Positions 1 through 64,000 of a stretch of 64,000 bases of DNA are shown piece after piece. Every line of letters starts with the position of its first letter. Position 1 is the first letter of the stretch. Made by a program: the position numbers and the translations under genes. A model generated the notes under the pieces. It was not told where the DNA came from. It worked only from the letters and a program-made list of their open reading frames with translations, and did not search any database. The DNA comes from Balanoglossus misakiensis (Eukaryota > Animalia > Hemichordata), in contig CM082592.2 of the NCBI GenBank assembly GCA_040954595.2, positions 1,240,001 through 1,304,000 on the forward strand. The letters are read 5' to 3'.

Positions 1-23
1 AGGTATCATTTTCTTGGAGTGGA

Positions 24-3000
24 ATTTTTTATTTGTCTATACAATGTTTGTGCAGATGGGAAAAGTCAAATTTTTGGAGTATGATAATCTAAGGAATAGT
101 GCAATAAAAAACACAGAAAAAAATTGCAATCATCACATTTTAGCTGCAATGTAAGGACTATTAAGAAGAGTCCTCCCCAAAACTGAATTACAAAGTATTC
201 ATTCAACAAATTTGGTTTCAATTCTTTTTTTTTTTTTTTTATTAAATCAGAGAAAAAAAAAGAGATACAAATCAAGGGAAGTCAAAAACACAAAAACAAT
301 AGGAAGGTGAGGGCAAAGGGCAAAAACAAATAAAAAACAAGAACACAATTGTCATAATCGACAATCTGAAGACATCACAGTGGCAGGATTACTTTCCATT
401 TGTCGTGAAAAAGATTGATTATTCCATTTTTCTTTGCAATATTTTTTTCTGAGATTACAATACTTTTAACTTTTTCAATGAAGACAGCAAGAGACGGTTT
501 TTCATTTAAGAAACGAATTGCATATAAATGGTACTTGGCTATAATTAATAAATGGTTTAATAGTGAGTTTCTGTTTTGAGGAAGGACACCAAAAAGGACA
601 TCTCGACAAGATAGTGTGATTATTTGATTTGTTTTTAACTGGTAGAATTTTTGAAAGGTGGCCCAAAATTTTCTGGCTTCGCTACATTCCCAAAATAAAT
701 GCTCTATAGTTTCTTGTAAATTACAGTGTTGACAGCTATCACTGTCTTTTATTTTATTATTCATTAGAAAAAGGTTTGTAGCTAGTATGCGGTGATTAAT
801 TTTAAATTGAAAAACTCGCAATTTCACCTCTTTTGTGGTTTCATATGGCAATTTCCATATTTTTGTCCAGTTTACGTTTCGCGCATAATTCATTTTAGAG
901 TACTTTTTTTTCTGAAGTGGGTGGGAGAAACTTTTTTTGCTTAAACATCTCGTAGAATTCCTTTGTGGTGCCTGTTCGAATTGGGTTTTTTTCAAGGTAT
1001 TCTTGCGTATTTTCATCAGTTGCTGGAATAAAACTGCCATTTCTCAATAATTCTTTCCATTTTCTTGGTATTGAGGAGATAACACCACTATATGTTATAC
1101 AATCTACATTGACATTAAACTTTTCCTTAAACTCCTGCCAGGGGAGTGGAGCACCAGTAACATCAAAGAAATCGCTTATGTACTTAATACCCTGTTGGAA
1201 CAATTTTTTATAGAATATGCCATTTTTTATAGAATATGGTGTTCCCATCGACAGTAACATATTTGTTATTCCATATGAATTGTGACGCGACCTCCTGGGC
1301 TGTATGAATTTCCACGTTTTTCAGTTCCGAAAGATATGTCAAAATATTCGAGTAAAACATAGGGATTTTAAAGGGAATGCGTTTAACGTCATAATTACTG
1401 TTTAATAGAAATCTGAGGCCCCCAGTCTTTGAAAATATAAATTTGGGATAAGCTTCCATGGGGAATCATTTTCTAAAAGTTGCTTCAAATAAGACAATTT
1501 AAGTGCCTTATTCATTTCCAAAACGTCAATCATTTTAAGCCCCCTTTATCTAAATCCCCCATAATTGTAACATTTTTAATATGAGTTTTTTTATTTTTCC
1601 ACAGAAATTTAAAAAGTATTGAGTTTGCTTCTTTTACAAAACTTTCAGGAACAGAAATTGCTTTCATAACGTATACTAATTTTGAAATTCCAAAGCATTT
1701 TGAAAGAAGTACTCTCCCCTCTATTGTCAGATTTCTACCTTTCCATATGTCTAATTTATCTCTAAGTTTTCTTAAAATATTCCAGCAATTAAGTTTCTCA
1801 TTTTGAACTGTGTCGTGGCCAATGTGCACTCCGAGCAATGTTATTGGTGATTTAGTATCGGATAAAATTGGCGGAAGATCACCGAAGTATTTCCACAGAC
1901 GTTTCGTTGGTCCTACTAAAAGTAATTCTGTTTTATTGTAATTTATTTCTAACCCTGAACAATTCGTAAATTCCTTTAACATTTAAATGCTTGTATTAAT
2001 GTCTGCTATACCATTTAGGAATAAAGTTGTGTCATCTGCAAAACCTGAAATTTTCTTTTTGTTATTTGGGGTAAGAGTAATTCCATCAATATCCTCCGAA
2101 TTCCTTACGGCTATTGCCAGCAACTCAATTGATATTACAAATAATGCTGTCGACAGGGGGCATCCCTGTCTTATCCCACGTTCTAATTCAAACCAACCCG
2201 TTGAAAATCCATTGTTTACGACACAGCTCTGTACTTTTGTATAGAAAACTTTAACCCATTTACAGAAATTTTGACCAAAACCGAATAATTGTAGTGCCTT
2301 ATGCATGAAACTCCACTCCAAGCTGTCAAACGCTTTCTTAAAATCTATGAACAGTATAGCGCCTGGTATTTTTTCATTTTCCATGTATTCAATTAAATCG
2401 GAAACAAGCCGTATATTTTCCATTATACTTCTGCCCTTGACGAAGGCTGTTTGGTCTTGATGAATAATTGAAGGCAGGACTTCCGAGACTCGAGTAGCGA
2501 TACTCCTACTTGCTGCTTTGTAATCAGAGTTTAAAAGGGAAATGGGGCGCCAATTCTCTATGTTATGGGGGTCTTTACCTGTTTTAGGAATGAGAGTGAT
2601 TACTGCTTGTCTCTGGGTTTGTGAAAGTTGTCCCGATTCATAGGCATAATTAAGGCTGTCCACAAGCTTAGTACCAAGCGTGTCCCAAAAGGCTATGTAA
2701 GATTCAGGTGGTAACCCATCACTGCCTGGAGATTTGTTTTTTGGGGATGACTTTAGCGATTCTAGTATTTCCTTTTCCTTTAGGGGACCTTCACATCGCT
2801 CATGTTCAAGTTTTGACAATTTAGGTATGTTTGTTGGGTTAAAGAAGGTATTACATTCTTGACTATCTGTGTTAATGTTATTTGATCTGTACAAGTGCAT
2901 GTAAAAATGTCTAAGTTCGGTAAGTATTTCTTTCGGGTCTTGTATTTCTCTATCCTCCAACCGTAATTTATTTATAGTTTTCTTATTAAAGTTTCTTTTT

Positions 3001-4005
3001 TCAAGGTTAAGAAAATACTTACTACTTTTTTCGCCTTGTTCGTACCACCTAACTCGGGATCTTATAGCTGCCCCCTCTACTTTGTTTAAAGTTATTTTTT
3101 CTAATTCTTGTTTAGTTCTTTCATATTCAGAGAGTACTTGTTCATCTAATGATTCGTCTATTGCTTCTTCTAGTTTGTCAAGCCTATTTTGTAGATCTTT
3201 TTTTTCATCTCTCAATTTGCTCTGTTTAATTTTACAAAAAGACACAGTTTTTTCTCGGATTTTATATCTTAGAAACTCAAAGGATGCTTGGGCGTTCATA
3301 TGCGATCTTTCATTTTCTTTAATGGTTTCTTCGATGTGTAATTTCATCATATTAAGATATTCTGAATCCTCTAAAAGACTTGTATTAAATTTCCAAAATC
3401 CCGGGCCTTTTTTCTTTGTGTTAGGGATATTAAATTTTAAAATTACCGCACTGTGGTCTGTTTTTATACTTCCGATTATATCAGCTTTTTTTGTTTCCCG
3501 CCCTATACAGGTAGAAACTAAAAAAATAATCAAGTCTTGAGCAGCTTTCCTGTCTTCTCCATGTATATCTATAAACTTCTGGATTAAGCTGTCTAAATAT
3601 GTCAAGAAGGTGCATGGAGTTCATTAATTGATGAAGTTCATTTCTTACTTTACATTTATGGTCTTTTGAAGCCCCTTTCCTATCTATAGTTGGTTCTAAA
3701 ACAACATTAAAATCGCCTCCCATACAGATATTTGAATGTGGGAAATCAGTATGTATCAGCCTTGTCAAGAGCGAAAAAAACGAGATTTGCTTTCTTTCAT
3801 CATTAGGCGCATATATATTAACTAGTAAAAATTTAAAATCGTCTGATGTTATTTCGGTAATAATGTACCTCCCCTGACTGTGCCGTATAACAGAACCTAT
3901 TTGTATATGAGTTGATTTCCGGTTTATCAAAATTGCTGTGCCGCAGCTATGTTGGGTACCATGTGAAAATAGAATTGGAGGGGTCCAACAAATTGATTTC
4001 CATCA
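24..4005 (-). mobile_element. Tx1/L1-clade non-LTR retrotransposon, 5'-truncated, ORF2 broken by several frameshifts
   Basis: Consecutive minus ORFs give the APE endonuclease (FSHG..CG, VNIYAPND, GGDFN, SRLDYF, TDHSAV), the RT (PGSDGLP, WRPISLLNSDYK, IDFKKAFDS, GIRQGCPLS, FADD) and the C-terminal zf-RVT (C..C...ETIEHLFWEC). An AATAAA/A-run lies on the minus strand at ~24-33. Confidence 0.93.
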
Positions 4006-4575
4006 TTTTGGGGATGTTTATTCATCATTGAAACCAAAACAGCAAATAAAACAAATAACTATTAGCAAAACTCCTACGAGAATACACGAAATAGGTGAAC
4101 AAATACCGTTAAGAAATAGAAGTGCCGCCCCCCCCCCCACAAATGTAATAGAGGGGTCCTAAAATTTGCATGTGATCTTCTGCGACCAGGTGGGTCCCCA
4201 TTTAAGTCAAAACAGCAAAAACAATCTTTAGCAGAATATTCTACGAAAATGGAGTAGATAGGTGAATAAATATCTTCGGGAGGCCAAAACAGGAGTGACC
4301 CCCCCCCCGAAAAAATATGATGGAGGGGCCCTAAAAATTGCACCCCATCATTTTCGGGTAGTTGGGTCCCCATTGAAGCCAAAACAGTAAAACATTCAAT
4401 TTTAGCACAAAAATCCTACGGGAATACACATCATACCACAAAACGGAAGTACTCCCCCCACAGAAAAATATGATGGAGGGGCCCTTAAAATTGCACCCCA
4501 TCATTTTCGAGTAGTTAGGTCCCCATAGAAGCCAAAACAGCAAACAAATCTATTTTAGCACAAAAATCCTACGGG
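4001..4575. repeat. Imperfect tandem repeat, ~150-175 bp unit, about 3.5 copies
   Basis: Recurring CATCATTTT (4001, 4346, 4499), CCAAAACAGCAA, CTACG.GAATACAC, C-runs and ATGATGGAGGGGCC. Confidence 0.75.
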
Positions 4576-5788
4576 TGCTGTTTTCCTTGACATACCATAC
4601 CGCACTATAACATGAAAATACCCTTACTGTTTTGACTTTTGACAGCCGCCTGGCCCGTTTTGGCCATTGTTTTAACACCAGTACTGCATTCGTTGCAAAT
4701 TTAGAAAAAAGCTTGAGCAACTGCCCAAGTGTATATTTCATCTAATGCTTTTAAAGAGTAAGAAAATACAGTATCAAAAACGGAAACGTGAAGAACTTGA
4801 AGAGCTTGCCAGAAAACCAAATTCCAAATTATTTTGGCAAAGATTGAAAGTCAGTCCCTCAGGAGTATCTGGTAAGATAAATACAGATGACTGGTTTTGT
4901 TATTTTAACACACTGTTCAATCCAGATGCTTTAAACAGGGAGGACAGAGAACAACTTTATTCATCTGTTCAAGATTTCCTACATAATTTAGACATTGACG
5001 ATGTTGAAAATACAGATGTTGACTGTACAGAGTTAAACTGTCCCATCTCCATGCTTGAAATAAAAAACAGTATTGCTAAATTGAAAAATAATAAGGCACC
5101 TGGATTGGATGGCATCTCAGCAGAGTTTTGGAAGGCTGCTCCCCAGGAGATATTGGATATGTTACATGTACTGTATAATGAAATTTTGGCTAGTGGCATA
5201 TTCCCCCAACAGTGGGCAGTAGGACTAATTAGTCCAGTATACAAGAAGGGAAGAAAGGATTCACCAGAAAACTATAGAAGTATTATGCTTCTTAATGTTA
5301 TTGGGAAAATTTATACAAATATTCTGACAGATAGACTTTCTGGTTGGTTCAACAATTACAGTCAGATAGTTGAACCTCAGAGTGGTTTTAGAAAAAACAG
5401 AAGCACTTTAGACAATGTTTTCATTTTACGCACGCTTATTGAAAAGTATGTATTTCACTTGAAAAGTCGTTTGTACTGTGCTTTTATAGATTTCGAGAAA
5501 GCGTTCGACAGAATACACCATTACTCATTATTTTATAAATTGGTCAAGTCAGGTGTGAGAGGAAATTTTCTGTCTTCATTATACTCGATGTACTCTCATG
5601 TTAAAGCCGCTGTTAAAACCCCACATGGTATAACAGACTTTTTTCACATAAATGTGGGTGTACAGCAGGGTTCAGTCATTTCACCCATATTATTTTGTTT
5701 TTACATAAATGATCTTGGGGAAGCACTTGCGCAGGGTACCGAAACTGTGGTATACTGTAATTTGTTAAAACTTTTCTATTTGTTATAT

Positions 5789-8700
5789 GGGCCGTCCCAA
5801 GCAGAAAGGGGTCTTATGGGAGCGCGCGTCGTTTCGAATAAACTGCATGTGGATACAATGTATCAATATTTACTGCACTGCACTGGGGTCACTGATATTT
5901 CAATTATGTGACCTCTACAAAAAGAACATTTTTTTCTGTATTTATATGATATTCTCTGCAAATTTCTATTATCATTTGAATAGCATTTTTTTCGATTTCT
6001 GGATTGTTTATCGTGGTTTTTTTCCGGTTTTCTAAAATACCGTTTTGACGGTGGTTCCCGCCACTATGCGACACGTGATCAACTCGCGCCAAATAGTAAA
6101 CAGCACGTACGTTCGTCTGAATCTAATAATTATGTCTTTTGCGGTCGAAGTACCCGTTGATATCGATCCTGAAATACGATTTCTGCTTGAAGAACATCAA
6201 AATAACATCGTAGAAACCTTCAGCCCACCGGGATCTCGCTCCAACTCTCAGAATTTTGACGAGCATATCGTTGCATCAACCAACACCGCCGAGGTGCACG
6301 ACGATTCCGGTGATGATGATGGTGATGAACACACAGAAACGCCTGATGTTGCTGCACTAGCTCGTCTATATCCATCATCCGATGAAGTTCCAGATGACCA
6401 AGGGCCTAGGGATGATTTGGATAAGGCATTTGTGCGATCAACAATGCAGGCGGGGTGCGGCTGTACGAATGAGTGCTTCAGTAGTTTAGATGTTGACCGC
6501 GTGTGGGAATATCGGATCAACATGGCTGAGTTCCCCAAAGACCAGTTTGATGTGCTGATATTGTCAAAGTTGGAGCAAAGCGAATATATGGGTGAACCGA
6601 AAGGAGGAGGGAAAAGAGAAAGGCAGTCTTTCCAGTACCGATTTGCTGGTAAAATTGTGTGTGAAAAGGCCTGGCGTTATATTCATATTATGGGTAAGTC
6701 ATCACTCGTGTGTCTCAGTTTCAGCCAAATTAGCGTGTATCGTCAGGATTTGCACGAATTTACGGCTCCCGTTTCAAAATGACGACCATCGTTGCATTTT
6801 TTTTCATAATACTCTATCGGTATTATGCCCATATAGGCTATGTAATGAGCCAATAAAATTTCGGGCATACGTATATGATCGCTAGAAGTTGTAACCGATA
6901 TCAACCGTCAGCTGTCGTTAGTGTCACAAGGAGGTCCCACAAATTCAAACAAAAAACAATGACGTCACTGAGCTGCCGTGTCTGTAGTAAATAAGGATAC
7001 AACCAGACAGAATTTCAAAAATCAAAGTTGACCATTTATTCTGCAATTCAACTATATTTTTTTGGTATTTAATAGGATTATTTTCAATTTGACCCTTCTT
7101 TTTTGTTTATATATTTATTAGGAAAGAAGAGATTTGGTAATTTAAAGGCACATTATAAGTTGCATGGTGTAGTTCCAAGAGATCATGGAATGAAGGGAAA
7201 GAGACCAATAAATGCTTTTTCTTTTGAAGTAAGTAAATGAGTTAGACACGAATGTAATCCTTTTGGAAAAGGTTTTCTTTGATATTGATCTTCTGAATAA
7301 TTGTAACTGTCGACTTTAAAATATGCCTGTGTTGTTAACATTAGAATGCTAATTGGTTACTGTTACAATTTAAAGCTCCATGGCATTAGCTGTAACATTT
7401 GGCTGTTTCTGTAATTATTTTGTTCTACTTTGTATCATCTGCAGTTCGCTATTCAAATCTTTGAAGCTCCAAACATGAAATACCCAGTATTTTATCACAA
7501 CATTGATGCATATGTTACGGTTCAGCAATGTTATTGTTGAAAATTGCATTCAAGTCCGCATTAGAATTCATTTGTCACCAATTAGCTATGGTCATTACAC
7601 ATGTATTGATGGTCTGCACCCAGAATTCTATGTATATTATCATGCTATAGAGAGTAGACTAGAACATGAATCTGTTTAAGATGAACCAAAGACTTATGAA
7701 ACAGCTAAAAGTTACAGTTTGTGTCCCTTTAAGGATCATAAAATAGTGTATGATGGCAGTATTGTGCACATTGACAATATTGCTCACGCCCTGTTCCTGG
7801 ATGCAAACTAATCCTTTCAACTTACTCTTCCAGATAGTTCAAGATGTTGTGCAGTTTTTGGTACGCTATGGGGAAGAGTATGGGTTACCTATGCCAGCAG
7901 CACCCCGTGGTCGTGATGGGAAGGCCCCTGTTTACTTACCTTCGAGTGACAGATTTACAGATATCTATGAGAAATATGTCGACGCCTGCAATGACTGTGA
8001 GCCGATAAGACAACATGTTGGTGAGACAAGTTTTCGGAACATTTGGCTGTCATGTGTCCCCCATATACAGAAGATGGAGCCATGTACAGATGTTTGTGTC
8101 AAGTGTGAACAATTCCGTAACAATTTGAAGTATGCAGTAACTGAGGACGACAAATTGACAAATAGTTTAGCTTTTTCTGAACATATTTTGAAAGCGCAGA
8201 ATGAAAGGAAATTTTTGAATGACTGTATCAGGAAAGCACGGGACGAGTTGTGCGATGGGGATTTCAGTTTACCTGTCACTGCATGTTCACAAGATTTACA
8301 TTCAGTTCATTACACCTTTGACTTTGCTCAAAGTTTTCTTGTGCCTCACCAGTCTCGTCAGGTCAGTCAGCTTTATTTTTTGAACCCATTGAAAGTCAAC
8401 TGCTTTGGCATATGTAATGATGGGATTAAATCACAAATGAATTATCTTTTTGATGAGTCACAAACTATAGGTATTGATAACAAGAGTTGTCATGGTGCTA
8501 ACAATGTTGTAAGTATGCTTGATAATTACTTTGATAATCATGGTTTAGGGGAGAAAACCTGTCACTGCCATGCAGACAATTGTGGTGGTCAGAACAAGAA
8601 TAAAACTGTTGTTCATTATTTTTGTTACCGCACTAGTACAGGATTACATGATGAAATTAATTACCATTTTTTAGAGCCTGGTCACACTAAATGCATATGC

Positions 8701-10374
8701 GATGCTTGTTTTGGAAAGATTCGTCAATTTTATCGTAGGAGTGATGTTGATACTGTGAGCCAGTTAGGTGAACTCGTCAACAAAAGTGCAAAAATCAATA
8801 ATGCAAAACTGTATATGAGCCGGGGATCTCCTGTTCCAAATTTTCAGTGGTACCAATGGGACACATTTTTTTCCAAGTATTTGAAACCTCTTAAAGGAAT
8901 TCGTGGCTACCACCACTTCAGATTTTCCAAGAATGATCCTGGGTGTGTTTATGTAAGGAGGGCACCAGCAGACAACGAGGAACGAATTGATCTTGTAAAG
9001 CGAGGTGTTTCATGGCCTCCATCTCCTGACAGTAAGCCAGAATTGTTGCCTGCTGGTGGTATGAGTCTGGCAAGATGGAGGGAGCTGAATAAAACAATAG
9101 CCCCATATGTAAGAGAGCCCTACAGACATGAATTTTTCCCAGAGCCAGAGGAGTGAATGCCACAGCAAATCCACTAATACAATAAAACTGCAGTAAAAGC
9201 TTGTTCTGTCTGGTACACACCATGGACATTACATTGGGTAAAATTCAAACTACATGTTTCAATTTTCATTAGCATGAGTTACCTAAATATGTGAAATACA
9301 CTGCTAAAAATTTGATTGTAGATTTGGCCAATAACACACTTTACTTCATAGCTTTAAAGACATTCGTTGGCTATGGGGTACTCTTACTTGACAAAGGCAC
9401 AGTTATGTATTAATACCTCATGTAATCAATCAATCATTGTACATTTGTAACTTTCAGATCTTAGTAATGGGACGTCTTTGCTGACACACACCTGTATTAC
9501 ACAAAATTTGCAGAGGGCCTGCCACAGGGGCCATTTTTTCTGGTGTAAAATGATGTTTTGAAGTGGCACTATCATTAGTGTCACATTTTATTGTGTACAG
9601 ATGTAAATAAAATAACTTTTAGAATATGCACGCTTTGTGTTTGTGAATCCCTGCCACCCCTGTAAAATAATGGAATGACCCAACGTACAGAAAGTATGGT
9701 CTTACAGAAATGACATCATCAGTCATTGAATGAAATACTGACACTTAAATAATTAAACATCACTGAACACCTTTATTTTTACACTGACAAAACAGGATGA
9801 CCCATTCAGTTTGTACATGAGAGGTCTTGGTTCTTTATCTTGGGAAGGGGTATTTGTTACTTTTAAAGTGATAAGGTTTCAGTAGGAAGTGGCAAATTTC
9901 ATAAAAATATACTATCAGATATAGTCATTTACAAAAGTGTGTTGTAAGTGATGATTTTCCTTTTGCAACGGTACGCGAATTTGTTTCCCTTGTCAAAATA
10001 GGTGTGTACAGACCTTATCTCCCCCCTGAACAAAATGAAATCACCCACCAGCAAAATGTATTGCTTGAGTACACACACGGTGTCGACCACTGGTATAAAT
10101 AACGGAAATGTTGAAAAGAATTGTGATAAACACTTTAAATTGTAATTTATACACATGTAACAACAACTGATCAAAAGAAACAAAAACATGAGAAAAACTG
10201 TATCATCAGAGGTCAGAGGTCACATTTTCTAGAGGGCCAAAATCATAGTTATAGAGTGAATTTTAGAGTGAGGGATGTTTTTCCTGAAAGATGACCACGT
10301 GAGCTGTTGAAAAATGAAAAAATCTCAAAATCGATAATTTTGACCATAAGACCCCTTTCTGCTTGGGACGGCCC
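5789..10374 (+). mobile_element. Sola-superfamily DNA transposon (probably Sola2), full length, 4586 bp
   Basis: Perfect 31-bp TIRs GGGCCGTCCCAAGCAGAAAGGGGTCTTATGG (5789-5819 and 10344-10374); 4-bp TSD ATAT (5785-5788 and 10375-10378); internal DDD transposase. Confidence 0.92.
6132..9156 (+). CDS. Sola DDD transposase, 3 exons (6132-6693, 7122-7228, 7834-9156), 663 aa if spliced as predicted
   Basis: GT-AG introns with matching phases (G|GTAAGT...TTAG|GA and GAA|GTAAGT...CCAG|ATA). Motifs CGC...C, TDVC..CE, HYTFDFAQ, HADNCGGQNKN, PGHTKCICDACFG, YHHFRF. No internal stops. Confidence 0.88.
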
Positions 10375-11789
10375 ATATGCTGATGATCTCTTGTTATTTA
10401 GTTCTACCCCAATTGGCTTACAACGTTTACTTAACAGACTAGCTGATTATTGTAAACAATGGAAACTCAAAGTTAATTTAAGCAAAACAAAAATCATTGT
10501 TTTTCGTAAAGCAGGAAGGTTGAAGAAAACTGAGAAATGGTTCTTGGAAAATCAGAGAATTGAAGTGGTTTCGAAATATAATTATTTGGGGATTGTTTTC
10601 TCTAGCTCTGGTATTTGGTTCCAAGCACAAAAGTACATAGCTGATCAAGCAAGGAAAGCACTGTACAGCTTGCAAAGTATTCTTTATAAACTAGATGGTT
10701 TACAACCAGATATTACTTTTAGGATCTTTGACTGTAAGATTCTCCCAATTCTCCTGTATGGAAGTGCTATTTGGGGAACTCATAATTGTACCGATATTGA
10801 AAAAAATACACCATAAATTTTGTAAATTTATTCTAGGAGTTGGCATGAGCACCACAAATGCCGCCGTTAGGGGGGAATTGGGGAGACATCCTATCAGAAT
10901 ATATATTGACATGCAAATATTAAGATTTTGGTTTCGGTGCATCAGTGCTGATTGCCCACTCATTGTTAGAAACTGCTATGAATATCAATATGATCGTGCT
11001 GAAAAGGGATACGATTGCTTAGCATTGTACATTAAAAACCTTCTATGTAGAAATGGCTTTTCAGAAATTTGGTTAAATCCTCATAGTGTTAATAGTAATA
11101 TTTTTCTTCAGCAATTTAAACAGAGGTGTTATGACGTTTCCACACAAGAATGGTATTCGGATATATGTAATAGCTCTAAATTAACGACATACTGTAAATT
11201 TAAACGTAACTTAACCTGTGAGATATACCTTTGCTGTATTTCAAATCGCATATATAGAAATGCCCTTTCTCGTTTTAGAGTATCATCTCATTGTCTTTCT
11301 ATTGAAAAGGGTAGAAAGGGTGGAATCCCCCGAGAACAAAGGTTATGTCCATTTGGTTGATTCTATAGAGGACGAATATCATTTTGCACTAGTATGTCCA
11401 AAATATGAAGCTATTAGGAGAAAATTTCTTAATAGATTTTACTACACATCTGCGAGTGAATGGAAATTTTTGCTTCTTATGCAATCAAAAAATCCGCATG
11501 TACTGGAAAATTTTGGAAAATATCTTTTTTATTCATTTAAAAAGCGTGAAAGTCTTGTAACAGAGTGATGACAGAGAAGAGGATGTGCTTCATTGTCACA
11601 GTTGGCGACTGATACTGTTTCTTTCTGTAAAAATGAGATTGTACATAAAGGCTGGAAGCCTAAAGTACTGAATAAAGCTTATTATATATTTCATCTAGCC
11701 ACAGACAAATTTCTCTTTGTCTGTGTTCTGGCTTTAGTTTAGTATGAGACATTTTAGCCACAAGCTAATAATAAAAATAATAAGAATAA

Positions 11790-13366
11790 ACAACTCATCC
11801 ATTATCTTGAGACAAAGCACGTTCTCCTGGATACACAATTTGGGTTTCGTAAAAATACAACACCAAGCTGGCCCTTATTGACTTAGTTTCTGATATCAGT
11901 GACTGCTTAGATAGCGGTTCCATCACCTTTGGCATTTTCATTGACTTCAAGAAAGCTTTTGACACCATCAATCACGACATCTTAATCCATAAACTTCATC
12001 ATTATGGCATCAGAGGCATTCCATTACAATGGTTCAGTAATTATTTGACAAACCGGCAGCAATCAGTTATTATTAACAATGTGTCATCTCCATACTCACA
12101 AATACAGTGTGGCGTCCCACAAGGATCAATACTTGGCCCAGTTTTATTTTTAATTTACATCAACGACATCGCCAATTCAACGAAAGCCTTCCACTTCCGC
12201 CTTTTTGCAGACGATACCAATCTGTTCAAGTTCATCAATAACCACCACATTGACCTTACACAAGTTAACTCTGATTTCTGCAAAGTTTGTGATTGGTGTC
12301 GGGCTAATAAACTCACTATCAATGCTGACAAAACAAATTATATGATAGTGAAAACATCCCGCAAACATGTAGTCATCAATGGGACTTTAGATATTGACGG
12401 GAAAAGTCTTGATTGTGTCCCATCAGCCACAAACTTGGGGGTCACCCTCGATCAAAATATCAACTGGAAAACGCATATCCAGAGGGTCGTAAAAACTATT
12501 GCCCCGAAAATCGGTATTATCTCTCAACTTCGCCACTTTGTTCCAAAATATATTCTTCTCCTGCTCTACAACTCGCTTATCCTCCCACACATCACTTACT
12601 GCATCGAAATTTGGGGCAATACTTTTACGACTTTCTTGGAACCAATTTTTCTTTTACAAAAGAAAATCACTCGCCCGATAACGTTTTCCGACTTCTGTGC
12701 CCACACTCCCCCCTTATTTAGACAGCTTGGTATCTTAGACGTTTTTAAGTTATGTAAATTTCAAACTTGTCTTTTTGTTTTGATATGTTAAACGACCATT
12801 ATGCCCGGGACAAAACCCGTTATATTCACTCTATTCCCCACAACTATCCCACCCGTTTTTCCACTGATGAAAACTTTTATATACCCAGAATTAGTCTTAC
12901 ACAAAGTAAACACCACATAAAATATGCAGCAACCAATCTATGGAATTCACTCCCAATACATATAAAAAGGATCACATCTCGACACTCATTTAAGAAAATA
13001 TTAAAAGCCCACCTTCTTCATGACGAACAGATTGCGTAAGACTTCCACTGATTTTCTGATTTACAAGACCATGTATTTATCTACTTAACTTTGTCAATTT
13101 ATTTATATATCCATTTATTTCCCTGCCAAATATTGTTTACTTCTTTTATAGTATATAATTGACTCCTCAGTTCAGCACTCGTGTATTTTCCTTTTTCAAT
13201 TGGAATATTCCATTTGTACTGGTCACGGACTAGACTAGTTCCTAACGAACTAATTCCGTGACCATATCGGATGAATAGTATTTTATCTTTTTCTTTGTTC
13301 CAATATTCATATGTATATAATTTTTTTCATTCGAAAAAATAAATCAATTACAATTACAATTACAAT
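11790..13366 (+). mobile_element. CR1/L2-group (Crack-like) LINE 3' fragment
   Basis: QFGFRK, FIDFKKAFDTINH, GVPQGSILGPVLFLIYIND, FADDTN, LWNSLP. A 3'UTR stem-loop at ~13220-13264 and an (ATTACA)n tail at ~13347-13366. Confidence 0.88.
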
Positions 13367-14324
13367 TTTAAACCTTTTCTAGCAATGGTTTTCAAATCAG
13401 TATAATCAATTTCCAATTCTATTTGAGTATTTCACTTATCTTTGAGAGACATTACCATCATAAATAAAATTTCCAAACTATGACTTAGATTATCACCTTT
13501 CGATATTGGTAAACAGCATATATAAAGAACAGAGATTGCCGTTGTACATGTAACCATAGACTCTAGGGTCTATGATGTAACTATCAAGCTTACCTTCAGT
13601 AGCAGCAAGGCGTCTGCTACTTTCTGACAACACTGGTATACGGTCAACTTTGAAACACCAAACATTTGTGATATTTCTCGCATACTCGATTTGTTGCTTA
13701 GTAACCACATAAAAATAAACAACTGCTTTGACACCTCGACTGGTTCTTGGCCGCCACTGCGATCTGTGCTTAGGTTTTCGCCTATCTGCTGTAAAATGAT
13801 GTCAAATGTCGTGCGTGAAATTCAGAAATGTTGTCAGAAATCATCTACCATAAACTAAGGAATGACTTCTTCGTCATAATTCTTGATTTTGGGTACAGTT
13901 GCACGTTGATTGAAATATAAAGCAAGCACGATTGGTATGATATCGTCCTCATTATTGATATCTTCGTCATTGTCCGAAAACTCTTCAAGAAGTTGGACGA
14001 TGATCGCAGCCATTTTGTGGTTGGTGTTATGTCAAAACGAGGTTTGGTCGTTTGCGTGTACAAGTGCGAGAACAAACTCCATCAGAAATAGGACGACTGC
14101 CCTCGTCGGCCATTCTCGGGTCAAGAACAGTGCACCCAAACGCACCCATGGTGACATGTACTCCGAGGTCATACTGGACTGAAAACGAAAACGAGGCTGA
14201 GGATAGGCTACCCCAAAAACACAAAGGTTTTACGGTTCAGTTTTTTCGAACGGGACCCGTAAACTTGGAAGACTCGCCTCCCTCAGATATCGAACTGCTA
14301 AGGAAATTCTTGTAGGTTGCAGTA

Positions 14325-14462
14325 ACATATTGATTTTCTATTGAAAATCCACTGAAGCCATCTATAGAATTCTATAGAAAATAAAATTCAATTGATTTTC
14401 TATTGAATTCTACACAGTTCTATAGAAGTCAATAGAATTCAATAGAACGTTTTTCGTAAGGG
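14325..14462. mobile_element. Probable terminus of an EnSpm/CACTA-type non-autonomous element
   Basis: Cluster of short subterminal repeats (TCTATAGAA / TTCTATTGAA) ending in TTTTTCGTAAGGG; the partner end was not found. Confidence 0.4.
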
Positions 14463-14475
14463 AAGGGCCTAGCCT

Positions 14476-14887
14476 TTTTAGGTCCCATTGGTATTACCAT
14501 GGGACCTTATGGGATCGGTTGCGTCTGTATGTATGTATGGATGGATGTATGTATGGATGGATGGATGTATGGATGGATGGATGTATGTCCGTCCATACAA
14601 AAACTTGAAAACCGCTGCGTGTATCACCTTGATATTTGGTGTGCAGATGCAGGCTGGGCTGTAGATGGGAGTTTGTTCAAATGAAGTTGTCATTGCAAAA
14701 AATATGCAAATTAGCTGGAAAATGTGAATTTGGTCAAAACTCAGTAACTCAGTCAGTGCTTGCCCATTGATCTCTCGCAAGGTGTGTGTGTGTGTCTGTC
14801 TGTATGTATATGGCCAAGTACTCCGGTGTACACTTTTTCTTGTGTAATCCCTCCATGGGACCACTGTGTCCTTGACGCGATTTTTTT
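14476..14887 (+). mobile_element. HINE/DINE-1-like (Helentron-associated) non-autonomous element, family A
   Basis: 5' T-run and hairpin GGTCCCA-TTGGTATTACCA-TGGGACC, a (TATG/GATG)n tract, then 3' subTIR ATGGGACC, GTCCTTGAC and a T-run. Related copies lie at ~28970, ~31368 and ~47193. Confidence 0.65.
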
Positions 14888-15388
14888 AGTAATGTGAACG
14901 CCCTATTAGAATGCTGTTTGGAGTAAAACAAGAAATCGCATTTGATATGCAGAACAGAAAGACTGAAAATAAATCCAAAAGCTATGAATAATTTTTTCCT
15001 TTAACATGCATTTCATTTGTTATATCATGGTTACTGGAAAAGATTTCATACAGTTGTGTGATGCTGGTATTAAGCTGTGTTTGCTCTTTTTCTAATCCAT
15101 CAACAGCTTACTGCAATGTTGGTTGGTACTTGAATCAGGAGTCCTATAGTTGTGGGAAATGCCCCAATGGAACATATAACTTTGAATTCAACCATGATGC
15201 TTGTCACCCAGGCCCAATTGGCTACACTACAGGCAGAGAGGGCGCCCTATATGAAACAGAATGTGTTGGTAGGAATATTCTTCATAATATAATAGAAACT
15301 GATCATCTCTCTTTTATGAATGATAACTTTCATAACCTGACAAGTCAAGTGACATTGTCACAAGATGGTAAGTGATACACTAGCCAAC

Positions 15389-16219
15389 TGTGACGTGAAT
15401 TTAGTATCGCCAAAATGAGTGTTTGGGAGCCAGAGTGTTGTGCAGAAAAGAGCTCACACGTACACATTTAAATATGGTGTAACTAGATTGTAATTCACCA
15501 GAAACAACGAAATACAAAAATTATGCACATAAAATGCCTCTGTAGGAACTACCTATAATAATGCGGGTGACAAAAAGTTATGCACTCAAAAACTCACGAC
15601 AAGAACAATGTCCAGAGTTCCCGAGCGAAGGACGACGAAGCAAGGTCCGGCAACCGACGAAACGGCGATTTCCTGGGCCTGGAACGGAGCCGCTGGCTTC
15701 ACGACTGTTCGGAGACGGTTGACGGTGAGTGGACAATGCAGACGTAAACGCAGGTAGGTGACCGAAGTCCCGCAACCGATGGCTGGTAGGCTGGAAGGCA
15801 CAACAGACGAACGCACGCACGCCCAACCAACACGGAGGGTGACTCTGTACCCCGAAGCAACACACGGTGACCAGAGGAACGCTGGAAGTAGAGTGGTGCC
15901 CCCTAAGACCCGAAGCATCGACCTTTTATATGACCAGTTTTGCATCACGTCCATTTCAAACGCGGCCTCAGAAGCTGATTGGCGTACTCGATGTCACCCA
16001 ACAGATGTAACAATTACAACATGTTAATATCCCGCTCAGTTACCTACTCTAACTTGTAAACACCATGTGCTTGTGTCTACTACATGTAAATTCACAGAAC
16101 TGTCGTTCACAAAACAAAATTCAAAAACAAAAGTCGTCACTGTACAGACCGGTGACCATGTAAATCATATCTTGACAGACATGTACATTTGTAAATTGTA
16201 AAATTTTTGTATAGAGCAC
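15389..16219 (-). repeat. LTR copy (3' LTR)
   Basis: Begins TGTGACG on the plus strand; minus-strand TATA-like CATATAAAAGG at ~15922-15932; about 15 substitutions against the other copy over ~815 bp by eye. Confidence 0.8.
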
Positions 16220-17602
16220 CTGGGATTTGGCCAATTCATCTCGCGCCAATTTGCATGTTTGTTCAAGCCGCTCGCGCAAGTCTAACACATACTGTTACGT
16301 ACTCTTGACTTCGGGACCCTCAATTTCTTTAGTCCATAATTCGGATAAAATTGTCATGGGCCCCCTAACTGTTCGCCCAAACAACAACTCAAAGGGAGAA
16401 AACCCAGTACTTTCTTGAGGGGCTTCCCTATACGCAAACAACAATGCATTTACATATCTATCCCAATCCTTGGGTCGTTCAGCAGACAGTTTGCGCAACA
16501 TATTCTTCAAAACAGAGTTGAATTTTTCACAAAGGCCATTACAAGCCGGATGATAGGGAGTCGTTGTCAACTGTTTAATAGACAATAACCTATTTACCTC
16601 CTTCATGACATCCGAAATAAATTGTGTTCCCAAATCCGACAAAATTTCACGTGGTATGCCCACTCGACTGTAAATATCCACTAAAGCTTCCGCCACAGTT
16701 TCAGTCGTAATACGCTTCAAAACAACAGCTTCTGGATATCGAGTTGCATAGTCCACTAAAGTCAAAATATACCGATTACCACGGTCAGTTACCGGATCGA
16801 TCGGGCCGATCAAATCCACCGCAACCCTCTGAAACGGAACATCAATTAATGTCATACTGCCCAACGGCACTTTAGTTACTCTACCTTTGGGTGACACACA
16901 CTGACACACATCGCAAGAGCGACAAAACCGAACAACATCGCCATATATTCCTGGCCAATAAAATTGAGTCGCAATTTTATCATAAGTTTTCTTCGTGCCT
17001 AGGTGACCACCTAGAATAGAATCATGAGCCAATACCATAACATTATTACGAAATTTGTGAGGCACCACCAACTGTGTAAATGTCTGGCCATGGTCAATTT
17101 TCGGCGACATGTATTCCCGATATAACATACCTTTCTTAAAGAAGAACCGAGCGGAGTTTGTTCTGCCAGTATTTACCTGTTGACCAGACATCGCCAATTC
17201 CCTGGCACGCTTTAATGACGGGTCCAAATTTTGTGCTTTCTTCAGCACGTCCGCAGTGACCGGCTCGGAAATATTCCCATCAACAATTTCTGGGACAATT
17301 AACTTTGTCATTGAGCGTTTTTCGGCCTTCTTTTGAGCCCTTGTCTGCACCGCTTGCACAATTACAGGAGAACACCCATCATTATTTGGTCCTACACTAT
17401 CCTCAGTTTCACACTCCTGACTAGCAATTACGGGGCCATTCCCAGACTTAAAGTCATCATTAACTGGGGGTTCCATCCAGTTTAAGTCAGGATCATTTGG
17501 CGCTCGAACCCTATCTACATTACCTAACACTATGTCGTATACAGGATTAGTGACACACATGGCTTCCAAACTTCCTACGTAAATAGGAGTGTTCACAGAC
17601 AC
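16220..17602 (-). CDS. Gypsy integrase region (HHCC + DDE core), truncated at the LTR junction
   Basis: ORF 16295-17602 plus a frameshifted continuation YVLDLRERLEQTCKLARDEL. Confidence 0.85.
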
Positions 17603-18361
17603 TTTAGCAATTGGAGCCTGTCTTCATGTCCTATCTATCATAACAAAATTGCGGACTTCACCTGTCATTTGGGAAGGATCAACAAGGTCTTTCCTGACAA
17701 TAACACTATTACATCCACTGTCTCTCAGAAATTTCACTTTCTGACCATTAATAATTCCATCCACAACTGACATATTTCCCATTATTGGTTTATTAGCTAA
17801 GCTGGTCATAGACACCACAGGTAACATGTGTCCACATCTTAATTTGACACCACTGCTATCGTGTAAATGAAGTCATCCATTTGGTTCGGTACAACGTTTA
17901 TCAACTTGAGCGCAAGTTGCTACTTTAACTTCATTAACAGGACTACTGTTATCTGGTTTATCCTGTACTACACTAGCCACTACACTTGAACGTTTAGTTC
18001 TATCTGTCCCTACTTTACTCCAGCATTTAGAGCTAACATGACCTGGTTTATTACATTTGTAACAAATGACAGGACCACTAGCACCATTTTTACTAGTATT
18101 AGTATTCTGGCTGTCACTTTGTTTTCCAGTCTGGCTCTGAAACAACTGACTTTTGTTCTTATTTTTATGGCGGAACTGGTCTTTAAAAACCGCCTGTTCT
18201 CTTGCTTCAGTGAAACGATCAGCATATTCAGCCATCTCTTCAACATTTACAATAACCCTTTCACGCAGAAACAACGACAAATCTCGCTCACAACCACCCA
18301 CAAATTGTTCCCGCAACAAAAGGTCTTTTAACCTGAAGTAATTGCCGTCAACTTTGGCCAT

Positions 18362-19185
18362 TATCGCCAAAATGAGTGTTTGGGAGCCAGAGTGTTGTGC
18401 AGAAAAGAGCTCACACGTACACATTTAAATATGGCGTAACTAGATTGTAATTCACCAGAAACAACGAAATACAAAAATTATGCACATAAAATGCCTCTGT
18501 AGGAACTACCTATAATAATGCGGGTGACAAAAAGTTATGCACTCAAAAACTCACGACAAGAACAATGTCCAGAGTTCCCGAGCGAAGGACGACGAAGCAA
18601 GGTCCGGCAACCGACGAAACGGCGATTTCCTGGGCCTGGAACGGAGCCGCTGGCTTCACGACTGTTCGGAGACGGTCGACGGTGAGTGGACAATGCAGAC
18701 GTAAACGCAGGTAGGTGACCGAAGTCCCGCAACCGATTACTGGTAGGCTGGAAGGCACAACAGACGAACGCACGCACGCCCAACCAACACGGACGGTGAC
18801 TCTGTACCCCGAAGCAACACACGGTGACCAGAGGAACGCTGGAAGTAGAGTGGAGCCCCCTAAGACCCGAAGCATCGACCTTTTATATGACCATTTCTGC
18901 ATCACGTACGTTTCAAACGCGGTCTCAGAAGCTGATTGGCGTACTCGATGTCACCCAACAGATGTAACAATTACAACATGTTAATAACCCGCTCAGTTAC
19001 CTACTCTAACTTGTAAACACCATGTGCTTGTGTCTACTACATGTAAATTCACAGAACTGTCATTCACAAAACAAAATTCAAAAACAAAAGTCGTCACTGT
19101 ACAGACCGGTGACCATGTAAATCATATCGTGACAGACATGTACATTTGTAAATTGTAAAATTTTTGTATGGAGCACTTGTGGACA
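18362..19185 (-). repeat. LTR copy (5' LTR), missing its last ~16 nt and the PBS
   Basis: Matches the left copy from TATCGCCAAAATG onward and is fused directly to mid-gag. Confidence 0.78.
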
Positions 19186-20260
19186 ACCTTAAGTGTAACA
19201 CACATCATCCACAGACTGTGTTCTCATTCGTCAATTGCTAGTCATGTGGTGTGCGTTCTTTTTGTGCTGTTGCCCGCCGGGCATCAGTTCCGATAAAATG
19301 ATGCCCACTCACTTTGTATATGGTGAGTTCTTATGCATATATGCAGATGATCGTTGTGTTACAAAACACACATTGATTGGCTTTTCGGGTAACAGCATAC
19401 GTCTTCCACCCTCAGGACTGTGAGTCTCCCCCCAAAACAGTCTGGATTTGTTTTTTGTTGTTGTTGTTGTTGTTTTTTTTTGGGGGGGGGGGGGGTGGGG
19501 GTGACTTACAATCCATCGGGTTATAGACATGTTCTGTTGCCCCAGTCAATATGTGTATTATGACTGTTCAGTATGACACAAACGCTTCATTATGAGAAAT
19601 TTTCTTCTGCGTTTAATTTGTCATTTAGTATGCCGTTTCATCCAATACGTTTTGTTTCTCTGTTTATTTTTAATTGTTTCTGTGACATTAGTTAACTTAA
19701 GGTAGATGACTACTCAACAGTTAGAATATTGTCATTTCCTGATTTTTATCTTTAATAATGCTTTAGTTTTCTTTATATCATTTAATAATACTCCTCTTTA
19801 AGAACCTTTTGTGAAAATTTCAAGAAAATGTCAATATTGTAAAACCATTTTCTCAAAACTTCTACATGGAATGTACATGTAATAACCATGAACTGCATCT
19901 GGTTAGTCATCTACCTTAAAAGTAAACAGTCACCTCCAATTTACAAACGCCCACATATGGTAGAAATGGAGTATTTGAGAGTTCTAAAGAACATATGGTG
20001 GCGCTCGTTTTTTCGTGTGTGCCACCTACTCAAAATCTGTGATTGGCTAGATCTCCTTTTGCCATGGTAACTATAGCTAATTTTCCATACGTGACCGTAT
20101 ACCTTTAACTGGTGATATGTATGACGTTTTATTTGGTGGTCAGTTAATGACACAACAAGAATTTTTTTCTTCTAGATGCACATGAATGTCGTCTTGGTCT
20201 GGATGACTGTCATCCAAATGCCACTTGGAGGAATCTTACCGTGGCCGAAATCGACACACT

Positions 20261-20483
20261 GTGTAGGTTTCAAACCTACACTGTCCCTTTGCTACAAAAT
20301 GCGCGCGTACGGTGTAGGTTTCAAACCTACACTGCCCTTTGCTACAAAATGCGCGCGTACGGTGTAGGTTTCAAACCTACACTGTCTCTTTGCTACAAAA
20401 TGCGCGCGTACGGTGTAGGTTTCAAACCTACACTGCCCTTTGCTAGAAAATGCGCGCGTACGGTGTAGGTTTCAAACCTACAC
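20261..20483. repeat. 50/51-bp tandem array inside the left TIR (5 palindromes)
   Basis: GTGTAGGTTT-C-AAACCTACAC at 20261, 20312, 20362, 20413 and 20463, separated by near-identical linkers containing GCGCGCGTAC. Confidence 0.95.
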
Positions 20484-22199
20484 TGTCCCTTTGGTGAAAC
20501 GAAAAAAGCAAGTGTAGGTTTCAAGTAGTGTCCACCGGAAGTACAGTACTGGAGTATGAGTTTTTGCGAACAAACGAACAGCCGCAGGTATAGGACATTA
20601 TTGGATATTCTGTTGAACTAAGTGCAACTTTTGACAATGTACAGTACTGCTGAACATGTATTATGTTTGACTGGCTTACTAATTGAGCATCTTTGAAAGG
20701 CATCATTTTTCTGACCATTCATTTCAAAATTCGACCTACATTTTTTGCGACTGATAGATTGTAATTTTGGGCAAGAACCTGACTAAAATGGCCGCCTGAA
20801 CATGAACTTCGCAGGCGAGTGTATTTAAAGATATTTTGCCAGCTTTCCATACATAATTTCAGGCATGGAAATTCCTGGCGACTGTGACACAACAGATCTT
20901 TGTAAATCTGTACACAGACAGAATGCAGAGGGTGTTCTTGTATCTGAACTTTATGGAAAATATAATGTAAATATCTGTTGTATTATATAGTTATAGTCAT
21001 GATGAGTTTATTCATTTGCATTTTGAGTAATAAGTGTAAAAATACAGACACATGAAATTTACTGGTACAATGTTCAGAAACACAATTTAGTAATGCACTT
21101 AGAACCATTAACTTTGACTACTATAATTTATTGAATACACTTCATCTTTTGCTAATTAAATTCTACAACACAACTACAGTGTATGTGACTGTTTATTTCT
21201 ATTTCTATTTATGCGAGGGACAAAAAATAAGTTTACTCAAGAAAGAAGTTCAGCTTAACAAACTTTTATGTCATGTTTGGTTTTACATTCAAACAAGCCT
21301 TGAGGAAGGCATATAGTTTCTAGATATAGAATAAATTGTCAATAGTAGCAATGTTGGAATGTATCACAATGAAAATTGACATGCAAACATAAATGTCATA
21401 GGCACTGAACTAAGTAATATCAACTTTAATGACTGAGTGATGGATTTGGCCATGGAGAATTTATCAATATACGCCTTGCATAAGGTATAGTCCCTGTAGT
21501 TACTAGTACCGGTAGTTACTCGAGGCTCAACCTGTTTTTTTTTGTGTTTTTTTCTCTTCATTTCATAGCTTAAGTGGGATATCATTATCAAACTAGTCTT
21601 GGTAGCTGCAGTTCAATGAATGTAAACAGCTGGACTACCACTTGAATTATTTCGTAGGCCAAATAGACTTTTGAGTAAGTAGTCTGTTGATACGCGACTA
21701 CTTGCAATTTTGAGCCCTACGTGTACATGAACACAAGTCGTTGAAGATGTAATGTGATATAATGTTAGCGAATAAGTCCTGTAGCATAGAGTGTGGAAAA
21801 TGGATTAACCTGTTTACTTTGCCATGGACATTAGTCAAATTTATAACATGTAAACAGTTGTCAAATCACAGCCAATCATAATGCATCTTTTCCAGTCTTG
21901 TTCATCGAAAAAGTACAGTCCATCTTGGAAACTTGTCATCATCACAGTCAATTAACCAATCAAATACCTTCGAATATGTACATGTACCCAGTCCATAAGA
22001 AGCAACATGCACTTTGAATGGTTTGTTTCCTAGGATGTACATTGTTAATACTTTAACAAAGGTGGTTATAGAAGTTACAAGACAGTAGAAAAGTTGAAAT
22101 TACAATCATCATCTAAAAGTCTTTTTTCTTTACAAATGTTAACAAGTTCACTGACATACATGTAGTTCAAGTAACAGTTATGATCAAGTCTGAGCCATC

Positions 22200-26459
<4,260 letters not shown>

Positions 26460-26821
26460 CTAAGAGTTACATAAATTATAAAAATCTCATTAGATTAAAG
26501 CAACAAGTCATCGAAGACATAGTTCCCCCCCTAAAATAAGATGTATATGAACAGTGAAGAACACTATGTTTTTGTGGACCTCGACACAAAACAAAAACAA
26601 AAACAAAAACAAACCAACAAACAAACAAATAACAAGACAATGTCTACATATAACACGCGAAAACATCAAATATCTTTATAATCACTCACCTCCTTACCCA
26701 GGCGAGACTCCGTTTACCTGAGGCTGTTCGTTTGTTCGCAAAAACTCATACTCCAGTACTGTACTTCCGGTGGACACTACTTGAAACCTACACTTGCTTT
26801 TTTCGTGTCACCAAAGGGACA

Positions 26822-27094
26822 GTGTAGGTTTGAAACCTACACCGTACGCGCGCATTTTCTAGCAAAGGGCAGTGTAGGTTTGAAACCTACACCGTACGCG
26901 CGCATTTTCTAGCAAAGGGCAGTGTAGGTTTGAAACCTACACCGTACGCGCGCATTTTGTAGCAAAGAGACAGTGTAGGTTTGAAACCTACACCGTACGC
27001 GCGCATTTTGTAGCAAAGGGCAGTGTAGGTTTGAAACCTACACCGTACGCGCGCATTTTGTAGCAAAGGGACAGTGTAGGTTTGAAACCTACAC
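26822..27094. repeat. 50/51-bp tandem array inside the right TIR (6 palindromes)
   Basis: Reverse complement of the left array with one extra unit. Confidence 0.95.
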
Positions 27095-28969
27095 AGTGTG
27101 TCGATTTCGGCCACGGTAGAATCTTGTGCCAGGATATGAATGCACTTGCAAAACTGGTTTCACTGTCGATGGAATAACTTGTACAGGTATGTAAATATCT
27201 ACAACTGAAATGTCAACAGAAATATGTACACCTAAAAAGTAGACACTACTGTTAATGTGCATGAGCGTTTTAAGGTGAATACTTTATCCTTATTTATATG
27301 GAAATTGACTAGATTCTGCATGAATGGTTGCAGACTGACTGACTTCTGAGAATGTCATTCATTGGCAACCATGTTCAGTTTAGGAAAATCACACAATCAT
27401 ACAATCAAACTACTTTCCTTCAGTAAAAAAAACATTAATTCTCAAGAAAGTTTGACTTGTTACTGCAATATACACTATAAGTACCACACATATTCCAATA
27501 GGGTAGTTGTTAGGTAAAACTTTCATAAATTTGACACGTTTTGCTGGAAAGAGTATCTTGTCCACTTTACTCGAAAAATGTTCCCGCTGAAAATGCCTTC
27601 CCCTTTATTTGTTTCCACATTAGCCCTGATTAATACTTGAAGGCCCATTTTAGTAGTGATGCGTCAAGTATTTTACATTACTGGCTTTAGTTCTTGTCTA
27701 ATCTAAATGGTGCGTCAGGTAGAATAATGTGATGTCATTTTATTGCTGTGTCCTGACAAGTGTGAAGGGTTCTGCGCAAACAATGCTGTTTGCATGAAGG
27801 ACAGTGATGGCAATCCTGTTTGTGAATGTACTGATAAATGTGAAGGTGAAATTTGCCGCCAGAAAATACCGATGCAAGTTAAAGGTGTGTATACGTTTCT
27901 TTGTCTTTTAATAACAATAGATTTACAATTTATGTTCACAAAAGCTTACACATGCGTCTTTATCTACATCATCTTGAAAATGTTTGTAAAAATGGTGAAA
28001 CCGCAACATCTGCGATATCACTAGTTGTACGGTCAACTAACCATTTTATAATTGCTGAGCATCAGAATGAATGTTTTTTTCCTGCTTTTAACACAGCATA
28101 TCGCCTCCTTGACAAATAGAAAGATTTAAACTCTTACAGATTCATCCGTTGACACAGCTGTCATCATTGGTGGTGTTGCATGAAGTTTAGCGGCCGTGTT
28201 AGTGTTTGGTGTGATAATGTTACTCATGTACCAACAAAAAGTTATTATTTCTTTAGTTTAGAACTATCAAAGCAGAATCACAGCTGTAGAAATGTTGCCC
28301 ATCAGAAAATTGGGAATTTACCTGTATCTTTCCATACATGCATGAGGCAATGTTAAAAATAAATCTCATCTGTATCGTGGAATCAAATTCATTCAAAGAG
28401 TTCATGCATAGACCTATTCGCGAACAGGGTAACTACAGTGCATGGTGGTATTTTTTGCGTTCAACATGCATGGCGCCTAGTACAAGGCTTAGTCACGTGA
28501 CCAGACCGCAAACTGTCCCACAACCACCTGCGTTATTCTATCTGTGAAGTGGTCTATGTAAATAATATGCCCGACATGATCAAATTTTCCAAAAAATGTG
28601 CCTTAAAGTTTAGGAATTCAAAATGATTGTTTGTAAATATATAACCTTTCTACTATTGTCAATTTCACCAATATTTGATATATGTTAGCCCATGCCTTCT
28701 TTTTTCTAAAAATGTACTTTTTTAATATGTCACCGTGCTCGATTTTCCACAAATTTGGAAAATACGACCTTTCTGGGGCCTCTGGCACCATTTTTGTATT
28801 CTCTATAGGTTGACGTTAGAGGCGCTCTCTGTGGCGTTTCAGCCGGGCTTATCCCCCATACTGCAACCTGCAACATTGGCATGGGTTGTCTTTAATGGGG
28901 CATAAGAGGAAACATTGATTTCTTACATATATTCTGACTTAGTTGTTGAATTTGTAAGTTTTGGTAAAT

Positions 28970-29173
28970 TTCACATTTTCCAGCTAATTTGCATAGTTTT
29001 GCAATGACTATTTCATTTGAACAAAACCCCATCTACAGCCTTACCTGCATCTACACACCAAATATTAAGGTGGTATGCGCAGCGGTTTTCAAGTTTTTGA
29101 TGTGGACGGAAATACATACAGACATCCAATCCAGTAAGGTCCCATGGTATATATATATACCAAACGGGACCTA
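28970..29173 (-). mobile_element. HINE-like family A, partial copy
   Basis: GGTCCCATGGTA...TACCA..GGGACCTAA hairpin and a body homologous to 14590-14730. Confidence 0.6.
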
Positions 29174-29685
29174 ACAATACCAAACTGGCTGCATGCAAGT
29201 AAGACAAGAATAGAGGTGTTTAGTGCAGTACAACAATACAAACAAAATGTTTTTATTTCAATAGGCCAGTGACCTATAAATTAATCTTTATTTGGGATGT
29301 ACAACATAATGTAAACATGTAAACTGTGCACCTTTCTATGCATGTGTCTCTTCCATAGAATTACATATTGAGAATTGCTAGAAAACTCGCTTCTACTATT
29401 GTCATTTTTCTGAAATTATACACATGACATTCAACTGTGGATGTATTTGGAGCTTGACTCACAGCTGCCACATCTACACAAGTCAGAAAGGGAATGCTAA
29501 AGGAGAGAACAAAATGTATCATAGGCCAGAGAAGTTACAAACAGCAGACATGTGATAAGATTCAGCCAATCAAAGCTCCTGCCTACTTTTACATAGACTA
29601 ACACAATGGTAATTTTGCAATATGTTTTCCATGATGATATTTCACATAAGTTAAAACAACGACAAAAATAAAGCCCATTTCCCAC

Positions 29686-30440
29686 CTATCGACAACTTTC
29701 TAAAAAGTCATTTACATTCTTGATTATTGAACTGCTCTTTGTAACACATGCTTTCCCATATACTTGTTTTTCTGAAAATAAATAAAATATACCAAAATTT
29801 TTGTCACGCTTGTGCACAAGTTTTAAATGATTAAATTGCAGGCCAGAGCCGGCAATCTTTTTAGGCATACCGTCACTGACAATGTCTTTCAAAATATGTA
29901 GACAGGTTTTTTTTTTTTTCATTTGTAAATAATTTAACGATTCAATAACAAATGCTACAGTGAATGTATGTTTACATAGTTCGGTTTCTGATGGCCCAAC
30001 TCTACTCAGAAGACACTGTAGAGCCTTTACATCTGCCAAGTCATCCCCCCCCCCGCCCCCCACAATACCCTCATACAGTGTCTGCTGTTTGTAACCTTTC
30101 TGGCCAGGAAGTACCGTTTTGAGAAGAGGAAGAGTGTCAAGAAAACCAAAAATAGATTGATCTATTTCAGTTTTCATACCACAAGAACTGGCAGCTGTGA
30201 GTAAAACTCAATAAGAACTACATTATATATGCTTTGAAGATATTCCACAAACATCAGCAGAGCTTCTCTAATAGGAAATGAGCTAACTTCCATGCCATTG
30301 TGACTCATTTTATTCCCATTCATGAAGATACCAGTTACAGCCGAAGCATCTTTAGTAATATGTCTTTTAGGTATCACGTACACATTGAACGCCCTCTCTC
30401 GGCAAAGTGCAGCTATCTGCGTTATGTGTGCTGATGTTCC
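29686..30440 (-). pseudogene. DEDDh (PML-C/DnaQ-like) exonuclease exon, frameshifted; probably a DNA-transposon accessory gene
   Basis: Acceptor at 30440, then ITQIAAL...FNVYVIP...ASAVTG...EALLMFVEYL, GFLDTLPL.K..LPG..YKQ..L, DLADVKALQ and KKIAGSGL...HL. Confidence 0.65.
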
Positions 30441-31367
30441 TGTAATAATAACATACAGTATATCTATGGTCAGATAAACAAAAACGCTTAGAAATATTAG
30501 TGGTTATTTTGACAAGTTGTAAAGAATGCATCGCGTTATCGACCAAACTTCAAGTAATAATAATTCATCCCTAAAAAGCAGTATGATTTGCGAAAATGCG
30601 CCGGGATAAACGATTTCACGGCCCGAAATTTAAACCTTGCACCTTGGAATTGTGGTGGTAGTATCACGGTAGAATCACACATACTGACAATGGTGTTTAG
30701 TACAGATATTAAAGTAAATTGCCATATTACCAAAACCAGTGGTTTCAAGGTCAAAGTAGACAAACTGCTTCGTCTCTAAAGTAAACCTCTATAAGTCAAA
30801 CCTTACTATCTATTGTCAAACATTAGGCTCATTGCGATATTTAACCTGCAGTACGTAAATTACACATATGAATCACAACAGTTTACCATCTTAGCTAATG
30901 ATAATCATATAAACAGATCACCGATATATTCGAATTGCACGCGGATGTTGGCTTGGCTTACTTGTGACTGGTAAAATTTCCTTATCAACTGTATAGGAGA
31001 GTCCACTGCCCGAAATAAACGTTGATCCAAACTGAGTCCGCGGTCGTCGCGTTTAATGGTCGACAGACATACACATAGGGCCTCAAACGTAATGCAATCT
31101 AAATGGACCCCGGGTAACGAACCATGCGAAAATGTCGGCTTTGTTTAGACGACAATCGCGACCGCAGCATTGACAGCGTTTTTCGGGGTGTTGATGTTTG
31201 TCGAAAATGCCATAGCAAATTAAAGAAACTTAAGTCGAATTGCTGAAACGTTAATAATCGACCATATGTCTTGATACTTTAGATCATGTTCTAGTTCGAC
31301 TCCAGCAATTTTGGCGACTGTATCAGAGTTGACCAAAAGATAAATGCTGTCTATGATTCCAAACTCA

Positions 31368-31790
31368 TAAAAATAGCGTCAAGGACACGGTGGTCCCATT
31401 GAGTGATTACACAAAAAAAGTCTACACTGGAGTACATGACCATATACAGACAGACAGGCAGGCAGGCACACACATAGCGAGAGATCAATGGGCAAACACT
31501 GACTGACCCATAAGCTGCCAATGGCATATGTACTGTACATACACTAAATAGAACAGCTGGTCTCTTTAAAAGTTATGAAATCATGCAGTAATTTGCTGTG
31601 TATATGCATCACAGGAGGGGGTTCCTGGACCTAATTACAAAGAACTCAATCAAGTAAATACACACCACTTTGCAAAGCAATCTGACCAGTAGTTCTTGGG
31701 TTACCGATTTTTGACCAAATTCACATTTTGCAGCTAATTTGGATATTTTTGGCAGTGACAACTTCATTTGAACAAACTCACATACATACA

Positions 31791-31824
<34 letters not shown>

Positions 31825-31930
31825 CACACATACATACATACATACATACATACATACATACATACATACATACATACATACGCAACCGATCCCATAAGGT
31901 CCCATGGTACATACCAATGGGACCTAAAAA
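31368..31930 (-). mobile_element. HINE-like family A, full copy
   Basis: AAAAATAGCGTCAAGGACAC..GGTCCCAT at one end; (CATA)n tract and GGTCCCATGGTACATACCAATGGGACCTAAAAA hairpin at the other. Confidence 0.68.
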
Positions 31931-32799
31931 TAACACCGGCGGGCACAGCATTATTGTATTTGTCGAGAATAGTGTTCATCATGCCATAAATATTGTCAAA
32001 AATATGCGTTAATTATAGAAACCCAAATAAATATACAAACAGTTGACCTTTAGATCGGTAAATGGAAAAGCAGGTCTTATTGCAATTTTCTGGGATTAGG
32101 TGGCCCAACGCTCCGAACAAGTCACTTTGAATGTACTTTCATTCTAATATCTCAATGTGTAGAGATCTGACTTTGCAAGAGATATTGCGAAAAGCTTCAT
32201 TTCATTTAATAGCATGAAGTAAGCGAAATCTTACTCTTTACAGAAAAGTTGTGATCCTGAAGACTTTTTGTGTTTTGAAGCTTATTTTCACCCTTTTCAT
32301 TTTATTCTTTGATTTTGGGGGTTCAAAAATACACACAATAACATGTCAAAATAGAACTGCTGACTATCATCAAGGTGCGATTAAATTTATTGATAACTTG
32401 AGCAATACAAAGCACTTCAAGCGACTTCATCAAAACGCTCTCCGAAGGACAAGTAGTGGATGAATAGTTTGAAACGGATTTTGATTCCTAACATCTATCT
32501 ATATATATGCAACCTAGACATAGTTAGTTTCTATAGTAACTTGAAAAAAAAACAATCAACTGTCCTGATACTTGCTTTCTGCCACCATTTCATAGGGAAG
32601 TGATTCTTTATTTGCATGAATCATTTGATCAAGATAAAATAGAAAAGCTGGATTCTGCGCTGATTCAACATAGTCGAGTAAACTGGTCAGAACAATTTAT
32701 AAGGTTGAGAAACAAGATGCCGTTTTTTCCTGGGTTGACTAAATTTAGAATTTTGTTCGTCAAAGATATTTTTATGGGGAAAATAACGAATCAACAGAG

Positions 32800-33608
32800 C
32801 TTTACTTGTTAAACTTTTATCACAAAATGCACAAATGTTATGAAAATTTTGTTTATGCCAGGCCACTATTATAATATATCTATGGTTATACAGTGTTTTA
32901 ACTAAGTTTGTTGTAACCGCGTTTATTACCTAACTTGAATTTCGCTAGCGACTGAATCTCGATCCTGTATTTATCCCTGTAACTACTTTAGTGATGATAA
33001 ATTCTTTGCAAATTACTCTTTGAGTAGTTTCTTGTTTCAATATTGTAATATGAATTTATGTTGGTGTTTTATAATAGTTATTTTGTGGGTGAGATAATCT
33101 GTATTGGTGGCCATTTTGAAAAAAAAAGAAAAAAAAAATGGTTGTCATGGAAACTCGTGAACAGATATTTAGTGGCTCGCTATTTGAATTTGTTAGGTAC
33201 ACATTAACGCACATCTGAGCCAAGTTTGGTGCTTTTATCACAAAATGCATTATCGATCTGTTATGCCGCTCCACTGTAGACGTTAAACTGTGTTTTATCC
33301 TTTATTCTGTATCTATAACTATTTCGGTGACCACAAATACTTTGCAAATCACCCTTTCTATAGTTTCTTGTTTCAAATATCATAATCTGAAATTACCTTG
33401 GTGTTCTTTAGTCGTTATTAGATGGGTAAGATTAATGTAGTGGTGGCCATTTTGAAAAATGGTTGCCATGGCTACCCGTTAAAAGATATTAAGTGGCTCG
33501 CTATCTGAATTTGCTTAGTACACAGTAACACACATCTGAGCCAAATTTGGTGCTTTTTATCACAAAATGCATAATCGCTATGAAAATTGGGGTTTGGCCG
33601 CTCCACTA
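32800..33608. repeat. Imperfect tandem copies (~330 bp) of a transposon end terminating in GCCGCTCCACTA (TAG-ended, Academ-like)
   Basis: GAGCCAA.TTTGGTGCTTTTATCACAAAATGCA recurs at ~33217 and ~33538, with a partial copy at ~32815. Confidence 0.5.
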
Positions 33609-34052
33609 TTACTACGTCCATGTGCAGAGCACTTCTCCTCAATGGCTTTGGCGATGAAAATCTCATCACTTGAATCTAGGATTGGTTTTAGCTCCAGCAC
33701 CAAGTTTCTTCATCTTTAAGTGATATGGCTAGTTTCTTCTTTCTTGACTGATTGCTATATTACACAGTCTTGCAAATTTTACAAAACTCTACCTGAAAAG
33801 GTGGTCGAACATTTCGTTGAATGGTGTCAGTAGCTGTCTATGGCGAGCATCAGACAAACCGCCACACTGAAGTTCACCAGGAAATCTTCCCTGTGGTGGC
33901 AGCCAGTGCACACCATTTCTTACCAATTTTACCTCAGTTTGAATTTGGTCATGGTCCTCCCTTACATAAACTATACCTGGATTACTTTTGTTGAACCTAA
34001 AATGATGATATGTTCTTATACCCTATAGTGGTTTAAGATATTCAGAGAATAA

Positions 34053-34655
34053 TAGAATCTCACACTCCCAAGGACACACGAGTTGGGGATTTTTTGGGAC
34101 AAAATATCCCAGACGAGTGTGAGAAATATGATCCCAGGTCCTTGGTGTGTGAGATTCTTTTTCTCACATGACCATAAATTTGCGATATTAACGTTTATTT
34201 ACAATAAAAGAACTAAATCTATAAAAATACCAACTGATAACTGCATGACCGGTCATATATTGAACCGCCCCGCAAAACATAGTCCCCATTTTATCACGAG
34301 TTTACAGTACACGCATGCCATAAAAATGTGCTCAACACATTAAAATATGGAGATTGTTTCCAGTGGCATAAATTCGTGCGATATCTAGAAAATACAACTG
34401 TTTTTTTTAGTCTGTCGCCAACCACGTACACCACTGTCGTCTTCACATGACCTGATCACATTGTAGTTCTGGTTTGTGTACAACACATCGCACAATTGGA
34501 TAATATTTGCTCGTTCTGAGGGGTATGGATATCATTATCCAATCAGAGCTCGTGTCAGATAACAGTTGTCTGTGTGCGCATTAACACAGAGTGTGGGGTC
34601 AATTTGATCCCACACTCTCTATCCCACACTCCCAGCGGCCAGGAGTGTGAGAAAA
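34053..34655. mobile_element. ~600-bp MITE inserted in the decayed Sola transposase
   Basis: Inverted ends TCTCACACTCC / GGAGTGTGAGA; the Sola reading frame (WYQWD | FSEYLKP) continues on both sides. Confidence 0.6.
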
Positions 34656-36610
34656 GGGAATCCCACTGATACCATTGCCTTGAGTGATCGGATTGCGATG
34701 ATTCATGAGATTGTTGGCACACATACTGATAAGATTACTCAATTGATCCATTGTGTCAACATCACTACGGCTATACAACTGGCGAATTTTACCAAAGCAT
34801 GCATCACCGATACATTTAGTATGACCAGGCTCCATGAAGAGAATCTGAATCTCATCATGACGCCCAGTGCTGGTTCTCCATAACATATAATGTAGTACAG
34901 ATTTGTTCTTATTTCGACCCCACAGTTGTCTGCATGAAAGGAACACTGTTTCTTACCCAAACTGTGATGTGGAAGATGATGATGCAAAATACTAATTACA
35001 TTATTCGGTCCTGCACTTTTCTTACCATACTGACCTATGCAATATCAGCTTCTGTGTACAAATAATTGATTTGCTCTTTGCATACTTCATTACAAACAGG
35101 GGTACCTAAGAAATTGTATTTCAGAGAAAGAAATTGGTCGTCTTGCTCCCCAACCCGGTAGTTCAGAACTATTTTCCCGTCATTCGGAACCCAGAATCTA
35201 TAATTCAGAACTCGGGTCCCGTAATTCAGACCAGAAACGCGGCGTTCAGAAAGTGGTTTCACGCAATTTCCACCATTGAGGGCGCAAACAAGATGGCCGA
35301 CCACAGTGGAAAGATCGGCAATGGTGAGTATTTTCTGTGATTTCTATATATTTATGACGATTTTTGTCACAAAATATATCGCGTACAGTGTAACTGACCA
35401 AGATGCTTAGCTTTGTAAAGTTTCACTGATCAGTGTTTCGAAATTACAGAGAAATCCGCGTCCCAGCTCTTTTACCGGGCAGCTCTTAGTACATGTACAC
35501 TGTATATACAATGTGTAGTTGTCGTACACGTTTTACAATTACGATCCCTAGCAATTACCTATACATGTACCGTTTGAGTTAGGCAGGCATAATTGATGAT
35601 GGCTTATGGGAAGTAATGTATTTTGAGTTTCCTTTTGAATGAGAGACAGAATAAGGCATTGAACTTTTGTCAATACAGCGTAATGGCAGGCCTATGTTCA
35701 GAAAATTTGATGCAGACAGTGTAGATACATGTATGTGACCACAGATAGCCCCTTCCACCTTGTTCATACCAAGTGTGTGTGTGTTTATCATTGATTAGTA
35801 TAACAAACAAGGAAACATTAATTTTAATTTATTTGTTTGTCTGTTTACAAATATGGGCATGTTTGTTTGTTCATTTTTTTGTAAACAGGCTAAGATTTCC
35901 TGGTATGTTAGGGAATAGGGTTCACGTGCAGTGGGATTGGGGTCACGTCCCCTCTCTCGCGAGTACCCCATATTGCAAATGTTTACTTTTAGTACATGTA
36001 TTGTCGCCTCGGTCTTCAAGCAAATTTCAGACCTTCACATCCATTAAAATTGAATAATTTTCTCCATGATTTTTTTTCCTTAATTTCTCCATGATTTTTT
36101 TTCCTTAAATGTTTTAACTGTTTTTTTTTATTTTTCCATAGCAATGCAAGTTCTGCACAATATTGAATGCAGTGAAGCTTTGGATTGAAAGCCATGATCA
36201 ATGCTCATCTGACTGAAGTCTATTCCGAGAAGAAATAGTACCACTTGGATTCATATGTTGTTTGTTCTTGTTAATCAAGATATTTCGAAAACACAAATTT
36301 ATACAAATTGAGACGATGAGCACAGAGAGCAGCCAGCATATTATTTAATGTTTTATCAGTTATTGTTTGATTGTTAAAAAATAAATCCTCTGCCAGTGGG
36401 GTACTACGCCACCTTTACCCCTCAGTCCATGTCTGTCCACTATCACCACTGTTTATATCTAAAGAAACAGCCCCTATAGTATATCTGTTAAAATGTTCCA
36501 GCTAAAGCACACTGACCAGTTTCTCAAAGAGATTCCCATTCACATAGTAACCCCTGCACAAACAGCTGGCTTTTATATGGCTGACCACGCAATGTTTGTG
36601 TAGGGATTAA

Positions 36611-38900
36611 GGTAGATGGAAAGGCTAGGGCGTCAGTTAAAATTTCATTTAAGGTGGCATTGCATGAAAAGTTGTGATTTTTGCCAAATTTTACTTTTTT
36701 ACATAAATCGGTAGGCCTAATACTGACCCACAACCTGACTAATACGTCTTGGCGGAAATGGTGCATAATCACCCCAAAATAGCACTTTTCTGAATGAGTT
36801 CACAGCTTAACAAATAGGTGTCAACAATGCAAATAGCCGTTTTTCTCAGTTTGCATTTTCGCTGCTCTTGACAACTTCGGACTATAATAGCTTCGCCCTG
36901 CGTTGGCCGAATTTGCTCAAATTTTGACAGGGAATTGTGTATGACCCATCCAACAAAACGCTAGTTTTGTTTGTCGATAAAGTGTCCCTGGCGGGAATAA
37001 ACTCTGATTCAATACAACTCACCGTGAATTTGATCAAATTTTCTAAAAAATCTAACTTTTAAACGCTGTTACTCCTCAATGGAAGCAGATAACGCAAAAC
37101 AAAATTAGCGTTTTTTTTGCACGTGTACTCTAGTTTTGAATGACATATTAAGATGCATGATGCATGGTCAACTTTTTTACCTATTTTAAATTTCATGACA
37201 TAATATCAAAAAATGGTTTTTTTCACCCAAAATCGTCCACATTTCTGGGGATCAATAATATTTGCAACTCAAACAAAAGTTCAAAATCTCAGCTTCCAGA
37301 ATATATATGGTTTATGGGGGTTTTAACTTTTTCTTTGATGAGAAATAGGCCTCTGAAAAAGTCTCGACGGTTTCATGCAGTGCCACCTTAAAACACTGAA
37401 TTTATATCTAGAAATGTATTAGAGAAAAATTAAACTTATGAAAAATTCGGGGCAATAAACGTGTAACAAGATATGGCTGGTTTTATGATACCTAATTTCA
37501 TACATCTGGCAAGGAAGCTAGGGAGCCTTATTTGAGCGCCCTCTAGGGGAAGACTTCTCCTAGGCTATGCGCACAAGGACGGGTTCCCCTAGCCAAGGGC
37601 ATTTAAATGTAACTTGCAAACACTGATTCTTGCAATTTTCAGCGATAGATAACCTTGCTTGTTTATTAAAGGCTGCCAAATTATGGACATTTTTGCATTT
37701 CTAGGGAACCCGAAAGGCCAGCGGAAAAGCGTTTGACCCAGATAAATGCAATCCTTCGCCGTGAACTGCCGCTAAACTTTGCGTATTTCGCTACTTTTCT
37801 GCCCTTCGCCATAATGTTATGGTTTTATTTGTGATTGAATTGGTATGCCAGATATTTTTTTTATCATGAAACTTTCAGGAAAGGCTCGGGACATCCCAAA
37901 GAACAGTTTTTTCATAAGTTTTCCCGTTGTGTTTTGGCAGCACGTTAAAGGTCTCATGCCATGCCCTATACAACCACGCGTAAAATCACTATTTGGGTCT
38001 TGAAGTTAACGTATGTTACTATCTTGCAATGCGTTTTGCCCCTTGTGCTTAGATAACAAGCAAGTAAAAGTGGCGGGTGGGCGTGTACCCCTAACCCAAC
38101 TCAGTCGAGTTTTTTCGGCTTTTCGAAGTTAAGCCGAAGACTTATCTTGATGTGGACAAATAGTCTTTCACACCTTCGCAAATCCTCTGCCTGTAATGTG
38201 AGGCAAGGGCTTCCTTTGCTTTGAACACTGTTTATATAGCTTGTCTTTGTCTGTGGACTTAATTACTCATGGACCGATAATTACACTTTACTGTAAACAG
38301 AATGGTACACTACGACATAGTGTACTTGTTTGTCCATATGCAAATACCTTCGCCTGGCTCGAGTGCGAAGTGGCTCCCCGATCACAGGCATGAAAAAAGG
38401 GGACAAATTCCGGCATTCGCGCACATTTTTCGGAACCGACACAGTAGGCAATGCATAGACAGGTACCCTAGGTGAGCTTTTGACGTGGAAAAATGAAAAC
38501 TTTCCAAAGCATGACATGAGACCTTTAAAGTTGTATACAAAATATCAACAAAAACTGTGTTTTCCTGAGTGATAACTTTGAAAAAAATAAGTTTATGCTG
38601 AAAGTGTCCTGTACATTGCTGGAGGGGTTGCTTCATATTAAAATGAATACAAATTATTCAATAATTTGCGAAAACATGTCAAGATTCAATCAATATTTTG
38701 TAAAATTATGAATATTTATATTTAGGCGTATCAAATTTCAAAATTTTAGCAGATATTTTTACAGTCATATTTTTCCCTCACTTTTTAGTTTGTTAAGAAT
38801 ACATGCTGCAAATTTCAGGTCATTATCTTTATTCTAACTTGTGAAAATAAATTCACAAACATTGAGAGAATTTGCTTCAAAAATAGCCTTTCCAACTACC
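36611..38900. mobile_element. Kolobok-like non-autonomous element (TTAA TSD)
   Basis: TTAA|GGTAGATGGAAAGGCTA ... TAGCCTTTCCAACTACC|TTAA. Confidence 0.8.
36653..37387. mobile_element. Kolobok-like MITE nested in the previous element
   Basis: TTAA|GGTGGCATTGCATGAAA ... TTTCATGCAGTGCCACC|TTAA. Confidence 0.82.
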
Positions 38901-41900
38901 TTAATCACATGTGAATGGTGATCTCTGGGAAAAACTGGTCAGTGGATTTTAGCTTGGACACTTTAACTGAAAGGGACTGTTTCTTTAGATATATACACTG
39001 ATACGGATCAGTGGACAGACATGGGCCTAGGGGTAAAGGTGGTGTAGTACCCCAATGGCAGAGGATTTATTTATTAACAATCAAACAATAACTGATAAAA
39101 TATCAAATAACATGCTGACTGCTCTCAGACTCTGTGCTCTTATCGTATAAATTTGTTTTTGAATAAAATAAACAAACAATATATCTTTTGATGTGGCCAT
39201 CAGTTTCCGATAGTATGTTGCACATGAAATAGAGGCAGATAATTGTTTAACTTGGAACACTTATTTCTTTAACAAAACCTTTTATAAATGAGAACTTCCT
39301 ATGACCATTAAAATATTTTTTTGAAAGTTACTGTCATGTGCACTGTCTCTTGTCTATTTATGCTTTATACCTGATTGTTCACAATTTTCTACATTAAAGG
39401 CAAAAGGTGTTTGGATAAAACAATACAGACACATCAAATGAAGTTGAAAGTCTTTTAATTACACAAATACAATCTATATCACACTTAATGTGCTCTGCCA
39501 TTTTTTATTAGCTGACTCCTATAACACTTCAGGTATCTTGCCCTCAACTTCATCACCAAAAACTCCATCTGTCTTAGTCCCCTCACTAGATGGTACTTCA
39601 TCTGATCTAGTACCAACATTTCCTTCACCAGATTCGAAAGAGCTTGTTGAAATATGACTTCTTAAACTGACAGCTTCACTGCATTCAATATTTTGCAGAA
39701 CTTGCATTGCTATGGAAAAATAAAACAAGTAAAAACATTTAAGTAAAAGAAATCATTGAGAAAATTACTCAATTTTAATGGACATGAAGGTTTAAAATTT
39801 GCCAGAAGAGTGAGGCAACAATACTAAAAGTAAACATCCCTAACCCTAACATACCCTAACCTCAACCTGTTTACAAACAAATGAACAAACAAACATGCCC
39901 ATATTTGTAAACAAACAAACAAACAAACAAACAAACAAACAAACAAACAAATAAATTAAAATTAATGTTTCCTTGTTTGTTATACATGTATTAATCAATG
40001 ATAAACACACACACTTGGTATGAACAAGGCGGAAGGGGCTATCTGTGGTCACATACATATATCTACACTGTCTGCATCAAATTTTCTGAACATAGGCCTG
40101 CCATTATGCTGTATTGACAAAAGTTCAATGCCTTTATTCTGTCTCTCATTCAAAAGGAAACTCAAAATACATTACTTCCCATAAGCCATCATCAATTATG
40201 CCTGCCTAACTCAAACGGTACATGTATAGGTATTTGCTAGGGATCGTAATTGTAAAACGTGTACGACAACTACACATTGTATATACAGTGTACATGTACT
40301 AAGAGCTGCCCGGTAAAAGAGCTGGGACGTAGATTTCTCTGTAATTCCGAAACACTGAACCGTGAAACTTTACAAAGCTAAGCATCTTGGTCAGTTACAC
40401 TGTACGCGATATATTTTGTGACAAAAATCGTCATAAATATATAGAAATCACAGAAAATACTCACCATCGCCGATCTTTCCACTGTGGTCGGCCATCTTGT
40501 TTGCGCCCTCAATGGTGGAAATTGCGTGAAACCACTTTCTGAACGCTGCGTTTCTGGTCTGAATTACGGGACCCGAGTTCTGAACTATAGATTTTGGGTT
40601 CCGAATGACGGGAAAATAGTTCTGAACAACCGGGTTGGGGAGCAAGACGACCGATTTCTTTCTCTGAACTACAATTTCTTAGGTACCCCTGACAAACACC
40701 AAAACAAAAACAACTTTTGATGGACTAAGAAAATACAATGGACCAACTTGTCTTGACTGATGGGGGAGTAAAAAATGTACAGAAGACACATTTTGTGAAC
40801 AAGGACTGTGGCAACCAGGAATTTACTATGCTAAGGTAACATTGCATATTCTTCCTGTGATTTCTTAACACAACTCTTATAAAATACTCTCCTTCTTTGT
40901 GCTTTCATGCCATGCAGATTATAGTTAGATGTCAATAACAATTTATCATCTTATGGTGCAGCAAACATTATCTTATTTCTGAACTCCTCACATGTCGTAC
41001 ATACATCAGTTGTGGGTGAAATAGTTTGAACATGAGGTAAACAAGCTTTTCAAATGTTCTTAAAAGTGATCTATAGGTGGCTGTGTCTGTTCACATGACT
41101 CTACATATGCTGTACAAACCCTCTCCTTGGTGACACTGGATGGTAAGAAGATGTGGGAGTGCCTTTATTTCTTCGTGGTACTGCGGGCATGGGCAAACCA
41201 AATTCACTGGAATACTCGGCGATGAATTGTACTACTAGTTAGTTACAATTATCAAACAGTGAAATCATGGCCTACAAATAAATCACACCAGTTGTAAATA
41301 AGTGGTCTCTGATTAATTCATAATCTCTGCATCATATATTTAAGAAAATAAATTAATATAAAATGCTACATATATGTATTGTAAATATTTGTGATCATAC
41401 ATATCCATATTCTAAGGTTCATAGGTCGAATGTTCAGTGTTTACAGTGCCAGTGATTATCCTGATATTTCAGGGTAATTAACATGCTGATAGAAAGTTTA
41501 CACTCTGGAAATATTATGTCTCAGGAAGATCATATGAAAATTTCATAAAATAGTATCTAGGCTTTATATAGTAACTAATTTTCTCAAAAATGTTTTATTA
41601 TATGGTAAATTTTTCTTGATACATATATAAGGGTTAAAATTGATTTCATTCTTACAACAAATGAAAAAGCATTGTGGGCTTTTTCCCCCTTCAAGCCATG
41701 TTCTCCACTTTCCTTGTAATGAGATTTTAGAGACGTGTAACTCCAAACACTTAGAATGTAAGAAATAGACGAGGAAAATTTTAGTAAAGTAAAGAGACCA
41801 TATGTGTATATTTTACAAGCAAGCTTGTCAAAGAACACCAAGAGGATTGGACATTGTGCATGGGTATGATTGTCAAAAATAACAATTGTTGATTCATGTG

Positions 41901-42118
41901 AACAAACCACTCTGAGCAAAACAAAACAACATCACTGAATACCTGCTTTGAAGGCGGGGCATCATGTGTGGGGCCGGTTACAGTGAACCTGAGGATCTGT
42001 GCCCAATCACTGACAGCCCAGAGTTATTGAGAGCAAGCTTTGCAAAACACCAACTCACAAAACATTGTTAAGCGATTGCAAGGAAGGAAATGCAGACTAT
42101 CTTGTACGTGTTATGATA

Positions 42119-44770
42119 ATTACGGGCCCAAGCCAAGCCAGGCTTGGGCCCGTATTGGTTTCGTTGGGGTTTTTAGGGCCCAAGCGCACGCAAGCGCTTG
42201 GGCCCTATTGGTTTCGTTGGAATTTTTCTTTCTTTCCGTCTTTCTTTATTCTTGTGTCAATTCTTTGGGCAACGAGATCTCAGACACCGCTGCAGGTACA
42301 CTTCTCAAACTTGCTACAGTGGTCAAGGTCAATGAGTAGATGTGCAGTGACTTGTGAATACTTAATTAGTCACGTGACCTGGCGGCCATATTGGATTTTC
42401 TGAAAAAAATCAAATCTCAGATCTCAGAAACTACAAGTCAGATCGACTTCAAATTTGGCATGCAGGTAGACTACCTTCTACCCATCATTTTTGTAATTGG
42501 AAATTTTGCTGTCAATGTTGCAGTTTTTTTGCTACAATTTTTTTTCTGAAATCTGGCTTAAATTTCAAAAATCTTCTTCTCCAGAACCGGTGATAACCGA
42601 GACACGGGGTTTGGGGTATGTGGTCACCTAACTGATGTCTATCAAGTTTGCGAAGATCATTGTGATTGGTCGGAGATTATGGCGGCCATATTGGATTTTC
42701 GAAAAACCATAGTTAAACTCCAAAAATCTTCTTCTCCAGAACGGGCGATAACTGAGTCGCAAGATTTGGGGAGTATGGTCACTATACTGATGTCTATCAA
42801 GTTTGCAAAGAGCATTGTGATTGGTCGAAGATTATGGCGGCCATATTGGATTTTGTAAAAAGCAGTGAAAAATTAAAATTCCTTTTTCTAGTGTAAAAAT
42901 TGATAGCATACAAATTCTTTTTATGGATATCAATCGTCATATGACTACAATATGTTACAAATTTTTGGCGATTTTTCACATGACCTTTGACCTACTTTTC
43001 ACACATTATTATTTCTGTATATCTAATTCCAGGCTAACCTATAGGGCTAGACGTTTGGGTTTTGATGCATGTGGATTAGTGTGTGATCAAAAAAATTTGC
43101 TACTTTTCATGACACCTTTGACCTCTGCTGACCTCATTAGTTATGTGCATAGCTAATTACAGGCGAACCAATAGAGCTAGAGGTTTGGTTTTTGTTGGAC
43201 ATGGACCAGTATGGGATCAAAATTTTTTGCCCAAATGTTGGGTGACCTCTGGTAACCTTTGACCTACTTTCGCATATCTCAGCATCCAGAGCAGATACAG
43301 CCATGGCATTTAGTAGGATGGGACCATAATGTAAAGCCACATTTTTGGGTCACCTGTGACACCTGCTGACCTCATTAAATATGCACATACCTAATTACAG
43401 GTGAACCAATAGAGCTAGAGTTTTGGTTTTTGTTGGACATGGACCAGTATGGGTAAAAAAAAATTGCCCAAATGTTGGGTGACCTCAGGTGACCTTTGAC
43501 CTACTTCACCCTATTTCAGCAGAAAAAATACACACGTCCTTGTTATGTCATGAGATAATACATCCGATAGAAAATTCTGTTTCTTCTCATTCATACTGTG
43601 CATATATAATTCAAGATCAGCGCTTGGGCCCGACAATGCTGCTTGCAGCTTTAATTCTTTCTTTCTTTCTTTCTTTCTTTATTCTTGGTTCATTTCTTTC
43701 GCGCTCTAGATCTCAGACACCGCTGCAGGTACAGTTCTCAAACTTGCTACAGTGGTCAAGGTCAATGAGTAGATGTGCAGTGACTTGTGAATACTTAATT
43801 AGTCACGTGACATGGCGGCCATATTGGATTTTCTGAAAAAATGCAAATCTCAGATCTCAGAAACTACAAGTCAGATCGACTTCAGATTTGGCGTGCTGGT
43901 AGTATACCCTCTACCCATCATTTTTGTAATTGGATATTTTGCTGTCAATGTTGCAGTTTTTTTGCTACAGTTGTTTTTCTGAAATCTGGTCAAAATTTCA
44001 AAAATCTTCTTCTCCAGAACCGGCGATAACCGAGTCACGCCGTTTGGGGTATGTGGTCACCTAACTGATGTCTATCAAGTTTGCGAAGATCATTGTGATT
44101 GGTCGAAGATTATGGCGGCCATATTGGATTTTCGAAAAACCATAGTAAAACTTCAAAAATCTTCTTCTCCAGAACGGGCGATAACCGAGTCACAAGATTT
44201 GGTGTGTGTGGTCATTAAACGGATGTCTATCAAGTTTGCGAAGGGGAATATGATTGGTCGAAGATTATGGCGGCCATATTGGATTTTGTGAAAAACGATT
44301 AAAAAGTAAAAATTCCTTTTCTAGCCTAAAAATTGATAGCACAGAAATTCTTTTTATGGATATGAATCATCATATGACAAGAATAACCTATAAATATTTT
44401 GATAATTTTGGCAATGACCTTTGACCTACTTTTGACGAATCATTTTTCTGCATATCTAATTCCAGGCTAACCAATAGGGCTATAAGTTTGGTTTTTGATG
44501 TATGTGGATTTGTATGTGATCAAAAAATTTTGCTACTTTTCATGACCCCTTTGACCTCTGGTGACCTCATTAAATATGCATATACCTAATTACAGATGAA
44601 CCAATAGACCTAGAGGTTTTGCTTTTGTTATACATGGACCAGTATGGGGTCAAAATATTTTGCCCAAATGTTGGGTGACCTCGGGTGACTTTTGACCTAC
44701 TTAACACTATATTAGCATCAGATCAGATAATAGAGCTTGGGCCCGGACAATGCTGCTTGCAGCTTTAATT
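42119..44770 (+). mobile_element. Two nested HINE-like elements, family B (inner copy ~42170-43656)
   Basis: Two consecutive heads GGGCCCAAGC..GCTTGGGCCC-TATTG, two homologous bodies with internal ~135- and ~240-bp repeats, and two tails GCTTGGGCCCG..ATGCTGCTTGCAGCTTTAATT. Confidence 0.75.
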
Positions 44771-46197
44771 TTCTTAGTTTTAGGTATGTGTACGTGTACA
44801 CCTAGCTGTGGTAACGCACCTATACCAGGGGGATGGGGGGGGGGGGGTAATCTGACATTTTACTTACCAATATCATGAATGAATCTCTACGCTTTCTCAC
44901 AAATCGCATAACCGTCAAATTCATATCTGAATCTCTGACACTCCCGTCTGTTTCCTCTACTAGTATTTCCTTTCTTTTCCATCTGTTCCATCTTCGCCAG
45001 CAAGAGGATATCTTTCTCTGTCTTCGAAAATTCGGCTAAATTTGGACGATATTGATAGACGCGATCGGTACTAATTTGGCTATAACATCAATTGTTACAG
45101 CCACAAGCAGTCTCAAATTTTACCGTAACTTTGGCATCACCGTCACCATTTAGAGTACTGCGGCTTTTTCCGATAGGATTGGTGTAACTAGCAGCAAACT
45201 CTTGAGATGATTCAGGATGGGCACGGTCGTCCGAATCAGTCTTCACCATCCGAGTCCCACGCATTTCTCGCAGAGTCTGATGTCCATACTCGCTTTCGAT
45301 GTCATGGAGAAAGTCTCGATGACTTTCCGTCATCAACCTTTCCAGATCATCGTCAAATGGAAGGTCAACTGGAACCCTAGAACACATGTTGTTGCCGGAA
45401 GTTCGCAATATAAATCAGACACAGGGAGGGGGGTCACTACGACGCACGGAAACCTTCCTTGGCGGCCGTGAAGTTAGGAATAGGCGGGAAAATCTGTTCA
45501 TATGCAAAATTATCTTCACGGTGATTGACATCTTCTGACGAAATTGTTTCGCGAAAAACCCAAAACGAACTGATGAAATAAATAAAATACCTATATATGC
45601 GTCGTAGCGATTATTTTATTGATAATTTTAACAGAAATTTGTTATTCTTAAATACCATTACACGAAGACAAGGAGTATATGATATACATGTAGAGAGGTG
45701 CGCTAATTTAAGTTTAGGATACAAAGTTCCCGTGTTTCAGACTAATATTGTGCAACATTGTATTCACTTTCATCCATTAGGTTTTTGCTTGAAGCGGCCC
45801 AAATGTCTTCGTGTAATAGTAAGAATATGTTATTTATTTTATTTATTTACTTATAAAGTCTTCATAAAGAAGAGAAGAAAAACTTTTCAAGTAACAAAGA
45901 AAAAGAGCATTTCTACTACGATGCTTCAAAATGACAATTTAATAGTCAGGTCAACTAGACGTACCCTAATTTCCGAATGTTAACATTTCAATTGCAAAAC
46001 AAGTGAAAATGAAAAGTTACATAACAGTTGAATAATAGTCTAAGACAGAACAGAATACATATTTTCAGAAGTGTAGCGCCCTCAGGCAGCCATCACAAAT
46101 TTGCACTCCAAGCGAGGCCCCCTTGATGGGTTGACAACCCTGCACCCTCATGAAACAGGTGTCTCTACAGTCACATACACAAATATGTGTATAGCTT

Positions 46198-49100
46198 CTA
46201 TTTCTTTGAAAGTTGGTCTCCAAGAGCCAGAAGGACACGCCTTGGTATCGCTGGGGAGTCCAACTGAAACTCCTCTGCTAGTCCTACGTCCATACGAGCT
46301 GATCGGACAGCTTCTTTCACGGCAAAGAACGAAGACATTGCAAGTACAATGCCAGCTTCGCCTATACCCTTTTGAAAATAAACAAAGATGTAAATTAGTA
46401 AATAAATGATCAAAGTGCCTTTAAATGTACCTAAATAAAAATCTAAACGGAATTTATAAAACTTAATGTGTTAACCTAATAACTGGACTTGTGGAGAATG
46501 TACGATATCGAGTAGGATCAGTCAACGAAGTGTATAACCTTACCTTTGATGAATAGATGTTGTTCGGATTCTCTGCATTCTTCAAAAGTTCCACGTTAAA
46601 AACTCTGGGTATATCACCCGCACGTGGTAATCGATACATGCCGGGTCCACTGTTGATGAGCTCTCCTTTGTCTGACCACATAATCTCTTCTCTCATAAAA
46701 AGGCCGTATCCTTGCATGAAAGCACCTTCGACCTGTCATCAAAGCAATGTGATATTGATAGGGTGTAACTGAACATGTAAATAACTATGTGACAAAAACA
46801 AATTTAAGCATGCATTATTTGCCTCCTGGTAAGTCTAAAAGGCAACAGGAATCTTAGATGTGTAGCAAGATAAAACTATAAGTTTATAAAGAAACTGGAC
46901 ATACCTGTCCAATGTCAATTGCAGGATTGATACTCCTGCCGGCATCCATGACGATATCTACCCGCAGCAGTCTGTGTTCTCCTGTCAAACAATCCAGCTC
47001 CACCTCTGAGCACGCTGCGCCATATGTAAAATAACTGGCAGGGTTTCCTTTCATCCTGACACTGTCGAAGTTACTTTCTTCATGACTGCATCGACAAAGG
47101 AACGTGTTTATTATTAGTCAATGTTATCCAAATGTGAACATCTTGTATTGGGAACATCAAATCTTAAAAGCTGTGCAAACTTCCATTTTAGTTTTTAGGT
47201 CCCTTGGTATGTACCAATCTTGAAAACCGCTACGCGTATGACCTCGATATTTGGTGTGTAGATGAAGGCAGGGCTGTAGATGGGAGTTTGTTCAAATGAA
47301 GTTGTCATTGCCAACAATATGCAAATTACCTGGGAAAATGTGTAATTGGTCAAAACTCAAAAACCACTGGTCATATTGATTAGAAAATTGGTATGCATGT
47401 ACCTTATGTCAACCTCATACAGTCCTGTATGTTTTGAGCTAATATTATTGATTTCCTATTTTTATGCATTGTTTTGTATTTGTCCATGTTATTGGTAAAA
47501 AGTCTTCATTTCTGAAAGTGATGGGCTTACTTTAGTATGAAGCTTCCTAATGGTTGTCTGAGTAACCATAGTTTTGTTCAAATTGTTGCAAATGTTGCAT
47601 ATTTATAATTTTGAGCAATATTTGCCATTTTTGGTCAAAATTGTTTTTCTTTTAAAACTGCATGCCAGATTGCTTTGCAATTTGGTGGGCATGTTCGTAG
47701 GGGTAACCTAAGTAATAAGTTGTAAAAAAATGTGATATTTTCATAAATGTGTTATCGGGGAAGGAAGTTGCTTCTCATATGTGTTTGTACAGACAATTTT
47801 TGGTCAATTTTTTTTCTAGCACCACTTGTAAGACTGCTATGACACATGACAGTTTATTGGGCACGTTCCTTGTTAATTTTTTTACATTGCATATTTCTAT
47901 ATCGTAAGATCATATCTGCTTGGAATGTCACCTGTAATTTTTATTCTTGTGTGTCACTGTTTCCGCATAATCCTCAAATGGGACCACAGTGTCCTTGACG
48001 CTATTTTTTACTAGTTAGACCAGAATCAGCCAAGAGTCTGGCACAGGGTATGCAAACGTCGTTGCCAAGGTTAGCACAACTGTTATGTAAAAGTATTCAT
48101 ACAACACGTCCTTGCGACTATCTACATATCAAACAATGAGGTAAATTAAAGGTATAACATTTATCAGCTAAATATCAAGTAAATGGATTAATCCCCGATT
48201 AAGATCAAACGCGAATAAGTGTTAACGCGAGAAATAACTGCAACCATCGACAAATTGTACATTTAAAGAAGTATCTTTAGTTTTCACTTACCAGAAATGG
48301 CCAATAGCTGATAGGTTAACGCCATCCATGTATGCATCTTGTGTCTAATATAATTAAAATAGATCCGACAGCTTTTTTCTCATTGACCAAATTTGATTTA
48401 TCGAGATTTATTGAAGATACATCATTTATCTAATTTCGATCATGAAAATCACATGATTTTGCATATACATTCCTTGATTATGTTTGCAATTGAGTATGAC
48501 ATTTATCAATCTGGCATTTCTAGTACGAACAGAAGTTTAGTTCTAATACAACACTCTGGTTATACATAACGTTTTTAAGATTCCCCTGGTTATACGCTTC
48601 GCAATTCTTTAAGATAGAAGGATTGCAGATACGATAAAACTCACCCATTCTGTCCAAGTTGCTTCTGGTTTGGCATCCATGTATCGTTTTAGCCTTTCCT
48701 TGATTTCGTTACATGCAAGCTGTTGTAAAAACAAAACACCGGGTTGCTTTATTTCCGTTCTAATTATTTTCGCACAAAGAATGTTATCCTAAGGCTGCAT
48801 TCACAAACACCTCTGGAAGGGGGGGGGGGAGAATTCAATTTTTTTACCGCTAATTTTCACATGCCCCCCTATACAACCCGAAATATTTTCAAATCCCCCC
48901 TTCCGAACTGCCAAAATTTTGAAATCCCCCCCCCATTTTCTTTCACAGAGCAAAACACATCACCTATCTATCTTGTAAAAAAGATTAACAGAGCTCCCAT
49001 GAAAAGAATTTGAAACTGATGTTTCCCCTCATCAGTGGGTATTAAAACTGAACATTGTTTTTATTTTTTAAGTATTGTATTCTGTGTCGGGAGACATTGT

Positions 49101-52100
49101 AAACCGAGAATTGAAGGGGTGTCCCCCTCCCACGTAAGAAATGTTTATAAAATACAGAGCTCAAAGCTGCATTTTAATGAACCCGGCAAAAGCAAATTAA
49201 CTCAACTACCGGTATGTTGGGGAGGACAAATTTAACCCTCGCCGCTCAAAGTTATCATGGGGTGGGGGCAAGTCCCCGGACCTGGGACACTAGATAAACC
49301 AGTCAATGATTGAAAGGTGTTGATGAATGGAGGGGGTGGGTGTGGGAAGGGGTGTCCCCCTCCCACATTAGAAAATTTTGTAAAATTAAGGGCGCGAAAC
49401 TGCATTTTTGTGTACTCAAAATAAATATTTAGTCGTCATAGTTTTCAAGTCCCCCCCTTTCAGTCCCTAAAATATTTCAAATCACCCCCTTACATACCCT
49501 CATTTTTTTCAAATCCCCCCCTCAATTCTCCTGCCCCCCTCCCCCCCTCCAGAGGTGTTTGTGAATGCAGCCTAAGAATCTGTCTTTGAATACGAGAATA
49601 TGATGCTGATTAACTCCAACTCTTCAAAGTGTTCAACTCTTCAAACATGCCTACATACTACATTACTGACATATACATGTACATGTATAGTAGTTGAGTT
49701 ATAATGCGTATTTGTCATGCTTTCCGGTAACGTAAATACATGATGTATTCATGAGAAACTGATTGCCGTGGACATTCGCAACTTGAAATTAGTATACCTG
49801 CAATGCTTTCCCATTGACGTCTGTGCCTACGCTTGCAGCAGTCTGCGGTGCATTTGGCACTGTCTGTGTACTTGTGTCAGAGATATAAATGCAGTGTGAA
49901 GGGATGCCCAATTCGTAGCTGGCAATCTGTACCAACTTCGTGTTCAGCCCTTGTCCCATTTCAATGCCTCCGGTGGTAACCAACACAGATCCGTCCAAAT
50001 ATACTTGAACAAGAGCTCCTCCCTGTATGACGATCAATTAGATAAATCTTGTGTAAAGTGCGCATGCACATTCACGCTGAATTGTTTGCAGTTACTAGTA
50101 TTTTGTGCAACACATTTTGAGCAATCCAAGCCCCTGACCACAACAGCCCAGTCAGGGTGTTAGAAACTGATGACGAGTTGAAATCAATTTTTGTTCACCT
50201 TAATTGCATCATCTATTGATCTGAATGTAAATACGAACGCATAGAGACTTTCTCCTGTCTGACAAAGTCATGGATAAATTCTGCCTCGTGAGCGGAATTT
50301 TAGATAATCAATTTTGTCTTCCCACCTGCATCAGCTGTTTCGTGGTCAGTCCATTCAAAAATTGGAGTGGCATGATAGCAATCCCTTTCTTCAACCATTT
50401 ATGACACCTGAAAAAGTGTTCAACTAAAAGTGGTTAACTACATTCATAGTGGTCAGGAACATTAACATTGAACACCGCCGACTCGGATGCTTACTTGAAA
50501 ACCTTCAGGTTTTCAAATAACCAAGGACAAATTCTGGACAAAAACGTAATTAAGATATTCAGTATAGAAGACACAAAACAAGACATCACACTTGAAATTT
50601 GCCAAGATCTTGGAGATAGGTAAAACATCCACACCTGTTAAATGTACTCATCTCCTCTTGGCGCTTAAAGAAATCACTTTTCATGAGACATTCATCCCAA
50701 CACCTATGGATATTACATTGTTTCACTAGCTGTCCAAAATGAGTCTGGTACCCATCTCCACGAAAATTGATTTCTCTGATCTGAATAAGTAGGATAGTGA
50801 TATATTACTATATATTTCCCATGACAAAAAGATCCGCGTGCAGATGAAATCGTTTTAAGGGATATGATGTTTAGACGCTGTTGGCTTAAACCCCGGTGCG
50901 GAAAGACTGAGGATTCGGATTAACGTGTGTTTGTATAGTTGTTTATTTGGGAGTGGTCGTCGTGCATAATGACTGTGTAATTGATCTCATGTACACACAG
51001 TCTGATCTCAGCCTATTGAAATTCGCCAAAATCTTACAACAGAGAGCCTCGTTTTCACTTCTATCCAATATGGCGGCCTACCGAAAACTTGAAACCTGCA
51101 TGCTGGCATGAAAAGAGGTGTACACGCTTTAATTTTGGATGACAAGGTTCGTTTTCCATCAATTATTGTCTAAAAGGATGTTGTCTTACGCTTTATGACG
51201 CTCGTTTTAGCTGTAATAAATTATTTTGAAACCCTGCATACTGGCGATGTGGCAGTGACTCGATCGTACGATGTTATGAATGTGAATGCTAATTTTTGAG
51301 AAGCGATACAAAAATTAGAGGGTCTTGAGCAGAAGCGTAAATACGGTTTTTCACATGGTCTATGTATTAGCTATAACTGTGCCAAGTTTGGTTTGCCTAC
51401 GGTGAAGCACTTTGACGCGGGGCAGTGTTGAATGTGACCTCTCAAGCATGTATAGGACCTCCGTAAGGGTGTTTCGATTGCGTAACACGGAAACTCGGCA
51501 GATCAAATCACAGTCCCCGGCAGTCTGCCGGGACTTTACACTGAACATAACATTGCAGATGAGTTATGAGACAATCAATGCTCGATAACAGCCTAGGTTT
51601 TGACAATGGATATTCATGTGTTTTAGAGATAAACCCGGATAAGTGGCGGTCTGCATAGACAGTATGTACATAGTATGCATAGTGGTGACTGTGAGGTTAA
51701 TCTGACAATGAAATCATGGTGTACTACAACAGACTACACTGGTCCAACTCTCCTTTTTCTGACATTGATTGGTAATTTGGCAATTTTTAAAAACATTTCT
51801 TTTTTCTTTTTGATTATTTCTAATTTAAGAATTTTATGTATATTTTTTCAATCAATAAAATTATTGCCAGCCTTATAATTCTACATTTAGTTTTCTAACT
51901 CCATATCTGAATAATCACTGTAATTATTTGTATCATTTTCATATGCATTTGTTGTACTCTCTTGTAAATCTTCCTCAGGTAATTGGTATTCCTGTTCTAC
52001 CTCTTCTATCTCTAGTATGTCAAACGTTTCAAAAGTATCCACCATTTCTTCATTCATAATCATTTCTAGAATTGAATCATCTTCACTTACTCTGTCAATA

Positions 52101-54839
52101 TAACTTCTACTGGTGTTTTTACCACTTCTAGTGTTTTCACAGTTTGTTATGTATAGTGGTCTTTATGGAGTTTAGAATGTTATTCCTTCCATCCGTGGCA
52201 TTTGCCATAGACCTCAGCAGTCTATTTAAAACCAGCAAACTATCTCTACTCTTGGAGGAAAACACAAACGACCCCTTTCTCACCATTATGAAAAGCTTCA
52301 CAAAGACAAAGTATGTTGCAGTTAAAAGACTGAAAATGACTATAGAAAAATATGACTTGCATAGACAGACTGATAAATGCCCAATCAGTTACTATGCCCA
52401 GACTGGACAAAAGCCTTTCACTGTCACTCTGCACAGACAGCCCAGACAAATGCCAGTTCACACACACACACACACCCTGCAAAGACTAGACTAAATATCA
52501 GTTCACAAAAACTCTGCACAGTGCAGCCTAGACAATTGTCAGTCAAACTAAAACCACACAGACTACTCCTACACAGACTGGAAAATGCCTGTTCAGTAAT
52601 ACTCAAACAATAACAGTTAATGATATTTACCTTTTTAATTTTTATTGTCAAATAAATACAATATAATATATAAAAGGTAACAACTGAGGAAAGCAAGATT
52701 AATAAAGGAAACTCCTGAATGCAAAAAAGTGTGGGAACTGGCCACCAACCACACCACAGGCAGTAAAACACCGATCGATCAGCACAGACACACTTCTTTC
52801 TTCGTTGTCTCCTGAAAGACAAAGAAACAAACTGTAAGGCGTACGATAATTATTGGTGAAGTTCTCAACAAGAGATTTGAGAAACACTTGCTCCGGCTTC
52901 CACACACACACGACACTGCTGCAACAGTGCACGCCAAGCAAGGAATGATGCTGCCCGGGAAACTTTCCCTCCGGCGCACTTACTTAAAGGGACAAAGTCT
53001 CTCTCACTGCCCTTTTTCCACTAATTATGTTTGATACAAGACACTGTTTATGTTAATGTACATGTGGATATATAGTAAATCTACATTCGACCACACACAA
53101 CTTCCATCCCACTTGTAAGATATGAGAGTAAAAACTCGCCCAAAATGAATAAATGGTAAAGAACGATTATTCATTTTGGCGAGTTTTTTCACTCTCCTGT
53201 CTATAAGAGGGATGGAAGTTGTGTGTGGTTGAACGTTGATTCACTATATATCCACATGTAGAATAACAAACGGTGTCTTGTATCAAATATAAATATAGCT
53301 GCAAGCAGCGATGACGGGCCCAAGCTTAAGCCGAAGGTCAAAGGTCATAAGCGGTCACCCGAAATTTTGGCAAGAAATTTTGACCCCATACTGGTCCGTG
53401 TCCCACAAGAACAAAATCTCTAGCCCTATTGGTTCGCCTACAATTAGGTATGCGCATAATTAATGAGATAAAGTGTAAGGCTCCATCAGGAGTTCCATCC
53501 CTCCAAATGCCAAGGCTGTATCTGCTGTGGATGCCGAGATATGGTAAAGTAGGTCAAAGGTCACCTGAGGTCACCCATAATTTGGGCAAAAATTTTTGAC
53601 CCCATACTGGTCCATGTTCAGCATAAATCAAACCTCTAGCCCTATTGGTTAGCCTGGAATTGGGTATGCACATAATTAATGAGATAAGCAGGTGTCACAG
53701 GTGACCCCAATTTTGGCTTTTCAATTTTAGTCCCAACCCTCGAAACGCCAAGTCTGTACCTGCTCTGGATGCGGAGATATAGGAAAGTAGGTCAAAGGTC
53801 ACCTGAGGTCATCCAAAATTTGGGCAATTTTTTTTAACCCCATACTGGTCCATGTCCCACAAGCACGAAACCTCTAACCCTACTGGTTAGCCTGTAATTA
53901 GGTATGCACATAATTAATGAGATATGCAGGTGTCACAGGTGACCCCAATTTTGGCTTTTCAACTTTAGTCCCAACCCTCCAAACGCCAAGTCTGTACCTG
54001 CTGTGGATGCCGAGATATAGGAAAGTAGGTCAAAGGTCACCTGAGGTCACCCAAAATTTGGGCAAGAAATTTTGACCCTATACTGGTCCATGTCTCACAA
54101 GAACGAAACCTCTAGCCCTCTTAGTTAGCCCAGAATTAGGTATGCACATAATTAATGAGTTAAGCAGGTGTTACAGGTGAGCCTAAACTTGTGCCTTTTA
54201 TTTTGGTGCTATTGTGCTCACTGACCAATAGACAGTCACTGTACAGGACTATTGCACAGACCAGAATTCCACAATAAGACATAGACATAGCTTAACCATA
54301 GAGGTATAATTAAAGGTATAAATTTAATAAAAAAAATTATATAAAAAAATCGGTCGATTTTTCATATTATTTTTTTTTCGCTTAAAATTATTGACAAATG
54401 CTAGGCTAGCTGCACACCAAAGTTGGAGATGGTCGGCCTAACAGATTTTGAGATATGTATGCATATTTATCCAAAATATGATGTGGTCATAGCTTTACTA
54501 TGTGAAGTATAGGCCGATGGCTTGGGCGAAAAAATATGAAAAATAATACTTAAAAATCTTCTTCTCAAAATTGACATGGCCTATGGCCTTGACATTTGGC
54601 ATGTAGAACCCTGGCCATATGGCCCACAAAGTATCTTAACAGAATTTTGATATCTCCATTCATATGCAAATTAGGCCAAATTGAAAATTTTGCCCATATA
54701 TGGTCATCAGGTCACATGACTAATTACACATTCACAAGGGTACTGCACCAGCTCTCATAGCCCTGCACCATTGTGCCAAATGTGAGATTTGTAGGTTCAG
54801 CCGTTTTCAAGATCTAGCTGGACAAAAAAACGACACAAG

Positions 54840-54871
<32 letters not shown>

Positions 54872-57800
54872 GAAGAAAAACCCCAGTAATACCAATAGGG
54901 CCCAAGCCTGCTGGGCTTGGGCCCTAATTAATGGAAAAAAAGGCAGCTAGAGAGAGACTTTGTCCCTTTAAGGTCTACGATGACGTCTGGACACCTACTG
55001 TCCCATCATTGCGCCAAAAATCATGTCCAATCAGAGCTCTCAGCAAGAAAATTACGAAATTGGACCGGGACATAATGATCTAAAATAGCTTGCCACAGTC
55101 GCGCATTCGCTACTTCCGGGTATGGATTCCTTCCGCCGCCATGTTAGAACACGGTACATACACACACTCAGTAAACAGGCGTTCGCAATTTTTCCGGACC
55201 TTGAGCAGACTAAAAATACGCAAATTTCGATAAAACAATAATCAACTCAACGATTTATGTCAATTTTCGATTTTTAAAAACCGGCACTTAGACGCGGGGC
55301 AGTGTTGAAAATCAAGGAAAAATCGTGAAAGTCCGTACGGGCACACCACTCGAAACGCGTATAACCTAATTCTTTGGACTAACAATGGCGTGAAATATGA
55401 TAGAAACAGCAACTTACCGGGTATACGTCAGTTTCGGGATGAGAATAATTCTTCTAACGCAGTATTAAGCTGGAAAAGTGAGATTATCGGTACCTCGGGA
55501 AAAAATCCTAACGGTCACATACTTAAGCACGGGGGCGCTGTTCATTTGAAATGATTTTATGCAAATGCATGTAAATTAGGTACCCTGAAATCAGACTGCA
55601 CAGAAAATAATTGAACTCTTTACACCTCCACGCGATTGACAGCTGTTTGAATGGTGTGGTTATTGTTTCCCAGGGACGCTCTTGAAAAGCACTGAAACCA
55701 GATTTCTCCCAAAGTCATCGTTGTTTCAAAAGCTCGTGTACTTTTTCGTCGATAACTTTATGTTGTGTGTGTTTATAAAGCCAACTACTATCGTGGTGTG
55801 GTGGAATTATTTATGCTTGGACCTGTTTTGGCCGATTTTCATAGAGCCAAGATTGTTGGTGTTGCCTGTTGTCAGTCAAACGGCATTAAGATTCGCCACT
55901 GATTTGAGGGGTCTTTTATACCCCGCACCGGGGTTTAAGGTCACGAGATTGTATGTGTATAGTACTAATAACGGCTGCAATTAAATGGATAATTTTCTGT
56001 CAGCGGTTTTTATAACAGTATCTTCATAACAGCATATATGACAAGCTTCCGTTTTGATAGTTTGAATTCATTCACTCGTCTACCTTTTGCTGACTCATGC
56101 CACACTTCACTGCAAGGTCTGAGAACAGCATCTCTATTGCAAACACGGCTTGCGGCCTCCCAAACCCTCTAAAAGCAGTGTTACTCGGGATGTTAGTCTT
56201 GCCAACGATTCCTTTGAATCTTAGGTTTTTGACGTTGTAAACGTTGGTTACGCTGAGGAAGCCATATCCTATTATCTGTCAAAACAAAGGGAACATATTG
56301 CCTATGAGACGACTTGAAAGATACAGATCCGCCAAAAAGTATTTACGCACCTCAATAATGAATATTTGCCATGAAAAATAATTCACAAAATCGGTCGACT
56401 GGGATTTATGTCCGGAAATAAATAACCTACGGGAGGTTTCACCCATTTTAGCCAATGTACATTGTAGATGTGTTACCGCGCCGAATATGACTGCAAACGA
56501 GCAGAGTTTTCCGGCTAGAGAAAATTCCTATGGTTATTTCAATAGAGCAAAACATTGACATCTCATTTGCATATAATTAACTTTTGGCGCCATTGGCACG
56601 TGTTGGAGACTACACAAGAATGAAAACATTTACACAAAGAGCCTTACACGCAGTTGACGATCTTCAGTCTGTCCACCATTTGCAAAGAGGCTTATGTCCA
56701 CCACCTTCAATATGCCATCTCGTGAGAAGCCAGCTTTATACTTGACCAGATATGGCATTCTGTGCCCGCTAATTTTCATATCTTCGTCTCTTTCTAAAAC
56801 GAGTCGTACAGGTTTCTTCGTCCTATTGATTGAAAAGTGTCACTTGTTGTTATATCGTCCCAAAAGCAACGCCCAAATCTATTGCTATGAATAAATCGGC
56901 GATAGAAATATTTGTTCCATTCTATCTGTCGATACAGTATAGACGTTGCTGGTCAATAGTTGGGCACGCAAAGAAAAATCCACTTACTTCTGAGCTGCAA
57001 GTGCACATATGGAACCATATACCACAGGAATTGCCATCTTCGCACCGTACGACCCACCCAACCGAGTGGCTTTGCAAAAGACCTTGTTCTTGTCCACACC
57101 AATGGTTCGAGAAACTTCCGTCTGTGAACGTTTAACATAATGTGGGTATTGCTATGCGAACGCCGATCAGGAGAAAGGAAATGTTTGAAACTCCGGAACC
57201 ACTGACAAGAGGAACTATTGCCATTGAATTTGTCTGATTGAATTACTCATCCCAGGTAACTTTCGCTGGACACACAGTTTAAATATCATATTGGGAAATG
57301 CTTAACTCACCTGTAATAACTGGAGATTATGACACGATGATATGACTTCCATTTTTCTCTCACCAATATCTGGTATGGCGAGACAAGAGTGAGGCTCCAT
57401 ATAGAAGTGTTCTTGCTCTCCAGTCCGGACCTCACCTTCCAGTACACCATCTGACGTTGCAAAGGTACTATCAATATCTCCGTGATCAAATTCGATGCTT
57501 GGTTCAAAGATGGACTGCTTGTCTATGGCATCCTTTAATCATAACATGCAAAGAATATAAAGTGAACGTCAACGGCCTTAACTGTAAATAATGTTGTGGT
57601 AGAGAGGGGCACATATCCCACACTGTGCTACCAATGTTGGTCGAAGAAAATTAGTTAAAAATCAAATAAAGACGACAGCAGAGGCGTAATCATATTGCCG
57701 TGAAAATGCATCTGACAGCCTGGGCAGTAAAGGGGCCTCGTAGATGAAGCACGGGGCAAAAAATGTACTATTAGAATTGAGGCGTAATATGGCTTTCCAA

Positions 57801-60800
57801 CAATATGATAGGGTGCAAGTAGCTAGCGAACTCCTACAGCATGTGACCCACGCCTTGGACATCATTTCTGTTTACTGTAAAACGGCTCCCATAATTTGCT
57901 AGCTGACAATTACGAAAAGAGATGTTTGTGCTTTGATGTCAGACTTGCCTAATCCAATTTATCCTAGCAGATACTATCCTATCATATCCTAATCTCATCT
58001 TAATTAATATAATCTAAACTAAATTAATATGATTTTGTTTCTTATATTGTCCTGCCCAGCCTGGAACCCTCGCACTTTCAAGACCACTGCTCAACAACGT
58101 GATCGCAGAGGGGAAAAGGGTTCAATCATTCTTCCAGCACTAAGCTTAACTGAACCAATTTGAAACGAAATTCGGACGTTGTATTTTCTTCTAGCGTGAG
58201 TCAATAAAAAAACACGTACCTCTATTGTAAGTATCGCCTCAAGATCGTCATATTCCACATGTACAGATTTCACTGCACGTCTTGCAGTCTGTGCGTCCTT
58301 TGCCACGATGCCCCCAATTATGTGACCCACATATGTGACCTGTTCAAAAACAAGCAAGTATACTCTATGAATAGTATAATGTACAAGTGGAGTGCAATCG
58401 CTCAGGTTTGAACGAACTCAAAATGTGAGAGAGTGTACGCCACGGGTACATTATCCGGCGTACAATTACACGTAACAGTATGGCTACATATGTGATCTTG
58501 GTAACGTATACTTAACAGCTGTTCAGTCCGTCAAGTTGCTTCAAGGAAGTTCTGTTACATTGAACAAAAAAACTCTTAAGTTAACCGTGTGAAACCCCAA
58601 GAAATGAAACCCCAACCAAAGGTCGAGCCCAGCGCACAGATTCCATTACAAAATGAGTACATTTGTACTGCGTATGTCCCCGTACCTCATTTCCAGCAAA
58701 GAGGCCATCGTTTGTTCCAGTTATCGACTCAGCGTCAACATAGCAGACCACTCCTTGAATTGCCAGGACTTCAACAGTGTTTATTGACCTATGGCCACGA
58801 AAAATAGGTTTATGTGAAATACCGCAAATCTTGCGTTTCTCTGCGCTCCACTTTAAGACACCCATTATTACTACATCACATTTAAAACTGTTCATCAGTT
58901 TAACATTGAAAATGAAGTGAAGCTATAAAAACAGCATAAATATTCAAATTCAATTAAAGGAGAGGGATGAATGGGCCACCATTAAAAGTAATACATATAT
59001 ACAACTGTCACAAATCAGTTTAACATGACAGAAAAATAACTTTAACCTAGTGCGGTATGAAAAAATGCTTATTTGCCAGGACAAAATGCACTGTTTGTTA
59101 CTTACCTTATCCTTGCGTGTGGCCGGCTACTGGTAAGGAGAGCCAAAAACAGTTCATCTGCGAAAAAATGCCAAGAAGAAAAGGAGTTTTACAGAATGTA
59201 CACCTTAGCCTGGATTGTAGAAGACCACATAGCTTATACGACAAACTTACAAACTATAGGGTGTAAGTTAGTGCAGGGCGATGTCATGTTGAATTGCATC
59301 TTTCACTGCAAGAGTTACAGTTCCTCCCCTCTTTTGATTCAACAGATCACCATATAGCGTGATTGTGATTTTTACCTTTCCTTGGCGGAATGTCATCAAG
59401 GAAAGTTGCTTCGCCAGTTGAAAGTTGATAGGACGAAGTGTGCTGTTTGGGTTTCCCGATTTCGCCGTGAGTATGCTCCTGAAAGAAGATGCCGTCACTT
59501 TCTTGAAACGCTTTCACATTTATGACATAATTAAATGTATGTAGTCCATTAAGAATTATTCTTAACTGACCCGAAGGGTATTTCCAACTTCTACAATGGG
59601 CCAAACTATCATTAAAAAATCATAAAAAGAGTTCGTATTAATTTAGTATATCTGTTTTTGGATAATTTAGGCAAAAAACACCTATACCTGCCACATTTGA
59701 GTTCCACCACCTGGGGGTATTGGCTCGAACCCGATACGCATATAAGGGTCAACTGAGTCGCCGCTTTTGAGTTGTTTTACCATATAATAGAAATCAAAAA
59801 AGAAATTCTTCATGGTCATAAGTTTAAATTCGTTAGTCTTCTGTAAATTGGTCTTGTCAATTGGTGACATTCTCGATGTAGTTATATTGTCGGAATTGTC
59901 GTGAAGAATTCTGAAGACATCTTCCAAAATGGAGTCATTCCACTCCCTATAAAGAGAAAAAAAAATGTTTTGTAGTGAAAAAGCTAAATGAAAACTGCCG
60001 CGTTGCATCGGTATTTAACCATTTGTTAAATTGGATCACCACATTTAGTTTGCATGTAAGGTTATATTCTACCTTAAGTTCTACATTTTGAGATCCAACA
60101 GTTGCTCTTACTTTCCCTTGAGAGTCATGGCTATGTCATTCTGAATCTTTTGGGATGTTGCCAGGCCAATTCCTCCATAGCGTATTTTCAAGTCACCAAT
60201 ATCGTTGTCGCTGTTATTGAAATACACTCTCATACCGGCATTGACAACATCAAATTCTATGTCGCGACGATGGGGTGTGTTCGTTCGGTACGATCCAAAA
60301 TATTCTCCCTTGTGGGGAAAAATGAAAAAAAAAATAGAATATAAAAAATAATGAGCAATGTGACAAAGGATAATCCTCTGAATATGGATGACGTTTGAGG
60401 GAAATGATGTTTTTGTAAATACACGTATCTTCACAGTTGAACAACTGTTCAGATCTGCAATTATTTTATTCATAAAATGATGCATTTTAAAATTTTGAGA
60501 CTTGCTACTTCCAAAAGCAAAGCTATTAAACCATCTATGTTCACATGTATGTGGCTATAAAAGACTGAAAATGTAAAAAATGCCTTTGAATCATCATGAA
60601 ACTTATAACTGCAACCACCAGTCATTATGCAATGTTATCTTTATGAAATCAATATCTCTAGCATTTGGTCAGTGTACTTTGGATTATCATCAAATAATTA
60701 GAAATGTTCACCAAATGCGGTATATATGCTTATATTAGTAACTATACGAGATGATGCTAGATACAGATTCGTACAAGTAAAACCAATACTTCTAGCATGT

Positions 60801-62417
60801 AAAATTAATTCGATGGAATGATAATAACACAGAAAAAAACTTTCAATATATAAAATAGGAGTTAATTAACAGGTCCAAATGTATCTTAGTGCAGCGAGAC
60901 CTCTGTCAGTTCAATAACTATAACTGTAGCAAAAATATTTCAGATAGTTTCGTCACTTAGAAAAGTTCAGTAAACATGCAAATTTGCAGTTTATTGATTA
61001 AGAAGTTCAAATCTGCTTTGCAAACTGTCTTTTTACAGACAAGCGGGCAGACGGACATAGGCACTCTTTTTTTATTTTCGTACTTACGTATTTTGTTAGA
61101 GGAATTGCGATAGATGCAACAACATCTTGGTTTCTAAAGGCAAAATTTCTACCTTTCAAACAAAACTGTTCAACGGGAATGGTTTCCTCAATGCCTGTTG
61201 AACAAATACAAACGAGATTTGTTCAGTTTTTACTGCTAGGTAATTGTCAATTGGTATCTGTTAGTCATTCAAAAGTAGGTTTCCGTTACCAAATGAATCA
61301 AATCAGGCATGTACATGTAGATGTAAATGAAAAAGATTGTTACAAACTGGTATTTAAGCGTGAAAGACGAGAGACAATTCACACATCAAGTTGAAATCAC
61401 CTCTTTGTCCAACAACCATTACATCACTTCCGGCGGCAATGAGTGATGGGAGTATGTCAGAGGTTACCAGAGCTGCAACAATGTGACCTCCAATTGTCTA
61501 CAAGAAGTTTCGAAAATTATTTTATGAGGTATTATTATTACTCGAATTAAAGAGTATTCTTTTAACAAATGCATTACATGTAGTTCAATGTGATACTATT
61601 CATTCAAATAGTCAAAGCCAGGATCACAGAAATGGCTTCGTATACTTCAAAACATGTGGGACTGGTCAATTACTTTTGCCTGGGGGCGGTGGATTCATGG
61701 GGGTCACCTTGATATGGAATTGGGTGATGGAGGACGCCATGTTCAATGGGGGGGTCACTCACATTTTGATAGCCGGAAAATAGAATCCACCCTCCAGAAT
61801 GAAGAAACGGACCAGTCCCTAAGTTTGTACTACAACCATTTGATTGGTTTTGTCACTAATGAAAACTTGGGTGTCCCAAATTTGTAATTGCAGGTGGTGT
61901 GTTTTGAGCTGTCGACGTGGAATACCCTTTCGAGTTTGTTGAACTTACTGCAGTGTTCCTTGTTTGAGGTCCTCCTACACTCAGAAGCATGGTTTTCAAG
62001 GCCTTCACAACATGAACTTTGGATGCTGAAGAACAACAAAGATAATTTAAGAATTCAAATTACACAATGATACTTTCACAATTGAATTGCATGCAACTTT
62101 AATCTGTAAGACCTGACCTCACTGGAAACTGAAAAGTATACGCGTATACCATTTTCATATATTAGTCTACAGCCCCCATGCAGCCATCATGAACTTGAAC
62201 TAAAAGTGAGGCCATTGGAGAGAAGAGCTGTCAATAAGGAGTATGTTACCTGGTAAGGTTGATATCAGGTTATCAAAGAAATCTATAGCTGCTGCCATGG
62301 GTACAGCTGAACCTATCTTCAGATGATTTTCTGTGACCTCTAATTGGCAGAGTTCCTGTACATGAGAGGTGGACACTACCATCGCGGGGCTTTTCTTCTG
62401 CAAAACTGCTGTTAGAC
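46198..62417 (-). CDS. Xanthine oxidase family molybdo-flavoenzyme, aldehyde-oxidase-like; partial (5' exons not identified)
   Basis: Exons 62250-62417, 61401-61497, 61088-61194, 60112-60308, 59688-59946, 59376-59478, 59106-59157, 58686-58788, 58220-58339, 57311-57532, 56988-57121, 56648-56822, 56084-56275, 50635-50780, 50326-50407, 49798-50022, 48645-48719, 48292-48344, 46905-47085, 46544-46732 and 46198-46368. Motifs [71 protein letters not shown] and SKGIGE. Confidence 0.9.
47193..48009 (+). mobile_element. HINE-like family A, intronic copy
   Basis: TTTTTAGGTCCC.TGGTA head and ATGGGACCACAGTGTCCTTGACGCTATTTTTT tail. Confidence 0.62.
48793..49572. mobile_element. PIF/Harbinger (Tourist-like) MITE
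   Basis: 25-bp TIR GGCTGCATTCACAAACACCTCTGGA with a 3-bp TAA TSD (48790-48792 and 49573-49575). Confidence 0.85.
52988..54967. mobile_element. Palindromic Kolobok-like MITE interrupted by a HINE
   Basis: TTAA|AGGGACAAAGTCTCTCTC ... GAGAGAGACTTTGTCCCT|TTAA; 53030-53160 is an imperfect inverted copy of 53170-53290. Confidence 0.82.
53291..54929 (-). mobile_element. HINE-like family B relative with ~240-bp internal tandem repeats and a (GAA)n tract
   Basis: AAATATAGCTGCAAGCAGC...GGGCCCAAGC tail and CAATAGGGCCCAAGCCTGCTGGGCTTGGGCCC head, same architecture as 42119-44770. Confidence 0.72.
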
Positions 62418-64000
62418 CTATATAATTGTGTTAATAGAGATGTCTTTAATAATAATACTTAAATAAAGAATTATATAAAAAATAATAATTTTAATAATAA
62501 TAGGTCCGATTTCCACAAAAAATTCACCATAGGGGTATCTTGGCTCAAAAAGAAAAAAAATGATATCCGTTTAGTGATCACATGTTTCTATGACAACCAT
62601 TTTTGACCTGAAAATATGCATTTTTGCTAGGAGAGGGTATCACAAGTCAATTTAAATAATAATAATTATAGGTTGGATTTGAACACAAAATTACACTCAG
62701 TCTGGCAGTATTTTTGGTCACAAAGAAAACATTTGGGGTTTATTTTCCGAATGCACATTTATAAGTTGGTGAAAATTGACTTCTTTCAAGACAGAGGAAC
62801 TGCGCATGTGCAGAACAACTGGCAATACAGCCTGCCGATTTCCACAGTTTCACTACAAAAAATCACAAGATACAATAGTATCGCTCGGAAATCCAATCAA
62901 TCAAATGTTCATGCATATTTCCTGACTGTCTACCAGTTTTAAAACATAAATCCATTGGTAGTGCATAAACGACTTTTACGTTTACCGTCTATTTGTTGTT
63001 GTATGGTTATCGAAGGAAGGCAGTTACAGGACACACTCGTAGAAGAGGTACACTGTTTGAGTGTTGACGGTGAGTCTGTGTTAACTTTGGCAGTTCAGCG
63101 TGACTTCAACACTAGATAGACAACTAGCAGAAAAGTCTGCAAACTTTTGAATTTCTGGAAATGTTTTATTTGGTACGGTTATGAAATAATTTTCGTTTAT
63201 GAAGAATCAAATCTCAGCGACGCACGATAGCTTCTGATGAATGCGAAGACCTGTCAGCTGACACGCAAATGCAGTCAAAACATAAAATTCAACGTTGAAA
63301 ACGGAACCGCGAGATGCCCCGTGTGTCTGTCCTGTCACCTCGTCTGAGAAAACAATAACATTCCCGAGAAATAACAACACGAAATCCAAAGTATCGTGAT
63401 AACATTTCTTCATTTCTCCGATTCTATTTGGCTGCCATGTAAACATTGCGTCTGTTTGACAACGACACAAACGTAGCATAACTCAGAAGTCAATACTTCG
63501 ATTAAAAATAATGATTTTAACACTAACCTTCCTGTTCCACGATATCTGTGGTTTCTCTGGCGCTCAAAATCTCACGATATGTGCAATTCTAAAGCCAACT
63601 TGGGTATTATTCCTGTCGTTTTAGCCACGAAAACTGGGCAGACGACACGACGCGAAATAGCTGGTTCACACTCAGTTGACATCGCGTGATTTCAGAGCGC
63701 GCGCAAACACGCGAAAAATTGCTACAATGTTGTACGTAAATAAACTCGGTCTCCAACTCCCGTTTGGTTTCGAGCGAAGTTTTTCACCTAAGATTTGTCG
63801 TACACACGCCACCAGACTAACCGGGTAACAAGGTTTTAAATATTGTTAACAATACCCGTGATCTTTTTGTGAATATGTAGAAAATCGCCAACCGAAAACG
63901 TTGAAACGTCGTCTGCAATTTTAGATACATAGGCCACTTTGAAAAATGTTGTCTTTAGCACTAAATTATGAATCTGAAGAATCAGGAATGATTGTACAGA

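What the first reader, a model, noticed from the sequence alone, without database searches (positions are those of the whole stretch)
20237..27118. TAC-ended, 6-bp-TSD transposon carrying a spliced HECT ubiquitin-ligase module
Seen: a cleanly bounded element (350-400-bp TIRs, TSD GAATCT) whose only recognisable coding content is two open, correctly phased exons of a G2E3-like HECT domain. The catalytic Cys (PIANTC) and the C-terminal -4 Phe are retained. A possible upstream donor at ~26690 lies only ~25 bp inside the right TIR, so transcription may start in the TIR. Established: TAY..RTA termini with 6-bp TSDs match the poorly studied IS3EU superfamily, and HECT enzymes transfer ubiquitin through that Cys. 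Inference: this is a deletion derivative of a mobile unit pairing a DDE transposase with its own E3 ligase, perhaps to degrade host silencing factors or regulate the transposase. It is the best candidate here for an under-described system.
Basis: partly seen in the sequence, partly recalled or inferred. Interest (0 to 1): 0.78.

Follow-up and report, generated by a model that had tools for sequence, protein, structure and literature searches.

The report
Transposon remnant with truncated ubiquitin ligase
A jumping gene found at several places in what is likely an acorn-worm genome has no transposase and keeps only the last two exons of a ubiquitin-ligase gene; related ligases in other animals sit whole and facing a transposase, so the piece is likely a leftover of the element's own second gene and is predicted to be inactive here.

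Summary
The element has 354/404-bp TIRs with TAC…GTA ends and an exact 6-bp duplication GAATCT. Public contigs show an empty site and two other insertion flanks. Two open, in-phase HECT exons keep the catalytic Cys and the −4 Phe (PF00632, E=7e-9).

This copy has no transposase. Its 155-aa HECT piece starts after the predicted E2-binding subdomain, so it is predicted not to work as a ligase.

Five of 6 intron-bearing transposase-linked genes tested share both of its intron positions. No 80–95% parent gene was laid on exon A in the two runs tested, and a full-domain tree rejects grouping with host G2E3 (p=0.009; a C-terminal-only tree did not).

Verdict: likely a non-autonomous IS3EU/GingerRoot derivative carrying a remnant of the element's own ligase. 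I found no paper describing the pairing (Repbase not visible). This scan reported the pair earlier on other DNA (25 notes). The ligase's substrate is untested.

The parts
20231..20236 (+). left target-site duplication GAATCT
   Evidence: an uninterrupted site with one GAATCT is read in contigs of runs X1 and X2 (loose end at 20237)
20237..20590 (+). left TIR, TAC end, five ~50-bp units each with a 21-bp palindrome (likely transposase-binding sites, inferred); ETS-like CCGGAAGT at 20535, ATG at 20556 and a GT donor after 20587
   Evidence: the ETS label is recalled
20591..22199 (.). 1.6-kb non-coding stretch where relatives carry the convergent transposase gene; no transposase remnant; YY1-like motif at 20785; possible minus-strand poly(A) signals at 21007, 21127, 21192
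   Evidence: the YY1 label is recalled
22200..22447 (-). exon B: last HECT exon, C-lobe with catalytic Cys (PIANTC), -4 Phe and stop
22448..26238 (-). phase-1 GT-AG intron, 3791 nt, with (TG)n/(TATG)n microsatellites
22719..25531 (.). nested 2813-nt insert with short CAGT...ACTG inverted ends, flanked by TA; likely an old non-coding Tc1/mariner-type element (type recalled)
26239..26459 (-). exon A: second-last HECT exon (end of N-lobe, hinge, start of C-lobe); acceptor at 26459, alternative at 26451
26460..26714 (-). short stretch between exon A and the right TIR, with an A-rich repeat (26581-26637) and candidate donors after 26698 and 26690; the likely site of the deletion that removed the upstream HECT exons (inferred)
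26715..27118 (-). right TIR, six palindrome units; ETS-like motif at 26770, ATG at 26749 and a donor after 26718 that would splice in frame to exon A (166-aa open frame, predicted)
27119..27124 (+). right target-site duplication GAATCT

Best explanation
This is a TIR element with TA ends and a 6-bp target duplication that sits at several sites, lacks a transposase and holds the last two exons of a HECT gene; it is likely a non-autonomous deletion derivative of an IS3EU/GingerRoot transposon, and the exons are likely a remnant of that element's own ligase gene. Shown: the ends, the duplication, other insertion flanks, the missing transposase and the missing front of the HECT domain. Shown in other animals' DNA: whole HECT genes of this type face an rva_4 (DDE) transposase, in four loci between inverted ends. 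Inferred: a parent of the form TIR > transposase >< HECT < TIR lost the transposase gene on the left and the first HECT exons on the right. The derivative would be cut out and re-inserted by a transposase supplied in trans, which binds the palindrome arrays and makes a 6-bp staggered cut. Any product here (166 aa from the TIR ATG, or shorter from an ATG in exon A) is predicted to lack the E2-binding subdomain and so not to be charged with ubiquitin in the usual way; the open frame most likely reflects the short time since the deletion. In whole elements I think the ligase most likely tags its own transposase (about 50%), ahead of host silencing or defence proteins (about 35%); this step is untested.
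For: Ends and duplication. Empty site in a high-depth repeat contig. Two other flanks joined to the TIR end, one per run. Interior 20562-22560 read as one contig with 7 differences, at depth 296 against 24-71 for seven low-copy contigs in X1, and 794-987 against 74-153 for five in X2; a hint of several near-identical copies, not a copy number. Transposase motifs taken from the PMC10045372 supplement occur in 16 of 80 HECT loci; a profile finds 20 of 80, all downstream and on the opposite strand; PF24764 hits 7 of 7 such ORFs tested; 13 of 49 sequence clusters; 16 of 19 loci with a complete HECT end and 2 kb or more downstream (10 of 12 clusters, counted by hand). Inverted ends surround the pair in L001, L003, L010 and L055, with TAC/TAT termini seen in L001, L010 and L055. 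Of 6 intron-bearing transposase-linked genes tested, 5 share the exon A acceptor position and phase and 6 the donor. The window's orientation fits the same layout. The window's sister proteins lie on four different Ptychodera flava chromosomes, two of them 191/192 identical. All records laid on 25935-27140 (22 in X1, 24 in X2) were 95% or more alike, none 80-95%. Full-domain tree: acorn-worm clade 97/94, host G2E3 elsewhere, joint clade rejected at p-AU 0.009. Fragment starts at profile position 334, after the stretch that aligns with the small N-lobe subdomain of WWP1 (that this subdomain binds E2 is recalled).
Against: No autonomous element with these TIRs was seen; no genome was held. No member of the acorn-worm HECT clade was itself seen next to a transposase: none of the transposase-linked loci falls inside that clade, and none of the named hits among the 120 transposases listed (of 2083) was from an acorn worm, most being unnamed. 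On the 156 C-terminal columns alone, a clade of acorn-worm proteins plus host G2E3 was not rejected and scored higher than the quick free tree (p-AU 0.73). 60 of 80 loci show no transposase, mostly short contigs, but L022 and L049 have 2 kb or more downstream without one. The flanks of L055 do not form a 6-bp duplication. Eight of the 20 profile hits were used to build the profile. Host G2E3 intron positions were not checked, so shared introns do not exclude a host source.
Confidence: 0.8

Rival explanations
1. Pack-type capture: a non-autonomous TIR element picked up the last two exons of a host (domesticated) G2E3-like gene, as GingerRoot elements do with gene fragments.
For: 22 of 77 intact GingerRoots carry host gene fragments with introns, often without a transposase (PMC6839031 Results part 1). 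The acorn-worm clade roughly follows the species tree and was not seen beside a transposase. The C-terminal-only test does not reject grouping with host G2E3.
Against: Captured fragments in that paper are 79-98% identical to a parent gene; no record between 80 and 95% was laid on exon A, and the closest database proteins are 65-69% identical to exon B. This HECT type is convergent with an IS3EU transposase in 16 of 19 informative loci, and the ends here are IS3EU-type. Near-identical sister copies lie on different P. flava chromosomes.
Confidence: 0.12
2. The derivative is an expressed, selected regulator: a promoter and start exon in the TIR drive a 166-aa HECT half that competes with the whole ligase or binds ubiquitin, much as deleted P elements make repressors (analogy recalled).
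For: The TIR ATG (26749) and the donor after 26718 splice in frame to exons A and B with no stop; both TIRs end just after this donor; CpG observed/expected is above 1 in the TIRs with an ETS-like motif. All invariant columns of the family alignment that fall in the fragment are kept, and the one exon difference seen in the contigs is synonymous.
Against: An in-frame join has a 1-in-3 chance. The donor after 26690 fits the consensus better (8 of 9 against 7 of 9) and would leave the ATG frame closed. Copies are about 99.7% alike, too young for an open frame to show selection.
Confidence: 0.06
3. The element belongs to another 6-bp-duplication superfamily (Ginger2/TDD, Polinton, an LTR element) or is an assembly artefact.
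For: Those groups also make 6-bp duplications (PMC6839031). No transposase here fixes the superfamily.
Against: TA..TA termini are given as constant for complete IS3EU families. The HECT cargo ties it to rva_4 units. Public contigs reproduce the interior, both TIR inner ends, the empty site and other flanks, although these runs may be the source sample.
Confidence: 0.02

Closest known systems
IS3EU/GingerRoot superfamily of DNA transposons (Repbase; PMC10045372 passages and supplement passages; PMC6839031 abstract, Results part 1 of 3 and section 21)
   Same: TA..TA termini, 6-bp duplication, TIRs, size within the 3.9-12.9 kb given for GingerRoot, likely acorn-worm host (the supplement lists IS3EU-1_SK and IS3EU-2_SK transposases; reading SK as Saccoglossus is recalled).
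   Different: No transposase in this copy; TIRs of 354-404 bp with palindrome arrays against 100-150 bp in GingerRoot; HECT exons, a word absent from the main text of both papers.
Rust-fungus IS3EU families with transposase, TET/JBP and alpha-kinase genes (PMC12730594, passages)
   Same: 6-bp duplication, TAYGG..CCRTA ends, and a protein-modifying second gene in opposite orientation to the transposase.
   Different: The second gene is an alpha-kinase there and a HECT ligase here; the window's ends read TACCG.
[quoted passage not shown]
   Same: Same divergent HECT type; closest proteins are P. flava and Glandiceps talaboti G2E3-like entries at 56-67% over the spliced piece.
   Different: That paper treats them as fast-evolving host genes ('transpos' occurs 0 times). 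Host G2E3 has PHD-like fingers and, per that paper, a non-functional HECT; the window has no fingers and keeps the Cys. I did not test whether the window's clade equals GL-Metazoa.
Fish NHRE3, a G2E3-like HECT without PHD fingers (PMC13623101, passages)
   Same: A PHD-less G2E3-like HECT protein, reported to promote K48 ubiquitination of ISG15, which suggests whole domains of this broad type can be active.
   Different: Host gene with an NHR domain and a whole HECT; no transposon link in the text; its sequence was not compared here.

Membership tests
IS3EU/GingerRoot | TA..TA termini | tested here: met
   TACCG...CGGTA; criterion from PMC10045372
IS3EU/GingerRoot | 6-bp target-site duplication | tested here: met
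   GAATCT on both sides; one copy at the empty site
IS3EU/GingerRoot | terminal inverted repeats | tested here: met
   354/404 nt, 2 mismatches; longer than GingerRoot's 100-150 bp
IS3EU/GingerRoot, autonomous element | integrase-type DDE transposase gene in the element | tested here: not met
   no profile hit in the window; tblastn with 8 and with 120 transposases gave only scattered matches at E 0.027 or weaker. Not filed as autonomous.
IS3EU/GingerRoot, non-autonomous derivative | ends shared with an autonomous IS3EU element in the same genome | not testable with these tools
   no genome held; 28 of 45 Repbase IS3EU families are non-autonomous
HECT E3 ligase | PF00632 domain match | tested here: met
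   E=7.3e-9 over profile 231-304 of 306
HECT E3 ligase | catalytic Cys and C-terminal -4 Phe | tested here: met
   PIANTC aligns with the catalytic-Cys motif of WWP1 and AREL1 through the family profile; the role of the -4 Phe is recalled
HECT E3 ligase | whole N-lobe with the E2-binding surface | tested here: not met
   only profile 334-485 of 486 present; no further HECT exon anywhere in the window; N-lobe as E2 interface per PMC9547173
HECT E3 ligase | ubiquitin thioester formation | not testable with these tools
   bench assay needed
host G2E3 | N-terminal PHD/RING-like fingers | tested here: not met
   no such exon found in the element; absent from the sister proteins P0003, P0008, P0178, P0277
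host G2E3 | one clade with vertebrate G2E3 | tested here: not met
   rejected on 385 columns, p-AU 0.009; not rejected on 156 C-terminal columns, p-AU 0.73
gene-fragment-capturing (Pack-type) GingerRoot | parent host gene 79-98% identical in the same genome | tested here: inconclusive
   none laid at 80-95% on exon A in two runs, but contigs are filtered, and a parent over 95% alike could join at the skipped A-rich repeat

The most novel reading that the evidence does not exclude
The 'G2E3-like' HECT ligases scattered through animal genome annotations are the standing second gene of IS3EU transposons, a ubiquitin ligase that restrains its own transposase. Vertebrate G2E3 took its dead HECT domain from such an element: in the tree it is sister to PHD-less fish proteins, one of which has four copies at 90% or more on four chromosomes of one species. 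This copy is a parasite of that system that has shed both the transposase and the working ligase.
Probability: 0.25. Interest if true: 0.75.

Novelty: new variant of a known kind. Interest (0 to 1): 0.47.

Why it matters
The copy itself is a broken, non-autonomous element and a poor subject for biochemistry. What it points to matters more: a DNA transposon lineage whose regular second gene is a HECT ubiquitin ligase. If that holds, many genes annotated as 'G2/M phase-specific E3 ligase-like' in fish and invertebrates are transposon genes, which would change counts of host E3 ligases, explain the fast-evolving class IV HECT families, and offer an origin for the inactive HECT domain of vertebrate G2E3. 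It also makes a question testable: whether a transposon sets its transposase level by ubiquitination.

Tried and rejected
No whole genome was held, so copies could not be listed. No RNA holder was listed; this says nothing about expression. Only 19700-22560 and 25935-27140 were laid on contigs; the intron with the nested insert was not, so whether other copies hold it is open. Depth steps in X2 (987 to 804 near 20895; 952 to 526 near 26387) could mark longer or different copies, but X1 shows no break there and the loose-end table was cut (630 rows not shown): no inference drawn. An early reading that far more elements share the TIR than the interior was dropped: single contigs on the non-repeated inner TIR have depth 467 (X1) and 1327 (X2), under twice the interior depth for two TIRs per element. 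Viral contigs gave no relative of the HECT or of the transposase. A transposase search meant to find an acorn-worm neighbour gave none among the named hits in 120 listed of 2083: inconclusive. The first careful tree did not finish and the quick tree stood in. Eight other ORFs inside the element gave no Pfam match above cut-off. Look-ups of earlier findings by the TIR and by exon B found nothing. No structure or complex was predicted. dN/dS was not computed: no DNA of close relatives, and one exon difference among copies. Literature: seven searches (7, 9 and 56 seen only as listings of 20 of 56, 30 of 50 and 12 of 241) and term searches in four transposon papers found no description of a HECT gene in IS3EU; two searches returned 0 papers, two whose titles are off the subject (not read). 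Repbase entries, subscription papers and the GingerRoot supplement (its list of captured genes) were not seen and may describe it.
Full report
Observation. The element runs from 20237 to 27118. Its left TIR (354 nt) and right TIR (404 nt, one extra 50-bp unit) differ at two aligned bases, begin TACCGTGG and are flanked by GAATCT on both sides. Each TIR is an array of ~50-bp units around a 21-bp palindrome, five left and six right. On the minus strand, exon A (26459-26239) and exon B (22447-22200) join through a phase-1 GT-AG intron into 155 open codons ending in a stop. The exon B frame hits PF00632 (E=7.3e-9). The spliced piece is 56-67% identical to G2E3-like proteins of Ptychodera flava, Glandiceps talaboti and Saccoglossus kowalevskii, so the host is likely an acorn worm (inference). 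PIANTC and the -4 Phe are present. A 2813-nt insert with short inverted ends and TA flanks fills most of the intron.

Is it mobile? No genome was held. Two public DNA runs of one sample hold the stretch; they may be the assembly's source and are not independent. In both, a contig runs along the left flank and continues into the right-flank sequence over a single GAATCT; the X1 contig has depth 2883, so the target is a high-copy repeat and the duplication was made on insertion. Two further flanks join the TIR end, one in each run. The stretch 20562-22560 is one X1 contig with 7 differences at depth 296, against 24-71 for seven low-copy contigs; X2 gives 794-987 against 74-153 for five. The tool warns that depth is no copy number, so I take this only as a hint of several near-identical copies. 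All 22 and 24 records laid on 25935-27140 at an 80% threshold were 95% or more alike: no diverged parent of exon A appeared.

What is missing. A transposase profile finds nothing in the window, and tblastn with 8 and then 120 transposases gives only scattered matches at E 0.027 or weaker. Eight relatives find no HECT exon other than A and B. The piece covers positions 334-485 of a 486-position family profile. Against WWP1 and AREL1, position 334 falls just after the stretch that forms the small N-lobe subdomain. That the N-lobe carries the E2 interface is stated in PMC9547173 (passages); its assignment to the small subdomain is recalled. The product is therefore predicted not to recruit E2.

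Whose gene is it? A scan of metagenome contigs with a 10-protein alignment confirmed 139 relatives among 597 pattern matches and kept the best 80 loci. Transposase motifs read from the supplement of PMC10045372 (passages) occur in 16 of 80. A profile built from 8 of those ORFs finds 20 of 80, every one downstream of the HECT gene and on the opposite strand; PF24764 rva_4 hits all 7 ORFs tested. The 80 loci fall into 49 clusters, 13 with a transposase. Of 40 loci with a complete HECT end, 19 have 2 kb or more downstream and 16 of these hold the transposase; the misses are L022 (a different transposase type), L049, and L061 (same cluster as the positive L059). Inverted ends surround the pair in L001, L003, L010 and L055; TAC or TAT termini are seen in L001, L010 and L055, and L001 and L010 have repeat-array TIRs like the window's. 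L055's flanks do not form a duplication. Five of six intron-bearing transposase-linked genes tested share the acceptor position and phase of exon A and all six share its donor. The window fits this layout: the HECT gene reads inward from the right TIR and ends 1.6 kb short of the left TIR, where the transposase would lie.

Trees. On 385 columns (52 rows, chosen from the proteins held plus 11 transposase-linked loci; LG+G4) the window lies in an acorn-worm clade (97/94); host G2E3 with PHD-like fingers forms its own clade (99/97 against the other groups), sister to PHD-less fish proteins. Acorn-worm plus host G2E3 is rejected (p-AU 0.009); acorn-worm plus nine transposase-linked rows and their kin is not (p-AU 0.275; that group was named after seeing the tree). 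Against my reading: on 156 C-terminal columns the acorn-worm plus host grouping was not rejected and scored higher than the quick free tree (p-AU 0.73), and no member of the acorn-worm clade was itself seen beside a transposase. For it: that clade sits on four P. flava chromosomes, with one pair 191/192 identical. The trees have no outgroup, so the direction between transposon and host G2E3 is not shown.

Possible expression. Both TIRs hold an ETS-like motif, an ATG and a GT donor, and their likeness ends just after the donor (motif names recalled). On the right this ATG and donor would splice in frame to exons A and B, giving 166 open codons. In L001 and L003 both the HECT-side ORF and the transposase begin with a zinc-ribbon-like Cys pattern, a thin hint that the two proteins are built to meet.

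Mechanism. Shown: ends, duplication, empty site, other flanks, loss of transposase and of the front of the HECT domain, and the convergent pair in relatives. Inferred: two internal deletions from a TIR > transposase >< HECT < TIR parent; movement in trans by an IS3EU transposase binding the palindrome arrays; no ligase activity from this copy. Confidence 0.8. For whole elements I lean to ubiquitination of the element's own transposase (about 50%) over host silencing or defence proteins (about 35%); neither was tested.

Comparison with what is known. TA..TA ends and 6-bp duplications define IS3EU/GingerRoot; 17 of 45 Repbase families are autonomous (PMC10045372, passages). GingerRoots capture host gene fragments at 79-98% identity to a parent (PMC6839031, abstract, Results part 1 of 3 and section 21). 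Rust-fungus IS3EU carry an alpha-kinase opposite the transposase (PMC12730594, passages). G2E3, GL-Metazoa and GL-Bikonta are described as divergent host HECT families, with mammalian G2E3's HECT non-functional (PMC3673628, passages; the primary paper was not read). A PHD-less fish relative is reported as an active ligase (PMC13623101, passages). 'HECT' does not occur in the main text of four transposon papers, and searches found no paper on the pairing; Repbase and the GingerRoot supplement were not seen. This scan has 25 earlier notes in at least 15 genomes with these words, 8 shown, one from this genome; they are unchecked leads, and the counts above are my own.

Verdict. A real, young, non-autonomous element of IS3EU type carrying a truncated remnant of a ligase gene that is likely the lineage's own. 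New variant of a known kind; interest 0.47, carried by the transposase-ligase pairing and not by this copy.

Noticed in passing
window 35097-40691: A second young TIR element: arms of about 690 nt at 98%, ends CAGGGG...CCCCTG, ACAAA on both sides (a possible 5-bp duplication), YY1-like motifs at 35290 and 40498.
   Followed up: no
window 15405-15704 and 18362-18661: Identical direct repeats of 300 nt or more, 2957 nt apart, with a further identical match at 16108/19065; an LTR-type element or a recent tandem duplication.
   Followed up: no
window 22719-25531: Nested insert in the HECT intron, inside a (TATG)n run; holds a 75-nt internal repeat and a weak match to 49685-49793; no Pfam match above cut-off in the ORFs tested.
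   Followed up: partly
window 42225-44719 and 53335-54204: Related composite tandem repeats (155-, 238- and 1433-nt periods) in opposite orientations.
   Followed up: no
window 19890-20180 and the insertion site: The element sits in very high-copy repeats; summed contig depth reaches 400,000 at 19988-20083.
   Followed up: partly
proteins P0010, P0406, P0407, P0408: Cololabis saira has four G2E3-like proteins in one 90% cluster on four different chromosomes; P0010 lies in the group sister to host G2E3, which fits a transposon origin of the G2E3 HECT domain.
   Followed up: partly
proteins P0178, P0032, P0034, P0042, P0131: This HECT type occurs behind SH3, CARD-caspase, SIX1/UBX, UBX and RING domains in gene models; some may be model fusions, others captured targeting domains.
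   Followed up: no
L001:779-1393 and L001:4333-5520; L003: The HECT-side ORF and the transposase both start with a zinc-ribbon-like Cys pattern.
   Followed up: partly
window 20895 and 26387 (run X2): Contig breaks with depth steps that X1 does not show; could mark longer or different copies.
   Followed up: no
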